64,000 nucleotides of DNA, from assembly GCA_043825735.1 (NCBI GenBank), contig JBDRRP010000050.1, positions 1 through 64,000 on the forward strand. The letters run 5' to 3'. This DNA comes from Pseudomonadota bacterium. GTDB taxonomy: Bacteria; Desulfobacterota; Desulfobacteria; Desulfobacterales; JBDRRP01. This document shows positions 1-64,000 of the stretch, piece by piece. The notes under the pieces are model-generated. The model did no database searches. It worked only from the letters and a program-made list of their open reading frames with translations, and was not told where the DNA came from. The first letter of the stretch is position 1. The number at the start of each line of letters is the position of its first letter. Made by a program: the position numbers and the translations under genes.

Positions 1-112
1 TGGGCTTTATGATTTCAGGTTTATCTGGCTCCCACCATGGAATCCATTGAATTCGCCATCCAGAGTTACGAAGGCGGTCTTGCATATTTCGCAGGCGTTT
101 CTGAAATAACAT
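1..112 (-). CDS. 5' part of a probable third cassette ORF (MLFQKRLRNMQDRLRNSGWRIQWIPWWEPDKPEIIKP...), running off the window
   Basis: ATG at 112 about 40 nt downstream of the attC core GTTAGCA; open to the window edge. Confidence 0.4.
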   Translation of the reverse strand, partial: MLFQKRLRNMQDRLRNSGWRIQWIPWWEPDKPEIIKP

Positions 113-153
113 CGTAAATTTATACCGTTAGAGGTTATGGGGAATATTTCTTC

Positions 154-212
154 TGCTAACGCTTGAGCCTTGGGGCGCAGTTGTTTGCGTCCCCAACGGC
201 GATTTGTTAGGC
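154..212 (-). other. attC: integron attC site (59 bp)
   Basis: Minus strand GCCTAAC-AAATC-GCCGTTGG-GGACGCA-AACAAC-TGCGCC-CCAAGGC-TCAAGC-GTTAGCA: R''/L''/L'/R' boxes and two extrahelical bases; the upstream ORF stop lies in R''. Confidence 0.93.
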
Positions 213-560
213 GACTTGTCGTCTCCAACAGACGAATTTCGCATTACCTGTTGATCCCATGGCTTCAATTACAACTTGGTTATCAAATCCTGGTAGTTGT
301 TGTAGTCGTTCAAGTAATTGATCGCAGCCATGAGAAAATTGAGGGACAACACAACCCGATTTTCCATCTGCTGCTATCAAAAAGAAAAATACGTCTTCCT
401 GAGTTGGACCCTCATCAGTCGTTAAGATGCCGACTTCATGAAGTTCATCCCATCGAATGGTCTCCTCAGCACCATCAGGCCTTATACGCGTGACAGATAA
501 ATCATTGTAAATTACACGGTCAATTTGTTTTGGCTTTCGGAAAATATTTAAAATTTTCAT
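207..560 (-). CDS. integron cassette protein, hypothetical (117 aa, MKILNIFRKPK...)
   Basis: True start ATG 560 (the track's extension to 659 reads through intron DV/DVI); stop TAA inside GCCTAAC. Confidence 0.85.
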   Translation of the reverse strand: MKILNIFRKPKQIDRVIYNDLSVTRIRPDGAEETIRWDELHEVGILTTDEGPTQEDVFFFLIAADGKSGCVVPQFSHGCDQLLERLQQLPGFDNQVVIEAMGSTGNAKFVCWRRQVA

Positions 561-575
561 TTTAATATTTTCGCC

Positions 576-651
576 GTCGTGGTAGGAATGCCGGTTGCCC
601 GGCACCCCCCACACAGTCCCGGACGTGCGGTTTTCCCGCATCCGGTTCCTC
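576..651 (-). ncRNA. group II intron catalytic domain V and branch domain VI
   Basis: GAGGAACCGGATGCGGGAAAACCGCACGTCCGGGACTGTG (DV) followed by GGGGGGTGCCGGGCAACCGGCATTCCTACC and a terminal AC. Confidence 0.9.
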
Positions 652-675
652 GGTTGCACTCGTTTCCGCGCCGGC

Positions 676-2007
676 CTACGCCGTTACCAACTGATGCTTT
701 CGGCGCTTTTCCATCACCTTTGGCTTCGGGATTTTCACGTACTCTATGATCCGGTTGAACTGCTCCCAGTTGTAACTCTTCCGCTGACTTCTGCGATTGA
801 GCCACTTCTTCGCCAACTCGATCACTTTGCTGTAAAACGACCACACACTGTGGGAGTTTCCTCTCACATAAAAATAATTGTAGTGGCCGACCAACTTTCG
901 TTTCAAGTCCTTGAAGAACTGCCGCTTCGACAGGTGACGGGCCGCCTTCAACCAGGCCCGCATCCTTCCCAGTGCCTTTTGCTGCTTGGACGGCGCCGTG
1001 CGGCGCTTTACCCTGGGTACGCCCTTGCGGTCGTTGAACCAGCTAAACTCGAATCCTAAAAACGTGAACGTCTGTGCTTTTCTGCGACTGGGATGGAAGC
1101 GGCTGAAGCGTAGGATACGCGTCTTTTCCGGCGACAGCTCCAGGTTGTACCGACCAAGCCGTTTCGGCAACACCGAATAAAACCGGGCTGCATCGTCGCG
1201 GTACTGCAACGCACAAACCCAGTCATCTGCGTACCTGTACATCGCCGCCCGGCCTCTCAGCGCCGGTTTCACCGTCTGATGGAACCACTCATCCAGCACG
1301 ACGTGAAGGTACACGTTCGCCAGTATCGGTGACACGATGCCGCCCTGAGGCGTGCCGGTTACCGGGTGCTTTACGTAGCCTTCCGGCTCCAGTACCCCCG
1401 CCTTTAGCCACCTCCTGATCAATCCCAGAAAAGCGCGGTCGTTTATCCTGGCGCAAAGCATCTCCAGCAGCCGGTCGTGATCAATGGCATCGAAGAAGCC
1501 CTTGATATCGGCCTCCACCACATATCCGTACACACCGTACTGAAGATTAAAACCAAGATCCCCAACCGCATCCTTGGCCCCACGATCCCGCCGGTAGGCG
1601 TATGAGCAATCCAGAAATTCCGGCTCATAGATCGCCTCCAGGATCATGGACACCGCCTTCTGGACGATCTTGTCCTCCAGAGCGGGGATGCCCAAGGGGC
1701 GCTTCTTCCCGTTGTCCTTGGTGATGTAGCGGCGCCTGACCAGTTTTGCCCGGTATCTCTTTTGCCGAAGCCGCTCAGCCAAGCTGGCCAGATTCTCCTC
1801 CAGACCGGCGGCATACTCCTTTACCGTTACATCCGTGTCGGCGATGGCGGCGCTCTTGTTCAACAATCGCCAGGCCGCCTCCAACAATTCGGCATTCAGC
1901 ATACGGTACAGATCCCGGAACCGGTGCGTCTTGCTGCGCCGGGCCGTTCTCACTATTCCCCGCAGGGAGGTTGGCACACGTTGTCCCGATCCTGCTGTGT
2001 CCGGCAT
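676..2007 (-). CDS. ltrA: group II intron reverse transcriptase/maturase, no endonuclease domain (bacterial class E-like)
   Basis: RPLGIPALEDKIVQ, EADIKGFFD, GTPQGG, RYADD motifs; X domain GHYNYF...WLNRRSQR; 443 aa. Confidence 0.95.
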   Translation of the reverse strand: MPDTAGSGQRVPTSLRGIVRTARRSKTHRFRDLYRMLNAELLEAAWRLLNKSAAIADTDVTVKEYAAGLEENLASLAERLRQKRYRAKLVRRRYITKDNGKKRPLGIPALEDKIVQKAVSMILEAIYEPEFLDCSYAYRRDRGAKDAVGDLGFNLQYGVYGYVVEADIKGFFDAIDHDRLLEMLCARINDRAFLGLIRRWLKAGVLEPEGYVKHPVTGTPQGGIVSPILANVYLHVVLDEWFHQTVKPALRGRAAMYRYADDWVCALQYRDDAARFYSVLPKRLGRYNLELSPEKTRILRFSRFHPSRRKAQTFTFLGFEFSWFNDRKGVPRVKRRTAPSKQQKALGRMRAWLKAARHLSKRQFFKDLKRKLVGHYNYFYVRGNSHSVWSFYSKVIELAKKWLNRRSQRKSYNWEQFNRIIEYVKIPKPKVMEKRRKHQLVTA

Positions 2008-2578
2008 GTGTTTCCTTTGCGGGCTGCGTACTCCCGTCAGGTCCTTCCCCGTGTACGCGGCTTTCCCGCGCTCAGAGTACTATGCCTGATACGACTCCCA
2101 CCGGGCCAGGGTCCCTCCACTTCAGCTTTGGTTCCCCTTCCTTGCTTCTCCGGCTTTAGGCTCCCGTATAGTCCTGTGTCCGGGTTTCCCCTTCGTGCCT
2201 CATTATCGTCATGCCATTGCCAGAGTCCGGAGCCCGATGGGTCTCCCAAGTTCTTGTGTGCTTCTTTTCATACATGCCACGGCTTGATAACTCCGCCGGC
2301 CCTTCACATCCTCGCCTGTATCGGATGCTCTTGTTTTGCCTTCGGCGCACGTTACAACCCTCGGCGACCGGAACATGCTCTTTTCGGAGCGATACCAGCA
2401 CTTCAGGGAGCGCGGACTCCCCTACGGCCTGCATGATTCTCTGTGTACGCTTCGTGTGGGTCGTTCGACGATTTGTCTATCCTTCCCAATCACGCAACAC
2501 TCGATACGGGTGGGTGGCTGACCCTTACCCGACAGGGACTCGCACCCTGTAAGAAGCACCAAGCTTCGCTTGGCGCGC

Positions 2579-2633
2579 TAACGGTTGAGCTCATAGGATT
2601 GCGTAGCAATTCCTATGAAGCGATTTGTTAGCA
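2579..2633 (-). other. attC: integron attC site split by the intron (last 3 nt, GGC, at 573-575)
   Basis: TGCTAAC-AAATC-GCTTCATA-GGAATTGC-TAC-GCAATCC-TATGAGC-TCAACC-GTTA then intron. Confidence 0.92.
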
Positions 2634-3038
2634 GCGACCTTCAAAGAATATAGATCGGCTTAAAGCTATGAACAACCATATTAATAATATTGACGGTATG
2701 GTCATCGCGATGAGATCAATGAATCCTTCCGAAAAAGTACTCAACATTCTATCAAATGGCAATACTACCCAAAGAACAAATGAAATACTATACGATAGAA
2801 AAAGTGGATATATGAATATTTTAGATTTGGTTCGGAATGAAAGAAATCCAAACATTATTGTAAATACTGGAATTATCAAAAATGCGTTATGTAAGTTTGA
2901 GATAATATTTTCACCATTCAATGCTGTAATTGTATTTGAGACAGCCCATTGAAGTAATGATGAGAATATTGATAAAATTAGCAACGAACTACAAACTACT
3001 CTTCGCACATTTGCAGGCTGTTGTATTATGTATTTCAT
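2628..3038 (-). CDS. first integron cassette: AT-rich membrane protein, about 4 TM helices, hypothetical
   Basis: 136 aa and hydrophobic; bounded by G/TTAGCA (3051-3045) and the complementary TGCTAAC. Confidence 0.85.
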   Translation of the reverse strand: MKYIIQQPANVRRVVCSSLLILSIFSSLLQWAVSNTITALNGENIISNLHNAFLIIPVFTIMFGFLSFRTKSKIFIYPLFLSYSISFVLWVVLPFDRMLSTFSEGFIDLIAMTIPSILLIWLFIALSRSIFFEGRC

Positions 3039-3044
3039 TTATCC

Positions 3045-3075
3045 TGCTAACTTTATAATGATTCGCTATCGTGTT
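3045..3075 (-). other. attI: putative integron attI site
   Basis: ...GCGAATCATTATAAAGTTAGCA: core matches the cassette's R''; AAAGTTAG as in attI1; no attC hairpin upstream. Confidence 0.6.
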
Positions 3076-3321
3076 TTTGCGGAAAAATGATTTTGGACCT
3101 GTCATCCGTAAAATATTGCTAATTTTCCGCCGGCCTGCCTTTATTCGTATAAGCTAACATATCAGCGTGTTATGGGTAAACTACAATATGTGTATTCAAA
3201 AACTTAGCAAGATTTGCCGGGAATTATCCGTTTTATCCTTGCTGCAAGCTAATCGGCAAAAATTGTTATCGGCCATCGTCAGGGGGGTGCCGTCATCACG
3301 GTACTGCATCCATGACAAGCG

Positions 3322-3576
3322 GTGCAAGGTGTTTTTGATGGCGCGTGCTTTAAAGCTGACATTCCAGTGCCTCCTATGCTAAGGACAAGCGCCTCGCCTC
3401 GTTTGCCGGTCACCTCGGCCTATGCAGACCCGGGCGACGATGCCGTCATCGCTTGCGCGGTCTCTGCGGACGCCGACTTCATCATCACCGGCGACCCCCA
3501 TCTGCTAAAGTTCAAGACCCACTATCGCATCGAAATCGTCTCTCCGGCCGAGTATCTCGAAAGATTTTACACCTGA
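3322..3576 (+). pseudogene. toxin-antitoxin remnant: AF2212/DUF104-like antitoxin N-terminus joined to the C-terminal half of a PIN toxin
   Basis: QGVFDGACFKADIPVP followed by DPGDDAVIACAVSADADFIITGDPHLL...IVSPAEYL; the PIN N-terminal motif is absent. Confidence 0.6.
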
Positions 3577-3617
3577 TGCCGGTTGTTTACCTTTGCCCCT
3601 TGGTCTCGATATTTTCG

Positions 3618-3806
3618 GCCGAACACCAATCTCGCGCTGAGACGCAAAGACGCAGAGGGAAAAAAATGAACTTCTGATCGATAAAAAGAAAAATCCCTAA
3701 CTTCGGGTGTTTGCCCTGTAGGCAACTGTTTTGGCTATAGTCTGCAATCGTCGCCTGAACTGAAAAGATCTATCTGGTTTTCTCAGCGCCTCGGCGCGAA
3801 AATCGG
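3618..3806. repeat. MITE-like element family A, copy 1
   Basis: Aligns end to end with 5668-5863; imperfect terminal inverted repeats. Confidence 0.75.
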
Positions 3807-3819
3807 TTTTAAGCCGCCG

Positions 3820-4000
3820 GGGCTGCGGCCGCAGGCCGCACACCCGATCGGTGTTAATCTGTGGAAATCTGCGTAATCTGAGGATAAAACCGCTTTTTCT
3901 TTTTCGCTCTTGCTTTCCGGCCGCAGGCCGCCTCCTTTATCCGCGTTTATCTGCGTTCATCAGCGTCCCATTCGCTTTTTGCCGTTGTGGCCGTCGGCGG
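3820..4000. repeat. cluster of GGCC-GCA-GGCC hairpins and ATCTGCG/ATCTGTG periodic repeats
   Basis: gcggccgcaggccgc, aatctgtggaaatctgcgtaatctg, atccgcgtttatctgcgttcatcagcg. Confidence 0.7.
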
Positions 4001-4002
4001 TT

Positions 4003-4257
4003 CTAACTGCCCTTGGTCGGAGAATCCTGAACCGGGATGACCTCAAAATCGACAAGATCCTTCCAACGCTCAGCCCAGACATCGAACAAACGCACGTTTT
4101 CGGCTTCCATCAGCTGAAAGCAGCGTCCGCCGTCGTCCGAGACCCACGAGTCGATATAGACAAGCCCGTCGGGCAGCATGCGGCCCTTGACTGAGTAGCG
4201 TTTATAGACCGCGGCCATCGCGCCGGGCTTGAACGTCTCAATGACCATGTATTTCAA
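4003..4257 (-). CDS. DUF3303 family protein
   Basis: MKYMVIETF...GRMLPDGLVYIDSWV...RCFQLME...WKDLVDFEVIPV. Confidence 0.8.
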   Translation of the reverse strand: MKYMVIETFKPGAMAAVYKRYSVKGRMLPDGLVYIDSWVSDDGGRCFQLMEAENVRLFDVWAERWKDLVDFEVIPVQDSPTKGS

Positions 4258-4269
4258 CGGTCTACCTTT

Positions 4270-4315
4270 TCCGGTTTTCTCAGCGTCTCAGCGTCTCTGC
4301 GCGAAAATCGGTTTT
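4270..4315. repeat. isolated right end of family A element
   Basis: ccggttttctcagcgtctcagcgtctctgcgcgaaaatcgg matches the right ends of both full copies. Confidence 0.7.
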
Positions 4316-4378
4316 AGAAGTTGAAGTTCCGGCCGAAGGCCGGTTGCAGCGTACAGTCAACGGTGCACTGTAAAAGCG

Positions 4379-5527
4379 TTAGTCGAAGCGGATTTCGCCG
4401 GTGGCGAGACTGTGAAGGGGCACGGCGTCCACTTGGTCGGCCAACGGGAATCGCTTGCCTCCGGGGTAGAGGACGATCACGCGTTCCAATTTCAAGTCTT
4501 CAAGGGCGATCCGGATCGATGGGGTGATCCGCGGAGTGTCGGTTCGTTTGCACTCGACCCCGATCAGGGAGCTCCCGCGACGTAAAATGAGATCAATTTC
4601 GGCGCCCTGATGCGTCGCCCAGAAAAAAACCTCATCACAGGGTGCGACTTTTAATAATTCCTCGATCACAAATCCTTCCCAGGATGCACCAACTTTGGGA
4701 TGCATGAGCAGGGTCTTTATCGAATCGATGCCGAGCAGTTGATGCAGGAGGCCGGTGTCGCGCACATAGACCTTGGGTGACTTCACCTGGCGTTTCCTCA
4801 GATTAGCGTGAAAAGGTTGCAACTGACGGATCATCAACGCGTCTGTTAACAGGTCCAAATGGCGTCGCGTGGTTGACTCATTGACACCGAGGGCTCTGGC
4901 GGGCTCAGCGGCATTCCAGATTTGCCCGTGGTAGTGCGCCACCATGGTCCAGAATCGCTGTAAAGCAATGGCAGGCACACGTACGCCCCATTGGGGAAGG
5001 TCTCGCTCCAAAAGGGTCTGGATGAAATTTTTCCGCCAGGCCATGCTGTCACCAGGGCTGCCGGCCAGATAAGCCAGAGGAAACCCGCCTCGCGACCACA
5101 AAGCCTGTTCTGACGCAGCACCAACTTCTGCCAGCGAGAAACCGCCGATGACAACCCGTTCCATTCTACCGGCAAGCGTTTCCGATGTTTGACGCAAAAG
5201 CTCACCCGAGGCGCTGCCTAAAATCAGGAAATGCGCCGGTGAATCCCTGCGGTCCACAAGTACCCGAAGCACCGGAAAAAGCTCAGGGCGGCGCTGAACC
5301 TCGTCAATCACCACTAGTCCCTTCAGCGAACTCAGCGCGGCCATGGGTTCATCCAGCCGGCTTAAGCTGGCTGGGTCCTCCAGGTCAAAATAGTTAACAG
5401 AGCCTTCGTCAAGCAACTGACGCGCAAGTGTGGTCTTGCCGCTTTGCCGGGGACCCACCAAAACAACCACACGACTCCGGTCTATCGCGATCTTTAGATC
5501 AGCCAGGATTTGCGGGCGCGGAATCAT
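4379..5527 (-). CDS. AAA+ ATPase, AAA_14 plus DUF4143 (COG1373-type)
   Basis: Walker A GPRQSGKT, Walker B VVIDEVQ, LILGSAS; C-terminal EIDLI...VECK. Confidence 0.9.
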   Translation of the reverse strand: MIPRPQILADLKIAIDRSRVVVLVGPRQSGKTTLARQLLDEGSVNYFDLEDPASLSRLDEPMAALSSLKGLVVIDEVQRRPELFPVLRVLVDRRDSPAHFLILGSASGELLRQTSETLAGRMERVVIGGFSLAEVGAASEQALWSRGGFPLAYLAGSPGDSMAWRKNFIQTLLERDLPQWGVRVPAIALQRFWTMVAHYHGQIWNAAEPARALGVNESTTRRHLDLLTDALMIRQLQPFHANLRKRQVKSPKVYVRDTGLLHQLLGIDSIKTLLMHPKVGASWEGFVIEELLKVAPCDEVFFWATHQGAEIDLILRRGSSLIGVECKRTDTPRITPSIRIALEDLKLERVIVLYPGGKRFPLADQVDAVPLHSLATGEIRFD

Positions 5528-5592
5528 AGTTCATGTTTACCATGAAAATCGGGTATGTAAAGAAGGAATTTCATGGTCATCAACCGCTTCAG

Positions 5593-5634
5593 TCGCGCCG
5601 GGCTTGAGCGTCTCAATGACCATGTATTTCAACG
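5593..5634 (-). pseudogene. duplicated 5' fragment of the DUF3303 gene
   Basis: 41/42 identical to 4218-4259. Confidence 0.75.
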
Positions 5635-5667
5635 ATGCACCTTGCCTGGCTTTAGGTATTATAAACA

Positions 5668-5863
5668 GCCGAACACCAATATCGCGCAGAGATGCCAAGA
5701 CGCAGAGAAAAAAAATGAAGTTCGGACCGGTACAAGGAAAAACAATTCATTGCGGGCGCTTGCCCTGTAAGCAGCTCTGTTGGCTTGCGTCTGTAACCGT
5801 CGCGTGAACTGAAAAGATCTATCCGGTTTTCTCAGCGTCTTGGCGTCTCTGCGCTATAACCGG
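5668..5863. repeat. MITE-like element family A, copy 2
   Basis: cgcgcagagatgccaagacgcagagaaaa ... ttttctcagcgtcttggcgtctctgcgc terminal inverted repeat. Confidence 0.75.
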
Positions 5864-6029
5864 TAGGGTTACGGCCGCAGGCCGTCCATCTGCGTAGCTG
5901 TTTAAGCCGTGTAGGCGCAATCCGCGCAATCTGCGGTTCATTCTGCAGTTGGTCTTGCGGCGCAGCCGCCCATCTTTATCCGCGTTAATACTCGTCCCAA
6001 TCAGGTTGCCTTTTTATCTGTGAACAAAG

Positions 6030-6245
6030 GTCGTTCTTTTCTTTGCTTGCCCAAAGAAAAGAACCAAAAGAAAGGGCACCCGGCACCTTGTCCGCCTTCG
6101 GCGGATTCCCTCGGCGTGCGTGCGATCGCGGCGGGGATTGCGAACTCGTCCGCTGTGCGGACTCAGACAGGCAACCCCCTTTGGTCCGCGATCCCACACC
6201 CCCCTCGGCTGCGCTGCGATGGGGTGAAACCCCAAAACCCCAACA
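6030..6245. repeat. structured intergenic repeat (TTCTTTGCTTGCCCAAAGAAA family)
   Basis: Hairpin gttcttttctttg-cttgcc-caaagaaaagaac then caaaagaaagggcaccc and further GC-rich hairpins; only shadow ORFs overlap it. Confidence 0.65.
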
Positions 6246-6369
6246 CCATCTGCACATGGCGGCCGAAGTCCGCTAATGTCCCGTTGATCCTGTAAATCCT
6301 GTCAAATATCGTTGCAGTTGCTTTTCCAGCCGCAGGCTGCCGGTTTGCGCCATGCCTGGTGGATAGGCC

Positions 6370-6735
6370 TCACACCCACACATCGCTTTCAGCGGTCATC
6401 TCTCCCCCCGCATCACCGGTGTTGACCACACCCCTACCTTCGATGACCATGATGTGGCACTCTTTGAGCGCCACGGGTCTATGCACGGCGCCTCTGGGCA
6501 CCACGAACATTTCACCGGTTTTCATGTCCACCCGGCCGTCTTCAAATTCGATGGCCATCTCGCCCGCAATGACGATGAACACCTCGTCGGTGTCCGCATG
6601 CCGGTGCCAAACGAATTCGCCCCGGATCTTGACGAGCTTGAACTGGGTGTCGTTCATCTCGGCCACCACCCGCGGCTGCCACTGGTCGGAGAACTTGGCA
6701 AGTTTTTCAATGAAGTTGATGGGCGCATATGCCAT
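6370..6735 (-). CDS. cupin domain protein
   Basis: [11 protein letters not shown] and [14 protein letters not shown] cupin motifs. Confidence 0.88.
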
Positions 6736-6816
6736 TTACCACTCCTTCGATGCTTAACATCCGTAAATTTGAATTTTCCTGTATGGAAAGACGGAGTTAA
6801 TCCGGACGCATCATGG

Positions 6817-8031
6817 CTATTTCAGCAGGCCGGCGATATACCCCGTCGTCCAGGCGGCCTGGAAATTATAGCCGCCGGTAATCCCGTCGATGTCCAATAG
6901 TTCACCGGCAAAATAGAGATTTTTGCACACCCGGCTTTGCATCGTTTTGATGTCGACGCTCTCCAGACTGACGCCGCCGCAGGTCACGAACTCATCCCGG
7001 AATGCTGCCTTTCCTTTAACCGAATAGACATCGTTGGTCAGCACGCTGACCAACTTGTTCACTCCTTTATTGCCTATCTCTCCCCAGGGTTTCGTCGTCG
7101 GCAAGCCGCATCTCTCAAGCAGATGCAGCCATAATCGCTGCGGCAGTGAAAACGGCCTGAAGTTTGAGAGCATCTTGTTGGCATGCGCACCGGCAATGCT
7201 TCTTATCTCATACACGACAAAGTCATTGTCAGGCACATTCACCCAGTTGACCTGAACCTTGAATGCATATCCCATGTCACTGAGAATTCTGGCTCCAAGA
7301 GACGATAATTTCAGGATCGCCGGCCCGCTCATGCCCCAGTGCGTCACCAGCAGCGGGCCTTCGGATCTGAGCTTTGTTCCCTGGATGCTCACCAGCGTTT
7401 TTTCCACCACGATGCCCATCAGTTTGGTGACCGGCTCGGAGGGCATGTTGAAGGTGAACAGTGACGGTACCGGCGCTTCGATCTTGTGGCCCAATGCCTC
7501 AAGCCACGCCAATCCTTTCCTTGTGGGACAACCGCCGGTGGCGACAATGACCTTGTCAAATATTCGTGATCGGTCGGCGCCATCGGTGAAGGTCAGTGCC
7601 AGTTTGTCATCGATCGGCCGGATGGCCTCGATGCCGGTGCCCATTTCAATTTTGACGCCCAGCCGCGCGGCTTCCTTTAAAAAGCAATCGATGATGCTCT
7701 GCGAATTCTGGGACGCCGGAAATACGCAATTGTCATCCTGAATCACCAGCGGGACGCCCCTGGCGGCGAACCAGCGCATGGCATCTTTGTTGTTGAAGAT
7801 GCCAAAGGCCTTTTTCAGAGCCCTCCCGCCCCTGGGATACGCTTCTGCCAGCGCTTTGATGGACGGGCAGCCGTTGGTGACATTGCACCGGCCGCCGCCT
7901 GAGATTTTGACCTTGGCCAGCAGGTGTTTTGATTTTTCAAAAATAACGACGGTGGCGTGAGGATGGTTTTCCTTCGCCGTAATTGCCGAGAAAAATCCGG
8001 CCGCCCCCCCGCCGATGACTGCAATTTCCAT
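6817..8031 (-). CDS. HI0933/BaiN family flavoprotein
   Basis: GGGAAG, KVKISGGGRCNVTN, THWGMSGP, GGYNFQAAW. Confidence 0.92.
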   Translation of the reverse strand: MEIAVIGGGAAGFFSAITAKENHPHATVVIFEKSKHLLAKVKISGGGRCNVTNGCPSIKALAEAYPRGGRALKKAFGIFNNKDAMRWFAARGVPLVIQDDNCVFPASQNSQSIIDCFLKEAARLGVKIEMGTGIEAIRPIDDKLALTFTDGADRSRIFDKVIVATGGCPTRKGLAWLEALGHKIEAPVPSLFTFNMPSEPVTKLMGIVVEKTLVSIQGTKLRSEGPLLVTHWGMSGPAILKLSSLGARILSDMGYAFKVQVNWVNVPDNDFVVYEIRSIAGAHANKMLSNFRPFSLPQRLWLHLLERCGLPTTKPWGEIGNKGVNKLVSVLTNDVYSVKGKAAFRDEFVTCGGVSLESVDIKTMQSRVCKNLYFAGELLDIDGITGGYNFQAAWTTGYIAGLLK

Positions 8032-8200
8032 TCGACCGCCTCAATTTTGATAAAACCGTACCGTTCTCATGATATCGCATAAGTTACTGGCTTATTGCCA
8101 CCGTGAAGTAGGGCATCTTTTCAATCCCCCTTTACCTATGCTATGCAGGATGCTTCCGAATCGAAGACACACACCAGCATAAATTACAGGGAGGAACGCC

Positions 8201-9307
8201 ATGGCCAGCACGGTTTATTTCTGTGATCTGAAAGCCACTATTAAAGAAAACCTCGTTGCCAAGCTCGGCCGGCTGGTAAAAGACGCCGGACTGGCCGAGG
8301 TGGTGGGCAAGCGGGATCTAACGGCCATCAAGCTACACTTCGGGGAAAAGGGCAACACGGCCTATATCCGGCCGGTATTTATACGGAAAATCGTCGAAGA
8401 AGTTGTCGGTGCCGGTGGCAGGCCGTTTCTCACCGATGCCAACACGCTGTATGCCGGCACCCGCAGTGATGCGGCCAGCCATCTTACCACGGCCACTGAA
8501 AACGGCTTTGCCTATTCCGTTGTCGGGGCGCCCCTTGTTATCGCGGACGGCCTCAGGGGCAAGACGGAGACCGCCGTGGAAGTGAACTTGAAGCAGTTCG
8601 ACGAAGTCTACATCGGCACCGAAGTGGTGGAGGCCGACGCCTTCGTTTCGGTCGCCCATTTCAAGGGGCACGAGCTGTCCGGGTTCGGCGGGGCCATAAA
8701 AAATGTCGGCATGGGCTGCGCCTCGCGCCGGGGCAAGATGGCCCAGCACTCCACCCTGAGCCCCGCGGTAAAAAAGAAAAAGTGCATCGGCTGCGGAGAG
8801 TGCGTGCCCCACTGCGCCCAGGAGGCGCTTTCGCTGGTGGAGAAAAAGGCCGTTTTGGACAGCGACAAGTGCATTGGCTGCGGCGAGTGCATCCTGGCCT
8901 GCCCCAACGGCGCCATCCAGATCCGGTGGAATCAGGACATACCCACGTTTCTAGAGAACATGGTGGAGTACACTGCCGGGGTTTTGAAAAACAAAAAGGG
9001 TAAAACCCTGTTTATAAATTTCATCACCGACGTGTCGCCGGCCTGCGACTGCTATCCCTACAACGACACCCCCATCGTACGCGATATCGGCATCCTCGCC
9101 TCCACCGATCCGGTGGCCATCGACCAGGCATCGGTGGATCTGGTCAACCTGGAACCGGCGCTGCCCGATGCAGACATGAAAACCAACCGGGGCGCCGGCG
9201 AGGACAAGTTCCGGGGCATCTATCCCGATATCGACTGGGCCCATCAGCTAGCCTATGCCGAGTCCATCGGCCTGGGCAAGCGCAAGTACGAGCTGGTGAA
9301 AATTTGA
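8201..9307 (+). CDS. DUF362 domain protein with 2x[4Fe-4S] ferredoxin
   Basis: KLHFGE, AHFKGHELSGFGGAIKN, two CxxCxxCxxxC motifs. Confidence 0.9.
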   Translation: MASTVYFCDLKATIKENLVAKLGRLVKDAGLAEVVGKRDLTAIKLHFGEKGNTAYIRPVFIRKIVEEVVGAGGRPFLTDANTLYAGTRSDAASHLTTATENGFAYSVVGAPLVIADGLRGKTETAVEVNLKQFDEVYIGTEVVEADAFVSVAHFKGHELSGFGGAIKNVGMGCASRRGKMAQHSTLSPAVKKKKCIGCGECVPHCAQEALSLVEKKAVLDSDKCIGCGECILACPNGAIQIRWNQDIPTFLENMVEYTAGVLKNKKGKTLFINFITDVSPACDCYPYNDTPIVRDIGILASTDPVAIDQASVDLVNLEPALPDADMKTNRGAGEDKFRGIYPDIDWAHQLAYAESIGLGKRKYELVKI

Positions 9308-9319
9308 ATTCGAAAAGAG

Positions 9320-9625
9320 ATGAACGGCGAATGGGACGCTGATAACCGCAGATATAAATTGGCGGCCTTTGGCCGAAAGGCAAAAGCAACCACAACTGCT
9401 TATTAACCACAGATGACGCAGATAACGCAGATGGGCGGCCTGCGGCCGGAAACCAACTGCAAAGGCGATTTTGGCACGGATTACACGGATGACGCTGATA
9501 GACGGCCTTCGGCCGAAAAGCAACAACTGCAAGGTTGGTACGGGTTGACCGGCAAATAGTTATAACGGCGCCTTGGCGCTTTTAACAGTGTAATCCGCGC
9601 AATCCGTGCCAAAAAGGGTTTTCCC
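9320..9625. repeat. repeat cluster (GGCC-N3-GGCC hairpins, CAGAT/CGGAT periodic units)
   Basis: acagatgacgcagataacgcagat, gcggcctgcggccg, cacggattacacggatgacgctgat, cggccttcggccg between convergent genes. Confidence 0.75.
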
Positions 9626-9695
9626 GCCACCGGCGGGCAGATAACGCCGTGCCAATCCGGTAGTTCGTGATTTGCTTTTGCTGCCCTTCCTAACC

Positions 9696-10397
9696 TTAAT
9701 GCTTTCTCCTGAACCGCTCGATGGCTTCAATGGCGTAAGGAAGCACCACATCCACCACTTTCTCATAGCCTTTCGCGGTGGGGTGGATGCCGTCGGACTG
9801 GTTGAGGGTCTGGTCGCCGGCCACGCCTTCGAGAAAAAACGGCACCAGGATGACGTTCCTTGTGCGGGCCACGGCAGGATAGATTTCCTCGAAGGCCACG
9901 GTAAATGCCGGGCCCATGTTTTTGACCATCTTCATACCGGCCAGCACCACGACGACCCCCCGGCGGTTCAATTCGGCCACAATGGCATCGACGTTTTCGC
10001 GGGTGAGTGCCGGGTCGATGCCGCGCAGCCCGTCGTTGGCGCCGGTTTCCAGGATAACGATGTCCGGAGTCAGGGTCATGATCCAGTCGATTCTGGAGCG
10101 CGTTCCGCTGGACGTTTCCCCACTGATGCCAGCGTTGATTACCTTAAACGGGTAGCCCGCGTCGCGAAGGCGGCGTTCCAGCAGCGCCGGGTATGCCGCT
10201 TCTTCGGAAAGTCCGTAGCCGGCGGTAAGACTGTCGCCCACGGCCACGATGACGCCTTCCACCGCGGCGGCCGCTGGCGCCGACGGGGCCTGCCCGCTGC
10301 CGGCGGGTTCCTTATCGCCGCCGCAGCCGGAAAGCAGAAACAACATCACCGTGATCATCACAACCGCTGCCGATGTCGATATTCTATGAATCAGCAT
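9696..10397 (-). CDS. arylesterase/TesA-like SGNH hydrolase lipoprotein
   Basis: GDSLTAG, GANDGLRG, DGIHP; lipobox LSGC. Confidence 0.9.
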   Translation of the reverse strand: MLIHRISTSAAVVMITVMLFLLSGCGGDKEPAGSGQAPSAPAAAAVEGVIVAVGDSLTAGYGLSEEAAYPALLERRLRDAGYPFKVINAGISGETSSGTRSRIDWIMTLTPDIVILETGANDGLRGIDPALTRENVDAIVAELNRRGVVVVLAGMKMVKNMGPAFTVAFEEIYPAVARTRNVILVPFFLEGVAGDQTLNQSDGIHPTAKGYEKVVDVVLPYAIEAIERFRRKH

Positions 10398-10449
10398 TGT
10401 CTTTTCCTGCCTTGAATCTCAATGAATTTATCTATCTCTTGGCGCATAT

Positions 10450-10479
10450 AAAAACCGTGCGGCCGTTTGCACGGTTTTT
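10450..10479 (-). terminator. probable intrinsic terminator
   Basis: aaaaaccgtgc-N8-gcacggttttt right after the permease stop. Confidence 0.55.
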
Positions 10480-12976
10480 ATTCGTGATCCCTTAAGTAGG
10501 CGACTGGTTTTTTCCGCATGATGGACAGTGAGGCCCAGTGCCCCACGCCGGCCACCAGCAGCATGGGCAGCGTCAGCATGAGAAGGCTCTCGGCCGGAAA
10601 TGGCCGGTAGGCGATGTCCAGGATCCGGCGGCAGATGATGAATCCGGCCGTCTGAGCCAGCGCCAGGGCGGTGGTGGCGCTGATGAGGCCCATCAGGGCG
10701 TGTTCCCAGAAAAACACCCGCGCCACGAAGGCGCGCCGGGCGCCGAGGATTTTGAAATAGACGGCTTCGCGGATGCGGGCCGCGCGGGTGGCGAATATGG
10801 CGCTCACCAGGATGAGAAGCCCCGCTGCGATGCTAAAGGCAGTAAAAAATCTAATGATACCGGATAGTTTTTGCATGACTCGCGAAAAAGTTTGCACCGT
10901 TTCCGTAATATCGATGACGCTGATATTGGGAAACCGGGCCACGACCTGGTTTTGCAGTGCGGCGATGGCTGCTTTGTCCGCCCGGACGGCGGCAAAGAGG
11001 GTCTGGGGCGCTTTTTCGAGAAATTTTTCGGGAAAGACGAAGTAAAAAAACGGTGAGATGGATTCCTGCTCCCGGGTCCGGATGCTTGAGATGCGCGCCT
11101 CCAGGGGCACTCCCTGAATGTTAAAGGAGATGGTGTCTCCCACGGCCATGGGGCGCATGGCCACCACGGTGTCCAGCACCGAGACCTGGGGTCCGTCCCA
11201 GTCCTCCTGAAAGAGGGTGTCGCCATGGGTGATCCGCTCGTCGGGCAGCAGGTGGTGGCGATAGGTGAGGTTGAACTCCCGGGCCATGTTGTCGCCCTTT
11301 CGGAGCTGTTCGGCCTGTCGGTCCACCGGGACGCCGTTGATGGCGCGAACACGTGCCCGGATGATGGGATAAATGTCCGGCGTGTTCACCATTTCTTTGA
11401 AGGCGGCCACCTGGTCGGGCTGGATGTCGATGAAAAACATGTTGGGCGCCTCGGCGGGAAATGATTTTACGTAGGCCGCATCCAGGTTGGCTTCCACCAG
11501 GTATACCACGAAGAGCACGGTGAGCGAGGCCGTCAGCGTGATGAGTATGGACCGGGTGGCATTGCCGGGTCTGAAAAGCCCCCGAACGGCCTGCCGGGCC
11601 GTGAGTCGCCGGGGCTGCCATTTGCCAAGGGCCCAGAGCACGCCCAGCATCACCAGGGCCGTGACGAGAATGAAGCCCACAATGCCGGCGATGAAATAGA
11701 TACCCAGGCGGGTGTCTTTGAGCTGCATCAGCAGCAGGGCGACGAATACCCCGGATATTCCCGCAAGGCTTGCGTAATAGGGCCACCCTTTTCCCGGCGG
11801 CGACGGCTCTTTTCTGAAAATGGCTGTCGGCCGCACCGCTTTCAGGCGGTGGACGGGCAGGTAGGCAAACAGCGCGACCACCACCAGCCCCAGGGCAATG
11901 CTTTGCGCCACCGCAGGCCATGAGATGGCCACATGCATCCCTTCCGGCAGAAACCCGGCAAACAGTGCGGGCAAAAGCCGCTGCACGAGGCTCCCCACCG
12001 TCACCCCCAGCACCGTGCCCGCGATGCCCAGCACCATGACCATGGCCACGTAGTGGCGGGTCACGAACCCGCTGGTGGCGCCCAAGGTCTTGACGATGGC
12101 CATGGTGTAGGTTTTGGATTTGAGCAGGGCTGTGAGGGAGCTCTGGATACCGATGCCGGCCAGAAGCAGGGTAAAAACGCCCACCAGGTTGAGAAAGAAG
12201 AGAAAATTGTCGAAAAACCGCTTCATCCTTGAATTGGCCGTGCGATACGTCTCCACCCGCTCCATGTCCGGGGCGGCCACGCGGCGAAGATCTTCGGCAA
12301 TGCGTTCAACGGCGCTGTCGCCGGTGGCCTTGAGCAGCAGGATGTGGTGGATCCGGCTGCCCTTGGTGACCAGGTCCAGGGACGGCAGATCGTCCGGGTG
12401 AACGAACACCCGGGGGCCAAAGGAGAAAAAACTCACCGGTCGGTCGGGTTCGGCGGTGACCACGTCGGCGATGGTGAGCCGGGCGCTGCCGATGTTGAGG
12501 CCGCTTCCGGGAGACAGGCCCAGCCGGTCTAAAAGGACCTTTTCCACCAGGACCTGCCCGGGGCGGTAGACGTCTGAAAACGCTCGTCCCGAGGCCAGGA
12601 CCATTTTTCCGTAAAAGGGATATCCGGCGCCGGCCACCTTGATCTGGGAGAGTACCGAGCGGTCTTCGGCGGGGCTGCGGGTGAGGGCGTAAAATTCATA
12701 TAGCCTTGCCGCGGCAGCGGTGCCGGATTTTTGGAGGCGATCCACAGCACCGGTGAGATCCGGTGAAAATGGGTAGTGGCTCCGGATGATGATGTCTGCG
12801 GCATTGAGCTGTCGTGCGTCTCGCATGAGGGAGTCGTGCACGCTGGCAGAAAATCCGTTCAAGGCGATGAGCGAGACCATGGAGAGCATCACGCACAGGA
12901 CAAACACCCCGGCCTGCTTGCCGGAGCGGCGGATCTGTCGAAATAAAAACGCATGATGGAACATGGGGTCACTCAT
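10478..12976 (-). CDS. ABC transporter permease, YbbP-like (two FtsX domains)
   Basis: Duplicated FtsX architecture, APNMFFIDIQ motif; operon with ATPase and TesA. Confidence 0.9.
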   Translation of the reverse strand: MSDPMFHHAFLFRQIRRSGKQAGVFVLCVMLSMVSLIALNGFSASVHDSLMRDARQLNAADIIIRSHYPFSPDLTGAVDRLQKSGTAAAARLYEFYALTRSPAEDRSVLSQIKVAGAGYPFYGKMVLASGRAFSDVYRPGQVLVEKVLLDRLGLSPGSGLNIGSARLTIADVVTAEPDRPVSFFSFGPRVFVHPDDLPSLDLVTKGSRIHHILLLKATGDSAVERIAEDLRRVAAPDMERVETYRTANSRMKRFFDNFLFFLNLVGVFTLLLAGIGIQSSLTALLKSKTYTMAIVKTLGATSGFVTRHYVAMVMVLGIAGTVLGVTVGSLVQRLLPALFAGFLPEGMHVAISWPAVAQSIALGLVVVALFAYLPVHRLKAVRPTAIFRKEPSPPGKGWPYYASLAGISGVFVALLLMQLKDTRLGIYFIAGIVGFILVTALVMLGVLWALGKWQPRRLTARQAVRGLFRPGNATRSILITLTASLTVLFVVYLVEANLDAAYVKSFPAEAPNMFFIDIQPDQVAAFKEMVNTPDIYPIIRARVRAINGVPVDRQAEQLRKGDNMAREFNLTYRHHLLPDERITHGDTLFQEDWDGPQVSVLDTVVAMRPMAVGDTISFNIQGVPLEARISSIRTREQESISPFFYFVFPEKFLEKAPQTLFAAVRADKAAIAALQNQVVARFPNISVIDITETVQTFSRVMQKLSGIIRFFTAFSIAAGLLILVSAIFATRAARIREAVYFKILGARRAFVARVFFWEHALMGLISATTALALAQTAGFIICRRILDIAYRPFPAESLLMLTLPMLLVAGVGHWASLSIMRKKPVAYLRDHE

Positions 12977-13631
12977 CGGACATGCGCCCGTCACGCAGGG
13001 TCACCACCCGGTCGGCCCGCTCAGCGATGCTGAGGCTGTGGGTCACCAGCACCAGGGTAAGCCCCGAGTCTGCGCGGGCGTCCAGCAGCAGATCCAGGAT
13101 GGCCTGGCCGTTTTCCGAATCGAGATTCCCGGTGGGCTCGTCGGCGAAAAGGATTCGGGGGCGATTCACCAGGGCCCGGCAGATGGCCACCCGCTGCTTT
13201 TCACCACCGGAGAGCTGGTGGGGGAAATTGCTGCGCCGGTGGTCGATTCCCACGCGCTCCATGAGGGCGGTGGTGCGTCCGGCGGCGTCCGTGTGCCCGG
13301 CCAGTTCTGCCGGGAACATGATGTTTTCCGCTGCGGTGAGGGACGGGATGAGGTGGAAACTCTGGAACACGTAGCCGATATCGCGGTTGCGGAGCGTTGC
13401 CAGACCGTCTTCACTGAGATCCGTGATGTCCGTGTCGCCGATCCAGACCCTGCCGTCGGTGGGCCGATCCAGCCCGGAGAGCAAGGTCAGCAGCGTGGTT
13501 TTACCGCTGCCACTGCTGCCGGCGATGACCACGAATTCTCCGGAAGGCACGGCCAGATTGATTCCCTCGAGCACCGGAACGGTAAGGCCGTTAAGGGAAA
13601 ACGTTTTGGTCAGGTTGTCGGCTTTAAGCAT
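12969..13631 (-). CDS. ABC transporter ATP-binding protein, YbbA-like
   Basis: GSSGSGKT, LSGGEKQR, ADEPTGNLD. Confidence 0.92.
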   Translation of the reverse strand: MLKADNLTKTFSLNGLTVPVLEGINLAVPSGEFVVIAGSSGSGKTTLLTLLSGLDRPTDGRVWIGDTDITDLSEDGLATLRNRDIGYVFQSFHLIPSLTAAENIMFPAELAGHTDAAGRTTALMERVGIDHRRSNFPHQLSGGEKQRVAICRALVNRPRILFADEPTGNLDSENGQAILDLLLDARADSGLTLVLVTHSLSIAERADRVVTLRDGRMSDE

Positions 13632-13719
13632 GGTGGCAGTCTCTTTCCGGTGGCGGTGATGTGACAATGGCTCCAACATAAGTCACCGGCTTGAGCGGGT
13701 CAATGACGGCAAAAACATT

Positions 13720-14000
13720 GAACCGCGAAGGACACGAAGGACGCGAAGATTTGTTCGAATCGGGTCACCGGGGAAAAAGCCTCCCGGCTCACGATTCGAA
13801 CAAAGAGCGCCGTGCCCTGCGGGCAGCTCATGGCTGTTGGCCTTAAGTCTTGTCAGCAGTTTGTCCGGCCGCAGGCCGCCTTCATCCGCGTCATCTGCGG
13901 TTCATTCGCAGTTGCCCTTGGTCTTCGGCCGCAGGCCGCTTGCGCTGTTGCGTTTAATCTGTGGGAATCTGTGTAATCTGTGGATAACCTGCGGTTGTCT
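13720..14000. repeat. repeat cluster
   Basis: accgcgaaggacacgaaggacgcgaag, tttgttcgaatcg...cgattcgaacaaa, two cggccgcaggccg, aatctgtgggaatctgtgtaatctgtgg. Confidence 0.7.
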
Positions 14001-14105
14001 GCGTTCGTCTGTGCTGGAACGGACCGCAATGACATGCTAAGGAATACCGTTTGATGACGCCGCAGGGTGAAAATGCGGAAACTACCGAAACGAAAGGGTT
14101 TGGAT

Positions 14106-14471
14106 ATGGAAGGAATGTCTCAGGCGTTGATGCTGTCGGGGCTGGGAATTGGCGTGGGTATCGGCGCCTCTTTCACCGGGTTGGGGGGGGGATTTCTCAT
14201 GATCCCGCTGCTGCTGTTCATGGGTTTCACGGCACAAAAGGCCGTCGGTACGTCATTTCTGGGGATCCTGATCATATCCATATCGGCGCTGTTCGCACAC
14301 GGTAAACTCGCCAATGTGGACTACCGGGCCGGCCTTATGTTGGGCGTCGGCGGCATCATCGGTGCCCAGATCGGCGCCCGGCTGGTGGAGCATGTGTCCA
14401 CGGCCAATTTCAAGAAGATTTTTGCCGGAATTCTGGTGGCGCTGGCCATCTATCTGTTCATGAAGAAATGA
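14106..14471 (+). CDS. TauE/SafE (TSUP) family exporter, half-size
   Basis: GLGGGFLMIP, AVGTS, GAQIGA motifs. Confidence 0.85.
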   Translation: MEGMSQALMLSGLGIGVGIGASFTGLGGGFLMIPLLLFMGFTAQKAVGTSFLGILIISISALFAHGKLANVDYRAGLMLGVGGIIGAQIGARLVEHVSTANFKKIFAGILVALAIYLFMKK

Positions 14472-14551
14472 GCGCGCCAAAAGCGTGCACGCTCATTGAT
14501 ATTAAATATGTTTTACTTGGCGTTCTTGGCGTCTTCGCGAGAAAACTGCTT

Positions 14552-15520
14552 TTAAAAGTTCGCCGGCAGTTCGCAGACCTCTGACGAGGCTTTTTTGGTT
14601 TCGACAAAATGGGCGGCCGCCAGGGCGGCTGTGCAGCCGTCAGCTGCCGCCGTAACGATCTGCCGGGCATATTTCTCTCTGAGGTCGCCGATGGCGTAGA
14701 TGCCCGGGATGGCGGTTTCGCATTTGGCATCGGTCAGGACGTAGCCTTCGCTGTTTTTCTTGATGCCGGCCGGGACAATGGCGTTGTTGGGCAAAAACCC
14801 GATGAAGACGAACACCCCGTCGGTGGCCAGCTGACGGGCCTCGCCGGTCTGGGTGTCTTTCAGATCCACCGCGGTCACGCCGTCGTCGCCGGCAAGGATG
14901 CGTGTGGGGACCGTGTTCCAGAGCACCTCGATGTTGCAGTCGGCCGCCACCCGCTGCTGGAGCAGCATGCTGGCCCGGAAGGCGTCGCGCCGGTGGGCGA
15001 TGTACACCTTGCAGGCCAGCTTGGCCAGGTAAAGGCCTTCCTCGCAGGCGCTGTCGCCGCCGCCGATCACCACCACTGTCTTGCCGCGAAAAAAGAACCC
15101 GTCGCAGACCGCACAGTACGATACCCCCCGGCCGTAGAATTCTTCTTCGCCGGGGATTTCAAGCTTTCTGGGCGATCCGCCCATGCCCATGATGACGGCA
15201 TAGGCCTTGAGCTCTTCTCCGGTGTCGAGCCGAACGGTGTGGTGGGCGAGGCCGGGGATGATGGCCGCCACTTCGTGGGACCGTATCTCCAGGTCCAGGG
15301 ACTGGGCATGCTCGGCAAACTGCATGCTCAGCTCCGCGCCATTCGCGTGGATCGTGCCGGGCCAGTTTTCCACTTCATCGGACTTCATGACCTGTCCACC
15401 CAAGGCGGCCCCTTCAATGAGGACGGTGTTGAGTGCGGCGCGCTTGGCGTAAATTCCAGCGGTGAGACCGCCCGGCCCGCCGCCGATGATAATCAGGTCG
15501 AGTATTTCCTCCGAAGCCAT
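14552..15520 (-). CDS. trxB: thioredoxin-disulfide reductase
   Basis: GGGPGG, GVSYCAVCDG, GGGDSA, HRRDAFRA; GGAGG before ATG 15520. Confidence 0.93.
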   Translation of the reverse strand: MASEEILDLIIIGGGPGGLTAGIYAKRAALNTVLIEGAALGGQVMKSDEVENWPGTIHANGAELSMQFAEHAQSLDLEIRSHEVAAIIPGLAHHTVRLDTGEELKAYAVIMGMGGSPRKLEIPGEEEFYGRGVSYCAVCDGFFFRGKTVVVIGGGDSACEEGLYLAKLACKVYIAHRRDAFRASMLLQQRVAADCNIEVLWNTVPTRILAGDDGVTAVDLKDTQTGEARQLATDGVFVFIGFLPNNAIVPAGIKKNSEGYVLTDAKCETAIPGIYAIGDLREKYARQIVTAAADGCTAALAAAHFVETKKASSEVCELPANF

Positions 15521-15640
15521 ATGGCTTGCCTCCATTGTCACGGTTTAAAAGATTTGAATAATATTCCGCAGCAAGTCGTTGAATATGCGATCACTGGTAT
15601 TCCCGATAGCACGGAAACCCGGTGTCACCTTGTGGCTATG

Positions 15641-15671
15641 GATGCCCGCGCCTCGATCGGGGCGCGGGCAT
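15641..15671 (-). terminator. GC-rich hairpin downstream of rpsA
   Basis: tgcccgcgcctcgatcggggcgcgggca inverted repeat. Confidence 0.5.
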
Positions 15672-15692
15672 GACTTTATTTCAGACGCGCTT

Positions 15693-17150
15693 CTATTTGC
15701 TTTTGTTCAAAGCGTCCTGAAGTTTTTGAGCCAGCTCATTGAGCGGCGCCTTTTCGGCTTCCGTGGGTGCGAAGGCCTGCCATCCGCCAGCGACTTCCGC
15801 ATCCGCCGGTGTCAGGGAGATGCGCCGGGCGGCGGCGTCGACGCGGTCGATCCGTACGGCCACACTCTGGCCGGGCTTGGCGCGTTCATAGGCGCCGGGA
15901 TCGGCAGACTGGGCCATGCTTGACTTGGGAAGCAGGCCAACGATTCCCGGCTCCAGGGATATGAAGATGCCGAAACGCTCGAGTTTTTCAACCGTTCCAG
16001 TGGCCTCCGCGCCGGCGCGGTAGCGCTCAGCCACCCCCAGCCAGGGATCCCCTTCCGCATCTTTCATGCTCAGGGAAATGCGGCGCTTGCCTTCGTCGAT
16101 GGTTTTGATCATCACGGAAACTTCAGCGCCCTCAGTTGCAACATCGGCAGGGTCGACAATCCGCCGCGTGTAACTCATTTCGCTGATGTGAACCAAACCC
16201 TCAATGCCGGGGGCGATGGCGACGAAGGCACCGAACTTGGCCAATCGGGTCACCGTGCCGGTGACCTTCTGTCCTTCTGCAAATTGCTGGCTCACGGTGC
16301 TCCAGGGATCTCCCTGCGCCTGCCGTGCGGAAAGGCGGATACGCTTTCGGCCCTTGTCATCGTCCTCCACAGCGAGGATCTTGACGCTCAAACGGTCGCC
16401 CGAGGCCACGGCAGCCTCCGGCGATTCGATGCGCGACCAGCTGAGTTCACTGATGTGAACCATGCCTTCCACACCGGTGGCGAGTTCCACAAAAGCGCCG
16501 AAAGGCGCCAGGCGGGTAACCACGCCTTGAACCACGTCACCGGGACCGGACTGGGCAAAAAAGACCTCCCGGGCCGCTTTAGCCGCCTCGGCCAGCAACG
16601 CCTTGCGGGAAACGACAATATTTCGGCCGCTTTCTTCAAGGGTGATGATACGGAACTCAAAGGTTTCGCCCACGTATTTTTCCGGCGCGTCCGCATAGTT
16701 CAGGTCGATCTGGCTGATGGGGCAAAACGCCCTGCGTTTGAAGACCTCCACGCGAAAGCCCCCCTTGCAGGTTTCGGTCACCTTTCCGGTGACCGGCACC
16801 CGGCTCTCATAAGCCTCCAGTAGTTGGTCATATCCGCCGAGGCCGTCCATGGCGCGGGAAAGCTTAATATCACTTTCGGTCATGGCCACCACATAAAGAT
16901 CGATGGCGTCGCCAACGGCCACCGTCATCTCACCGGATTCATCCAGCAGCTCCACCCGATCCACCACGCCGTCGGTCTTGCTGCCGGTGTCCACGTAGAC
17001 TGCATCGGTCCCGATGGAAATGATTTTGCCCTTGATTTTGTCACCGATCTTGATGTCGTCGTTCATGCCTGCCGAGTAGGCTTCGAACAACTCCGCAAAA
17101 CTTGGCTCCGATGCGTCTTCTTCCGGTTCTTCGATGATGTCATCACTCAT
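15693..17150 (-). CDS. rpsA: 30S ribosomal protein S1 (about five S1 domains; possibly a paralog)
   Basis: Repeated FGAFV...GxEGLVHISE...ISLS S1 motifs. Confidence 0.88.
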   Translation of the reverse strand: MSDDIIEEPEEDASEPSFAELFEAYSAGMNDDIKIGDKIKGKIISIGTDAVYVDTGSKTDGVVDRVELLDESGEMTVAVGDAIDLYVVAMTESDIKLSRAMDGLGGYDQLLEAYESRVPVTGKVTETCKGGFRVEVFKRRAFCPISQIDLNYADAPEKYVGETFEFRIITLEESGRNIVVSRKALLAEAAKAAREVFFAQSGPGDVVQGVVTRLAPFGAFVELATGVEGMVHISELSWSRIESPEAAVASGDRLSVKILAVEDDDKGRKRIRLSARQAQGDPWSTVSQQFAEGQKVTGTVTRLAKFGAFVAIAPGIEGLVHISEMSYTRRIVDPADVATEGAEVSVMIKTIDEGKRRISLSMKDAEGDPWLGVAERYRAGAEATGTVEKLERFGIFISLEPGIVGLLPKSSMAQSADPGAYERAKPGQSVAVRIDRVDAAARRISLTPADAEVAGGWQAFAPTEAEKAPLNELAQKLQDALNKSK

Positions 17151-17286
17151 GCCGCCGCTCCAGTTGTCACGATGGTTAAGGGTTCTTAAAAATAGCCACT
17201 GCCGTTGTTTTAATTGACGTAATGTCCATATTTTGCTAAATTTCTTCCTTCAAAATATCCGTGCTATCATAAAGGTCGAGCATATC

Positions 17287-17658
17287 ATGAAACCCTCGGA
17301 ACGACGACGTCATCCGCGATACCGGTCCAAAATCGACGCTTATGCCGTATTGAGCGCCGATGCGCCGGTCCTTGCCCAGCTGATCGATATCAGCGAAGGG
17401 GGCCTGTCCGTCTGGTATGTTGACGGTCAGGGTGAAGCCATGGATGCCGAAAAAGTCGATCTTTTCCTCATGAACAGCCCTTATCGCATCAGCGGCCTGC
17501 CCGTGGAGACAACCTCTGATTTTGAAACCCGCCAGGATTCGGCCGCCCCTGACCGGCTCATTCGCCGGCGCTGCTTCCGGTTCGGCCGCCTTCTCACGGT
17601 TCAGAAAAATGCCGTGGCCGACTTTATCTCCTACCATACCGAAGCCGCTACCGCTTAA
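17287..17658 (+). CDS. PilZ domain protein
   Basis: ERRRHPR and DISEGG motifs. Confidence 0.85.
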   Translation: MKPSERRRHPRYRSKIDAYAVLSADAPVLAQLIDISEGGLSVWYVDGQGEAMDAEKVDLFLMNSPYRISGLPVETTSDFETRQDSAAPDRLIRRRCFRFGRLLTVQKNAVADFISYHTEAATA

Positions 17659-17715
17659 CCGGCTGTTGAAAAGCGGTTGCGTTTGGCACGGGCGTTAAAA
17701 CCCTACTCAAATTGA

Positions 17716-18570
17716 TCACTTGCCATTTTCCGCCGATGGCGCATGTCGGGCGATACGTTCTCCCAGCTTGGTCATGAGGCGCCGGGTGTTGGTGCCGGGC
17801 CTGCCGTCACCGATGCGGTGCTCGTCCACCTGGTTCACCGGCACCAGTCCTTTGTTGGTGCCTGTGATGAACACTTCGTCGGCGGTATGAAGCTCATCCA
17901 GAAGTATGTCTCTGATGTCAACCGGAAACAGCTCACGGCTCACTTCAAGCGTCACTTTCCGGGTAATGCCCGAGAGAATTTCCGCGCCCGGTGTGACCAA
18001 CCGGCCGCCGATGAAGGCGAAAATATTGCTGGTCGTGCCTTCCAGGACCCGATGGTTGCGGTCAAGATAGATGGCTTCCACCGCATTGGCCTTGCGGGCC
18101 GTTTCCATGGCGATGGTGGCCGGAATATAGTTGATGCTCTTGACGCCGGGTTTGAATCGTTCAGTGATCACGGTCACGATTTTCACCCCTTCTTTGTACC
18201 AGGCGGCCGGCAGGCTAGGAACGGCCGATACCAGTACGAGCAGGCGGGGGGCGTTTTTCGGCGTTGAAAAATCATCGCTCGGCCCGCCGGTGACGATCAT
18301 GCGAATACTGGCATCGGCGAGGTGGCGGTTTTTATCCAAGGTCTGCCGGACGATGTCTGCCACCGCCGCTGTTTTCCAGGGAAAAGACAGCCCGATTTCG
18401 GAGGCCGAATGGGCCAGCCGTTCGATGTGGTCTTCCATATACAGGGGCGCCCCGTTGTAAGTGCGCATGAGGTCAAACACACCGTACCCTCTGAGAACGG
18501 CCAGATCATTGACCGGCAGCACCGCCGCATCGGCCGGGAAAAATGCGCCGTCGATGTAATAAATATCCAC
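17716..18570 (-). CDS. class IV PLP aminotransferase (D-amino-acid/branched-chain type)
   Basis: RGYGVFD, KSINY, EGTTSN, ILSGITR, ADEVFITGT. Confidence 0.9.
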   Translation of the reverse strand: MDIYYIDGAFFPADAAVLPVNDLAVLRGYGVFDLMRTYNGAPLYMEDHIERLAHSASEIGLSFPWKTAAVADIVRQTLDKNRHLADASIRMIVTGGPSDDFSTPKNAPRLLVLVSAVPSLPAAWYKEGVKIVTVITERFKPGVKSINYIPATIAMETARKANAVEAIYLDRNHRVLEGTTSNIFAFIGGRLVTPGAEILSGITRKVTLEVSRELFPVDIRDILLDELHTADEVFITGTNKGLVPVNQVDEHRIGDGRPGTNTRRLMTKLGERIARHAPSAENGK

Positions 18571-18960
18571 TGCTCAACTCCTTTAAAACCCGATGGATCC
18601 GCTCCGTCTGAAAGCACCACCGGCCGGCGCCGCTGACAGGGCATTGCGCACAAGTGAAACCGGCAACGGTCACTTCCGGCCGGCGCCTTGCGGAACGCCC
18701 TCCTCTATAAGCACTTCAGGATGGAATCACAAGCCTGAAATGGGGCGAGCCCCCGGCGGATCGGCGGGCGGTGAACGCATGACGCGAGAAGCGCAAGGGT
18801 GGGGCGATATCAAAAGGCGGGACGGCCGATTGGTTGACAACCCTGTTGCGTTGTAAGCCGGCTGCGAAACGAACCTTACCGCTGCCGGTGCGGCCATTGG
18901 CCGAGATAACAAGCTCCGGTCCATTCTCTGCAGCGATTTTTTCAGCCGGTGGTTGATCGC

Positions 18961-19254
18961 TCAGCAACAGCCGTCAGGGCCGCCGCAGGTGGCGTTTTCA
19001 GCGCCGTGGATCCAGCCCGAAATGATGTATGCCGCGCACCCGACGCCGGGTGATACGCTGACGGCACCGGTTGGGCAGTTGTTGGCGCAGGCGCCGCATT
19101 CGATGCACGCGTCCCTGTCTGCGAGGGCGGCTTTGTCTTCGGCCAGGCGGAAAACCCCGTGGGGGCACACCGCCAGGCAGGCGCCGCAGCCCACGCAGGC
19201 GTCGGGGTCCAGTTTCAGTGTGGTGACGTTTGAAAGGTATCGGAAAGACTTCAT
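18961..19254 (-). CDS. hgcB: mercury methylation ferredoxin HgcB
   Basis: Two CxxCxxCxxxC motifs, CIECGAC, GVGCA, C-terminal CC; downstream of hgcA. Confidence 0.95.
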   Translation of the reverse strand: MKSFRYLSNVTTLKLDPDACVGCGACLAVCPHGVFRLAEDKAALADRDACIECGACANNCPTGAVSVSPGVGCAAYIISGWIHGAENATCGGPDGCC

Positions 19255-19310
19255 ATCGTTAGTCTCGGCGGTCGTGAGTTCATATTGAGTAAATATTGCG
19301 GCCGAAAGGG

Positions 19311-19476
19311 TTGCGCCTATACGGCTTAACAGCGACGAGGGGCCGAGGGTTCAAGTGAACGGCAACAGCATAACACCATATTTACGGTAGTACTTGTTTA
19401 CAATCGCCGCCGTTGCCGCTGTCGGACTGGTGTTGGTTCTCACTCGAACCCTCGGCCCCTCGACCCCTTGGACCCT
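19311..19476. repeat. palindromic repeat element in the hgcA-hgcB spacer
   Basis: gaggggccgagggttcaagtga ... tcactcgaaccctcggcccctc inverted pair, plus ttgcgcctatacggctta shared with 5903-5920 and 60993-61010. Confidence 0.7.
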
Positions 19477-19483
19477 GTTTTTT

Positions 19484-20689
19484 TTATAAGAATGCAGCTC
19501 CTATCCATCCGAAGACCACCAGCGCTACTGCTGCCAACTGCAGCGGGATGGCCCGTCGCATTTCTTTTTCCACACCCGAGGGCGATGTGAATGGCGTGGC
19601 CCCGGTGAAGTTCATCGCCAGAAACGAACTCAGTGCAGCGGCGCAAAGGACCATGAGGACAGCCTCCAGCCGACCGGTCCCTGCGCCGGCGGCAGCCACC
19701 GTCGCGATACCGGCCGCGCCGCCCAGCAGGGCGCCTTTGGCGGCAAACGCCGTTCCCGGAATCCACGGCAGCAGAGCCGGGGTGAGGACGCAGCCAGCCA
19801 CCACGCCGCCGAGGCAGGCCGTTATTATCAACATTCCACGATGAAGTGCCTGGCCAAATGAAAAGATGCCGGGGCCGATGCCCGAAATAACCGCGGCACC
19901 CACCACCACCCAGATCAGGTACTTGAGGACAATGGAGAGCTCCATCGGAATGAGCACGACCCGCTCTGCCGTGGTGAAGGTCACCATGCGCATACCGGTA
20001 CCGGCCTTCATGCCGGTGTTGATGAAAGCCGGGATATCGTCGGCGCGAATGGGGCCCCAGATCACGGAAAATCCGGACTGTTTCTTGACCGCTATCGCCG
20101 AGACCCCGGTGGCACCCAGTTGCGGCAGGATGAGGGTTTTGTGGGAAACCACCTTGGCCAGGCCGCTTTTTTCGATGCGTCTCACCAGTTCGTCAGTGCC
20201 GAAAGTCCCTTTGCCCGCGGCGCACCAGACATTCACGCCCAGCGTATCCAGAACCAGCAGCCAGGCATTGATGCCGGGCAGCCTGCGACGCAGGGTGTCA
20301 AAGCTGAGTTTGTAGTTGGCCGTCACCAGGATCGGCGCGTCCGGGTCCGGCTCGCCCACCGCATAAAGCCCCGGCGCTACAGCGTAGTTGTCGCGATTGA
20401 TGCCGGAGCGGGCGCCGGCGGTGCCCAGATGATCCCGCCACCCGAGAGCGGTCCGCACCACCGGGACCGGACCGGCCGGGGTGTCCATGAACCGTTCAAC
20501 GAAGTGACAGATGGTGTAGCCGGGGCGGGTGTCGGCGTCCGATGCCGGCGCCGGCGCGCTCCCGCAGCAGGCGCCGGGCGGTGACAGCGGTGTCTGGGCA
20601 AAGGGCTTCAGTTGGGGCGTCGGGGCACAGCCGCAGGCGCTGTCCGCGCAAGGGGCTTTTTTTGTTGAAGACGCTGCGGGTGAGCTCAT
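19484..20689 (-). CDS. hgcA: mercury methylation corrinoid protein HgcA with a Cys-rich N-terminal extension
   Basis: Cap helix GVNVWCAAGKGTFG, VTANYKLSFD, C-terminal TM helices with NFTGATPFTSPSGV. Confidence 0.96.
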   Translation of the reverse strand: MSSPAASSTKKAPCADSACGCAPTPQLKPFAQTPLSPPGACCGSAPAPASDADTRPGYTICHFVERFMDTPAGPVPVVRTALGWRDHLGTAGARSGINRDNYAVAPGLYAVGEPDPDAPILVTANYKLSFDTLRRRLPGINAWLLVLDTLGVNVWCAAGKGTFGTDELVRRIEKSGLAKVVSHKTLILPQLGATGVSAIAVKKQSGFSVIWGPIRADDIPAFINTGMKAGTGMRMVTFTTAERVVLIPMELSIVLKYLIWVVVGAAVISGIGPGIFSFGQALHRGMLIITACLGGVVAGCVLTPALLPWIPGTAFAAKGALLGGAAGIATVAAAGAGTGRLEAVLMVLCAAALSSFLAMNFTGATPFTSPSGVEKEMRRAIPLQLAAVALVVFGWIGAAFL

Positions 20690-20695
20690 CCGGGG

Positions 20696-21073
20696 CTATC
20701 CTTTCATGGCGGCGACGGTGCGCTTGAACCGGGCCAGCAGGTGCATGTCGAGGCAGTAGCAGGTTCTGGGCCCCTTGATTTCGCCCTGGATCAGCCCGCA
20801 TGCCTTGAGCTGCCGAAGGTGCTGGCTCACCGTGGACTGGGCCAGGGGCAGCAGATCCACCAGTTCACCGCAGATGCAGGTGTTTCTGGCGAGCAGATGC
20901 TGGACGATGGTTGCCCTCGCCGCGTGCCCGAGTGCCTTGCAGACAGCGGCGAAGCGATCGATGTCCAAGGGGTCAACGGCCGCAACGGCCTCCGGTCCAT
21001 GGATGAGGGGTGCGAGGCGCTCACCCAGGTCTGTTCTCGCTTCAAGTGTTTCCGGCATCCGGTAAGGCTCCAA
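20696..21073 (-). CDS. ArsR/SmtB family regulator (start may be 21058)
   Basis: KALGH..R, CICGEL, LAQSTVSQHL, RTCYC; stop 6 nt before hgcA ATG. Confidence 0.9.
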   Translation of the reverse strand: MEPYRMPETLEARTDLGERLAPLIHGPEAVAAVDPLDIDRFAAVCKALGHAARATIVQHLLARNTCICGELVDLLPLAQSTVSQHLRQLKACGLIQGEIKGPRTCYCLDMHLLARFKRTVAAMKG

Positions 21074-21096
21074 TAAGTATGTGTCAGCCGATTCTT

Positions 21097-21136
21097 ATCG
21101 TAAATCGTCGATATACGATTTGCGGCTTCCTGTCAA
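21097..21136 (-). promoter_or_regulatory. putative ArsR operator overlapping a sigma70 promoter
   Basis: ATCGTAAATCG-T-CGATATACGAT (10/11 inverted repeat, 21097-21119); TTGACA at 21136-21131 and TATCGA 17 nt downstream. Confidence 0.65.
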
Positions 21137-21417
21137 GGCTTCATCAGAGCTCGATTTGACCCGGAGGCTTTTGATCGGGCAGATATGGTTAAGCGAGCTG
21201 CCGGCTGCGTGAAAACAAGAAGTCTGTTTAGTGTTGCGGCGGAGTTTTTTTCAACACATAAAGATACCTGACAGCCGCGGCACGATTGGAATACCCCGTT
21301 ATAAATAAAAGTATTGTTAATACAATGTCTTATGATAAACTCTGATTGGCTTCAGGCTTGCACTGATGTTGCAGTCAGCGCACCGAAGCTTCCGGCGCGA
21401 ACGGAGGAGGTCTTGCC

Positions 21418-24400
21418 ATGAAGAGATCACTCATTTTCCCGTCCTGCCGCCGATGGCTGCTGGCGGTTGTCGCCGTCGTGATGTGGTCCGCGTCCGCGCT
21501 CGCTTCCGCTCCGCCGGTGGCTATTGGTGTACTGGCCAAACGCGGGCTGCCGCAATGCCTGGACGAGTGGACGCCCACGGCGCGCTACCTCACCGAGCGG
21601 ATTCCCGGCGCCGCCTTCACCATCATTCCAATCGCCTACGCGGACATTTACGAGAAGGTGCGGACAGGTGGCCTCGATTTCATCCTGACCAATCCCTCCT
21701 TTTACGTGGAACTGGAGCGCTGGTACGGGGTGAATCGCATCGCCACCTTGAAAGGCCGCTGCGTCACGGGTGTGTGCAAGACATACGGCGGCGTAATTTT
21801 CTGGCTCAATTCGCGAGCGGATATCCGCGGACTTGCGGATTTGAAGGGAAAGCGTTTCATGGCCGCCAACGAATATTCCCTGGGCGGCTGGCGGATCGTG
21901 TGGCGGGAGTTGCTGGAGCGGGGATTGGACCCCTACCGTGATTTCGCCGATCTGCGTTTCGGGGATACCCACGATGATGCGGTGCTCGCCGTGCTGAGCG
22001 GCGCGGTCGATGCCGGCAGTGTGAGAACGGACATCCTCGAACGGATGCAGGCCGAGGGAAAAATCCGACTGACGGATTTCCGTATACTGGAAGGCCCCCC
22101 GGACGCATTGGAACCTCTGCCCTTTCTCTGCTCGACCCGGCAGTATCCCGAATGGCCCTTGGCCAAGCTCCGGCATACCTCCGATGCGCTGGCGGAGAAA
22201 GTCACGGTGGCGCTGCTGCAGATGGCTGCGGATGATCCGGCGGCCCGGGCGGCCAACTGTGCCGGATGGACCATTCCATTAAACTACCAGTCCGTCCATG
22301 AATGCCTGCGGTTTTTGAAGGTGGGACCCTACGCCGACCTTGGCCGGATCAGCGCATCCGATGTATTAAAAAGTTACTGGCAGTGGATCCTGGCCGCCGT
22401 GCTGGCTTTTGCCGGCGGCGGTCTGTTTACAGGCGTCATCCTGCGGCTCAACCGAAACATCCGCGAGTCCCACCGAAAACTGCAGGCGGAAATCGCCGAG
22501 CACCGAAAAACCGACGACGCCTTGAAAACCGCCAAGGAGATGGCAGAGGCCGCCACCCGGGCCAAGAGCGATTTTCTGGCCAACATGAGCCATGAGATCC
22601 GCACCCCCATGAACGGCGTTATCGCCGCCGCCGAACTGGTCATGCAGGAAACGCTGCCGTCCAAGGCCCGGCATTATCTGAAGATCATTTACGCCAGCGC
22701 CGGCTCTCTGCTCGGACTGCTCAACGATATCCTGGATTTTTCAAAGATCGAGGCCGGCAAGATGACCATGGAAACCCGGCCTTTCCTGCTTGACGAGGTG
22801 GTGGATCGGGTCGTGGACCTTTTCATCCACAGCGCGGCGGAGCGACGGATCGAGATCATGGTGGACATCGGTCCGGACGCGCCCCGGGCGCTCAAGGGCG
22901 ATCCCCTGCGTCTCCAGCAAATCCTCACCAATCTGGTGGGTAATGCCGTCAAGTTCACCGGGGAGGGCGGCTGCATCATGGTGGGCGTGCGGCTGCAGGA
23001 GACGGCCGGAGACGAGAGCGTACTGACCTTCTGGGTGAAGGACACAGGCGTGGGCATCCCCCCGGACTATCTCGCGCTTTTGTTCCAGCCCTTTACCCAG
23101 GCCGATGCCTCCGACACGCGCCGCTACCAGGGGACAGGGCTCGGGCTCAGCATCTGCAAGCGCTTGGTGGAGATGATGCACGGACGCATCTGGGTGGACA
23201 GCCGGCAAGGAGAGGGCAGCACCTTCAGCTTTACGGTGCGCTTTGTGCGCCAGGCGCGGCAGCCCGAGCAGGCCTTTGTCCTGCCGACCGATTTGACCGG
23301 TCGCCGCGTGCTGGTCGTGGATGACAGCGCTGACTGCCGCGCCGTCGTGACCAGCATGCTCGATACGTTCGGCTTCCGGGTGGAAACGGCGGCCGACGGC
23401 CGCCTGGCCCTTGATCGGCTCCAAACAGACACCGGCGGCGATGCGGCCTTCAGCCTGGTGATCATGGACTGGGTCATGCCGGAGATGGACGGCCTGAGCG
23501 CCTGTCGCCGCCTCCGGGAGACGATCGCTCCGGAGTTGCCCATCATCATGATGACTGCCTTCGGCGGTGAGTCCGAAAAACGGGAGGCCGAGAAGCTGGG
23601 CGTCAAGGTGTTTCTGACCAAACCCGTCTACCGCTCGACGCTGTTTGCGGCGGTTCTCAGCGCTTTCGGCAAGCAGGCGCCGGAAGGGGCCTCCGGCACC
23701 GCGGGCATCGGTACGGATCTGTCGGCATATAAACGAGATCTCAAAGGCTTCCGGGTTCTTGTGGTCGAGGACAATCCCACCAACCGCGAAATCGCCCAGG
23801 CGGTTTTGGAAACCGCGGGCATGCTCGTTGAAACGGCCGAAAACGGCCGCATGGCACTGGCGCGGGTGCGTGAGGCGGCCTTCGATGCAGTGCTCATGGA
23901 CGTCCAGATGCCGGAGATGAACGGCCTGGAGGCGACACGGGTCATCCGCAGCGACCCGGTGTACGATCGGATGCCCATTGTGGCCATGACCGCCCATGCG
24001 ATGCGCGGAGACGAGGAGCGGTGTCTGGCCGCGGGGATGGACGGCTATCTGTCCAAGCCCATCAACCAGCAGCGCCTGTTCCATCTGCTCTGGCGCCTGC
24101 TCAAAAACCGGCGCCCCGGGGCAGGCGGCGCCCCGACGCCCGGCCAGACCCAGGTGCCGGTGATCACGGGGGACCGGCTGCCAGACGCGGTGGCCGGGCT
24201 TTCCATTGCCGCCACCCTTTCGGCCATGGACCTGAGTCCGGTGGTCTACCTGAAAATTCTCGCCGGATTCGCGGAAAACAATGCCGCCACCGCCGATGAG
24301 CTCCGGCAGGCCATCGCAACCGGTGACCGAACGCGTCTTGCCGGGCTGGCCCATGCGCTCAAAGGCAGTGCCGGAAACATCGGCGCCGGCGAGTTGGAAA

Positions 24401-24789
24401 CGGCGGCCCGAGATCTGGAGACGGCGGCGCGCGGCGCGCACTCTGAAGAGGCGCTCCGCTTGTCTGCGGCGCGGGTCGTGGCGGCACTGGATATCGTGTC
24501 AGCGGGGATCAACGGGCTTCAGGCCGGGCGCGCGGCCCCGCCAGAGACGCGGCCGGGACCGGTCATCGCGGACAGAGCCATTCTCACGGCGCTTTCCGCT
24601 GCCTTGGCACAGGCCGATCCCCTGGCCGTGGAAGCGGCGGCCGGGCCGGTGTTGGCAGCCTTGTCGCGCAGCGATGCCGGGCGGCTGCGGCGGTTTCTGG
24701 CCGGCTATGACTACGAGCAGGCCCTAAGCCTGATTGATCGCATACTGCAAGATGTCAAGGCGGACGCCGCCGGGAGAAAAGACCCGTGA
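21418..24789 (+). CDS. hybrid sensor kinase: phosphonate-binding-like periplasmic domain, HisKA, HATPase, 2 REC, HPt
   Basis: FLANMSHEIRTPMN, NLVGNAVKFT, GTGLGL, two REC domains, AHALKGSAGN. Confidence 0.92.
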   Translation: MKRSLIFPSCRRWLLAVVAVVMWSASALASAPPVAIGVLAKRGLPQCLDEWTPTARYLTERIPGAAFTIIPIAYADIYEKVRTGGLDFILTNPSFYVELERWYGVNRIATLKGRCVTGVCKTYGGVIFWLNSRADIRGLADLKGKRFMAANEYSLGGWRIVWRELLERGLDPYRDFADLRFGDTHDDAVLAVLSGAVDAGSVRTDILERMQAEGKIRLTDFRILEGPPDALEPLPFLCSTRQYPEWPLAKLRHTSDALAEKVTVALLQMAADDPAARAANCAGWTIPLNYQSVHECLRFLKVGPYADLGRISASDVLKSYWQWILAAVLAFAGGGLFTGVILRLNRNIRESHRKLQAEIAEHRKTDDALKTAKEMAEAATRAKSDFLANMSHEIRTPMNGVIAAAELVMQETLPSKARHYLKIIYASAGSLLGLLNDILDFSKIEAGKMTMETRPFLLDEVVDRVVDLFIHSAAERRIEIMVDIGPDAPRALKGDPLRLQQILTNLVGNAVKFTGEGGCIMVGVRLQETAGDESVLTFWVKDTGVGIPPDYLALLFQPFTQADASDTRRYQGTGLGLSICKRLVEMMHGRIWVDSRQGEGSTFSFTVRFVRQARQPEQAFVLPTDLTGRRVLVVDDSADCRAVVTSMLDTFGFRVETAADGRLALDRLQTDTGGDAAFSLVIMDWVMPEMDGLSACRRLRETIAPELPIIMMTAFGGESEKREAEKLGVKVFLTKPVYRSTLFAAVLSAFGKQAPEGASGTAGIGTDLSAYKRDLKGFRVLVVEDNPTNREIAQAVLETAGMLVETAENGRMALARVREAAFDAVLMDVQMPEMNGLEATRVIRSDPVYDRMPIVAMTAHAMRGDEERCLAAGMDGYLSKPINQQRLFHLLWRLLKNRRPGAGGAPTPGQTQVPVITGDRLPDAVAGLSIAATLSAMDLSPVVYLKILAGFAENNAATADELRQAIATGDRTRLAGLAHALKGSAGNIGAGELETAARDLETAARGAHSEEALRLSAARVVAALDIVSAGINGLQAGRAAPPETRPGPVIADRAILTALSAALAQADPLAVEAAAGPVLAALSRSDAGRLRRFLAGYDYEQALSLIDRILQDVKADAAGRKDP

Positions 24790-25811
24790 ACCGAGTCAAA
24801 GAGCTTGTCCTGATTGCCGATGACAATCCCACCAACATCGATTTGCTGGTCAATGCCCTCGGCGGCGACTACCGCCTGGGGATTGCCAAAAACGGGGCAC
24901 AGGCATTGGCTTACATCACGCACCAGCGCCCGGACATCGCGCTGCTGGACGTCATGATGCCGGAAATGAGTGGTTTCGAAGTCTGCCGCGAGCTCAAGGC
25001 CGATCCAAAGACCCGTGACATTCCGGTCATTTTCATAACGGCGCTCGATGATGCCGACCGAAAGCTGCAGGGGTTTGAATTGGGCGCGGTCGACTACGTA
25101 ACCAAGCCGTTTCTGGCCGAAGAAGTGCGCGCCCGGGTGCGTACCCACCTCAGCATGAAGACCCTGCGCGAAGCGCTTGAGCAGCAGAATATCGGTCTGG
25201 AGCAGAAAGTGGCGGAAAAAACGGCGGAACTCAACCGGCTGCTGGAATCGACCATCTCCGTGATCACGTTCATGGGGGAGATCCGCGACCCTTACACCGC
25301 CGGCCACCAGCAGCGCGTGGCCCGCCTGGCCTGTGCCATCGGAGGGCGAATGGGCCTGGCCCCAGAGCGCCTCAGGGCTCTGGAGCTTGCCGCGGTGTTA
25401 CATGACATCGGAAAGATCCGGATTCCGACCGCCATATCGAGTCGGCCCGGACGACTGCTGGATACCGAGCGGGAACTGCTTAAGATCCACCCCCGTGTCG
25501 GCTATGAGCTGCTGAGCACGGTTCCGTTTCCCTTGCCCGTGGCCGAGATCGTGCTTCAGCACCACGAGCGCATGGACGGTTCCGGTTACCCGGCCGGTCT
25601 TGCCGGGGAAGCGATCCTGCTGGAAGCCCGCATTCTCTCCGTTGCCGACGTCACCGAAGCCGAGAGCTCTTTTCGCCCCTACCGGCCCGCACTGGGGATA
25701 GCGGCCGCCCTGGCCGACATCCGCCGGAACCGGGGCCGGCTCTACGATGCCGAGGCCGTGGACGCCTGTACGGCGCTGTTTGAGGAGGAAGGGTTTCGAT
25801 TCGAGTCCTGA
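24786..25811 (+). CDS. REC plus HD-GYP response regulator (c-di-GMP phosphodiesterase type)
   Basis: LLDVMMP, LHDIGK, HHERMDGSGYP; GTGA overlap with the kinase. Confidence 0.92.
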   Translation: MNRVKELVLIADDNPTNIDLLVNALGGDYRLGIAKNGAQALAYITHQRPDIALLDVMMPEMSGFEVCRELKADPKTRDIPVIFITALDDADRKLQGFELGAVDYVTKPFLAEEVRARVRTHLSMKTLREALEQQNIGLEQKVAEKTAELNRLLESTISVITFMGEIRDPYTAGHQQRVARLACAIGGRMGLAPERLRALELAAVLHDIGKIRIPTAISSRPGRLLDTERELLKIHPRVGYELLSTVPFPLPVAEIVLQHHERMDGSGYPAGLAGEAILLEARILSVADVTEAESSFRPYRPALGIAAALADIRRNRGRLYDAEAVDACTALFEEEGFRFES

Positions 25812-25932
25812 GCGTTTCGCGCGCGGATCGGGCTTCCGGTCGGCGGGCGACCACCGCCGATGGAATCATAGTTGAAGAATGCTCAGCCATGTTGCATAAT
25901 AGCTTTTCTGATATCCATCGTCGTGTGATAGC

Positions 25933-26949
25933 GTGCCGCGAGTGCTGGTTGCGGCGCAAATTCAGGCGATCTCACAAGCCATTCCACGAGCGAAGGGGGG
26001 CAAAAAAATCAAAACGGAGTCCTTTACTTTTGGAGAGGGGATTTTTACCTACCGGTGGTTGCCGGAAAACCCCGAAGATATCGTGGGGGTGGTCCAGATC
26101 GCCCACGGCATGGCTGAGCACGCGGGCCGCTATGCCCGGTTTGCCCGTTTTCTCACCGAGGCCGGTTTCGGTGTGTACGCCAACGACCATCGCGGACACG
26201 GAAAGACGGCCGGTGCTTTGGAAAACGTGGGCTATTTTGCAGATACCGACGGATGGCACCGGGTGGCTGACGACATGCACCTGCTTACGCTCATCATCGG
26301 CCGGGAATGCCCGGGGGTTCCCGTTTTCCTCTTTGGCCACAGCATGGGCTCATTTTTGTCCAGAACCTATATCGCCGCCCACGGGGGCGACATTTCCGGT
26401 GTGATTCTTTCAGCCACCGGCGGCGATCCCGGCCTGCTGGGCAAGATAGGGCTGATGATCGCCCGGTGGGAATGCCGCCGCAAGGGAAGAAAAGCCCAAA
26501 GCCCCCTGCTCACCGCCCTTTCCTTTGGCGGATTCAACAAGGCTTTCAAGCCCAACCGCACGGATTTCGACTGGCTCAGCAGGGACGCGGCAGAAGTGGA
26601 CGCTTATATCGCAGATCCGTACTGCGGCGGAATCTTCACCGCGGGTTTTTTTTGCGATCTTCTCACCGGTCTTCAGTTCATCAACAGCCCGGAAGGCATC
26701 CGCCGGATTCCCAAGGACCTGCCCGTTCATTTCCTTTCCGGGACCAGCGATCCGGTGGGAAAAAACACCAAGGGGGTGCGTCAGGTGGCCGATGCCTATA
26801 AGGCCGCGGGTATCTCCTCGGTGACGACCACTTTCTACGACGGCGGCCGGCACGAAATGCTCAACGAAACCAACCGTGAAGAGGTTTTCCGGGATATCCT
26901 GGAATGGCTGCGCGCCCATGCGGCGATAGGGACCGCGCCGCTTCGCTGA
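25933..26949 (+). CDS. lysophospholipase-type alpha/beta hydrolase (start uncertain)
   Basis: HGMAEH, DHRGHG, GHSMG, RHEMLNE. Confidence 0.88.
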   Translation: MPRVLVAAQIQAISQAIPRAKGGKKIKTESFTFGEGIFTYRWLPENPEDIVGVVQIAHGMAEHAGRYARFARFLTEAGFGVYANDHRGHGKTAGALENVGYFADTDGWHRVADDMHLLTLIIGRECPGVPVFLFGHSMGSFLSRTYIAAHGGDISGVILSATGGDPGLLGKIGLMIARWECRRKGRKAQSPLLTALSFGGFNKAFKPNRTDFDWLSRDAAEVDAYIADPYCGGIFTAGFFCDLLTGLQFINSPEGIRRIPKDLPVHFLSGTSDPVGKNTKGVRQVADAYKAAGISSVTTTFYDGGRHEMLNETNREEVFRDILEWLRAHAAIGTAPLR

Positions 26950-26989
26950 TGCAGAAAGCGCCAGTTGGTCTTTTCCCAAAGAGATGTTG

Positions 26990-27077
26990 AACCACGGAGT
27001 CACGGAGGACACGGAGGTTTTATAAACAAAATCTACCGCTTTTGATTTTCTCCGTGCCCTCCGTGACTCCGTGGTGA
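26990..27077. repeat. inverted pair of periodic repeats
   Basis: accacggagtcacggaggacacggag ... ctccgtgccctccgtgactccgtggt. Confidence 0.8.
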
Positions 27078-27141
27078 TCCCAATGTCATCGGGGACACCG
27101 GTCCTTGACGCTAAACTGGAGCTTCGTAGAGAAGCGATACC

Positions 27142-28152
27142 CTACAATTGCGATTGCCTCGTCTTGTTCGCCGCCGCCCGGTAGCGGCTGTCCATCGCAG
27201 CGATTTCCGATGCGACCTGCTGCCGAAACGCCGGTGGCGCCAGTACTTCCGCGCAGGCCCCCCATCGTAGGACAAACCCCACCAGTTCGGCGTTTACGGC
27301 AACATCTGCTTCAAATATCAATGTTCCGTCTTTCAGATGGGTGAGCCGCTGGGAAGGATGCCAGGTTTTATCGGCGATATAGTCGGCCGCCGGCGGTGAG
27401 AAGCGGATGGTGACCGGCTCAGGCACGCCGGAATAAGCGCCCATCCCGGCGTGCATGGGGCTTTCCAGGTCTGTTCCCGGCGGGATGCTGGCCGTCTGCC
27501 CGGATACCGTCAATTCCGCGAGCCGGTCCAAGGCAAATACCCGCACATCCTTTCTCAGATGGCAGTAGCCCACCAGATAGAAGGTATCGTCGGCGTACCA
27601 GATTTTATGGGGAGACACGGTTCGTCGGGTGGCGCGGCCGCGTCTGCGGCCGCGGTACGCAAGGTCCAGACACCGGCCGGCGGCGATGGCTTGGTTGATG
27701 GTGGACATGGCGCCGGCCGCCTGATCGCCGGATGCGCGCGGCGATTCCCGGATGGCCACCGTTTGACCGAAACGATCGAGAAAGCCGTGAGTCTCAGGCG
27801 GCAGAATGCTTTTGATCTTGGCAAACAGGGACGCCACGGCATCGGCGAACACACCCCGGTGGATGGATGAGAGCATGCCGCGGCTCAAATACAGTGCCAT
27901 CAGCTCCGTCATATCCAGAGGCAGCGGCATTTGTCGGTTGCCGGCATCGAGCATTTTCCAGCGCGGCCCCGACGCGGTCTCCTCCGTATAGAGTGGAAAA
28001 CCGGCCACCTGCAGCGCTTCCAGATCCCGGTACACCGTTCTCCGGTGGCAGTCCAGAACTTCTGCCAAATCCCGGGCCGACACCCCCCCCAACGAGGTCA
28101 TGAGCCGCTGGATGATGATCCACTGCCGGCCCAGTTGGTCTCCTCTGGCCAT
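27142..28152 (-). CDS. HTH-WYL-WCX transcriptional regulator (YafY/PafB/DriD-like)
   Basis: RRTVYRDLEAL HTH, FYLVGYCHLRKDVRVFALDR WYL domain, EVLAP; GGAGG before ATG 28152. Confidence 0.92.
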   Translation of the reverse strand: MARGDQLGRQWIIIQRLMTSLGGVSARDLAEVLDCHRRTVYRDLEALQVAGFPLYTEETASGPRWKMLDAGNRQMPLPLDMTELMALYLSRGMLSSIHRGVFADAVASLFAKIKSILPPETHGFLDRFGQTVAIRESPRASGDQAAGAMSTINQAIAAGRCLDLAYRGRRRGRATRRTVSPHKIWYADDTFYLVGYCHLRKDVRVFALDRLAELTVSGQTASIPPGTDLESPMHAGMGAYSGVPEPVTIRFSPPAADYIADKTWHPSQRLTHLKDGTLIFEADVAVNAELVGFVLRWGACAEVLAPPAFRQQVASEIAAMDSRYRAAANKTRQSQL

Positions 28153-28194
28153 AAGATAACCTCCCTGCAGTCGATTCATTGAAATTTTTGGGTC

Positions 28195-28240
28195 TTCTCA
28201 CTCGACCCCTTGACCCCTCGGACCCTCGAACCCTTTTTTT
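28195..28240. repeat. half copy of the CTCGACCC periodic repeat
   Basis: tcactcgaccccttgacccctcggaccctcgaaccctttt, same family as 19440-19476. Confidence 0.65.
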
Positions 28241-28243
28241 TCC

Positions 28244-28278
28244 CTGTGACCGCATCTGTCACAGCCCCGGGGTACACC
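28244..28278 (+). promoter_or_regulatory. putative WYL-regulator operator/promoter
   Basis: Perfect CTGTGAC-N7-GTCACAG; TGTCAC-N10-TACAC spacing. Confidence 0.6.
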
Positions 28279-28321
28279 GTTATCAGAGATACGATTAAAC
28301 CCTTAGGCAAAGGAGGTGCGC

Positions 28322-28513
28322 ATGGCAGCCGTTGAGGCAATGGTTTTCACCCGGGATCACTTCTACTACCACGGTCACACCGTCGTTGAACAGGTCCGCT
28401 GCGGCGGCGATGACGTTCTCTGGCGGCAGTGGCATCTTTTCGACACCGTCGAGGATGCCCAGCAATTTTACTTCAGCAACGATGCGGCAGACAGCCGGGG
28501 AGGTGCGTTGTGA
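28322..28513 (+). CDS. small hypothetical protein (63 aa)
   Basis: AAGGAGGT RBS before ATG 28322; divergent from the WYL gene. Confidence 0.65.
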   Translation: MAAVEAMVFTRDHFYYHGHTVVEQVRCGGDDVLWRQWHLFDTVEDAQQFYFSNDAADSRGGAL

Positions 28514-28605
28514 AGAACCAGATTTTAGATGGTATCCTGGAATGCCTGGCCCTGGTGTCCATTATCAGTCTTACCATGATGGTGACGCTGGCGTTCGGCG
28601 GTTGA
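28510..28605 (+). CDS. 31-aa hydrophobic peptide MKNQILDGILECLALVSIISLTMMVTLAFGG (not in ORF track)
   Basis: GGGAGG RBS, GTGA overlap with the upstream stop, one TM-like segment. Confidence 0.55.
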   Translation: MKNQILDGILECLALVSIISLTMMVTLAFGG

Positions 28606-28623
28606 GGTCGGCGCCCTAAAGGG

Positions 28624-29472
28624 TTACGACAGGCGGTAGTAAAGGCCGGTGCCCACCGCCCATGCCAGGATGGCCACGGTACCCCACAGGCAGATGCCGG
28701 CCAACCACCGGTGAGCGGCGGATTCAGGACGCTGCTCGGTGTATCCCAGCATCCAGCCCAGGGCGATGCCGCCCAGCAGGCCGCCGGCGTGGCCCCAGTT
28801 GTTGATGCCGCTGACGACCAGACCAAAGAGCGCCAGGCTCACGATCCAGCCGCCGATCTGACGGTAGACTGCGGCCCCGTATTCGCCGCCGCGGTGTTTG
28901 CCGTAGAACAGGGCCGCTCCCATGAGGGCGCACAGCGATGCTGATGCGCCGATGGTAATGGGTACCCCGGCCAGGTAGGAAGCCAGAAATCCGACGGCCC
29001 CGCCCGTCGTGTAGATGATGAACATCCGGCTGACGCCGAACTCGCGCGCCACCAGTGTCCCCAGTTGCCGGAAGGCGGCCATGTTGAAAAAAATGTGCAG
29101 CAGGCTGCCGTGAAGATAGCTGGCCGACACCAGGGTCCACCACCGGTGCAGCCGATCGATGGGCAGGGTTCCGGTGGCTCCGAGTAAAATCAGGCTGTCG
29201 GTGTCGATGGAGAAAAAAAACAGCGGGTTGGCAGACAGTCCGATATGCCGGGGATAAAGCAGAATGCTCAGCATGAAAAGCGCCACATTCACATATATGA
29301 TCCACCGGATGGCGGTGCCGGCGGACTGTCCCAGCCGGGGAAAGGGGATTTTCCGAAAACCTGCGCCGGGATGCTTCATGCGGCAATAGGGGCACTGGAT
29401 GTCGTCCGCATTGATGAGCTTTCGGCACCCGGGGCAGAGAATGGCGCCAGGTTGCTGGGGGGTGTGGGTCAC
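28624..29472 (-). CDS. rhomboid intramembrane serine protease with N-terminal Zn ribbon (start approximate)
   Basis: CPGC...CPYC, HIFFN, GASA, HAGG. Confidence 0.9.
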   Translation of the reverse strand: MTHTPQQPGAILCPGCRKLINADDIQCPYCRMKHPGAGFRKIPFPRLGQSAGTAIRWIIYVNVALFMLSILLYPRHIGLSANPLFFFSIDTDSLILLGATGTLPIDRLHRWWTLVSASYLHGSLLHIFFNMAAFRQLGTLVAREFGVSRMFIIYTTGGAVGFLASYLAGVPITIGASASLCALMGAALFYGKHRGGEYGAAVYRQIGGWIVSLALFGLVVSGINNWGHAGGLLGGIALGWMLGYTEQRPESAAHRWLAGICLWGTVAILAWAVGTGLYYRLS

Positions 29473-29700
29473 GGGTCCCGCCTTTGTGTCGATCCTGATG
29501 AAACAGCCATTCACCATAGTCCCGAGGCGAAATACTGTCAATTGAGCACTTTCACCGGCAGAACCATACAGGTCTGCCGTCAGATCTGACGCACCCGTCC
29601 CCTGTACGGCGCGCCGTCGCTGTGTTATCTTATTTTTCTTGTGAAACCCGGCAACCGGGCGAGCCGTCCCCATAGTGTGTCGTTCAATCGGAGGACTTTC

Positions 29701-30420
29701 ATGACGGGCCGAACAGCAGCGGCGATCAGAGACCTATCACGGTGGATCACGGCAGGACTCCTGCTCATGGCCCTTGCGGGCTGTGGCAGCGATGCGCCCA
29801 CCGCCGGCGGCGGCAAGCGCCTTGCCGACACGTTCACGTTTTTCGATGTCGATGCCAACTCCTCGGACGGAGAGCCGCTTCGGCGCACACTGGGTGAGCA
29901 CCTTGGCCGTGAAGCCGTGGCCGGCAAGGACGTGCTGGACCTGGCGGTGTTCTCCGGCATTGCTTTGGACAGCGTGTTCCAGGCCCTGGGCGATCTCAAC
30001 GGGCAGTTGAACCCGGACCCGCGCGCCCGAAAAGAGCACGCCCTCACCTCGCTCACCTATCGCTACCCCCAGAAGCACTACCCCACGTTCACTTATGTGC
30101 GGTTGATATTTTCGGCACTTCACCGGCATCCGCTGATGATCACGATCGACGCCAACAGCGAGGCCGGCAGCATTCTGGAAACCCTGAAGGCCAAATACGG
30201 ACCGCCCCTGGAAACCCGTCCGGACGGCCTGGAAACGACCCTTTGGTCGTGGCAGAGAGAAGGGGACTGGCTGATTGTCCAAAAACGCCAAAACAAGTTC
30301 GGCCGGCCCGAATACATCATCACCATATTTTATGTCGGACGCATCAAAGAGCTGATCAGGGCCGAATCGGAAAACGTGCGAGAGGCCGAGGGCGCCTCAC
30401 GAGAGAGGAAAGCATTTTAG
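29701..30420 (+). CDS. hypothetical lipoprotein
   Basis: Lipobox LAGC, GGAGG RBS. Confidence 0.7.
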   Translation: MTGRTAAAIRDLSRWITAGLLLMALAGCGSDAPTAGGGKRLADTFTFFDVDANSSDGEPLRRTLGEHLGREAVAGKDVLDLAVFSGIALDSVFQALGDLNGQLNPDPRARKEHALTSLTYRYPQKHYPTFTYVRLIFSALHRHPLMITIDANSEAGSILETLKAKYGPPLETRPDGLETTLWSWQREGDWLIVQKRQNKFGRPEYIITIFYVGRIKELIRAESENVREAEGASRERKAF

Positions 30421-30427
30421 GCGAGGC

Positions 30428-30459
30428 TCCCGAACCGGAAGTGATTTTCCGGTCCGGGG
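30428..30459. terminator. hairpin between convergent genes
   Basis: cccgaaccggaa-gtgatt-ttccggtccggg. Confidence 0.45.
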
Positions 30460-30481
30460 CATTCCGTTATCGTGGACGATT

Positions 30482-31588
30482 TTATTTGGGTTCCGGTAGT
30501 TTGGCGGCCATCAACTGACAGTAGGCCGCCATATACTTTTCTGCAGTCTTTTCGTAGGCACCGGCATCGGCGATGACCTCGTATTCACGCGCCTTGGATG
30601 TTCCGGTACCGGCCAGAGAGGACAGCACGTTAAAGGCGCCTTCCACCACTTTGGCCGTTGTTCCCGTGGTATCGACGATTTCCTTGTCAAAAGCATCCGG
30701 TGATATGATGGCCTGCTTCAACTTGAAAGCGGCCACTTTGTCGGTGCGCAGGGTGTAAACCATACGCTTATTTCCTTCGAATCCGGCTTCGTAGCTGTCC
30801 ACTGAATTGTAAAAGGCGATCTGGGACTGGTCGGCGGCAATGGAAAAGCGCATGCTGCCGCCCACCTTGGCCTCACCCACGCCTGCTTTTTCCCTCACGT
30901 CGGTGAATCCTACCACCAGACGCACCCGGACCATGGTCGCGCCCAGTTCACCGATCAATTGGCCTTCCAGGTTGTGAGGCGCCTCGGCCTGGGCGGCTGC
31001 CCCGAACTGACTGAACACGCTGGAGATGCCGACCTGGGGGTCATGCAGGGAGAAGTAGACCGGCATGCCTTTGGGCGCGCAGATCACCGATTCGCCGGCT
31101 TTGGGTTCCACCCGGCTGCTGGTTTTCAGGGGTGAGGGTTTCCCGAACGCAGCGATTTTTTGGTACACGGGGTTGGCGAGCAGAACATCGGTCGGGATGA
31201 TGTCAAAGCCTTTTTCCTTCAGGTCGGCGATTGTCTCAGCGTACAGCTGATCGGTCAGGGCCTGGAACACACCATTATCGATTCCCTTGAGCAGGTAACT
31301 TACCGATACATCGGCGGACTGCTGGTTGCCCCACCCATAGGCATGTGCGCTGGCACTGCTCTTGGTGATGAATTCGACCTGAAAACTGGGGATGAAAACC
31401 TTTGTGACGCCCTTCATGTATCCGGCTCCGTCCACCGCGACATAGGCATCCGCCATGGCCTTGGTATTGGCGGACAGGTTGTCGAGATTCAGGGGTTCCG
31501 GTCCTTTGGCCCCGCCGCCGATACATCCTGCCAGTAAAACGATGATTGCCGTAAAGATGAAGATCCCGCCCAAAATTCGCCGTTCCAT
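30482..31588 (-). CDS. hypothetical lipoprotein
   Basis: AAGGAGG RBS, lipobox LAGC, long ORF. Confidence 0.75.
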   Translation of the reverse strand: MERRILGGIFIFTAIIVLLAGCIGGGAKGPEPLNLDNLSANTKAMADAYVAVDGAGYMKGVTKVFIPSFQVEFITKSSASAHAYGWGNQQSADVSVSYLLKGIDNGVFQALTDQLYAETIADLKEKGFDIIPTDVLLANPVYQKIAAFGKPSPLKTSSRVEPKAGESVICAPKGMPVYFSLHDPQVGISSVFSQFGAAAQAEAPHNLEGQLIGELGATMVRVRLVVGFTDVREKAGVGEAKVGGSMRFSIAADQSQIAFYNSVDSYEAGFEGNKRMVYTLRTDKVAAFKLKQAIISPDAFDKEIVDTTGTTAKVVEGAFNVLSSLAGTGTSKAREYEVIADAGAYEKTAEKYMAAYCQLMAAKLPEPK

Positions 31589-32257
31589 TCGCCCTCCTTG
31601 CAAGGTTAGAAAAAAATTTGCTGCCCGAAGTCTGCATGATTCAGCCCGCTGTCGTTTGGGCACACCCCTCCTGTTGGCCGTTCAAGGGAGGGGAAAGGGG
31701 GACAGTCGGGCGGCAATGAGGCTGGCGGATGCCGTCGGAGCGCAGCGGAGAAGCGGTTCCGTTTCAGAAGGTGTCTGTCAGAAAGCGGTAGCAGGGCGTA
31801 GACGAAGACGACAGGCACTGAACAGCCACAATTGATCGAAAAATTATAGCAGCGGGAAAATCGCTGTCAATATCATATTGTTGCCCTATGCTATAGCCGG
31901 GCGATTTCCCAGGGCGCGCCAGCAGGCTGTCGGGATCACTGCAATGCCGCATTGATCGGATCGCCTCGGACGGGAACTGCGGGCCGGTGACAATCCGGCA
32001 AGGCTGCCCGGCGGCACCGCGGGTGTGTGTGCGCATCGGCGGAGTTGTTGTCAGCATCCGGATTTGCTGTTATTGACGGCAACCGTAAGAAAAAATCTGC
32101 GGGACTGGGTGGCGTGGCCGTGCCTGGGGGCTTTTGCCGAAGAACACTGCGCCGGCCGCGAATGCTGCAACGCGTAAGGGAATACGCGCAAGCCTCGTTG
32201 CCACCGTTTCCGATATCAGGAACCCGAATCCATCATTTTTCATTGTGAGGTCCCCCC

Positions 32258-32818
32258 ATGGCGCACGTATGCCCCTGGCAGCATGTCTGGACGTTTGACA
32301 ACTTTTTCAGACCGTTTGTCCACAACCCGGCCAAGATGTTTTCCCCTTACGTGCCGCCTGGTTCGCGGGTGCTGGACGTGGGCTGCGGCGCCGGTTTTGC
32401 CAGCCTGGGCCTGGCCCGGCTGGTGGGAGATGCCGGCAGCGTGGTGGCGGTTGATATGCAGCCGGAAATGCTCGACATGCTCGGGCAGCGGGCCGCCCGC
32501 AAAGGCCTTAAGGAGCGCATCGTGCCGACCTTGTGCCAGGCGGGGGCCCTTGGCCTCACCGGCCGTTTTCTGTTCGCCAACGCCTTTTACATGGTCCACG
32601 AAGTGCCGGAGCACCGTGCATTTTTTAAAGAGATCTACGAGCACCTGCTTCCCGGCGGGCGGCTATTCGTGGCAGAGCCCATCTTCCACGTGACGAAAAA
32701 GCGGTTCAATGCCATGCGGGTGACGGCCTCAGAGGTGGGGTTCTCCATGGTGGACCGCCCCAGGGTACGATTCAGCCACGCCGTTGTGCTGGGGCGCCCC
32801 GGTTCGTCGTTTCGGTGA
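32258..32818 (+). CDS. class I SAM-dependent methyltransferase
   Basis: VLDVGCGAG, AVDMQPEML, HEVP. Confidence 0.88.
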   Translation: MAHVCPWQHVWTFDNFFRPFVHNPAKMFSPYVPPGSRVLDVGCGAGFASLGLARLVGDAGSVVAVDMQPEMLDMLGQRAARKGLKERIVPTLCQAGALGLTGRFLFANAFYMVHEVPEHRAFFKEIYEHLLPGGRLFVAEPIFHVTKKRFNAMRVTASEVGFSMVDRPRVRFSHAVVLGRPGSSFR

Positions 32819-32850
32819 TCCCTTTAGAGGGGGGAGGACGCCGGCAGTGG

Positions 32851-33564
32851 TTAATTATACTCCGGCTGTGGAAAGAACTGTCCGTCCTTGAGTAGCAGGT
32901 GGTGGTCGGCGACCCGTTGCGCCTGATCCAGGTAGTGGGTCACCATCAGGAGGGTGCAGCGCGCTTTGAGGCTGAGCAGCAGCCGTTCGATCACTTCAGC
33001 CGCCACGGCATCCAGGGACGCGGTGGGCTCGTCCAGCAGGATCACTTCCGGCTGCAGCACCAGGGCTCTGGCAATGCAAAGCCGCTGTTGCTGCCCCCCC
33101 GACAGCTGGCGCGCATCGGTTTTCAGCCGATCCTTGACCTCATCCCATAAAAAGACCCGCCGCAGCGCGGTTTCAATCACTTCCTCTATCGCTGCCCCAT
33201 CACCGCTGCCAGCCAGTTTCAAGGGGAAGGCCACATTCTTGTATATACTCATGGGAAGCGGATTGGGGTTCTGAAAGACCATCCCCACTTTGCGGCGCAG
33301 GGTGGGCAGGTGGCAGCCCCGCTCGTAGATGTCGGTGTCCGCCCCATTCAGGCGGATGCGCACGCCGCCTGACAACCGGGTGCCGGGGATGTCTTCCCAA
33401 AGACGGTTGAGGATCGTCAGAAAGGTGGACTTTCCCTGGCCGGAGGGGCCGGTGATGGCGGTCAGGGTGTGCTCGGAAAAATCCGCCGAAGCATTTTGCA
33501 GCACAGCGCGCGCCCCATAGTAAAATGACAGGTTTCGGACGGTTATTTTTCTGGGCCGGACCAT
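32851..33564 (-). CDS. pstB: PstB-like ABC ATPase
   Basis: GPSGQGKS, VGMVFQNPNP, LSGGQQQRLCIARAL; real start 33564. Confidence 0.85.
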   Translation of the reverse strand: MVRPRKITVRNLSFYYGARAVLQNASADFSEHTLTAITGPSGQGKSTFLTILNRLWEDIPGTRLSGGVRIRLNGADTDIYERGCHLPTLRRKVGMVFQNPNPLPMSIYKNVAFPLKLAGSGDGAAIEEVIETALRRVFLWDEVKDRLKTDARQLSGGQQQRLCIARALVLQPEVILLDEPTASLDAVAAEVIERLLLSLKARCTLLMVTHYLDQAQRVADHHLLLKDGQFFPQPEYN

Positions 33565-33581
33565 GCGTCGCCTTCCTGATT

Positions 33582-34466
33582 CTATCGTGTACCGTAAAGA
33601 AGGTGATCGTTGAGCCGATGGCAGATGACGTTTGCCAGGCCCAGCAGCAGCGCGCAGACCGCCAGCAGAACGATGGCCGCGCCGTAGCCCCTGGCAAGCT
33701 CCTGGGGATCGGCGTACTGCGCCGAGATATAGTAGATGTAAAACGGCAACGCCTCGTACTGGGAGAGCACCGAGCCGGGTATGCCGGCGGTGGCCACGAC
33801 GCCGGTGAGCATGATCACCGCCGTATCTTCGGCGCATCGCCCGATGGCGAGAATCACCCCGCTGAGGATGCCCGTCAGCGATTGGGGAAGCAGGACATAA
33901 CGGATGTTTTGCAGCCGGGTGGCACCCAGCGCCGGCGCCGTCAACCGCAAATCGGTGGGCAGGCTTTCCATGGCCGTCTGGGTTGACCGGATGAGATACG
34001 GCAGCACCAGAAAGGCCAGAGACAATGCCGAGATGAGCAGGCAGGGGCCGATTCTCCCGGAAAAGGCATGGTGAAGAAAGACAGCCACTGAAAACCCGAA
34101 CAGCCCTATGACGATGGAGGGTACGGCCGCCAGGATATCGAAAAACAGGCCGAAAATCTGATGGACCCGACCCGTGGCCAGTTCCGACATGGTGATTCCG
34201 GATGCAACGCCGACGGGGACGGCGATGACAATGGACAGGCTCACCACGGCCAGTGTGCCGACCATGGCTGGAAACAGCCCATCGAATACCTGCCGCCGCA
34301 AAAAGAGGGCATCCCATGCGGTAGTGTCTCCGAAAATCAGGGCAGGGCCGAGCGTGCCGGCCCCTTTAAAAAGGAGGTAGCCGATCAGGACGCCGACAAC
34401 GATCGTCAAGATGATTCCCGAGAGCCAGGCAAACCCGATGATGAGTGTATCCACCGCTTTGTTCAT
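33582..34466 (-). CDS. pstA: PstA-like permease
   Basis: LAAVPSIVIGLFG, ALGAT; ATGA overlap with pstC. Confidence 0.82.
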   Translation of the reverse strand: MNKAVDTLIIGFAWLSGIILTIVVGVLIGYLLFKGAGTLGPALIFGDTTAWDALFLRRQVFDGLFPAMVGTLAVVSLSIVIAVPVGVASGITMSELATGRVHQIFGLFFDILAAVPSIVIGLFGFSVAVFLHHAFSGRIGPCLLISALSLAFLVLPYLIRSTQTAMESLPTDLRLTAPALGATRLQNIRYVLLPQSLTGILSGVILAIGRCAEDTAVIMLTGVVATAGIPGSVLSQYEALPFYIYYISAQYADPQELARGYGAAIVLLAVCALLLGLANVICHRLNDHLLYGTR

Positions 34467-35320
34467 GACAAGCGTTCCCGCGCCAGGGCGCCCAGCCGGC
34501 GGATGAGCATCACCATGACGGCAGTGGCACCGTAAAGGATGATGCCGCAGGCAAAGACTGTTTGAAATTCCAGACTGTCGAAATCGGCGGCGATCACCAG
34601 AGCGATGTGTGCCGTGAGGGCGCGCGCCGATGCCAGCAGCCCATCGGGGACCGCCACGGCATTGCCGGCGATCATGAGCGCAATCAGCGTATCTCCCATG
34701 GCCCGCCCCATGGACAGGACGACGCCCGTGATCACACCCGGCCAGGCGGCGGGAATGACCACGCGAATCAATTTTTGAACCCGGTTGCCGCCCAGGGCGT
34801 CCACGGCCAGCAGCCACTGCCTGGGAACCCGCGCGAAACTGTCTACAAAGAGCAGAATCATGGTGGGAGCGATCAATACGGCGAGCAGCAGCGCGGCCGA
34901 GAGCACGCACATCCCCGATCCGGTTTTGAAGATCTCACGGATGAACGGCACCAGGAGAAACACTCCGACAAAACCGTAGACCACCGTGGGGATGCCGGTC
35001 ATGAACCTCACCAGCCGGTGAATTGCGGCGGGTATGGGACCTTTTCCGATGACGGCGATCAATGCCGCGCACCCCAGGCTCAGGGGAAATGCCATGGTGA
35101 TGGACAAAGCGGATATACTCAGGGTGCCGACGATCATGGGGAAGATGCCGTAAAGCCCTGCCTGCGGCTGCCATGGTCCGGTCAGTATCTGAAAAAAATG
35201 GCCCCCCGTCAGCAAAGGGATACCCAGTATCAGCATGAAGACAAAGACCGCCCCCGTAGCGGCGGCACTCAACGCCGCCGCCGTCCAAAGCAGGCATGTA
35301 ATGAGACGCGCGTGTACCAT
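34463..35320 (-). CDS. pstC: PstC-like permease
   Basis: YGIFPMIVGT, GIPTVVYGF, GRAMGDT. Confidence 0.82.
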   Translation of the reverse strand: MVHARLITCLLWTAAALSAAATGAVFVFMLILGIPLLTGGHFFQILTGPWQPQAGLYGIFPMIVGTLSISALSITMAFPLSLGCAALIAVIGKGPIPAAIHRLVRFMTGIPTVVYGFVGVFLLVPFIREIFKTGSGMCVLSAALLLAVLIAPTMILLFVDSFARVPRQWLLAVDALGGNRVQKLIRVVIPAAWPGVITGVVLSMGRAMGDTLIALMIAGNAVAVPDGLLASARALTAHIALVIAADFDSLEFQTVFACGIILYGATAVMVMLIRRLGALARERLS

Positions 35321-35323
35321 GGG

Positions 35324-36205
35324 TTATTTGACCGGGATGAACCCTTTGTCAGCGGCGATCCGTTGCCCCGTCTCGCTGAAGAGAAAATCGATGAACGCCC
35401 GGGTCAGCCCGTTGGGCGTGCCTTTGGTGCTGCTGTACAGGCCTCGGGCCACGGGGTATTGATCGTTTTTTACCGTATCCAGGGTGGGCACGACGCCGTC
35501 CAGCGCTACCGGAGCGACCGTGGCGTCGATATAACCCACCGACACGTACCCGATGCCATAGGGGTCATTGGCCACGGCTGATTTCATGGCCCCGTTGGAT
35601 ACCACCACATTGGCTTTGGGCGAAATGACGCCTTTGTCGATGGCTTTGTTGAAGAACACCTCCCGGGTGCCGCTGGCTTCATCCCGGGTGTATCGGTTGA
35701 TGCCGGCATCCGGTCCGCCAAGGGCCTTCCAGGTATCGATGCGCCCGGCGAAAATATCCTTGAGCTGAGCCTTTGACAGCGCTTTCACCGGATTGCCGGG
35801 ATTGACGACCACGCCGACGCCGTCAACGGCCCACTTGAACATTTCCAGGCCGTACTTTTGAATCTCTTCATCTTTGGGCCGGCGCCCGGAATTGCCGATG
35901 TCCACCAGTCCTTCGCCCACCTGTTTGATGCCGACTCCGGAGCCGCCGCCGGCCACCGTGATCTGGATGTGCGGGTTGAACTGCATGATCTGTTTGGCGG
36001 CCTCTTTCATCACGGGGATGTGCGCCGTGCCGCCGGAGATCCGCACGGTCCCCGTTAAACCGGTGAAGGTGTCCAAATCTCCGCCGGCGGCCACCGGCGC
36101 CACCCAAAGAAGCAGCGACAGGCTCAATAAACCGATTTTCGATCGTGATGCGTGCCCAAATCCTGCCATTTCCGGCCTCCTGTATTCGCCATCGTTTTTA
36201 CGCAT
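35324..36205 (-). CDS. pstS: PstS-like periplasmic oxyanion-binding protein
   Basis: GGGSGVG, DIGNSGR, RDEASGTRE, IGYVS, YPVAR; atypical N-terminal SGGTAH. Confidence 0.8.
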   Translation of the reverse strand: MRKNDGEYRRPEMAGFGHASRSKIGLLSLSLLLWVAPVAAGGDLDTFTGLTGTVRISGGTAHIPVMKEAAKQIMQFNPHIQITVAGGGSGVGIKQVGEGLVDIGNSGRRPKDEEIQKYGLEMFKWAVDGVGVVVNPGNPVKALSKAQLKDIFAGRIDTWKALGGPDAGINRYTRDEASGTREVFFNKAIDKGVISPKANVVVSNGAMKSAVANDPYGIGYVSVGYIDATVAPVALDGVVPTLDTVKNDQYPVARGLYSSTKGTPNGLTRAFIDFLFSETGQRIAADKGFIPVK

Positions 36206-36496
36206 TGAATTGCCGGGTCAGCCGGCAGAGAAAACTATCGGATCGCTAACACCCGGTCTTTCAAAAGTCTAATCGCGAAATCCAATGATCAAAGACGGCA
36301 GGATTGAAAATTACGATGGGAGAAGGCATGCTCGCCGCCCCGTGAGGGACTTGCAGCATGATAATATTCTGTTATTGTGGAGGACCTTGAAACGGCAGCG
36401 CGGGCGAACAAAAATCGGGTGTCATGCCAAGAACCGCCGTTGCATGCGGGCGGACCGTCCAACCGGCACAACGGTAACCTAAAAGGAGTCTATCCC

Positions 36497-39400
36497 ATGG
36501 CGCGATTTGTCAGAGCCCGGAAGTCATTCTCGGGCCGATGTGTCGCGGCGGCCCTGATTCTTCTGGCAGGGCTGCCGGCCGCCGCAGCGGATACGCCGGA
36601 AGACGCCGCGGCCCGGGCCATCCGGGTCGCCCCCCGGGCGGCCTCGACCCCGGATCGCCGGGCCTCCGGGCTCCCGGGAGCACCCCTCGACACCCGGTTC
36701 ACCGTCGTCCTCCAGAGCGGCCACACCGATGCCGTGCACGACGTGCTGTTCGATCCCACCGGCAAATACCTGGTTTCCTACGGGCAATTCGGCGCCATCA
36801 AGGTGTGGGCACTGGACACTGGCACGGTGCTCAGGGACTATTCCCACGCCCGGCGGGCCACCGACTGCCGGCTGCTGGCTATGGACCCTGGCGGGCGGCG
36901 CATCGCCACCGGCGCCAACGACGGCCGGGTGAACATCTGGGCCGTTGCCGAAGACCGGCTGATCCGGTCCATCGACACCGGCCTGGGACCTCTGAGCGGG
37001 GTGGCCTTCACCCCCGACGGCAGCCTGCTGGTGGCCCGGCCCGGGAGGCCGATTGAGCGGTGGCACCCGGACACCGGTGAACGCATCGGCATCCTGGGTA
37101 AGTCTTTTTTCAACCAGCGGTATGCCACCAACCAGCGCTTTGAGGTGGGACCGGCCGGCCGATTCCTGGTGGCCGCCGGCGGCGATGTGCTCAGCCGCCA
37201 TGACGTGACAACCGGCGCGGCCCTGCGCGGATACCGGCTGCCGTCGGGCAAAGTTACCGCCGTCTGTCCGATCCCTGGAAAAGAGCTCTTTGCCGCCGGT
37301 GGCTCCGACGGCGTGGTCACCGTGTGGAACGCCCGTACCGGGGAGGCGGTGCACCGGCTCAGCGGACCCCACAAGCTTGTCAGCAGTCTGTGCACCGATC
37401 CTTCGGGCTCCCTGCTGGTGGCCGGCGGCGACGGCGACATCACCTTCTGGCGGTTGTCAGACGGCAGCCTTGTCCGCACCCTGAAACAGGTCCACGTGCG
37501 GGTGACGGCGCTGGCCGTGGACCCGGCGGGAAGGACCCTGGTCTCGGCGGGTACCGCCGGCGAGATAAAAATCTGGAACCTTGAGACTGGTGGGGCGATC
37601 CGCGCCCTGCTGCCCCTGAAGGTCCACCACGGGGATATGGTGGACGCCATCCGGCGCATCGAGATGGGCCCGAAGGCCCGGTTTCTCGTCACCGAAACCG
37701 GTAGCCGGGCGGTGAGTGTGTGGGATCTTGCGTCACTGAAGCTGGTGCGGGCCATTGATCTGTCCTCGAACCAGCACACGGTCAGGATCGACCCTACCGG
37801 CCGGTTTATTGCCACTAGCCGTCCGGGCAACCATCTGGATATTTGGGATGCGGCCACCGGCAACCGTGTGCGCACCTTTACCGACGAGCGGCCCTATTAC
37901 CACGTGACGGGGTTTTCCTTCGACCCCACGGGGCGGATCGTGGTGACCGAGCACGACAGCGGCGGGATGCGCCAGCGGGGTACCCACCCCGTGGTCTGCA
38001 TCTGGTCGATGGACAGCGGAAAGCGGCTGGGCACCATTGCCGACGCTCACAGTATCCACATCACCTCCCGGGGGCGGGCCATCACCGGGCTGACGCCCGC
38101 CGGGACGGTTCGCGTCTGGGATATCCCCTCCGGCCGGCTGCGCCACGACTTCCCCTCGGGCGCCAGTGATCCCGGCGCCGCGCAACCGGTGGCGGGGGCG
38201 GGCCCCCGGCGCCCGGTGCCCCAGGGGGTGTGGAAAACCATCCTGGGGCCCCGGGGCGACATCCTGCTGGCCCTGCGGCTCACCGGAAAGATGGACATTC
38301 TCAACATCACCGACGGCCACACCGTGGCGACTGTCGAGCTGGCGCCCAACCGAATCACCAGTAACGACATGGCCAGGGTGCGCTTCGATGCCAGCGGCCG
38401 GTTCGTTCTCTATGCCACGGTCAACCGCGGAACGGGCAAAATCTGGCACGCCCGGACCGGCAGACGCGTGTTGGCGCCGCAAGGCCATCGCAGCACGATC
38501 AACACCATGGTGGTCTCGCCGGATGAAACGCGGGCCCTTACCGTCGGCTACAGCGACATCATTTTGTGGGATCTGGACACCGGCACCCCCATTCGCACCT
38601 TCAAGGACCGGCTGACGGCGACGGCCTGTGCGGTGGACGGGAGCTGGCAGCGGATGGCGGTTCAGACCGGCGGCCGGATCGAGGTCTGGAACCTGTCCAC
38701 AGGAGCGCAGGAAAATACTTGGGAGGCCACCGGGCGGCTGCTTGATCTGGAGCGCGCCGGTCCGCCAGGTACGCCGGTTCAAGGTGCCGTGTATACTGAA
38801 GCGGCCGCGGGGACGGCCGCCGGCAGGCTGTGGGACCCGTTTACCGGGAACCCTGTGGATACGGCGGGGCTGTCCTTCAACGAGGCCCGGTTCATGGTGC
38901 GGGGGGACTACACCCTGTCCGTGACGCATGGCATTCAGGTGTGTCTGGGCAACACGGCGACCGGTCACACGGTAACCCTCACCAACGCCGGACCCGAGTG
39001 GGTGGTCACGGCGCCGGACGGCTATTTCGACGCCTCCAAACATGGGGGGGCTCTCGTGTCCATGGTCCGGGGGATGGACGCCTATGGGGTGGATCAGTTT
39101 GCGGTGCGCAACAACCGGCCGGACATTCTGCTGACCCGCATGGGGCTTGGCGGCGCGCGCTGGGCCGCCCATTTCGAGCAGCAGTACCGGCGGCGGCTCA
39201 AGAAACTCGGATTCGGCCAAGCCGATCTGTCGCCGGTTCTCCAGGTGCCCCGGGCCGCTATCATTGAGGTTCACAAAGAAGGCAGATACGCGACACTCAC
39301 TTGCGAGTTCAGCGATGCCCACTACCCATTGAAGGATTACCGGGTTTACGTCAACGGCGTGGCCCTTTTCGGCCGGGAGGCGAAACCCCTTTCCGGCAAA

Positions 39401-40588
39401 CGGCAACGGGTGCGCGAAACCGTGGCTCTGGCCTCCGGCACCAATACGATTGAGGTGTCTTGTACCAACGCAGGCGGCGCGGCTTCATTTCGCGCCATGA
39501 ACGAAGTCGTTTTGCCGGGAGCCGCCAAGGGAGATCTTTACGTGCTCGGGTTCGGGGTGTCCGATTACCGTGATCCGTCGCTGAATCTGGGCTATGCGGC
39601 CAAGGACGCAACCGATCTGGCCGAGCTCTTCGGTCGCATGAATGGGGCTTTCAATAAAGTCTTGGTTAAAACCCTGGTGGACGATGCGGTCACCCCGTCG
39701 GCGGTTACCGACACGCGCTCGTTTCTGGCGGGGGCCGGCGTGGATGACACCGTCGTGGTCTTCATTGCCGGCCACGGGGTTTACGATCCAAAGGACGCGA
39801 GCACCTATTACTACATGACCCATGACGCGGATCTGGACGATCTGTCTGCCACGGCACTGCCCTACGAGGCGCTTGAAGCGGTGCTTGATGGGGTGGCGCC
39901 ACGGAAGCGGCTGATACTGATGGATACCTGTGAATCGGGCGAAGTGGCAGACGATCTCCAGGAGACGTTCATGACTGCGGCGTCCGCGCAGGGGCTCACC
40001 CCCCGGACCACACGGGCCATCATCGTGGCCCAGCGTACACACCCGGGGCGGCAGGGGCAGGCCCCATCCGAGCTCAACCGGTATATCTACAACGACCTGC
40101 TACGCCGGTCCGGCGCCACCGTGCTGTCTTCCAGTCGCGGAGACGAATTCTCCTACGAAAGCGACCGTTTTGAAAACGGCTTTTTCACCGAGGCAATGAT
40201 GACGGCGTTGACCACCACGGACGCCGACCGCAACGGCGACCTATATCTCTCGGGCGAAGAGCTGCAGCATTACTTGTCGGAGCGGGTTGCCGGAATGAGC
40301 GGCGATCTCCAGCACCCCACGGTGGATCGGGACAACATCCACCAGGAAATTCGGCTTCCACTGCTGAGGGTCTCCGCCGCCGAGACGGCGGCGGACGGGG
40401 ACATCCCCCTGGCGCATCTTCACTGGTATCTTGGAGAGCCGGTGGCGGTGTTCACCAACGCCCGCCAAGCCGATACGGGGAGCCTCAAGACGGTGAACGC
40501 GCGTCATGTTCTTCTGGACCGCAGTGCCCAGGGCAAACCGGACCTGCAGATTCCCATCGAAAATATCCAACGCGTCGAAAAGCGATAA
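36497..40588 (+). CDS. secreted WD40-repeat protein with C-terminal caspase (peptidase C14) domain
   Basis: Signal peptide, many GH...WD-type repeats, IAGHG and MDTCESG dyad, NGFFT. Confidence 0.88.
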   Translation: MARFVRARKSFSGRCVAAALILLAGLPAAAADTPEDAAARAIRVAPRAASTPDRRASGLPGAPLDTRFTVVLQSGHTDAVHDVLFDPTGKYLVSYGQFGAIKVWALDTGTVLRDYSHARRATDCRLLAMDPGGRRIATGANDGRVNIWAVAEDRLIRSIDTGLGPLSGVAFTPDGSLLVARPGRPIERWHPDTGERIGILGKSFFNQRYATNQRFEVGPAGRFLVAAGGDVLSRHDVTTGAALRGYRLPSGKVTAVCPIPGKELFAAGGSDGVVTVWNARTGEAVHRLSGPHKLVSSLCTDPSGSLLVAGGDGDITFWRLSDGSLVRTLKQVHVRVTALAVDPAGRTLVSAGTAGEIKIWNLETGGAIRALLPLKVHHGDMVDAIRRIEMGPKARFLVTETGSRAVSVWDLASLKLVRAIDLSSNQHTVRIDPTGRFIATSRPGNHLDIWDAATGNRVRTFTDERPYYHVTGFSFDPTGRIVVTEHDSGGMRQRGTHPVVCIWSMDSGKRLGTIADAHSIHITSRGRAITGLTPAGTVRVWDIPSGRLRHDFPSGASDPGAAQPVAGAGPRRPVPQGVWKTILGPRGDILLALRLTGKMDILNITDGHTVATVELAPNRITSNDMARVRFDASGRFVLYATVNRGTGKIWHARTGRRVLAPQGHRSTINTMVVSPDETRALTVGYSDIILWDLDTGTPIRTFKDRLTATACAVDGSWQRMAVQTGGRIEVWNLSTGAQENTWEATGRLLDLERAGPPGTPVQGAVYTEAAAGTAAGRLWDPFTGNPVDTAGLSFNEARFMVRGDYTLSVTHGIQVCLGNTATGHTVTLTNAGPEWVVTAPDGYFDASKHGGALVSMVRGMDAYGVDQFAVRNNRPDILLTRMGLGGARWAAHFEQQYRRRLKKLGFGQADLSPVLQVPRAAIIEVHKEGRYATLTCEFSDAHYPLKDYRVYVNGVALFGREAKPLSGKRQRVRETVALASGTNTIEVSCTNAGGAASFRAMNEVVLPGAAKGDLYVLGFGVSDYRDPSLNLGYAAKDATDLAELFGRMNGAFNKVLVKTLVDDAVTPSAVTDTRSFLAGAGVDDTVVVFIAGHGVYDPKDASTYYYMTHDADLDDLSATALPYEALEAVLDGVAPRKRLILMDTCESGEVADDLQETFMTAASAQGLTPRTTRAIIVAQRTHPGRQGQAPSELNRYIYNDLLRRSGATVLSSSRGDEFSYESDRFENGFFTEAMMTALTTTDADRNGDLYLSGEELQHYLSERVAGMSGDLQHPTVDRDNIHQEIRLPLLRVSAAETAADGDIPLAHLHWYLGEPVAVFTNARQADTGSLKTVNARHVLLDRSAQGKPDLQIPIENIQRVEKR

Positions 40589-40642
40589 TGAGGCCGGGGC
40601 GTTGTGGTCTGCGAATGCCGATGGATGGTGGTGCCGTGCGCG

Positions 40643-41404
40643 TCAATCGCCTCGGGATGGTGAAATCAAGTGTCGCAGCCAGCCGGCGACGGTGTTGCCC
40701 TTGAGCTGTGCCCGGTCCAGGGCGTCGAATCCGGAGGCCAGGGCTGCCGGGTCGCTGTACCAGGTCCTGCGGGTGACGAAGTCGCGCTCGCCGTCCAGGT
40801 TCTTTACCACCCGCGCCGGGTTGCCTGCGGCAACGCTGTCTGCGGGAACATCGGAGACCACCACGGCACCCGCGCCGATGATGCTGTTGTTTCCGATGGT
40901 GACCCCCTTGCAGACGATGGCGCTGTCGCCGATCCAGACATTGTCGCCGATGGTCACGGGCTGGCATGCGCCGATATCCATTCGGTCGTAAATGCCGTGC
41001 CAGTCGGCGTCGGTGATGTAGGCGCCGCTGGCCATCATGCAACTGTGGCCGATAGTGACAGCGAGTGCGGAACCGATACGGACACCGGGGCAAATGAGCC
41101 CGTAGCCGCCGATGGTGATTCTGCCCCTGCCGGCCGCTTTTGACCAAACCGCCAGGCGCACCTTGCGATCGGGCGCTGCGATGACGGTAACATAGTCCCC
41201 CAGTTCAATCGGGGCACCAAAAATCTCGACATGCCACGGCTTCATAAAAACCGGTCCTTTGCCGAGGCGCTCGAGCTGGGGGGCGATGAAACGCCGGACG
41301 TAGACGCGGGCCAGGTGGTGATAGGCTTTTTTGATGACGTAGGGGCGGTGGTCTTTTCTCACAACGTCAGCGGGGTGAATGGGTTTTTCGGTTCCAGGTG
41401 TCAT
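40643..41404 (-). CDS. hexapeptide-repeat acyltransferase
   Basis: DADWH, IGDNVWIG, IGAGAVV, GNPA. Confidence 0.88.
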   Translation of the reverse strand: MTPGTEKPIHPADVVRKDHRPYVIKKAYHHLARVYVRRFIAPQLERLGKGPVFMKPWHVEIFGAPIELGDYVTVIAAPDRKVRLAVWSKAAGRGRITIGGYGLICPGVRIGSALAVTIGHSCMMASGAYITDADWHGIYDRMDIGACQPVTIGDNVWIGDSAIVCKGVTIGNNSIIGAGAVVVSDVPADSVAAGNPARVVKNLDGERDFVTRRTWYSDPAALASGFDALDRAQLKGNTVAGWLRHLISPSRGD

Positions 41405-42416
41405 GGCGGAACATTCCGCCGGCCGGCGTCAGTCCATAGAGCGCGTCGGCGGCCATCAGGACGACGGCGTTCGTCCAGGTGACGCGCTCTACGGGCCAGA
41501 TCGTGCCGTCGGGGACGGTGAAGCCGCACCAGTAGGTTCCGTCGTCGTAGCGATGCGCGATCATCCAGTCAAATACCCGCTCGGCCCGGCGATGGTCGCC
41601 CATGGCGGAAAGTGTCAGGCACAGCTCCGCGGTTTCCGCGATGGTGATCCATGGCTGGTCGCTGACGCAGCGCACGCCCTTGCCGTCGATGACGAACTTG
41701 CTCCAGTGGGCATCGATCCGGCGACTGGCAGCCTCACCGGTTACGGCACCGGCAAGGACGGGGTAAAACCAGTCCATGGAAAAACGGGCCTTGCTCCGGT
41801 CAAAGCGGTGCTGGCCATAGCGAATGGCCGCGGCCAGAATTTCTGCGGCCGAAATCCATTGGGGCTGCGGGCGGCCCAGCACCTGTGCGATTGCGGCCGC
41901 GCATTTGAGGCTCATATAAATCGAGCTGGAGCCGGTGAGCAGCGCCGTTCGGTCGACTTCGCCCTGCGGGCTGATGGCCCAGTAGATCTCTCCGGTGGGC
42001 GCCTGCAGGGAAAGCGTGAAAGCCATGGCCGACATCACCGTGGGCCACATGTCTTCCAGCAGCTCCCGGTCACCGGTGCACAGGTGGTAGTGGTAGAGAC
42101 CCACGGCAATGTAGGAGGACATGTTGGCGTCCAGGGTGCGGTCTTCGGGCGTCCCGTTGCGATAAGCGGCATACCAGGCGCCCTGGGCCAACTGGCTTTT
42201 TTTCATCCATTGATACGCCTTGGCAGCGCCGTCGATGTCGCCGGCAATGCACAGCCCCATGGCTGATTCGACGTGGTCCCAGGGGTCGGTTTTATCGCCG
42301 GTGCTCCAGGGAATCTCACCATTCGGCTGCTGGCAGCGGCGGATCATTTCGGCGATGGCATCCAGGGAGATAATCCCGGGCATGCGCTCCAGGCGCAGGG
42401 CGGCAGCAGTTTTCAT
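41367..42416 (-). CDS. prenyltransferase-like alpha/alpha-barrel protein
   Basis: QQPNGEIPW, DPWDHVESAM, FSMDWFYP. Confidence 0.75.
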   Translation of the reverse strand: MKTAAALRLERMPGIISLDAIAEMIRRCQQPNGEIPWSTGDKTDPWDHVESAMGLCIAGDIDGAAKAYQWMKKSQLAQGAWYAAYRNGTPEDRTLDANMSSYIAVGLYHYHLCTGDRELLEDMWPTVMSAMAFTLSLQAPTGEIYWAISPQGEVDRTALLTGSSSIYMSLKCAAAIAQVLGRPQPQWISAAEILAAAIRYGQHRFDRSKARFSMDWFYPVLAGAVTGEAASRRIDAHWSKFVIDGKGVRCVSDQPWITIAETAELCLTLSAMGDHRRAERVFDWMIAHRYDDGTYWCGFTVPDGTIWPVERVTWTNAVVLMAADALYGLTPAGGMFRHDTWNRKTHSPR

Positions 42417-42701
42417 GGATCGGTAAGGCCCCCGTTCAGTGGCGAGATAGAAAATGAATGAAGATTCAGTTTTTGTGGACTCGTATTAACCTGAAAATGG
42501 ACAACTTGCAAGGCGAAACCGCGCCCACAGGGCTCGAATGGCGTTCCCGCAGGATGATATCGACTCAACACCAGGGCTGGTGGCGAGTCCGCGGCGATGA
42601 GGACGCGGTTGCAGTCCCGCCGCAGGCGCTCCAGGCACAAGGCGCCGATGATCATTGAGGTACTTTTTTCTTGACAAAGGAACAAGGCTATTTCAATATT
42701 G

Positions 42702-42720
42702 GCTGGACGTCCAACATAAT
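42702..42720. promoter_or_regulatory. putative TetR operator 1
   Basis: gctggacgtccaacataat downstream of TTGACA (42671); repeated at 43519-43537. Confidence 0.6.
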
Positions 42721-42824
42721 TAGCGGCGTCTGCCTGTCCGCAAATGTCTTTTGGCGGGAATGCAAAAAGTAGTGTCCGCCGCCGGAGATCAATAGATGCC
42801 ATTTTTGGCCTAAGGAAAATCGCC

Positions 42825-43433
42825 ATGAGCCCTGCTGCCGAATCAGATGTCAAGACCCAGCGGATCCTCAATGCTGTTCGTGCCGTTCTGGCCAGAAACG
42901 GCTACGCCCGCACGACCATCAACCTGGTGGCCGCCGAGGCCGGGGTCAGCCGGGGGCTGCTGCATTACTACTTCGCGAGCAAGGAGGATATGCTGGTTCG
43001 TGTCATCCAGGAAAATATGGATGTCAGCGTGCGGATGATCGGGGATATCTTCCAGCGGGCAGATACCGTCGACCACATCGCCGATGGCCTCACCGCTGCC
43101 TTGCGTAGTGTTCTCACCGCCGATCCGGACTTTTTCAACCTTTTTTTCGAGGCGTGGTCAGTGGCGCGGCTCAGTCCGGCCGTGGACGCGCGGCTTCGGG
43201 AGCACTACGACGATTTTCGGTCAGCGGTGCGCGCGGGACTGGAAACCGCTCTTCAGCGGGGCATCATCAGTCCGGCCCTGTCGCTTGTCGGCATGGCGGC
43301 CCTTCTCACGGGCATCATTGACGGCTACGGCCTCCAAATGGTCACCGAACCGCGGCTCATCGATGAGGCCGAAATCTGGGATGCGGCCGGCCAGGCCATC
43401 CGCATGCTGCTGGGAGACGGCGCGACGCACTGA
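42825..43433 (+). CDS. TetR/AcrR family regulator
   Basis: VAAEAGVSRGLLHYYFASKEDM HTH. Confidence 0.92.
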   Translation: MSPAAESDVKTQRILNAVRAVLARNGYARTTINLVAAEAGVSRGLLHYYFASKEDMLVRVIQENMDVSVRMIGDIFQRADTVDHIADGLTAALRSVLTADPDFFNLFFEAWSVARLSPAVDARLREHYDDFRSAVRAGLETALQRGIISPALSLVGMAALLTGIIDGYGLQMVTEPRLIDEAEIWDAAGQAIRMLLGDGATH

Positions 43434-43518
43434 CCGGATGCGGTGGCCGGCAGCCCGAGGCGTTGCTCGGGAAACCACCGATGGGTGGCATCAATAAACC
43501 ATGCGGGGATGGAAGTTT

Positions 43519-43537
43519 GCTGGCCGTCCAACATAAT
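43519..43537. promoter_or_regulatory. putative TetR operator 2
   Basis: gctggccgtccaacataat, 18/19 identical to operator 1, just before the AGGAGG RBS. Confidence 0.6.
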
Positions 43538-43550
43538 CAGGAGGTGCTCA

Positions 43551-44414
43551 ATGATCAGTCGTTTCTGTCAGCTCCGGCAGGGGATGCGCATCCACTTTTT
43601 CGAAAGTGGCCCCAGGGATGCGCCACCACTGGTCCTGCTTCACGGGTACCCGGGCAATGCATTGCTCTGGCGGGATGTCGTGCCGCTGCTGGCCGGAGAT
43701 TTCAGAGTCCTCGCACCGGATTTGCCCGGCCACGGGCGATCGGACAAGCCTCTGGAGGCCGATTACACAAAAGCATTTTTGGTGGATTTTCTGGACGCGT
43801 TTCTGGATGCGCTGAGGCTGCCGAGGGTCGATCTGGTGGGCCATGATCTGGGCGGGGTGACCGCATTGGGGTTTTCCGCGGCCCACGCGGATCGGGTGCT
43901 GCGCCTGGCGGTGCTGAATACGGCGCCTTACGCAGACTGGTCTCCAACGCTGCACCGGGTGGTGCGCGATATCCGCCACCCGCTGAAAGGAAGGCTTTTG
44001 TTGTGGCGCCCTCTCTTTCACCGCGCTTTGAGGCGTCTGCTGTTTGGGCGCTTGGACCGGGTTTCGGAAAAGATCATTGAGGACTATCGCAGACCCTGGG
44101 TGGCTGACGCTGGCGCGCGCCGTGCCTTCCGCCATATTGTGGCGCCCGCACCGAAAGATGTCGGGCTGACACCGGCGGCGCTGGCGCAGATCATCGCCCC
44201 CACACTCATTTTATGGGGAGATCGGGATCCGATGATGGGAACCGACGTGGCCCGTCGGCTCAGCGGTGATGTACGGGGCGCCACACTGCGGCTGGTGCAC
44301 GGCTGCGGACATTTTCTCCAGGAAGACGATCCGGTGATGGTCGGCCGTGAACTCAGCCGCTTTTTTTCAGGAAAGGAGAGACGATCATGCACGGCACCTT
44401 CCATGGCGTCCTGA
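43551..44414 (+). CDS. alpha/beta hydrolase, epoxide hydrolase/dehalogenase-like
   Basis: LHGYP, PDLPGHG, GHDLGG (Asp nucleophile), GHFLQED. Confidence 0.88.
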   Translation: MISRFCQLRQGMRIHFFESGPRDAPPLVLLHGYPGNALLWRDVVPLLAGDFRVLAPDLPGHGRSDKPLEADYTKAFLVDFLDAFLDALRLPRVDLVGHDLGGVTALGFSAAHADRVLRLAVLNTAPYADWSPTLHRVVRDIRHPLKGRLLLWRPLFHRALRRLLFGRLDRVSEKIIEDYRRPWVADAGARRAFRHIVAPAPKDVGLTPAALAQIIAPTLILWGDRDPMMGTDVARRLSGDVRGATLRLVHGCGHFLQEDDPVMVGRELSRFFSGKERRSCTAPSMAS

Positions 44415-44839
44415 GTCTGGTTCTGATCGGCGCGGCAGTGGCGGCGGCATTCGTGGGCATCGTGACTGTAAGTCCGGCCGCGGGTGCCGTCTATATCCTG
44501 CTGGTGGTTGTGGCAGTCCCGATCATTCTCTTTGCTTACTGCGCAAAGTGTCCGGTGCGCCTGACCGGCTGTCGTCACGGTATTCCGGGGCCGATGACGC
44601 GGTACCTGCCGCAGCGGCGGGACGAACCATACGTGATACTGGACTACATCGGTCTGGCACTACCGCTGGCATTGCTCGTGGGAGCGCCGCAGCCTTTTCT
44701 TTGGCAATCGCCGCCGCTTTTAACCGTGTTCTGGGGGCTCATGATTGCCGGCGGGCTGGAAATCCGCAGATATGTCTGCACTGGCTGCCACAACCGGTTC
44801 TGCCCGCTGCGTATACAGAACAAGCAAAACCACTCATGA
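44387..44839 (+). CDS. Cys-rich membrane protein, hypothetical
   Basis: About 4 TM segments; CAKC, CRH, CTGC...CP. Confidence 0.72.
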   Translation: MHGTFHGVLSLVLIGAAVAAAFVGIVTVSPAAGAVYILLVVVAVPIILFAYCAKCPVRLTGCRHGIPGPMTRYLPQRRDEPYVILDYIGLALPLALLVGAPQPFLWQSPPLLTVFWGLMIAGGLEIRRYVCTGCHNRFCPLRIQNKQNHS

Positions 44840-44887
44840 AACGGCGAATTCTTTTTTGTGGAATGAAAGGCAAGACACCTAAATTTT

Positions 44888-45013
44888 GATGAATCCGTAA
44901 TCAGTGGTTTTGAACCGCAGAGATCGCAGAGGAACGCAGAGAATATGTTCCGATGTGGCATTTGCTATAATGGGTTATCTCTGTGGTGATTTAAGACTTT
45001 TTACGGGACTGTC
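44888..45013. repeat. MITE-like family B element
   Basis: tgatgaatccgtaatcagt ... gactttttacgggactgtc ends enclosing cgcagagatcgcagaggaacgcagag. Confidence 0.6.
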
Positions 45014-45135
45014 GATCTTTATGCGCGATCTGAGATTTTGGTCAGAGTAAGGAGTGCTGACGGGGCGGCGGTAAGTCGGGGCGGGCGGCGCCCCGGCGCG
45101 CAATGAGGGCCACCGGGGCGTTTGGCACGGTGGGG

Positions 45136-45294
45136 TCAGTCTACCTTTTCGAAGAACTCCTTCTCTGCGCCGCACTTGGGGCAGACCCAATCATCGGGTA
45201 GATCTTCGAAAGCGGTTCCCGGCGGGATGTTGTTTTCGGTATCTCCTTCGGCCGGGTCGTAAATGTAACCGCAGGGGCATTCCCACTTATCCAT
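45136..45294 (-). CDS. rubredoxin (52 aa, not in ORF track)
   Basis: [18 protein letters not shown]...[34 protein letters not shown]. Confidence 0.93.
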
Positions 45295-45349
45295 GAGTCC
45301 TCCTTAGTTTATGGGGTGTGATGAGGGCAGTTGGCGGCAAGCGCATCGC

Positions 45350-45568
45350 TTACCGCTTCAATACGTCTTTGAGCGGCGCGTGCCAGGTGCACCGGTCACA
45401 GTAGGCTTCAGTCTCCGCCGGTAGGTCCGGCGCGTCGCTGCCGGCACCAGGGTCGGCAGGTACGGCGGCACCGTCGGCGACACGGAATGCCGTGGTCTCG
45501 TAGTCATCTTCGGGGTTCTTACAATAAAACCGCTCGCATCCGCAAACGGGGCATTTTGTCGATGACAT
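45350..45568 (-). CDS. small CxxC metal-binding protein, hypothetical
   Basis: CPVCGC...CDRC; GGAGG RBS; upstream of rubredoxin. Confidence 0.7.
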   Translation of the reverse strand: MSSTKCPVCGCERFYCKNPEDDYETTAFRVADGAAVPADPGAGSDAPDLPAETEAYCDRCTWHAPLKDVLKR

Positions 45569-45735
45569 AGGGCGCCTCCCTGGCAGAGGTCATGAAGTTA
45601 GCAGCGCCGGGGCCGGCGGTCTCCCGCATTGACCCGCGCCGCGATAATGTATAACCATGGCGACGGTAGCCGGCAAAGTCAAGTCTGCGTTCTGCCGCCA
45701 CCGATGTGAAAGAAACGACGTCAAAGGAGTGTCTT

Positions 45736-47589
45736 ATGACGGATAACGAGGCCTGGCGAGCGAAGACCGTCTCTTGCGAAACGGTGATGCAGCGCCTTTC
45801 TCCGGGGATGGGTATATTTCTCAGCACAGGGGTGGCCGAGCCGCGCACGCTGGTGCGTCATCTCATGGCCTCTTCCGCGGGCAATCTCCAGGATCTCGAG
45901 CTGGTTCAGCTGGTCAGTCTGGGAGACGCCGTTCCCCGGGAGGGCGTTCCCGGCCAGAAATACCGTCTGAAGACCTTTTTTTCCGGGTGGGTGGCCAGCG
46001 ACGCCATTACGACCGGCCGCATCGACCTGGTACCCAGTCGGTTCTCACGAATTCCAGGTCTCATCAAGTCCGGCAGGGTCAGGCTGGACGTGGCTTTCAT
46101 TCAGGTGACGCCACCCGACGCCTCCGGCTATTGCAGCCTGGGGGCCGCCGTGGACGTGGCGCGGATGGCCATGGAACAGGCCGATTTCACCGTGGCGGAA
46201 ATCAACCCCGGCGTGCCGCGAACCTTCGGAGACACCTTCGTCTCCCTGGACGATTTTGACATGGCCGTGGCCTCCGACATGCCGCTGTTTACCTTCGAGC
46301 GGTGGCCGGTGGATGCCGTTTTCGACCAGGTGGGCGCAAACATCGCCTCGGTGATCGAAGACGGCAGCTGCATCGGGTTTTCCATCGGCCCCCTGTTTGA
46401 GGCCGTGGCCCGCCACCTGGTGAACAAGCGGCACCTGGGCATCCATTCTCCGTTTTTTACCGACGCCCTCATGGATCTGGTCAACAGCGGCGCGGTGACC
46501 AATCGCCGTAAAGAGCTCTACCGGGGTAAAAGCCTCGTCTCTTATGCGTTTGGCACCCAGGCGCTGATGCAATGGCTGGACTGCAATCCGCTGGTTGAAT
46601 TTCAGGCCATCGACACGGTGTTCAGTCCGATTAAGATCGGCAGCAATCCACGGTTTGTGACGGTGATGCCAGCCAGAAAGGTGGACCTCTCCGGGCGCCT
46701 CGCCCTTCACGTGGGAAAGGGTAACGTGGCGGCCGGCCCGGGCGAGGCGGTGGATTTCGTCAACGGCGCGGAAATGAGCCGGGGGGGGATGACCATCTTC
46801 GGCTTGCCCAGCCGAAATCGCGAAGGCACGCCCAACGTGCAATGCAGCGTGGAGGAGATGCCAAACCTTTTCAACCTTCGCGAATCCGTGGATATGGTGG
46901 TCACCGAATACGGGGTGGCCAATCTCACCGGGCGTACGACCCGGGAGCGGGCCCAGGCACTCATCGACATTGCCCACCCCGACGACCGGCTCGCGCTGCT
47001 GGAGCAGGGCAAGGCGGCAAAAATTCTGTATGCCGACCAGATGTTTGTCTCCGCTGCCGTCCATCTCTACCCGGCGGAGATCGCCACGCGGCAGACCTTC
47101 AAAAACGGGGTAGTGATCCGGTTCCGGGCCATCCGCCCCTCTGACGAAGAAGATATGCGGCGGCTGTTCTACCGGTTTTCCGATGAGGCGGTGTACTATC
47201 GCTATTTTTCTTCCATCAAGGCCATGCCCCACGCCAAGATGCAGTCCTATGTCAATGTGGACTACGCCAAGGTCATGTCGGTTGTGGGCGTCGCCGGCGA
47301 GCGGGGTGCTGCGCAGATCATCGCCGAGGCCCGCTATGTCGTGCACAAAGACCGCCCATACGGAGACGTGGCCTTTGTGGTGGACGGCGCCTATGAAGGT
47401 CTTGGCATTGCCACCTATCTCTACCGGATGCTCATTCGCTTGGCGAGGGAGCGCGGGCTGCAGGGGTTTACCGCAGACGTGCTGGCTTCCAACAAGGCCA
47501 TGATGAGAGTGTTCGAGAAGGGCGATCTAACGGTGCGCGCCCGCCTCGATGGCGGTGTCTATGAACTGACCATCCCATTTAACGCTTGA
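45736..47589 (+). CDS. acetyl-CoA hydrolase/transferase fused to a GNAT acetyltransferase
   Basis: SLGAAVD, MVVTEYGVA, IAHPDDR; C-terminal YEGLGIAT...NKAM. Confidence 0.9.
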   Translation: MTDNEAWRAKTVSCETVMQRLSPGMGIFLSTGVAEPRTLVRHLMASSAGNLQDLELVQLVSLGDAVPREGVPGQKYRLKTFFSGWVASDAITTGRIDLVPSRFSRIPGLIKSGRVRLDVAFIQVTPPDASGYCSLGAAVDVARMAMEQADFTVAEINPGVPRTFGDTFVSLDDFDMAVASDMPLFTFERWPVDAVFDQVGANIASVIEDGSCIGFSIGPLFEAVARHLVNKRHLGIHSPFFTDALMDLVNSGAVTNRRKELYRGKSLVSYAFGTQALMQWLDCNPLVEFQAIDTVFSPIKIGSNPRFVTVMPARKVDLSGRLALHVGKGNVAAGPGEAVDFVNGAEMSRGGMTIFGLPSRNREGTPNVQCSVEEMPNLFNLRESVDMVVTEYGVANLTGRTTRERAQALIDIAHPDDRLALLEQGKAAKILYADQMFVSAAVHLYPAEIATRQTFKNGVVIRFRAIRPSDEEDMRRLFYRFSDEAVYYRYFSSIKAMPHAKMQSYVNVDYAKVMSVVGVAGERGAAQIIAEARYVVHKDRPYGDVAFVVDGAYEGLGIATYLYRMLIRLARERGLQGFTADVLASNKAMMRVFEKGDLTVRARLDGGVYELTIPFNA

Positions 47590-47637
47590 TTGACCCCAGG
47601 CCTGAAACCAATTAATACTGACTATAGCCCATCCATA

Positions 47638-47757
47638 AATCCCCCTCCCCTGGCCGGTGGGGGGGACAGGGGAGGGGGCGAACCGGTATAAGATAATTTT
47701 ATATTATCGGTGGGTTGTCACCCTCACCCCAGCCCTCTCCCATCAAGGGAGAGGGCG
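47638..47757. repeat. REP-like palindromic doublet
   Basis: cccctcccctggccggtgggggggacaggggagggg ... caccctcaccccagccctctcccatcaagggagaggg. Confidence 0.7.
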
Positions 47758-47797
47758 CAAGAGGCTTTCTATCCCCGCCGGGATGAAGGATAACGGT

Positions 47798-50548
47798 ATG
47801 TCGGTAAAGTCACGGTTTGCATCCTTTCCGATCCGCTACAAACTGTTTGTCAGTTTTCTGGTCTTTTTCCTTCCGCTGGCGACAATGGGCTCCACCTTCG
47901 TCTACTTCCAGATGAAACAGGCCATTAAGAGCAGCATTGAAAGCGAGTTGACCAATACCACCGAATCCCTGCTTAAAATGGTGCAGGCATCGGCTGTCGT
48001 GTCGGTTAAAAACTATCTCCGGGCCATTGCCGAAAAAAACCTGGAGGAGGTCAGCTATCTATACAACCGGTTCCTCAAGGGGCGCATTACCGAAGCAGAG
48101 GCCCTTGGACGAATCCGAGAGCTTCTTTTGAGCCAGGAGATCGGGCAGACCGGATACATCTACTGCATCAACAGCCAGGGCATCGTGGTGTTGCATCCCC
48201 ATGCGGGGGTGGAAGGCACCAATGTTTCTCATTACCCGTTCGTTCAGCAGCAGATAAGGCTCAAGAACGGCTATATCGAATACGACTGGAAAAATCCGGG
48301 AGAAACGAGCCCTCGGCCCAAGGCGCTTTATATGAGCTATTTTGCGCCGCTGGACTGGATTATTTCGGTATCCAGCTACCGCGAAGAGTTCTACCAGCTG
48401 CTCAACATTGAAGATTTCCGTGAAGGGATTCTATCCCTGCGTTTTGGCAACAGCGGTTATGCATTTGTCCTGAACAGCTACGGGGTGCCAATCATTGCAG
48501 GCAAGGGAGGCCCGGCGCTGTCGGCCGAGCCCGAAATACTTCCCCATGCGACGCTCATGGAGATGGTCCGTCTTAAATCCGGTCGACTGACGGTCACCGC
48601 TGTCGAGGCTGATAACCGCCGGCGGGAAAAGTTGGTATTTTTCAGGTATATTCCGGGCTACCAGTGGATTGTGGCCTCGGCCGTTTACACGGACGAAGTC
48701 TACAGCCCTCTTTACATGGTGCGCAATATTATCATCCTGGCCCTGGTGGCGGCCCTTCTTGTCGCCTCTACGCTGACCTTGTTGATCAGCGGCAGCATCA
48801 CCCGTCCGCTGGAGCGGCTGACGAAAAAATTCGCTCTCGGTGCTGACGGGGATTTCTCCATACGCATGCACCACGACAGTGCCGATGAGTTGGGGAAACT
48901 ATCATCGTATTTTAACGACTTCATGGACCGGCTGGAAACCTATCAAAATTCGTTGACGACGGAAATCCGTGAGCGGGAGGAGACCGAGCAGGCGCTCCGG
49001 GAAAGTGAAGCACGGTTTCGGGATCTTTACGATAAATCCAAACGCGAGGAAGAACTTTATGTCTCACTGCTGAGCGCCTCGCCTGATGCCATTGTGGTCT
49101 ACGATCTGGAAGGGCGGGTGGTTTACGTCAACCCGGCCTTTACCGACATTTTTGGCTGGACGCTCGCTGCGCTCAAAGGGGAGCGGATTCCTTTCGTGCC
49201 GGACTCCGAACGGGAGGCGTCATGGGCCATCATCCAGGCGCTCATCGATCACGGTACGCCGTGCAGCGGTTTTGAATCCCGGCGGCTGACCAAGGACGGC
49301 AACCTTATCAACGTCAGCATCAGCGGGGCCCGCTACCATGACGCGGCCGGCAAGCCGGCCGGCATGCTGTCCATCTTGCGCGATGTATCCGAAACTAAAA
49401 AGCTCCAGGCCCAGGTGCAGCACGGCCAGCGCATGGAGTCCATTGGTACGCTTGCCGGCGGCATCGCCCATGACTTCAACAATCTGCTCATGGGCATCCA
49501 GGGCCGCGCCTCGCTCATGCTTTCCGATATCGGCGCCGGTCATCCCTATGAAGATCACCTCAAGGGCATCGAAGACTATGTCCAGACCGCCGCCGATCTG
49601 ACGCGGCAGCTGCTGGGGTTTGCCAGGGGCGGGAAATACGAGGTCACGGTGCTGGCCCCCAATGTCGTAGTGGAAAAAACCGCCGCCATGTTCGGACGCA
49701 CACACAAGGAAATCGACATTCGCAGCGACCTTGCCGCGGATCTGCTGTGCATCGAAGCCGATCGCTCCCAGATGGAGCAAGTGCTGCTCAACCTTTTCGT
49801 CAACGCCTGGCATGCCATGCCCGACGGCGGTGAGCTCCGGCTCACCACGCGCAACCGGCACCTTGAAGGCGAGGCGGCCGCGGGTATCGGGATTCCCCCG
49901 GGACAATACGTCCTCATCCGCGTAGGAGATACCGGTATCGGCATGTCCAGGGAAATCATCTCTCGAATATTCGATCCCTTTTTCACGACAAAAGAACGCA
50001 GCCGGGGCACAGGGCTCGGTCTGTCATCGGCGTATGGCATCGTGCGCAACCACGGCGGCATGATTACCGTTGAGAGCCGGCCCGGGGCCGGGGCCGTATT
50101 TGACATTTATCTTCCGGCGTTGGACCGGAGCGCCGTGGATGCCGGGCCTCAGGAAAGCGAGGCGCTGGTCCGAGGCACGGGAACCATCCTTCTGGTGGAC
50201 GATGAGAAGATTATCCTGGAGGTGGGCAGCGCGCTGCTGGAGACACTCGGCTATCAGGTTTTGACTGCTTCCAGCGGCCGCCAGGCACTTGATTTGTATG
50301 TGGCCCACAGCGCCGATATCCGTGCGGTCATACTGGACATGATCATGCCGGAAATGAAGGGCGCGGCGGTCTTTGATGCGCTCAAGGCGATCGATCCGAA
50401 GATCCGGGTCCTGCTATCGAGCGGTTACAGCATCAACGGCCAGGCCCAGGAGATCATGGCCAAAGGCTGCAGCGGATTCATTCAAAAACCCTTTTCCATT
50501 CATACCCTGTCTTTGAAGCTTGCAGAGATCCTTGCGCGTGAGCGGTGA
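47798..50548 (+). CDS. hybrid histidine kinase (Cache, HAMP, PAS, HisKA, HATPase, REC)
   Basis: GGIAHDFNN, PFFTTK, GTGLGL, C-terminal REC. Confidence 0.92.
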   Translation: MSVKSRFASFPIRYKLFVSFLVFFLPLATMGSTFVYFQMKQAIKSSIESELTNTTESLLKMVQASAVVSVKNYLRAIAEKNLEEVSYLYNRFLKGRITEAEALGRIRELLLSQEIGQTGYIYCINSQGIVVLHPHAGVEGTNVSHYPFVQQQIRLKNGYIEYDWKNPGETSPRPKALYMSYFAPLDWIISVSSYREEFYQLLNIEDFREGILSLRFGNSGYAFVLNSYGVPIIAGKGGPALSAEPEILPHATLMEMVRLKSGRLTVTAVEADNRRREKLVFFRYIPGYQWIVASAVYTDEVYSPLYMVRNIIILALVAALLVASTLTLLISGSITRPLERLTKKFALGADGDFSIRMHHDSADELGKLSSYFNDFMDRLETYQNSLTTEIREREETEQALRESEARFRDLYDKSKREEELYVSLLSASPDAIVVYDLEGRVVYVNPAFTDIFGWTLAALKGERIPFVPDSEREASWAIIQALIDHGTPCSGFESRRLTKDGNLINVSISGARYHDAAGKPAGMLSILRDVSETKKLQAQVQHGQRMESIGTLAGGIAHDFNNLLMGIQGRASLMLSDIGAGHPYEDHLKGIEDYVQTAADLTRQLLGFARGGKYEVTVLAPNVVVEKTAAMFGRTHKEIDIRSDLAADLLCIEADRSQMEQVLLNLFVNAWHAMPDGGELRLTTRNRHLEGEAAAGIGIPPGQYVLIRVGDTGIGMSREIISRIFDPFFTTKERSRGTGLGLSSAYGIVRNHGGMITVESRPGAGAVFDIYLPALDRSAVDAGPQESEALVRGTGTILLVDDEKIILEVGSALLETLGYQVLTASSGRQALDLYVAHSADIRAVILDMIMPEMKGAAVFDALKAIDPKIRVLLSSGYSINGQAQEIMAKGCSGFIQKPFSIHTLSLKLAEILARER

Positions 50549-50850
50549 CGGGGAAAAAGCGGCATTCCTTGCACCCATGCACCCACCGTTGTCCCAGGGC
50601 ACTTTTCAATGAGATCGGCCATCCCGTCATTTTGGGTTGGGTATAAAAATGCCGGCCTGAAGCGTACCGGATGGCATGCTAATTCCGATAAATAACCAAT
50701 CATAACAAGATTTTATGGTTTTCTTTTTTCTTGACAGCCGTGGCATAGTTCTATAAAAACCGCCTTTCGACAGTCATTTGGTGGGGCATCGGCCCTGTCT
50801 GTTTTACAACCTGTTTATTCAGCGATCCTACCATCTGAAAGGAGTGCGAA

Positions 50851-51672
50851 ATGCGTCACCTCAAATGCTGCTGGCTCATTTTTCTTGTTTTCTTTCTGGT
50901 TGGCGCCGTCGGCGCGCCGACGGCGCTTGCCGAACAGGCTGCGGGACCAAAGTGGAAGGTGACCCTCGGGGGATGGTTTGCAAACGATTCCAGCTACGAT
51001 GAAAACCCGGGTTCTCAGACCAGCGGCAAAGTTTGGGGAGATTTTGCAACCAACTGGTACGCGCTGGTTTTTGAAGGACGGCTGTCGGATCGGTTCCTTT
51101 TTGATGTGGGCTACACCCGCGGTGATATCCAAAAAAACAGGATGTATCTGCACGCGACCTCAAGCTATACTGAGATCAGCGGATTTGCCAACAAGTTCCA
51201 CGGAACCGGCTATTACAGGCTCATTGAAGACGCCGGCAGTTATCTGGACGGCTCCCTTGCTCTGTATTACAACGCCGCCAACAAGTCGTTCAGCGACAAG
51301 GTCACCAATGGCGTGCTCACCAATCCGGGTGAATGGGGCGATTATTCCATCAACTGGTTCGGGGCGGCGCTTGGTGCCAGAGGGCGATACATGCTCGTGC
51401 CGGTCTTCGGATTCGGCGGTAAGCTGGGTGTCAGTCCCTACGTTTCCAACAATACGGAAGTTACCGGCTACGGTCCGGTCATGAAGGAATCGGCCAATGG
51501 CTGGGGTTACAACGGTGAGGTCAGCGCCGTGTGGATTCCGGGACTGTCGGGCTTTGAAGTCGAAGCCGGATATCGTTACGAGCGGATTTACTTCAATGAG
51601 CCCTCTGCCAGCAGCTTCGATCTGGATATCCGCTACGGCGGGCCGTTCGTCGAGGTATCCTACCGATTTTAA
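50851..51672 (+). CDS. probable outer-membrane beta-barrel protein
   Basis: Signal peptide, alternating aromatic strands, C-terminal VSYRF. Confidence 0.75.
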   Translation: MRHLKCCWLIFLVFFLVGAVGAPTALAEQAAGPKWKVTLGGWFANDSSYDENPGSQTSGKVWGDFATNWYALVFEGRLSDRFLFDVGYTRGDIQKNRMYLHATSSYTEISGFANKFHGTGYYRLIEDAGSYLDGSLALYYNAANKSFSDKVTNGVLTNPGEWGDYSINWFGAALGARGRYMLVPVFGFGGKLGVSPYVSNNTEVTGYGPVMKESANGWGYNGEVSAVWIPGLSGFEVEAGYRYERIYFNEPSASSFDLDIRYGGPFVEVSYRF

Positions 51673-51952
51673 GCGGCCGCTCCCGGCCGCCGTGTTCTCA
51701 GAACATGGCCGCATCGACCCTCTTTGCAAAGGACCTCGGATTCCGTGGAATCCGGGGTCTTCTGTTCGAAGGTGGGGCCGCGGGAGCCATCGATCCAGTC
51801 GTGAATGACTGCCGCGGCCACATCCGGCGCCGCCATCTGAAAGAGCGCCATTCGAAGGACTGGCGCGGGCGAATGCAGTGCCCGTTGTTTTGACTTTGTC
51901 TTCGGTTGCCGTTATGGTGGCGCAACATTTCCTTCAGGATAACCCTCACGCC

Positions 51953-52561
51953 ATGTACACAGACAACGACACGCTGGACTTTTACGCGCGCCACAGCACC
52001 CGTTTTGCCGAGCGTTACGAATCGCTGGATCCGGAAACGATCCATGCCCCCTGGAAGGACCTGCTGCCGCCGCCTTGCCGGGTGCTGGATGCCGGGGCCG
52101 GCACGGGACGAGACGCGGCCTGGCTTGCCGCACTGGGCTACCGCGTGGCTGCCATGGAGCCGGTGGCGGCTTTCAGGGACTACGGCAGCACTCACCATAC
52201 GCACCCCAACATCCGGTGGATTGACGACCGATTGCCCTCCTGCCGCAGCGTGCGTCGACTGGGGCTGCGATTTGGCCTCATATTGGCCGGCGGCGTGTGG
52301 ATGCACCTGGCCGCTGCCGATCAGTCGGTGGCCATGACCTATCTGGCCGGTCTTCTGGGCCGCGGCGGGCGCCTGGTGATCACGCTCCGACACGGGCCAT
52401 CCCCCGACGGCCGGCGCATGCGGCCTGTGACGGGCAGGGACGTGGGTAAACAGGCTGCGGCTGCCGGCCTGGCGCTCATCCGCGATGCCGGCAGTCCGGA
52501 CGCTTTCAGCCGTGCCGACATTTCCTGGCAGGCGCTGGTGTACGAAAAACCGCGGCAATAA
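51953..52561 (+). CDS. class I SAM-dependent methyltransferase
   Basis: VLDAGAGTGRDA, VWMHL, LRHGP. Confidence 0.85.
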   Translation: MYTDNDTLDFYARHSTRFAERYESLDPETIHAPWKDLLPPPCRVLDAGAGTGRDAAWLAALGYRVAAMEPVAAFRDYGSTHHTHPNIRWIDDRLPSCRSVRRLGLRFGLILAGGVWMHLAAADQSVAMTYLAGLLGRGGRLVITLRHGPSPDGRRMRPVTGRDVGKQAAAAGLALIRDAGSPDAFSRADISWQALVYEKPRQ

Positions 52562-52573
52562 GAGGTTGTTAAA

Positions 52574-53812
52574 ATGCTGCAGAGTGGTTTCGGTCTCATC
52601 GTGTTTATCCTGGCCGCCTGGCTCTTGAGCGAGAACCGGCGGCGGGTGTGTGTTCGGACGGTGCTTGCCGGGGTTGGGCTCCAACTGCTTATCGGCGCGC
52701 TTTTGCTGAACCTGCCGGTGTTCATCGCCTTTTTCAAGATGCTCAACCGGGTGGTGCTATCGCTGCAGGAATCCACACAGGCCGGCACCAGCATGGTGTT
52801 CGGCTATCTGGGCGGCGGCAGCCTGCCATTTGCCGAATCGTTTCCCGGGGCCAGCTTCATCCTGGCCTTTCAGGCGCTGCCCCTGGTGCTGGTGATCAGC
52901 GCCCTGTCGGCGCTTCTTTTCTACTGGAAGATTCTGCCGCTGGTGGTGCGCGGGTTTTCCTGGTTGCTGGTCAAAACGATGGGGCTTGGCGGTGCTGAGG
53001 GGCTCTCGGTGTCGGCCAATGTCTTCGTGGGTATGGTCGAGGCGCCGCTGTTTATCAGGCCCTACCTGACCCACATGACCCGCAGCGAGCTGTTTACCCT
53101 CATGACCAGCGGCATGGCCACCATCGCCGGCACCGTGATGGTGCTCTACGCAACGATTTTAAGCCCGGTCATCCCCGACATCATGGGGCACATTCTCACC
53201 GCATCCATCATCAGCGTACCGGCGGCCGTGACCATCGCCAAGATCATGGTCCCCGAAACCGGCGAGGTGACCACCGGCCGGGTGGAGATCGCACGGGAGG
53301 CCGCCAGTGCCATGGACGCCGTCACCCGTGGCACCCTCCAGGGCGTCCAGCTGCTCATCAACATCGTGGCCATGCTCGTGGTGCTGGTGGCCCTGGTGCA
53401 TCTGGTGAACCTGGTGCTGGGCCTTCTGCCGGCGGTGGCGGGCGGCCCTCTCACGCTGCAGCGCATCCTGTCGCTGTTGATGGCCCCGGTGGTCTGGCTC
53501 ATGGGCATCCCCTGGGCCGAGTCGGCCGCGGCCGGCGCCCTCATGGGCACCAAGACCATCCTCAACGAGTTTCTGGCTTACCTCCAGTTGAGCCATCTCC
53601 CGGCCGGGACGCTGAGCCCGCGCAGCCTCATCATCATCACCTATGCGATGTGCGGATTTGCCAATCCCGGCAGCCTTGGCATCATGATCGGGGGCATGGG
53701 CACCATGGCCCCGGAGCGCCGGGAGGAAATCGTTTCCCTGGGATTCAAATCCATCGTGGCGGGCACCATGGCCACCTGCATGACCGGGGCGGTGGTGGGG
53801 CTGATCCGGTGA
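52574..53812 (+). CDS. CNT/NupC family nucleoside transporter
   Basis: NVFVGMVEAP, GMATIAG, NEFLAY, CGFAN. Confidence 0.92.
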   Translation: MLQSGFGLIVFILAAWLLSENRRRVCVRTVLAGVGLQLLIGALLLNLPVFIAFFKMLNRVVLSLQESTQAGTSMVFGYLGGGSLPFAESFPGASFILAFQALPLVLVISALSALLFYWKILPLVVRGFSWLLVKTMGLGGAEGLSVSANVFVGMVEAPLFIRPYLTHMTRSELFTLMTSGMATIAGTVMVLYATILSPVIPDIMGHILTASIISVPAAVTIAKIMVPETGEVTTGRVEIAREAASAMDAVTRGTLQGVQLLINIVAMLVVLVALVHLVNLVLGLLPAVAGGPLTLQRILSLLMAPVVWLMGIPWAESAAAGALMGTKTILNEFLAYLQLSHLPAGTLSPRSLIIITYAMCGFANPGSLGIMIGGMGTMAPERREEIVSLGFKSIVAGTMATCMTGAVVGLIR

Positions 53813-53890
53813 GACCGCCAAGACCCGGAAACACTCACGGGCCATGTAATCATTGACAGTTGCTGGATGATAGCCGGAAATTTTTAAGCT

Positions 53891-54142
53891 TGGTTATGCA
53901 CTATCCTACAGTGGATGGGCCGGCGCTGTTTGAGCAAATGAAATTCGTCATTGCACTGAAGCGCCCATCGCGGCATTTCATATTGGCACAGGAGGTTACT
54001 AAATCGTGTAGGGTGCGGGGTTTATCCCCGCCCGTGATTGGTGAACACAAACGATCGGGGGTATCTTCGCCGATTGCGGGAGGAGATGAACCCCTTCCCT
54101 ACGAAACTGCCAGAACCCCAGTTGGAGAATAGTGCATAACCA
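53891..54142. mobile_element. 252-bp MITE-like element with terminal inverted repeats
   Basis: tggttatgcactat / atagtgcataacca perfect 14-bp IR, extending imperfectly to about 24 bp. Confidence 0.6.
54008..54102. repeat. GTAG-type REP doublet (REPIN-like)
   Basis: gtagggtgcggggtttatccccgccc ... gcgggaggagatgaaccccttccctac. Confidence 0.7.
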
Positions 54143-54221
54143 GGTTATTAAAATATATCGGTCTAATGTTGTGTACTAAAATGTATTTCTGATCCGGCCA
54201 GGAAAGCCTCAGGTGGCGACC

Positions 54222-54479
54222 ATGTCCTACAAGAAAAGAAAACGGCGGAAAAAAATCAGGAAGAAAGACATCAAACTCTTTCTGGTGATGTGCGCCATCG
54301 CCGCGGCCATCGGGGCCATGCTGACCCTTTTTTACGGAAGTGGCGACAAGGCTTGGAACCTGATGACCGAAAGTATCATCCAGGAGTACCAGCACCGCAC
54401 CGGGAAAAATGTCGATCCCGCAACCCGCCGGCAAATCGAATCGGCTGTAGACAGCGCCGCCGGGAAAGACGAACGGTGA
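54222..54479 (+). CDS. small single-pass membrane protein, hypothetical
   Basis: Basic N-terminus followed by one TM helix. Confidence 0.6.
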   Translation: MSYKKRKRRKKIRKKDIKLFLVMCAIAAAIGAMLTLFYGSGDKAWNLMTESIIQEYQHRTGKNVDPATRRQIESAVDSAAGKDER

Positions 54480-54527
54480 ACCGCGTCTATAACGCCCTTT
54501 GTCTTCAAACGGAAATGGTTAACGGCC

Positions 54528-55313
54528 TTAACGCGGCGGCAGGAGCATGTCTTGATCGGCGTCCATCCAGGCCGGGAAGGTTTGCCGGTAGGTGTCCAGG
54601 CGCTCGCGGGAAAGGACTTGGGTGTGGCAGCCGGCATCGATGCGGCTTTCAAACAGGACTTCGCCCTCGGGCGCGATAACGGCAGAATCCCCGCTGTAGA
54701 AAACGCCGTTGCCATCGGTACCCACCCGGTTGACCCCTACGACGTAGCTGAGATTTTCAATGGCCCTGGCGATGAGGAGCTGGCGCCAGTGGGGGGCGCG
54801 GCGCTCGGGCCAGTTGGCCACGAAGAGGGCCACATCGTAGGCGTTGTCCAGATTACGGGTCCACAAGGGAAAGCGCAAATCGTAGCAGATGAAGGGACGG
54901 ATGCGCCATCCGCGCCAGTCCACGGTGAGAAGACGGTTCCCGGCGGCATACACGTCGTGCTCGCCGGCCATCCGGAAGCGGTGGCGCTTGTCATAGGTGG
55001 CGATGGCGCCATCGGGCGCTGCCCAGATGAGCCGGTTGTAGTAGTTGCCGTCCTCGGCGATGATGAGGCTCCCGGTGACCGCGGCGGTTTTTTCAGCGGC
55101 CAGTGCCCTCATCCACTGCACGGCCGGGCCGTCCATTGTCTGGGCGATGGGGGCCGGGTTCATGGAAAACCCCGTGGCGAACATTTCCGGCAGCACGATG
55201 AGATCGGTGTCCATCTCGCCGGATGGCAACTGCCCCTTCAGGGCCGCCAGGTTGGCCGCGCTGTCTTCCCACACGAGATCGCTCTGGACCAGGGTGACGC
55301 TCAGATCCGGCAT
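54528..55313 (-). CDS. nitrilase-family omega-amidase (YafV-like)
   Basis: LPEMF, YDKRH, ICYDLRFP. Confidence 0.9.
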   Translation of the reverse strand: MPDLSVTLVQSDLVWEDSAANLAALKGQLPSGEMDTDLIVLPEMFATGFSMNPAPIAQTMDGPAVQWMRALAAEKTAAVTGSLIIAEDGNYYNRLIWAAPDGAIATYDKRHRFRMAGEHDVYAAGNRLLTVDWRGWRIRPFICYDLRFPLWTRNLDNAYDVALFVANWPERRAPHWRQLLIARAIENLSYVVGVNRVGTDGNGVFYSGDSAVIAPEGEVLFESRIDAGCHTQVLSRERLDTYRQTFPAWMDADQDMLLPPR

Positions 55314-56443
55314 AATCGCTCCGCGGCCGCCTCAAGGGTATCGTCGTTTTTGGCAAAGCAAAAGCGCAGCACCCGGTTGTCTTCTCCGTCATGGTAGAAC
55401 ACCGACGGCGGAATGGCGGCGACCTTGTGCACCTCGGTGATGCGGCGGGCGAAGACCGTGTCGGGGTCCCGGGAAACGGCGCTGTAGTCCATCATGGCAA
55501 AATAGGTGCCGCTGCAGGGCAGCGGCTTGAGGCGTGAGGCAGCGGTGAGCGCCAGAAACCGGTCCCGTTTTTTCTGGTAGAACGCGGGCAGATCCAGGTA
55601 GTGGAACGGCGCTGCCAGCGCGTCGGCCAGCGCCATCTGCACCGGCGTGTTGGTGGCGAAGGTGAGGTACTGATGGATGCGCTGAAACTCGCGCGTCAGG
55701 GGGGCCGGCGCCAGGCAGTAGCCGACTTTCCAGCCCGTGGCGTGAAAGGTCTTGCCGAAGCTGCCGATGACGAAACTGCGCTCGGCGAGGGCCGGGACGG
55801 CCGACATGCTGTGGTGCGGCCTTCCGTCGAAGATGATGTGCTCGTAGACCTCGTCGCTGACGATGAAAAACGGGTGCGCCGCGGCCAGGTCTTCCAGGGC
55901 GGCCACGTCTGCTTCGGTCCATACCGCTCCCGTGGGATTGTGGGGTGAGTTGAGAATCATGAGCCGGGTGCGGGGGGTGATGATGCTTTTGACGTGATCC
56001 CAGTCCACCCGGTAGTCGGGGTAGTGGTAGCTGGTGAATACCGGAATGCCGCCGTTGAGGGTCACCACCGGGACGTAGGCATCGTAGGCCGGCTCCACGA
56101 TGATCACCTCGTCGCCGGGCCGGACCACGGCGGTGATGGCGGCATACAGCGCTTCGGTAGCGCCCGAGGTGACGGTGATTTCCGTGGCCGGGTCGTAGAC
56201 GGCGCCGTAAAGCCGGCGGGCCTTTTCCGCGATTTTTTCCCTCAATGCCAGCACGCCTTGCATGGGTGCGTACTGATTGTGGCCGGCACGCATATGCGCG
56301 CCGATACCATCGATGATTTCCGGTGCCGGGTCGAAGTCCGGAAATCCCTGGCTGAGATTGATGGCCCCGGCGCTGTTGGCCAGCTGGGTCATTACCGAAA
56401 AGATGGTGACGCCAACATCGGGAAGTTTGGATGTCATCTGCAT
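55301..56443 (-). CDS. methionine aminotransferase (YbdL-like, class I/II)
   Basis: INLSQGFP, NSPHNPTG, DEVYEH, SFGKTFHATGWK. Confidence 0.9.
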   Translation of the reverse strand: MQMTSKLPDVGVTIFSVMTQLANSAGAINLSQGFPDFDPAPEIIDGIGAHMRAGHNQYAPMQGVLALREKIAEKARRLYGAVYDPATEITVTSGATEALYAAITAVVRPGDEVIIVEPAYDAYVPVVTLNGGIPVFTSYHYPDYRVDWDHVKSIITPRTRLMILNSPHNPTGAVWTEADVAALEDLAAAHPFFIVSDEVYEHIIFDGRPHHSMSAVPALAERSFVIGSFGKTFHATGWKVGYCLAPAPLTREFQRIHQYLTFATNTPVQMALADALAAPFHYLDLPAFYQKKRDRFLALTAASRLKPLPCSGTYFAMMDYSAVSRDPDTVFARRITEVHKVAAIPPSVFYHDGEDNRVLRFCFAKNDDTLEAAAERLCRI

Positions 56444-56652
56444 GACAATCTCCGTCGGGTGGGTTTTTGAAAAAGGCGATAGCCCTTTAACCACGAAGAA
56501 CACGAAGTGCACGAAGAAAGCAAGTGAGATATGTACTATATGCCGCACCAATGCAAGCAACTGCGTGACGGGTTGCAATCATGGGCTTTTTGTTACTATC
56601 TATGCGAGCGATGGTGTCGACGGACACCCACTGATTAACAAACGGGCATGCG

Positions 56653-57471
56653 ATGATTCTAAAAATCATATCCGGCGGACAGACCGGTGTGGACCGGGGC
56701 GCCCTGGATACGGCCATTAAACTGGGCGTCCCCCACGGCGGCTGGCTGCCGCGCGGTAGAAAGACCGAGGACGGCCGCCTGCCGGATCACTACGACCTTC
56801 AGGAGCTGGCCTCGACCGATTACCGGGAGCGCACCGAGTGCAATGTCCGCGACGCCGACGGCACGCTGATCATTTCACCGGACCCGCTCAGCGGGGGCTC
56901 GGCCTACACCCGCCAGATGGCCGAGCAATACGCAAAACCTTGGCTTCACATTAACCCGGCAGCTGCCGGCGAGTTTGCCGCCGCGCGCACCGCGTACGAT
57001 TGGATTGCCGAAAAGGGAATCGAGGTCCTCAATGTCGCGGGTCCCCGGTCCAGCAAGGAACCCGGTATTTATGCGACCACCTGCCGGTTGCTGGAAAGTG
57101 TGTTCTATCTGGACATGATGCAATCCGCGGCGGCGCCCGGCGGTTTTGCGGCTACCTGGAACCGCAGCGGGGCAAGCGGGCAGCCGGCAACCGTGGCGGA
57201 TGCCGTGGCCCAACTGGTGGACAGCTTGCCGCTCAGGGAACGTACCGTCATCGCAGGTACCGGCGGACATGAATGGCAGCAGCTTCGCGCCGGGATCGTC
57301 GATGGCCTGAAGCGCGCCTTTTATCTGGACCGAGGCAACCAGGCCTTAATGGCAGACTGCCGGCGGGCGTCGGGAAATCAGGCGCTCGATAGCGACGGGG
57401 CCGCCGGTGTGCTGATGGAGACCTTGCGGCAGGAGCTCAGGCGGACGCATTTATTGCGCCGTGTCAAATAA
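56653..57471 (+). CDS. putative molybdenum carrier (SLOG) protein with C-terminal extension
   Basis: ISGGQTGVDRGAL, RTECNV, LNVAGPR. Confidence 0.85.
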   Translation: MILKIISGGQTGVDRGALDTAIKLGVPHGGWLPRGRKTEDGRLPDHYDLQELASTDYRERTECNVRDADGTLIISPDPLSGGSAYTRQMAEQYAKPWLHINPAAAGEFAAARTAYDWIAEKGIEVLNVAGPRSSKEPGIYATTCRLLESVFYLDMMQSAAAPGGFAATWNRSGASGQPATVADAVAQLVDSLPLRERTVIAGTGGHEWQQLRAGIVDGLKRAFYLDRGNQALMADCRRASGNQALDSDGAAGVLMETLRQELRRTHLLRRVK

Positions 57472-57487
57472 GGATCTGGAAACGCAT

Positions 57488-57940
57488 ATGAGCGACATCG
57501 TTTTTGTGTGTACCGGTAATATCTGCCGAAGCCCCATGGCCGAAGGGCTGATGCGGCTTCGTTTCGAGGCGGCGGGCATCCATTCGGTGAACGTGACCTC
57601 CATGGGGATTCACGGTCTGGACAACGCACCGGCCACGCTGGAGGCGCGCCAGGTATGTGAGGAAAACGGTTTCGATATTTCGGCGCACCGGTCGCGGTCT
57701 ATCGTGGCCGAGGAAATCCAGGACGCCGATTTGGTGTTTTGCATGGAGCCCATCCACCAGAAGTTTCTTCACACCTATTTTCCCTGGAGCAAGGATCAGG
57801 TCGTTCTTCTGGCCGCCTGGCCGGGAAAGCCCAACCGAAAGAGCGGCGTCACAGATCCCATGGGGCAGCCCATCGACTTTTACCGAAAAATTTTCGATGT
57901 GATTGCCGGCCACCTCGACCGGGTCATGGCGGCGCTGTAG
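57488..57940 (+). CDS. low-molecular-weight protein tyrosine/arginine phosphatase
   Basis: CTGNICRS and DP motifs. Confidence 0.9.
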   Translation: MSDIVFVCTGNICRSPMAEGLMRLRFEAAGIHSVNVTSMGIHGLDNAPATLEARQVCEENGFDISAHRSRSIVAEEIQDADLVFCMEPIHQKFLHTYFPWSKDQVVLLAAWPGKPNRKSGVTDPMGQPIDFYRKIFDVIAGHLDRVMAAL

Positions 57941-58045
57941 CCATGGCGCCCGGTGCGCGAAATCCGGTGCCGGCGCGTTGCGAAGAGAGGGCCGTGGTTA
58001 ACATGATGCCCGAAATGCTCAGAGACGGCCCATGGCAGCGATGAC

Positions 58046-58888
58046 ATGCACCTGACAAGCGGCAGCGCGACCCATGTCCCTGGCGGCACGCGCGCCTGGG
58101 CTCGGTTGAAAACACCACAACCGCGGGGCTTGGTGTTCATACCGCCGCTTATCGGCGGCAGCGCCGGCGGCACGTTTGGCCGCTTTCGCTGGCTGGCGCG
58201 CTCGGGGTTCGATCTTTTCAGTTTCGATTATGCCGGTCACGGTCGATCCGGCGGGGCGTTCTCACTCGGCGGCAGTATGGCAGACTCCCGGCGCATGCTG
58301 CGCATTGCCGCGGATCAGGCCGCCGGGGACAAACTGCCCCTTTACGGCGCGGCAGCCTGCTACGGCGCCATCCCGCTGGTGAGCAGCACTTACTTTCTGG
58401 GAGAGCCCCTGAAGCGCGCGATACTGCTCAACCCGGTGCCTGATTTCAGCGTGGGGGCGATCGTGTCCGGATTTCGCCGCTGGTCGATCGAGGACGCAGC
58501 AGAAGGCGCGCCGGCCGGTCGATGGTCCCGCATCCGGCAATATCTTGACCGCCTTTTTCCGCTCACGGAAAAAGGCATGCACGGCTTCGGCCTGCTTCGC
58601 AGGCACCGGACCCGACTGGTGAAAACGCTGCTGGAGGCCATCCATTTCGCCCCCCTTCAGACGCTTCGCCTGCGGCAGACGCCGGTACTGTGCCTGTATG
58701 CCCGGCGAGATGTTGTCCGGCAGGCTGCAGGGTATGCCTGCGAGCGGGCCTACCGGCGCCGGGTTAGTGATTTTTGCCCCGGCGCCCGGTTTTATGCCGT
58801 CGACGACGATCATTACCTGGCAACGGCGCGTGCGCGCCGGGTGGTCCGAGAGCGGATGCGCGATTTTCTGATGCACTCCGGCGGTTGA
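58046..58888 (+). CDS. alpha/beta hydrolase-fold protein
   Basis: FDYAGHG, AACYG elbow, C-terminal DDH. Confidence 0.65.
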   Translation: MHLTSGSATHVPGGTRAWARLKTPQPRGLVFIPPLIGGSAGGTFGRFRWLARSGFDLFSFDYAGHGRSGGAFSLGGSMADSRRMLRIAADQAAGDKLPLYGAAACYGAIPLVSSTYFLGEPLKRAILLNPVPDFSVGAIVSGFRRWSIEDAAEGAPAGRWSRIRQYLDRLFPLTEKGMHGFGLLRRHRTRLVKTLLEAIHFAPLQTLRLRQTPVLCLYARRDVVRQAAGYACERAYRRRVSDFCPGARFYAVDDDHYLATARARRVVRERMRDFLMHSGG

Positions 58889-58898
58889 GGATGATCCC

Positions 58899-59954
58899 AT
58901 GAGCGAAGTATTCCCGGCGTTTGAGGCCACGGCGGTCACCGCCCGGTTTGTCGACCCTGCCGGGCAGGTGGTGGAACACGTGGTGGAGGTGCGCACCGAT
59001 CCGGTCACCGGGCGCACGGCCCGGGTGACGCTGGCCAGGTCCGCTGAAAAGGAACGCGGCACCGAGTGGCTGCCCCCGCCGCCTCCGGACGCGGCAGACG
59101 TCGGCGCCTGCCCGTTCTGCCCGCCCCAGCGGGACCGCCTGACGCCCGTTTTTGCAGCGAAATTCGCCCCGCAGGGCCGGTTGGTTCACGGGGACTCGGT
59201 GCTGTTTCCCAACCTGTTTCCCTACGGCGGATACTCGGCGGTGAGCCTTTTCGACGACCGGCACTTCGTTGAAATCGGCACGGCCGCTGCGCACAGCTAT
59301 GCCGGCTGCCTGGTCAACTGCCAGCGCTACCTGGACCGGGTGGCACAAACCGATCCGGCGGCAATATTTACCGCCATCACCCAGAACCACCTGCCATCGG
59401 CCGGCGGCTCACTTTTACACCCCCACCTTCAGATACATGCTGACCGGATTGCACCAAATTTCTTGCGGTATTTGGAGAAGCGCGCTGCAGACTATCGACA
59501 GGCCACCGGGGGGTATCTTTTTTCGGACCTGCTCGCGGCGGAGTTGTCCCACGGCGCGCGCGTGATCGGCCGCACCGGCGACTGGCACTGGCTCGCCGCT
59601 TTTGCCCCGGAAGGGTTTTACGAGGTGTGGGCCATATTGCCGCAGTGCGTTTCGATCGCCGCCGTGTCAGTTCCCCAGTGGAGGGATTTGGCAGAAGGGA
59701 TCACCAATGCCCAGAAGTTTTACCGCAGCCGCAATCGCAACGGCTACAATCTGGGACTGGTTGCCGTGGCGGGCGCTGACAGCGCACTGGAGCTGCGGCT
59801 TCGCATGGTAGTGCGCGGCAACTACGGGCCGTGGGTGCGCAGCGACCACACGGGCTACGAGGTGATGCTGGGCGACATGGCCACATTTCAGGCGCCGGAG
59901 ACCACAGCCCTGCAGGCGCGGCCGTTTTGGCAAAGCGACAGCCGCGGGGGGTGA
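58899..59954 (+). CDS. GalT-like (HIT superfamily) nucleotidyltransferase
   Basis: DPVTG, CPFC, PNLFPY, AGGSLLHPHLQ. Confidence 0.85.
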   Translation: MSEVFPAFEATAVTARFVDPAGQVVEHVVEVRTDPVTGRTARVTLARSAEKERGTEWLPPPPPDAADVGACPFCPPQRDRLTPVFAAKFAPQGRLVHGDSVLFPNLFPYGGYSAVSLFDDRHFVEIGTAAAHSYAGCLVNCQRYLDRVAQTDPAAIFTAITQNHLPSAGGSLLHPHLQIHADRIAPNFLRYLEKRAADYRQATGGYLFSDLLAAELSHGARVIGRTGDWHWLAAFAPEGFYEVWAILPQCVSIAAVSVPQWRDLAEGITNAQKFYRSRNRNGYNLGLVAVAGADSALELRLRMVVRGNYGPWVRSDHTGYEVMLGDMATFQAPETTALQARPFWQSDSRGG

Positions 59955-59959
59955 CGCGC

Positions 59960-60721
59960 ATGACGATCATCCGGTTCGACGCTGAGCTGAGCTCCCTGCT
60001 GCGGGTACCTCACCGGGGCGGTGCCGTTTTGCAGCCGCCGGGTCGTCGGGCTGCCGTCAAGGATATGATCGAGGCCTGCGGCGTGCCCCATACCGAGGTG
60101 GGCGGCGTTGTTGACGGGGACGTCCCGGTCGGTTTTTCACACATCCCCGCCCATGGGGCAACGGTTTCGGTGCTGGCTCCGGTTCCACCGGTAGACGTGA
60201 CCCGGCCCAGCCTCCTGCGGCCGTGCCCGTTCGACGGGGTGCGGTTCGTGGTGGACGTCAACGTGGGCAAGCTGGCGTCGCTGCTGCGGATGCTGGGGAT
60301 GGACACCTGCTACCGCAACGGTATCGACGATGCGGAGATCGCGGAAGTGGCCGAACGGCAGTCGCGCATCGTGCTGACCAAGGACATCGCGCTACTCAAG
60401 CGCCGGCGCATCGTCTTCGGCCGCCTGGTGCGTGAGCGCCTGCCGGACGCACAGCTGGGGGAAGTGGTTCGGTTTTTCGGTCTGACCGGGCCGTTTACCC
60501 TTTTTTCACGGTGCCTGCTGTGCAACGCACCGCTTGAGGCCGTGGCCAAGGCCAGCATCATCCACCGGCTGGAACCCAAGACGAAAAAATACTACCATCG
60601 CTTCACCCGCTGCCCGGACTGCGACCGGATCTACTGGCAAGGCTCCCATCACGACGAAATGGCCGCGCGCCTCAGTGCCCTGGGGATTCCCGTGGCCGAT
60701 CGCCCTGCTGGCCCCATTTGA
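59960..60721 (+). CDS. Mut7-C RNase domain protein with N-terminal ubiquitin-like domain
   Basis: GVPHTEV, DVNVGKLA, RCLLCN, CPDCDRIYWQGSH. Confidence 0.9.
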   Translation: MTIIRFDAELSSLLRVPHRGGAVLQPPGRRAAVKDMIEACGVPHTEVGGVVDGDVPVGFSHIPAHGATVSVLAPVPPVDVTRPSLLRPCPFDGVRFVVDVNVGKLASLLRMLGMDTCYRNGIDDAEIAEVAERQSRIVLTKDIALLKRRRIVFGRLVRERLPDAQLGEVVRFFGLTGPFTLFSRCLLCNAPLEAVAKASIIHRLEPKTKKYYHRFTRCPDCDRIYWQGSHHDEMAARLSALGIPVADRPAGPI

Positions 60722-61090
60722 TGGTCATGTAAAAAAGTCAGAATCTCTCGCAAAGCCGCAAAGCAAAACGAACATCGGACATTCAACGTTGAATGATGAA
60801 TGAAAAAACGAACGCGAAACGCCTATTTGGTTGCTGCCGACGGGTTTTACATTCGATGTTCAGCGTTCGATGTTGGAGGTTCATCTTTTAAATCCCATCG
60901 CCGTACTCCGCGTCCCAGCGCCTCTGCGCGAGATCATGGTTTTTTTTGTTTATGGCCTCAGGCCGCCAATCCGTCTAATCTGTGTCGCTTTCTAAGCCGT
61001 GTAGGCGCAATCTGTGGATGAAAAAGGTGTTGGTTTCATAAGTATGCTCCGAGGCGATCTCTGGATGCCGAATCAGGCCCGGCATGACGA
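60719..61090. repeat. mixed repeat cluster between convergent genes
   Basis: gatggtcatgtaaaaaagtc, cgcaaagccgcaaag, aacatcggacattcaacg...cgatgttcagcgttcgatgttg, ctggatgccgaatcaggcccggcatgac. Confidence 0.7.
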
Positions 61091-61138
61091 TGGGGTGTAC
61101 TGGTATTAATCGAAACAAACTAAAGACAGCCGCTTTAA

Positions 61139-62341
61139 TTACTTCGATGCAGACTGGATACACGCCACGGTCTGCTGGGCGATGGCCAGCTCTTCGTTGG
61201 TGCGCACCACCAGGATGCGAACCGGGCTGCCGGGCGCGTTCACGGACAGGGCATCCGAGGGTTTGACCGTATTGACCTGGGGGTCAATGCGCATACCCAG
61301 GTGGGAGAGCCCCTCGCAGATTTGCCGGCGGATGTCCGGGGCATTTTCGCCGATGCCGCCGGTGAAGACCACGGCGTTGGCCCCGCCGATGACGGCGTGA
61401 TAGGCGCCGATGTATTTTTTGATCCGGTGAACAACCATGTCCACGGCCAGGCGCGCGTCGTTGTTTCCCGCATCGGCCATCTGCATTACTTCCCGCATGT
61501 CGTTTTCACCGCAGATGCCTTTCAGACCGCTGTCGCGGTTGAGCATATCGTCAACGGCGTCCACGTCTGCGTCCATCTTTCTAAGCACAAACAGCAGCGC
61601 CCCGGGGTCCAGGTCGCCGCCCCGGGTGCCCATGATGAGGCCTTCCAGGGGGGTCATCCCCATGGAGGTGTCCATGCAGCGGCCGTTTTTGATGGCCGCT
61701 ACACTGGCGCCGTTGCCCAGGTGAAGGGTAATGAGGTTGATGCGGGCCAGCGGCATTTTCAGAAATTCGGCGGTCTTTTGGGCCACGAAAGCGTGGGAGA
61801 TCCCGTGAAAGCCGTAGCGGCGGATACCGTGAGCCTCGCTAAGACGCCGGGGAAGGGCGTAGTGGAAGGCTTCGGGACCGATGCTCTGGTGAAAGGCGGT
61901 GTCGAAAACCGCCGTCTGGGGGATGTCCGGGGCAATTTCCATGGCCGCTTCGATGCACATCAGGTTCACCGGGTTGTGAAGCGGCGCGAGCGCAATGAGG
62001 CTGCGGATGGTGTCCACGACCCCCGTGTTGATGACCACCGGCTCACGAAACACCGCGCCACCGTGCACCACCCGGTGGCCGATGCCAAAAAGCGTGCCGG
62101 AACCGTCCAGGTCTCCGGAGTCGCGCAACACCTGCCAGATAAGGGCAAATCCAGTTCTGTGGGTGGCGACGGCGTCGTCTACGATGATATCCGCCACGCG
62201 GTCTGCCGACCGGTGCACGAGGCGGCTCTTCTCTTCGCCAATGCGTTCCAGCAAGCCGCCGGCATGCTCGGAACCAGCGGCCATGTCATATAGTCGGTAC
62301 TTGATGGAGGAGCTTCCCGTGTTGATCGCCAGAACCTTCAT
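61139..62341 (-). CDS. ackA: acetate kinase
   Basis: INTGSSSIK, GHRVVHGG, APLHN, FDTAFH, HLGNGAS, GGIGEN, TNEE. Confidence 0.96.
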   Translation of the reverse strand: MKVLAINTGSSSIKYRLYDMAAGSEHAGGLLERIGEEKSRLVHRSADRVADIIVDDAVATHRTGFALIWQVLRDSGDLDGSGTLFGIGHRVVHGGAVFREPVVINTGVVDTIRSLIALAPLHNPVNLMCIEAAMEIAPDIPQTAVFDTAFHQSIGPEAFHYALPRRLSEAHGIRRYGFHGISHAFVAQKTAEFLKMPLARINLITLHLGNGASVAAIKNGRCMDTSMGMTPLEGLIMGTRGGDLDPGALLFVLRKMDADVDAVDDMLNRDSGLKGICGENDMREVMQMADAGNNDARLAVDMVVHRIKKYIGAYHAVIGGANAVVFTGGIGENAPDIRRQICEGLSHLGMRIDPQVNTVKPSDALSVNAPGSPVRILVVRTNEELAIAQQTVACIQSASK

Positions 62342-62400
62342 TCACACTCCTTTCGAGAGTTCCCATCATGCCGTGCCGGCGTCTCGATTGCAACCACCGG

Positions 62401-62530
62401 TGATGCATTCGTAAAAAGTCGGGATCTCTCGCAAAGCCGCCAAGATCGCAAAGTTAACGCAATCATATTAAATAATTTCCTTGGCGCGCTTGGCGTCTTT
62501 GCGAGAAAATTGCTTTTTTATGACTTCATC
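62401..62530. repeat. MITE-like family B element
   Basis: tgatgcattcgtaaaaagtc...ctcgcaaagccgccaagatcgcaaag / cttggcgcgcttggcgtctttgcgag...tttttatgacttcatc. Confidence 0.7.
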
Positions 62531-62615
62531 GTCCTTGCGTGTCCCGACGCTGCAGTTTTTGTTGACCTGGACTCCCGTTGCCGGTAGTCAGGAACGTTCG
62601 CCCGCCAAGGAGAGG

Positions 62616-63575
62616 ATGTTGAACGACCACGAACCGCCATTTCAGGCCCCAGGACCCTTCCGCCCCCTGCTGATGCTGCTCATCGGTGCGGTGATGATCA
62701 GTTTTTCATCGGTGTACGTCAAGATCGCCCATGTGAGCCCCTCGGTGTCGGCGTTCTACCGGGTGTTTTTCGGGGCGCTGGTGCTGATGGGTATGGCTGT
62801 GTTTCGTCAGCGCTTCCGCTGGCGGGGGCGGCGATACCTGATGCTGGCGGCAGTGTGCAGCGGCAGTTTTGCCCTGGACCTTTTCCTCTGGCACCGGAGC
62901 ATCCACTTCGTGGGTCCTGGTCTGGCCACGTTGCTGGCCAACTTCCAGGTTTTCATCCTGGCAGCCATCGGCATCGTGGTCCTCAAGGAACCCTTTCGGT
63001 GGCGGATTGCCGTTGCCATCCCCATGGCTTTTTGCGGCCTGGTCCTCATCGTGGGCATCGACTGGGGACAGCTCGGCGCAGCGTACCGTCTCGGCGTGGT
63101 GTTTGGCCTCCTGGCAGCACTTTGCTATAGCGTGTACCTGATATCTCTCAAACGCATCCAGTCTCTGCCCGCGGGTCTGCCGCCCCTGGAGAATCTTGCC
63201 GTGGTTTCCCTGATGGCCGCCGGGTGGCTGGCCGTGGACATCTGGTACAGCGGTGAAAGCTTTCACATCCCGGATACCACATCCACCCTCGCCCTGTTGG
63301 CCTATGGCGTTTTCAGTCAGGTGGCGGGCTGGGTGATCATCGCTTCGGCGCTGCCCCGGGTGCGGGCATCCTTTGCCGGGCTGGCGCTGCTACTGCAACC
63401 GACGCTGGCCTATGTGTGGGATGTTCTCTTCTTTCACCGGGCCGTATCCCTGCTAAATCTGGCGGGGGTGGCGCTGGCCATTTGCGGGATTTACCTGGGA
63501 ACCTCATCGGCTGCAGCGCAGAAGCCTTTGCCGGTTGATGCAGACGCTGCCGGACCATTTTCACGTCGCTTTTGA
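62616..63575 (+). CDS. DMT/EamA family transporter
   Basis: About 10 TM helices, two EamA repeats; AGGAG RBS. Confidence 0.88.
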   Translation: MLNDHEPPFQAPGPFRPLLMLLIGAVMISFSSVYVKIAHVSPSVSAFYRVFFGALVLMGMAVFRQRFRWRGRRYLMLAAVCSGSFALDLFLWHRSIHFVGPGLATLLANFQVFILAAIGIVVLKEPFRWRIAVAIPMAFCGLVLIVGIDWGQLGAAYRLGVVFGLLAALCYSVYLISLKRIQSLPAGLPPLENLAVVSLMAAGWLAVDIWYSGESFHIPDTTSTLALLAYGVFSQVAGWVIIASALPRVRASFAGLALLLQPTLAYVWDVLFFHRAVSLLNLAGVALAICGIYLGTSSAAAQKPLPVDADAAGPFSRRF

Positions 63576-63695
63576 CGCGAGGGGCCATTGCGGTATAGAG
63601 TGCAGCCAACATCCTCATCTGTACACGCATCCAAGATGGTGCTGCCCGGCACTGTTTGCCGTTTTGAACAGATGTTGGAAATGGGAGACTGAAAG

Positions 63696-64000
63696 ATGCA
63701 TTCAGTGAAAATCTATCTTCTGGGGTTGGCGGCAGCCCTGTGCTGGGCGGTTCAGTTGCCCGGGCCAGCGGTGGCCGATGTCATTATTTTGAACGACGGC
63801 CGGCAGATCGAAACCCCCCGGGCCATTGTGGAAGGCTCGCAGGTTTTCTATTACAAGGGCGAGAAGGTGTACTCGATGCCCCATTCCCAGGTCCGGGAAA
63901 TCCGGCGGGGCGAGGCCGAAACCGAGTCCACCGCTGAAAAAAATGCCTCGCATCCCAACCATTTCTACCGGTTGGTATTCACCGACGGACGGACCGTTCA
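63696..64000 (+). CDS. 5' part of a secreted hypothetical protein (MHSVKIYLLGLAAALCWAVQLPGPAVADVIILNDGR...)
   Basis: GGGAG RBS, signal peptide, open to the window end; not in ORF track. Confidence 0.7.
   Translation, partial: MHSVKIYLLGLAAALCWAVQLPGPAVADVIILNDGRQIETPRAIVEGSQVFYYKGEKVYSMPHSQVREIRRGEAETESTAEKNASHPNHFYRLVFTDGRTV

What the first reader, a model, noticed from the sequence alone, without database searches (positions are those of the whole stretch)
573..2633. Non-class-C group II intron inserted sense-strand into the attC core site (GTTA/GGC)
Seen: deleting 576-2578 restores CCGTTAGGC, the exact complement of the downstream cassette's GCCTAAC, which fixes the insertion point 3 nt after the G/TT crossover. 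The intron is co-oriented with the cassettes. Established: the described integron-targeting introns are IIC-attC, which lie antisense to the cassettes. This RT (TSLRGI...HRFRDLY N-terminus, WLNRRSQR X domain) and its full-length DV look class-E-like rather than class C. Inference: a second, independent attC-targeting intron lineage that can splice out of the array transcript and so be nearly silent.
Basis: partly seen in the sequence, partly recalled or inferred. Interest (0 to 1): 0.85.

Follow-up and report, generated by a model that had tools for sequence, protein, structure and literature searches.

The report
Sense-strand attC-homing group II intron
A complete mobile self-splicing intron sits inside an integron recombination site, pointing the same way as the cassette genes, and it belongs to a widespread intron clade that finds this site by RNA-DNA base pairing, mirroring the known integron-invading introns.

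Summary
Window 576-2578 (minus strand) is a 2003-nt group II intron with an intact endonuclease-less RT/maturase gene. It splits the R' core of an attC site as GTTA|GGC on the cassette-sense (top) strand.

It is not a IIC-attC intron:
- Its ribozyme matches Rfam RF02005. Named references match other families: Kl.pn.I3 (IIC-attC) RF02001, RmInt1 (class D) RF01999, EcI5 (CL1) RF02012.
- Its RT is about 26% identical to each of those three.
- Its domain V has the 5-nt loop published as a class E/F hallmark.

The targeting belongs to a clade, not to this copy alone. In an RT tree of 108 relatives, all 26 copies whose 5' exon ends in GTT(A/G) fall in one 47-leaf clade, and 0 of 16 copies outside it do. 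Their EBS1 loop reads UAACG, complementary to CGTTA, and it changes to match in retargeted members.

Bulge placement, ORF direction and matching cassette ends put the introns on the attC top strand. Two arrays each hold two 100% identical copies in different attC sites.

Splicing, mobility and "silence" of this copy are untested, and its domain V carries AAC instead of AGC. No named class E reference could be obtained.

Partial precedent: Sonbol & Siam 2021. Earlier notes of this scan describe similar introns on other DNA.

The parts
576..2578 (-). Complete group II intron, 2003 nt. The 5' end reads GCGCG and the 3' end reads ...CCACGAC.
   Evidence: Relatives' RNA contigs stop matching at 576. 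It is the only full copy in the genome.
676..2007 (-). Intron-encoded RT/maturase, 443 aa, with YADD present and no endonuclease domain.
   Evidence: ORF; PF00078, E 9.7e-32; TIGR04416, 327 bits against a cut-off of 300; relatives 60-76% identical, mostly 440-458 aa.
2281..2542 (-). Part of ribozyme domain I matched by Rfam RF02005 (group-II-D1D4-6).
   Evidence: 109.2 bits, full model length 1-225.
2350..2354 (-). EBS1, 5'-UAACG-3', in the terminal loop of a conserved domain I hairpin.
   Evidence: in 29 of 41 clade introns the exact complement of the last 5 exon bases lies in this one alignment bin. The next best bin holds 2.
2579..2583 (-). IBS1, 5'-CGTTA-3': the last UCS base plus GTTA of the attC R' core.
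2377..2380 (-). Candidate EBS2 (GAGC) in an internal loop. It could pair with GCTC at 2587-2590 in the L' arm. Only 4 bp, so weak.
   Evidence: Across the clade the signal is 3.92 against 3.30 +/- 0.14, reached by 0 of 1000 permutations.
616..648 (-). Domain V, with two helices and a 5-nt GAAAA loop. The triad position reads AAC instead of AGC.
   Evidence: alignment to RF00029; AAC in 11 of 43 rows, with the partner base swapped.
579..612 (-). Domain VI, with a GCAA loop and a bulged A at 583, 7 nt before the 3' splice site.
   Evidence: alignment and the sequence read. The pairing was worked out by hand.
2579..2633 (-). attC-A up to the insertion point: R'' TGCTAAC, UCS, L stem with two single bulges on the AAC arm, then GTTA of R'.
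   Evidence: bulges after 6 and 13 pairs on the 5' arm, none on the 3' arm.
573..575 (-). GGC, the rest of the split R' core and the first bases of the downstream cassette.
154..212 (-). attC-B of the downstream cassette: R'' GCCTAAC through R' GTTAGCA.
   Evidence: fold z-score -2.47, bulges on the 5' arm.
207..563 (-). ORF of the downstream cassette, 118 aa, no family match. Its start codon lies 13 nt after the intron.
2628..3038 (-). ORF of the upstream cassette, 136 aa, hydrophobic, no family match. Its stop codon lies inside R'' of attC-A.
3045..3051 (-). GTTAGCA junction that opens the upstream cassette. It complements R'' of attC-A. No hairpin lies before it, so it marks the edge of the array.
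   Evidence: fold z-score -0.23.

Best explanation
The element is a full-length group II intron without an endonuclease domain, of the RF02005 ribozyme type. It is class-E-like and is not class C, class D or CL1. It belongs to a widespread environmental clade whose EBS1 loop (5'-UAACG) pairs with 5'-CGTTA on the top strand of integron attC sites, so the intron inserts inside the R' core (GTTA^RRY).

The known IIC-attC introns use the mirror-image position on the bottom strand. Because this clade inserts in the cassette-sense strand, 3 nt past the integrase crossover point, the intron becomes the 5' end of the downstream cassette.

Inferred, not shown:
- It is transcribed with the array and can be spliced out with the help of its own RT/maturase, which restores the attC sequence in the RNA.
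- It spreads between attC sites by reverse splicing into exposed top-strand DNA, with cDNA synthesis primed by host replication, as for other endonuclease-less introns.
For: Identity: RF02005 at 109 bits, TIGR04416 at 327 bits, RF00029 at 33 bits.

Not class C, D or CL1:
- Kl.pn.I3 matches RF02001 and RmInt1 matches RF01999. EcI5 matches RF02012.
- These references are 25.6-26.3% identical to the window RT, against 41.6-72.8% within the clade.
- Solved RTs of IIA, IIC and CL1 introns all score only 109-137 bits.

Class E/F hallmark: a 5-nt domain V loop in the window intron and its relatives (criterion from PMC3753933, section 4).

Clade-level targeting:
- All 26 copies with a 5' exon ending in GTT(A/G) fall in one 47-leaf clade with SH-like support 0.92-0.93. 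That is 26 of 40 known exons inside the clade and 0 of 16 outside.
- EBS1 is complementary to the last 5 exon bases at one homologous loop in 29 of 41 introns. Retargeted members carry matching changes, for example CAACAA with TTGTTG and CGCATT with AATGCG.

The targets are attC sites:
- 22 of 30 sites fold as AAC/GTT-closed hairpins, against 60 of 480 control GTT sites.
- The joined R' 7-mer has its exact complement downstream in 14 of 27 loci, against 3.0 expected by chance.
- The window's genome encodes two integron integrases.

Top strand:
- Single bulges lie on the AAC arm in 15 sites, on the other arm in 5, and equally in 2, of 22. Controls give 6, 16 and 38. The rule comes from PMC5027507.
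- The sense ORF is the longer one in 20 of 26 loci.

Recent homing: two 100% identical copies lie in different attC sites of one array in L054 (1583 nt compared, sites sharing only CCGTTA) and in L048.
Against: - The window copy has AAC instead of the canonical AGC in domain V, with two non-standard pairs at the helix base. Its domain V/VI score is below Rfam's gathering score (33.1 against 40). Its 5' end is GCGCG, not GUGYG.
- It is the only full copy in the genome.
- No intron-less or spliced junction was seen in any of the four runs laid.
- 14 of 40 in-clade copies do not end in GTT(A/G). Of these, L034 and L044 are in attC sites at GT^T, and L031 and L052 look like point variants.
- 8 of 30 GTT-type sites did not fold convincingly, and 5 of 22 had their bulges on the other arm.
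- There is no integrase on this contig. The array runs off the contig start and has no attC at its inner edge.
- No named class E reference could be placed in the tree.
- The contig's GC skew (+0.017 on the plus strand) does not support the idea that the top strand is the lagging-strand template.
- EBS2 pairing in the window copy is only 4 bp.
Confidence: 0.8

Rival explanations
1. One-off event: an ordinary class-E-like intron landed in this attC site by ectopic retrotransposition, and its lineage has no attC specificity.
For: There is only one full copy in this genome. 14 of 40 in-clade copies lie at other sequences.
Against: 26 of 40 in-clade copies end in GTT(A/G), against 0 of 16 outside. 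EBS1 reads UAACG across the clade. Hairpins are enriched, 22 of 30 against 60 of 480. Identical copies occupy two attC sites of one array.
Confidence: 0.03
2. It is a divergent member of the known IIC-attC family.
For: It shares the target (attC) and the lack of an endonuclease domain. The insertion lies next to the GTT of a core-type box.
Against: Kl.pn.I3 matches RF02001 and the window intron matches RF02005. The RTs are 25.6% identical and lie on opposite sides of the tree. The domain V of Kl.pn.I3 is short and has CGC. The strand and orientation are opposite to the published IIC-attC rule (PMC3001079, passages read).
Confidence: 0.01
3. The attC targeting is real but the class label is wrong. 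The clade would then be class F, a g-group or an unclassified lineage, or the same lineage as the published 'CL1' intron UHB.I2, rather than class E.
For: - No named class E sequence was available.
- IIE and IIF share the 5-nt domain V loop (PMC3753933).
- UHB.I2 also sits after an attC in the sense orientation and has odd ends, UUGCG..GU (PMC7923331). One subclade here starts with UCGCG.
- The node that separates RmInt1 from the 109-leaf group has support of only 0.62.
Against: - EcI5, a bona fide CL1 intron, is 25.8% identical and matches RF02012.
- The CL1 RT of T.el4h in the PDB scores no better than IIA or IIC RTs.
- The position next to class D matches the published D/E sister relation (PMC3552965, part 3).
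- Class E fragments have been reported in a purple-sulfur-bacterium CALIN (PMC7923331), and purple sulfur bacteria occur in the window's subclade.
Confidence: 0.15
4. The window copy is an inactive relic. It arrived by homing but can no longer splice or move, so it blocks or truncates array transcripts rather than being silent.
For: Domain V has AAC instead of AGC, with A.A and A.G at its base. The 5' end is GCGCG. It is a single copy. No spliced or empty-site junction was seen.
Against: The RT ORF is intact and scores above the curated cut-off. AAC with a swapped partner recurs in 11 of 43 rows, including two rows (L041, L049) outside the window's subclade, which points to a tolerated and conserved variant. 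GCGCG is shared by L014, L016 and L049. EBS1-IBS1 pairing, domain VI and the bulged A are all intact.
Confidence: 0.2
5. The clade recognises the hairpin shape, as IIC introns do, rather than the CGTTA sequence. attC sites would then be only the commonest such hairpins.
For: Some in-clade copies at non-attC sequences also sit at the 3' foot of a hairpin: L095 has a perfect 16-bp stem, and L096 and L039 have shorter ones. EBS2 pairing is weak or absent in many copies. The two L054 sites share only CCGTTA.
Against: IBS1 lies inside the 3' arm of the hairpin and must be unpaired to bind EBS1. EBS1 changes to match the exon in nearly every retargeted member. Other in-clade copies (L040, L045, L057) have no hairpin at the site.
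Confidence: 0.15

Closest known systems
Group IIC-attC introns (S.ma.I2, E.c.I7, Kl.pn.I1/I3; Leon, Quiroga, Centron, Roy; PMC3001079, passages read)
   Same: They are endonuclease-less group II introns specialised on integron attC sites. They insert beside the conserved GTT of a core-type box at the 3' foot of the folded strand, and several copies can occupy one array.
   Different: - They insert in the bottom strand, on the R'' side, antisense to the cassettes. The window intron is in the top strand, inside R', in the sense orientation.
- Kl.pn.I3 matches RF02001, has a short domain V with CGC, and its RT is 25.6% identical.
- IIC introns use only a short EBS1 and lack EBS2, per PMC3753933 and PMC3522654. 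Here EBS1 is 5-6 nt and there is a variable EBS2.
H.ha.F1 and H.ha.F2, class E intron fragments in the Halorhodospira halochloris CALIN (Sonbol & Siam 2021, PMC7923331; abstract, section 4 and section 10 part 1 read)
   Same: Their tree assigns them to class E. They lie inside a cassette array with attC or attC-like hairpins just upstream, on the same strand as the cassettes' top strand. They are probably the nearest printed relatives.
   Different: Both are 5'-truncated and their RT genes are broken. No targeting rule, EBS1 pairing or clade-level pattern was shown. Their sequences could not be compared here.
UHB.I2, a IIB1 intron with a CL1-type RT in a soda-lake cassette array (same paper)
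   Same: It is full-length, lacks an endonuclease domain, sits immediately after an attC in the cassette-sense orientation, and has non-consensus ends.
   Different: The authors assign it to CL1. The window RT is 25.8% identical to the CL1 intron EcI5 and matches a different Rfam family. It is a single case, and the authors found no conserved exon sequence among its homologs.
Characterised class E/F ribozymes (Cl.be.I2, Pe.th.I2 and others; Nagy et al. 2013, PMC3753933; sections 4, 6 and 11 read)
   Same: They share the 5-nt domain V loop and a small ribozyme: about 670 nt here without the ORF, against a published range of 450-700 nt. In their assays EBS1-IBS1 is essential and EBS2-IBS2 is dispensable, which fits the relaxed EBS2 seen here.
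   Different: Those introns have ordinary homing sites.

Membership tests
Group II intron | Conserved ribozyme domains I-VI | tested here: met
   RF02005 scores 109.2 bits against a gathering score of 49. Domains V/VI (RF00029) score 33.1 bits with E 3.6e-4, below the gathering score of 40. Domain VI has a bulged A, found by hand.
Group II intron | RT/maturase ORF in domain IV | tested here: met
   TIGR04416 equivalog at 327 bits against a cut-off of 300. PF00078.
Group II intron | Ends 5'-GUGYG ... AY-3' | tested here: inconclusive
   The ends are GCGCG ... AC. Position 2 deviates, and the deviation is shared by L014, L016 and L049.
Group II intron | EBS1-IBS1 pairing with the 5' exon | tested here: met
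   UAACG pairs with CGUUA. The pairing changes to match across the clade in 29 of 41 introns.
IIC-attC introns | RT inside class C and a IIC ribozyme | tested here: not met
   The RT is 25.6% identical to that of Kl.pn.I3 and lies outside its group. The Rfam families are RF02005 and RF02001. Domain V is full length rather than short with CGC.
IIC-attC introns | Inserted in the attC bottom strand, antisense to the cassettes | tested here: not met
   The intron is co-oriented with the cassette ORFs. The attC bulges lie on the AAC arm of the intron-sense strand.
IIC-attC introns | Target is an attC site | tested here: met
Class E (IIE) introns | RT/maturase without a D/En domain | tested here: met
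   The protein is 443 aa and the TIGR04416 match ends at residue 406. No endonuclease domain was found in Pfam.
Class E (IIE) introns | 5-nt loop in domain V (a feature shared with IIF) | tested here: met
   The loop is GAAAA. The class D and CL1-like comparison introns have 4-nt loops, and the IIC intron has a short domain V.
Class E (IIE) introns | RT clusters with named class E introns | not testable with these tools
   No named class E sequence could be reached. The position beside class D fits the published D/E sister relation only weakly, with support of 0.62.
CL1 / IIB1 introns (EcI5, T.el4h, UHB.I2) | CL1 RT clade and IIB1 ribozyme | tested here: not met
   EcI5 matches RF02012 and its RT is 25.8% identical. 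The T.el4h RT scores 109 bits, no better than RTs of other classes. UHB.I2 itself was not compared.
Integron attC site (the target) | R'' RYYYAAC and R' GTTRRRY closing an imperfect hairpin with a UCS | tested here: met
   TGCTAAC ... GTTA|GGC with a 5/6-nt spacer. Across the clade 22 of 30 sites pass, against 60 of 480 controls.
Integron attC site (the target) | Extrahelical bases on one arm, spaced by about 6 bp | tested here: met
   The window site has two single bulges 7 bp apart on the AAC arm. Many relatives have them exactly 6 bp apart, after 9 and 15 pairs. The rule comes from PMC5027507.
Integron attC site (the target) | The cassette's start (TTRRRY) complements its own R'' | tested here: met
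   In the window the match is 7 of 7. Across loci it holds in 14 of 27, against 3.0 expected by chance.
Integron attC site (the target) | Recombined by an integron integrase | not testable with these tools
   Two intI genes lie elsewhere in the genome, on C139 and C64. None lies on this contig.

The most novel reading that the evidence does not exclude
A large, phylogenetically widespread clade of class-E-like group II introns has evolved, independently of the IIC-attC introns, a fixed EBS1 (UAACG) that reads the only conserved sequence of integron arrays on the non-recombinogenic top strand.

Because these introns insert 3 nt past the crossover point and begin with G, they leave the integrase's cleavage triplet and much of the R box intact. 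They become the first part of the downstream cassette. They would therefore be carried along by IntI-mediated excision and capture, while splicing out of the array transcript. In effect this would be a retroelement that rides the cassette system without disabling it.
Probability: 0.45. Interest if true: 0.8.

Novelty: new variant of a known kind. Interest (0 to 1): 0.62.

Why it matters
Integron-targeting introns have been treated as a peculiarity of one class C sublineage that lies backwards in the array and blocks transcription. A 2015 review states that every lineage except class C uses ordinary homing sites (PMC4424553, passages read).

The results here show a second route to the same target. 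It uses a different ribozyme class, the opposite strand, and sequence pairing with the R' core. It is common in environmental genomes: each of two protein searches listed 120 relatives, all at 59% identity or more.

This bears on three questions:
- how cassette arrays tolerate parasites;
- whether introns travel with cassettes;
- how cassettes might arise, since RT-bearing introns at attC sites feature in models of cassette genesis.

It also offers a compact intron with a short, well-defined, naturally repeated target for mobility studies.

Tried and rejected
- **Plain MFE folding of the 5' exons.** Too noisy, because the weak AAC/GTT closure is often lost. It was replaced by constrained folds.
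- **Arm-duplex energy alone.** It separated sites from controls only modestly: mean -4.56 against -1.27.
- **Total unpaired bases per arm.** Confounded by the asymmetry of the spacer. It was replaced by counting only single bulges past the spacer.
- **Column-wise EBS2 search on the domain I alignment.** Not above permutation: 17 observed against a maximum of 17. A loop-restricted test then gave a signal.
- **The cassette-end match as a strand test.** It cannot tell the strands apart, because the same relation holds when read on the bottom strand. It is used only as evidence that the sites are attC sites and that the junction is exact.
- **Reference records.** KX711880, KM977631, KX711879 and KX710094 are not in the plasmid collection. 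pPAES01 holds only a 39-bit unrelated RT. PMC2525955 is not held. The supplements of PMC3552965 are unreadable. PMC2864571 says nothing about the D1D4 models.
- **Search with the L020 RT for a Halorhodospira halochloris protein.** None was named among the 120 proteins listed.
- **Sequencing runs.** Only one DNA run holds most of the stretch. No contig joins 575 to 2579, and the RNA contigs cover no exon of this locus. Nothing can therefore be said about an empty site, expression or splicing.
- **Integrase search in the flanks of the loci.** One partial hit (L022) lies in an uninformative position. The flanks of 2.5-3 kb are too short.
- **Replication strand.** The GC skew does not support a link to the lagging-strand template. 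That idea was dropped from the main reading.
Full report
**1. What is in the window.**
Read on the minus strand, the window runs as follows:
- a cassette ORF (2628-3038);
- an attC site that begins TGCTAAC (2633-2627) and reaches ...GCTCAACCGTTA (to 2579);
- 2003 nt of inserted DNA (2578-576), beginning GCGCGCC and ending CCTACCACGAC;
- GGCGAAAATATTAAAATG, which opens the next cassette ORF (563-207);
- a second attC, from GCCTAAC to GTTAGCA (212-154).

Removing 576-2578 gives GTTAGGC, the exact complement of the downstream GCCTAAC.

The window is the first 64 kb of contig C50, so the array runs off the contig end. No hairpin lies before the first junction, GTTAGCA at 3051-3045 (z -0.23), and no integrase lies on the contig. 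The genome has two integron integrases elsewhere and a second array with the same attC family on C57.

The two cassettes are 33% and 42% G+C. The intron is 57.8% and the genome 57.5%.

**2. The insert is a complete group II intron.**
- RF02005 scores 109.2 bits over its full model.
- Domains V/VI align to RF00029 end to end at 33.1 bits (E 3.6e-4, below the gathering score of 40), with the last model position at 576.
- The 443-aa ORF is a group II RT/maturase by the curated equivalog TIGR04416 (327 bits against 300). It has YADD and no endonuclease domain.
- RNA contigs of relatives in metatranscriptomes stop matching exactly at 576.
- It is the only full copy in the genome. C59 carries a 5'-truncated domain V/VI fragment of a relative.

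**3. Which class it belongs to.**
I fetched named reference introns from plasmid records:
- Kl.pn.I3, a IIC-attC intron in a blaIMP-4 integron (PMC9927271 and PMC5027574, passages read);
- RmInt1, class D (PMC3001079, passages read; recognised by its 419-aa IEP, a length I recall rather than looked up);
- EcI5, CL1/IIB1, from pO157 (PMC8643678, passages read).

They match RF02001, RF01999 and RF02012 respectively. The window intron and every relative tested match RF02005.

Over 394-419 trimmed columns the three reference RTs are 25.6-26.3% identical to the window RT. Clade members are 41.6-72.8% identical. Solved RTs of IIA, IIC and CL1 introns all score 109-137 bits, so none is close.

Domain V is full length with a 5-nt loop. 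Nagy et al. 2013 (PMC3753933, section 4) list this loop as an idiosyncrasy of IIE and IIF. In the tree the RF02005 group sits next to RmInt1 (support for the node separating them 0.62). This fits the D/E sister relation of Toro & Martinez-Abarca 2013 (PMC3552965, parts 1-3 read).

'Class-E-like, not class C' therefore stands. I could not place a named class E intron in the tree, so membership in class E is not proven.

**4. Whether attC targeting is a property of the lineage.**
I collected 79 loci from species genomes (the best 80 of 603 confirmed matches) and 80 from metagenomes (the best 80 of 239). Intron ends were located with iterated nucleotide profiles. This gave 115 end records, and ends were extrapolated by up to 8 nt where an alignment stopped short.

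For the tree, 116 of 168 RT-like ORFs were full length and 108 were unique. Of 56 leaves with a known 5' exon, 26 end in GTT, GTTA or GTTG. All 26 fall in one clade of 47 leaves with SH-like support of 0.92-0.93. Inside the clade that is 26 of 40; outside it, 0 of 16.

Of the 14 in-clade exceptions:
- L034 and L044 are in attC sites with the cut shifted to GT^T;
- L061 may be another such case: it too has an exact downstream match, and no attC was shown there;
- L031 and L052 differ from GTTA by one base;
- the others lie at unrelated sequences.

**5. How the site is read.**
In an alignment of 41 clade domain I sequences, the exact complement of the last five exon bases lies in one 5-column bin in 29 introns. 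The next best bin holds 2. That bin is the terminal loop of a conserved hairpin, at window 2354-2350 (UAACG).

Members at other sites carry matching changes:
- TTGTTG with CAACAA (L039);
- ACGTTG with CAACGT (L050);
- ATGTTA with TAACAT (L028);
- AATGCG with CGCATT (L057);
- GATTGTG with CACAATC (L096);
- AGTACG with CGTACT (L049).

This is EBS1-IBS1 pairing, and it independently validates the boundaries.

The base before GTT is C on the R' side and T on the mirror side, because R'' is followed by A. This difference gives EBS1 a way to tell the two strands apart; that step is my inference.

A second, internal loop pairs with exon positions -6 to -20 more than chance allows. The mean longest Watson-Crick run is 3.92 against 3.30 +/- 0.14 for permuted exons, a value reached in 0 of 1000 permutations. 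Twelve of 40 introns have runs of 5 bp or more. In the window copy the run is only 4 bp. This fits the dispensable EBS2 reported for IIE/IIF ribozymes (PMC3753933, section 11).

**6. Whether the targets are attC sites, and on which strand.**
I forced the AAC/GTT closure and folded the 30 GTT-type sites that have at least 60 nt of flank. Twenty-two gave a hairpin with at least 12 stacked pairs and dG of -7 or lower. Only 60 of 480 control GTT sites inside RT genes did so.

The joined R' 7-mer has its exact complement downstream in 14 of 27 loci, against 3.0 expected by chance. The matches lie at cassette-like distances and are followed by further attC-like hairpins. This relation cannot distinguish the two strands.

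The strand comes from two other tests:
- Nivina et al. 2016 (PMC5027507, passages read) state that the extrahelical bases lie on the same arm as 5'-AAC-3' in the top strand, spaced by a 6-bp stem. In the intron-sense strand the single bulges lie on the AAC arm in 15 of 22 folded sites, on the other arm in 5, and equally in 2 (33 against 12 bulged bases). They often lie exactly 6 bp apart. Controls give 6, 16 and 38.
- The longest downstream ORF is on the sense strand in 20 of 26 loci. In 15 of 26 loci a sense ORF of 60 aa or more starts within 120 nt of the site.

**7. Signs of activity in the clade, and doubts about this copy.**
L054 and L048 each carry two 100% identical copies (1583 and 1026 nt compared) in different attC sites of one array. 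The two L054 sites share only CCGTTA.

In the window copy the domain V triad position reads AAC instead of AGC. The same change occurs in 11 of 43 aligned rows: the window's subclade of nine, plus L041 and L049 elsewhere in the tree. In each case the opposite base switches from A to G, so G.A becomes A.G. That looks like a tolerated, conserved variant, but its catalytic competence is unknown.

Reads gave no help. No contig joins 575 to 2579, and no RNA contig covers the exons.

**8. Mechanism.**
Shown here:
- the anatomy of the intron;
- its strand and exact insertion position;
- EBS1-IBS1 pairing;
- clade-level specificity for attC;
- recent duplication within arrays.

Inferred:
- The intron is transcribed with the array, its RT is translated from an AAGGAA-spaced ATG, and maturase-assisted splicing restores the attC sequence in the RNA.
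- It reverse-splices into exposed top-strand DNA, and cDNA synthesis is primed by replication, as described for endonuclease-less introns (PMC4424553, passages read).
- Because the cut lies 3 nt past G|TT and the intron begins with G, the box still reads GTTAG. The intron belongs physically to the downstream cassette and could move with it.

I considered a link to the lagging-strand template, since 25 of 30 sedentary integrons have their bottom strands on the leading-strand template (PMC5371416, passages read). The contig's GC skew does not support that link here.

**9. What is already known.**
Four literature searches turned up one paper on non-IIC introns at attC sites: Sonbol & Siam 2021 (PMC7923331). 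alone found 28 papers holding 'group II intron', 'attC' and 'integron', of which 25 were listed. That paper reports:
- one full CL1/IIB1 intron after an attC, in the sense orientation;
- two truncated class E fragments in a CALIN, with attC-like hairpins upstream;
- a cited IIC intron in an attC top strand.

It speculates about a role for the hairpin. It shows no targeting rule and found no conserved exon sequence.

The 2015 review by Zimmerly & Semper assigns attC insertion to class C only (PMC4424553, passages read).

Earlier notes of this scan describe sense-strand attC-homing non-IIC introns on other DNA, mostly labelled CL1/IIB1. None resembles this RT by sequence.

My verdict is a new variant of a known kind: real, and well supported at the clade level. 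Its class label is still to be confirmed, and the activity of this particular copy is open.

Noticed in passing
L158-L167 (for example L160:1799, L161:2526): A sister clade about 41% identical in its RT. All nine of its copies with a 5' boundary called (L158-L163, L165-L167) are inserted right after a ribosome-binding site and ATGA, that is one base past a start codon. A IIB1 family at start and stop codons is in print (PMC12584367, Introduction), but that family carries a large 5' insertion, which these copies appear to lack.
   Followed up: partly
window 616-648 (minus); L014-L016, L020, L021, L023, L024, L041, L042, L049: The domain V 'catalytic triad' reads AAC instead of AGC in 11 of 43 clade rows. 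The opposite base switches from A to G in step, so G.A becomes A.G. I know of no described AAC triad; that statement rests on recall and was not searched.
   Followed up: partly
window 616-2010, in RNA runs X20 and X21: Metatranscriptome contigs 90-95% similar to the intron join 616 to 1997 and 668 to 2010. They therefore lack the whole RT gene, which points to ORF-less relatives of this intron being present as RNA in the community.
   Followed up: no
window 210 joined to 3037, in DNA run X1: One contig (depth 17, only 27 nt on the shorter side) joins the first junction region directly to the R'' of attC-B, skipping both cassettes' ORF regions and the intron. It could be an alternative array state, another locus or an assembly chimera.
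   Followed up: no
G000:C59:494-586 (minus): A 93-nt domain V/VI fragment, 79% identical to the intron's 3' end, with no intron sequence upstream. It is a 5'-truncated relic of a related intron.
   Followed up: partly
G000:C57:2830-2894 and 5530-5592 (plus): A second cassette array with the same attC family (CTAAC.. ...CTCAA[C/G]CGTTAG), near the start of another contig. It may continue the window's array.
   Followed up: no
L095:590-625 and L096:2471-2496: In-clade introns at non-attC sequences that still sit at the 3' foot of a hairpin. L095 has a perfect 16-bp stem. This hints that a hairpin context may matter beyond the sequence.
   Followed up: no
window 3322-3576 (plus): An 84-aa ORF that matches only the C-terminal end of a PIN domain (PF13470, profile positions 82-113 of 115). 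It looks like a truncated toxin gene just outside the array edge.
   Followed up: no
L098:126-127: Two intron copies lie head to tail, so the 5' exon of one copy is the 3' end of the other.
   Followed up: no
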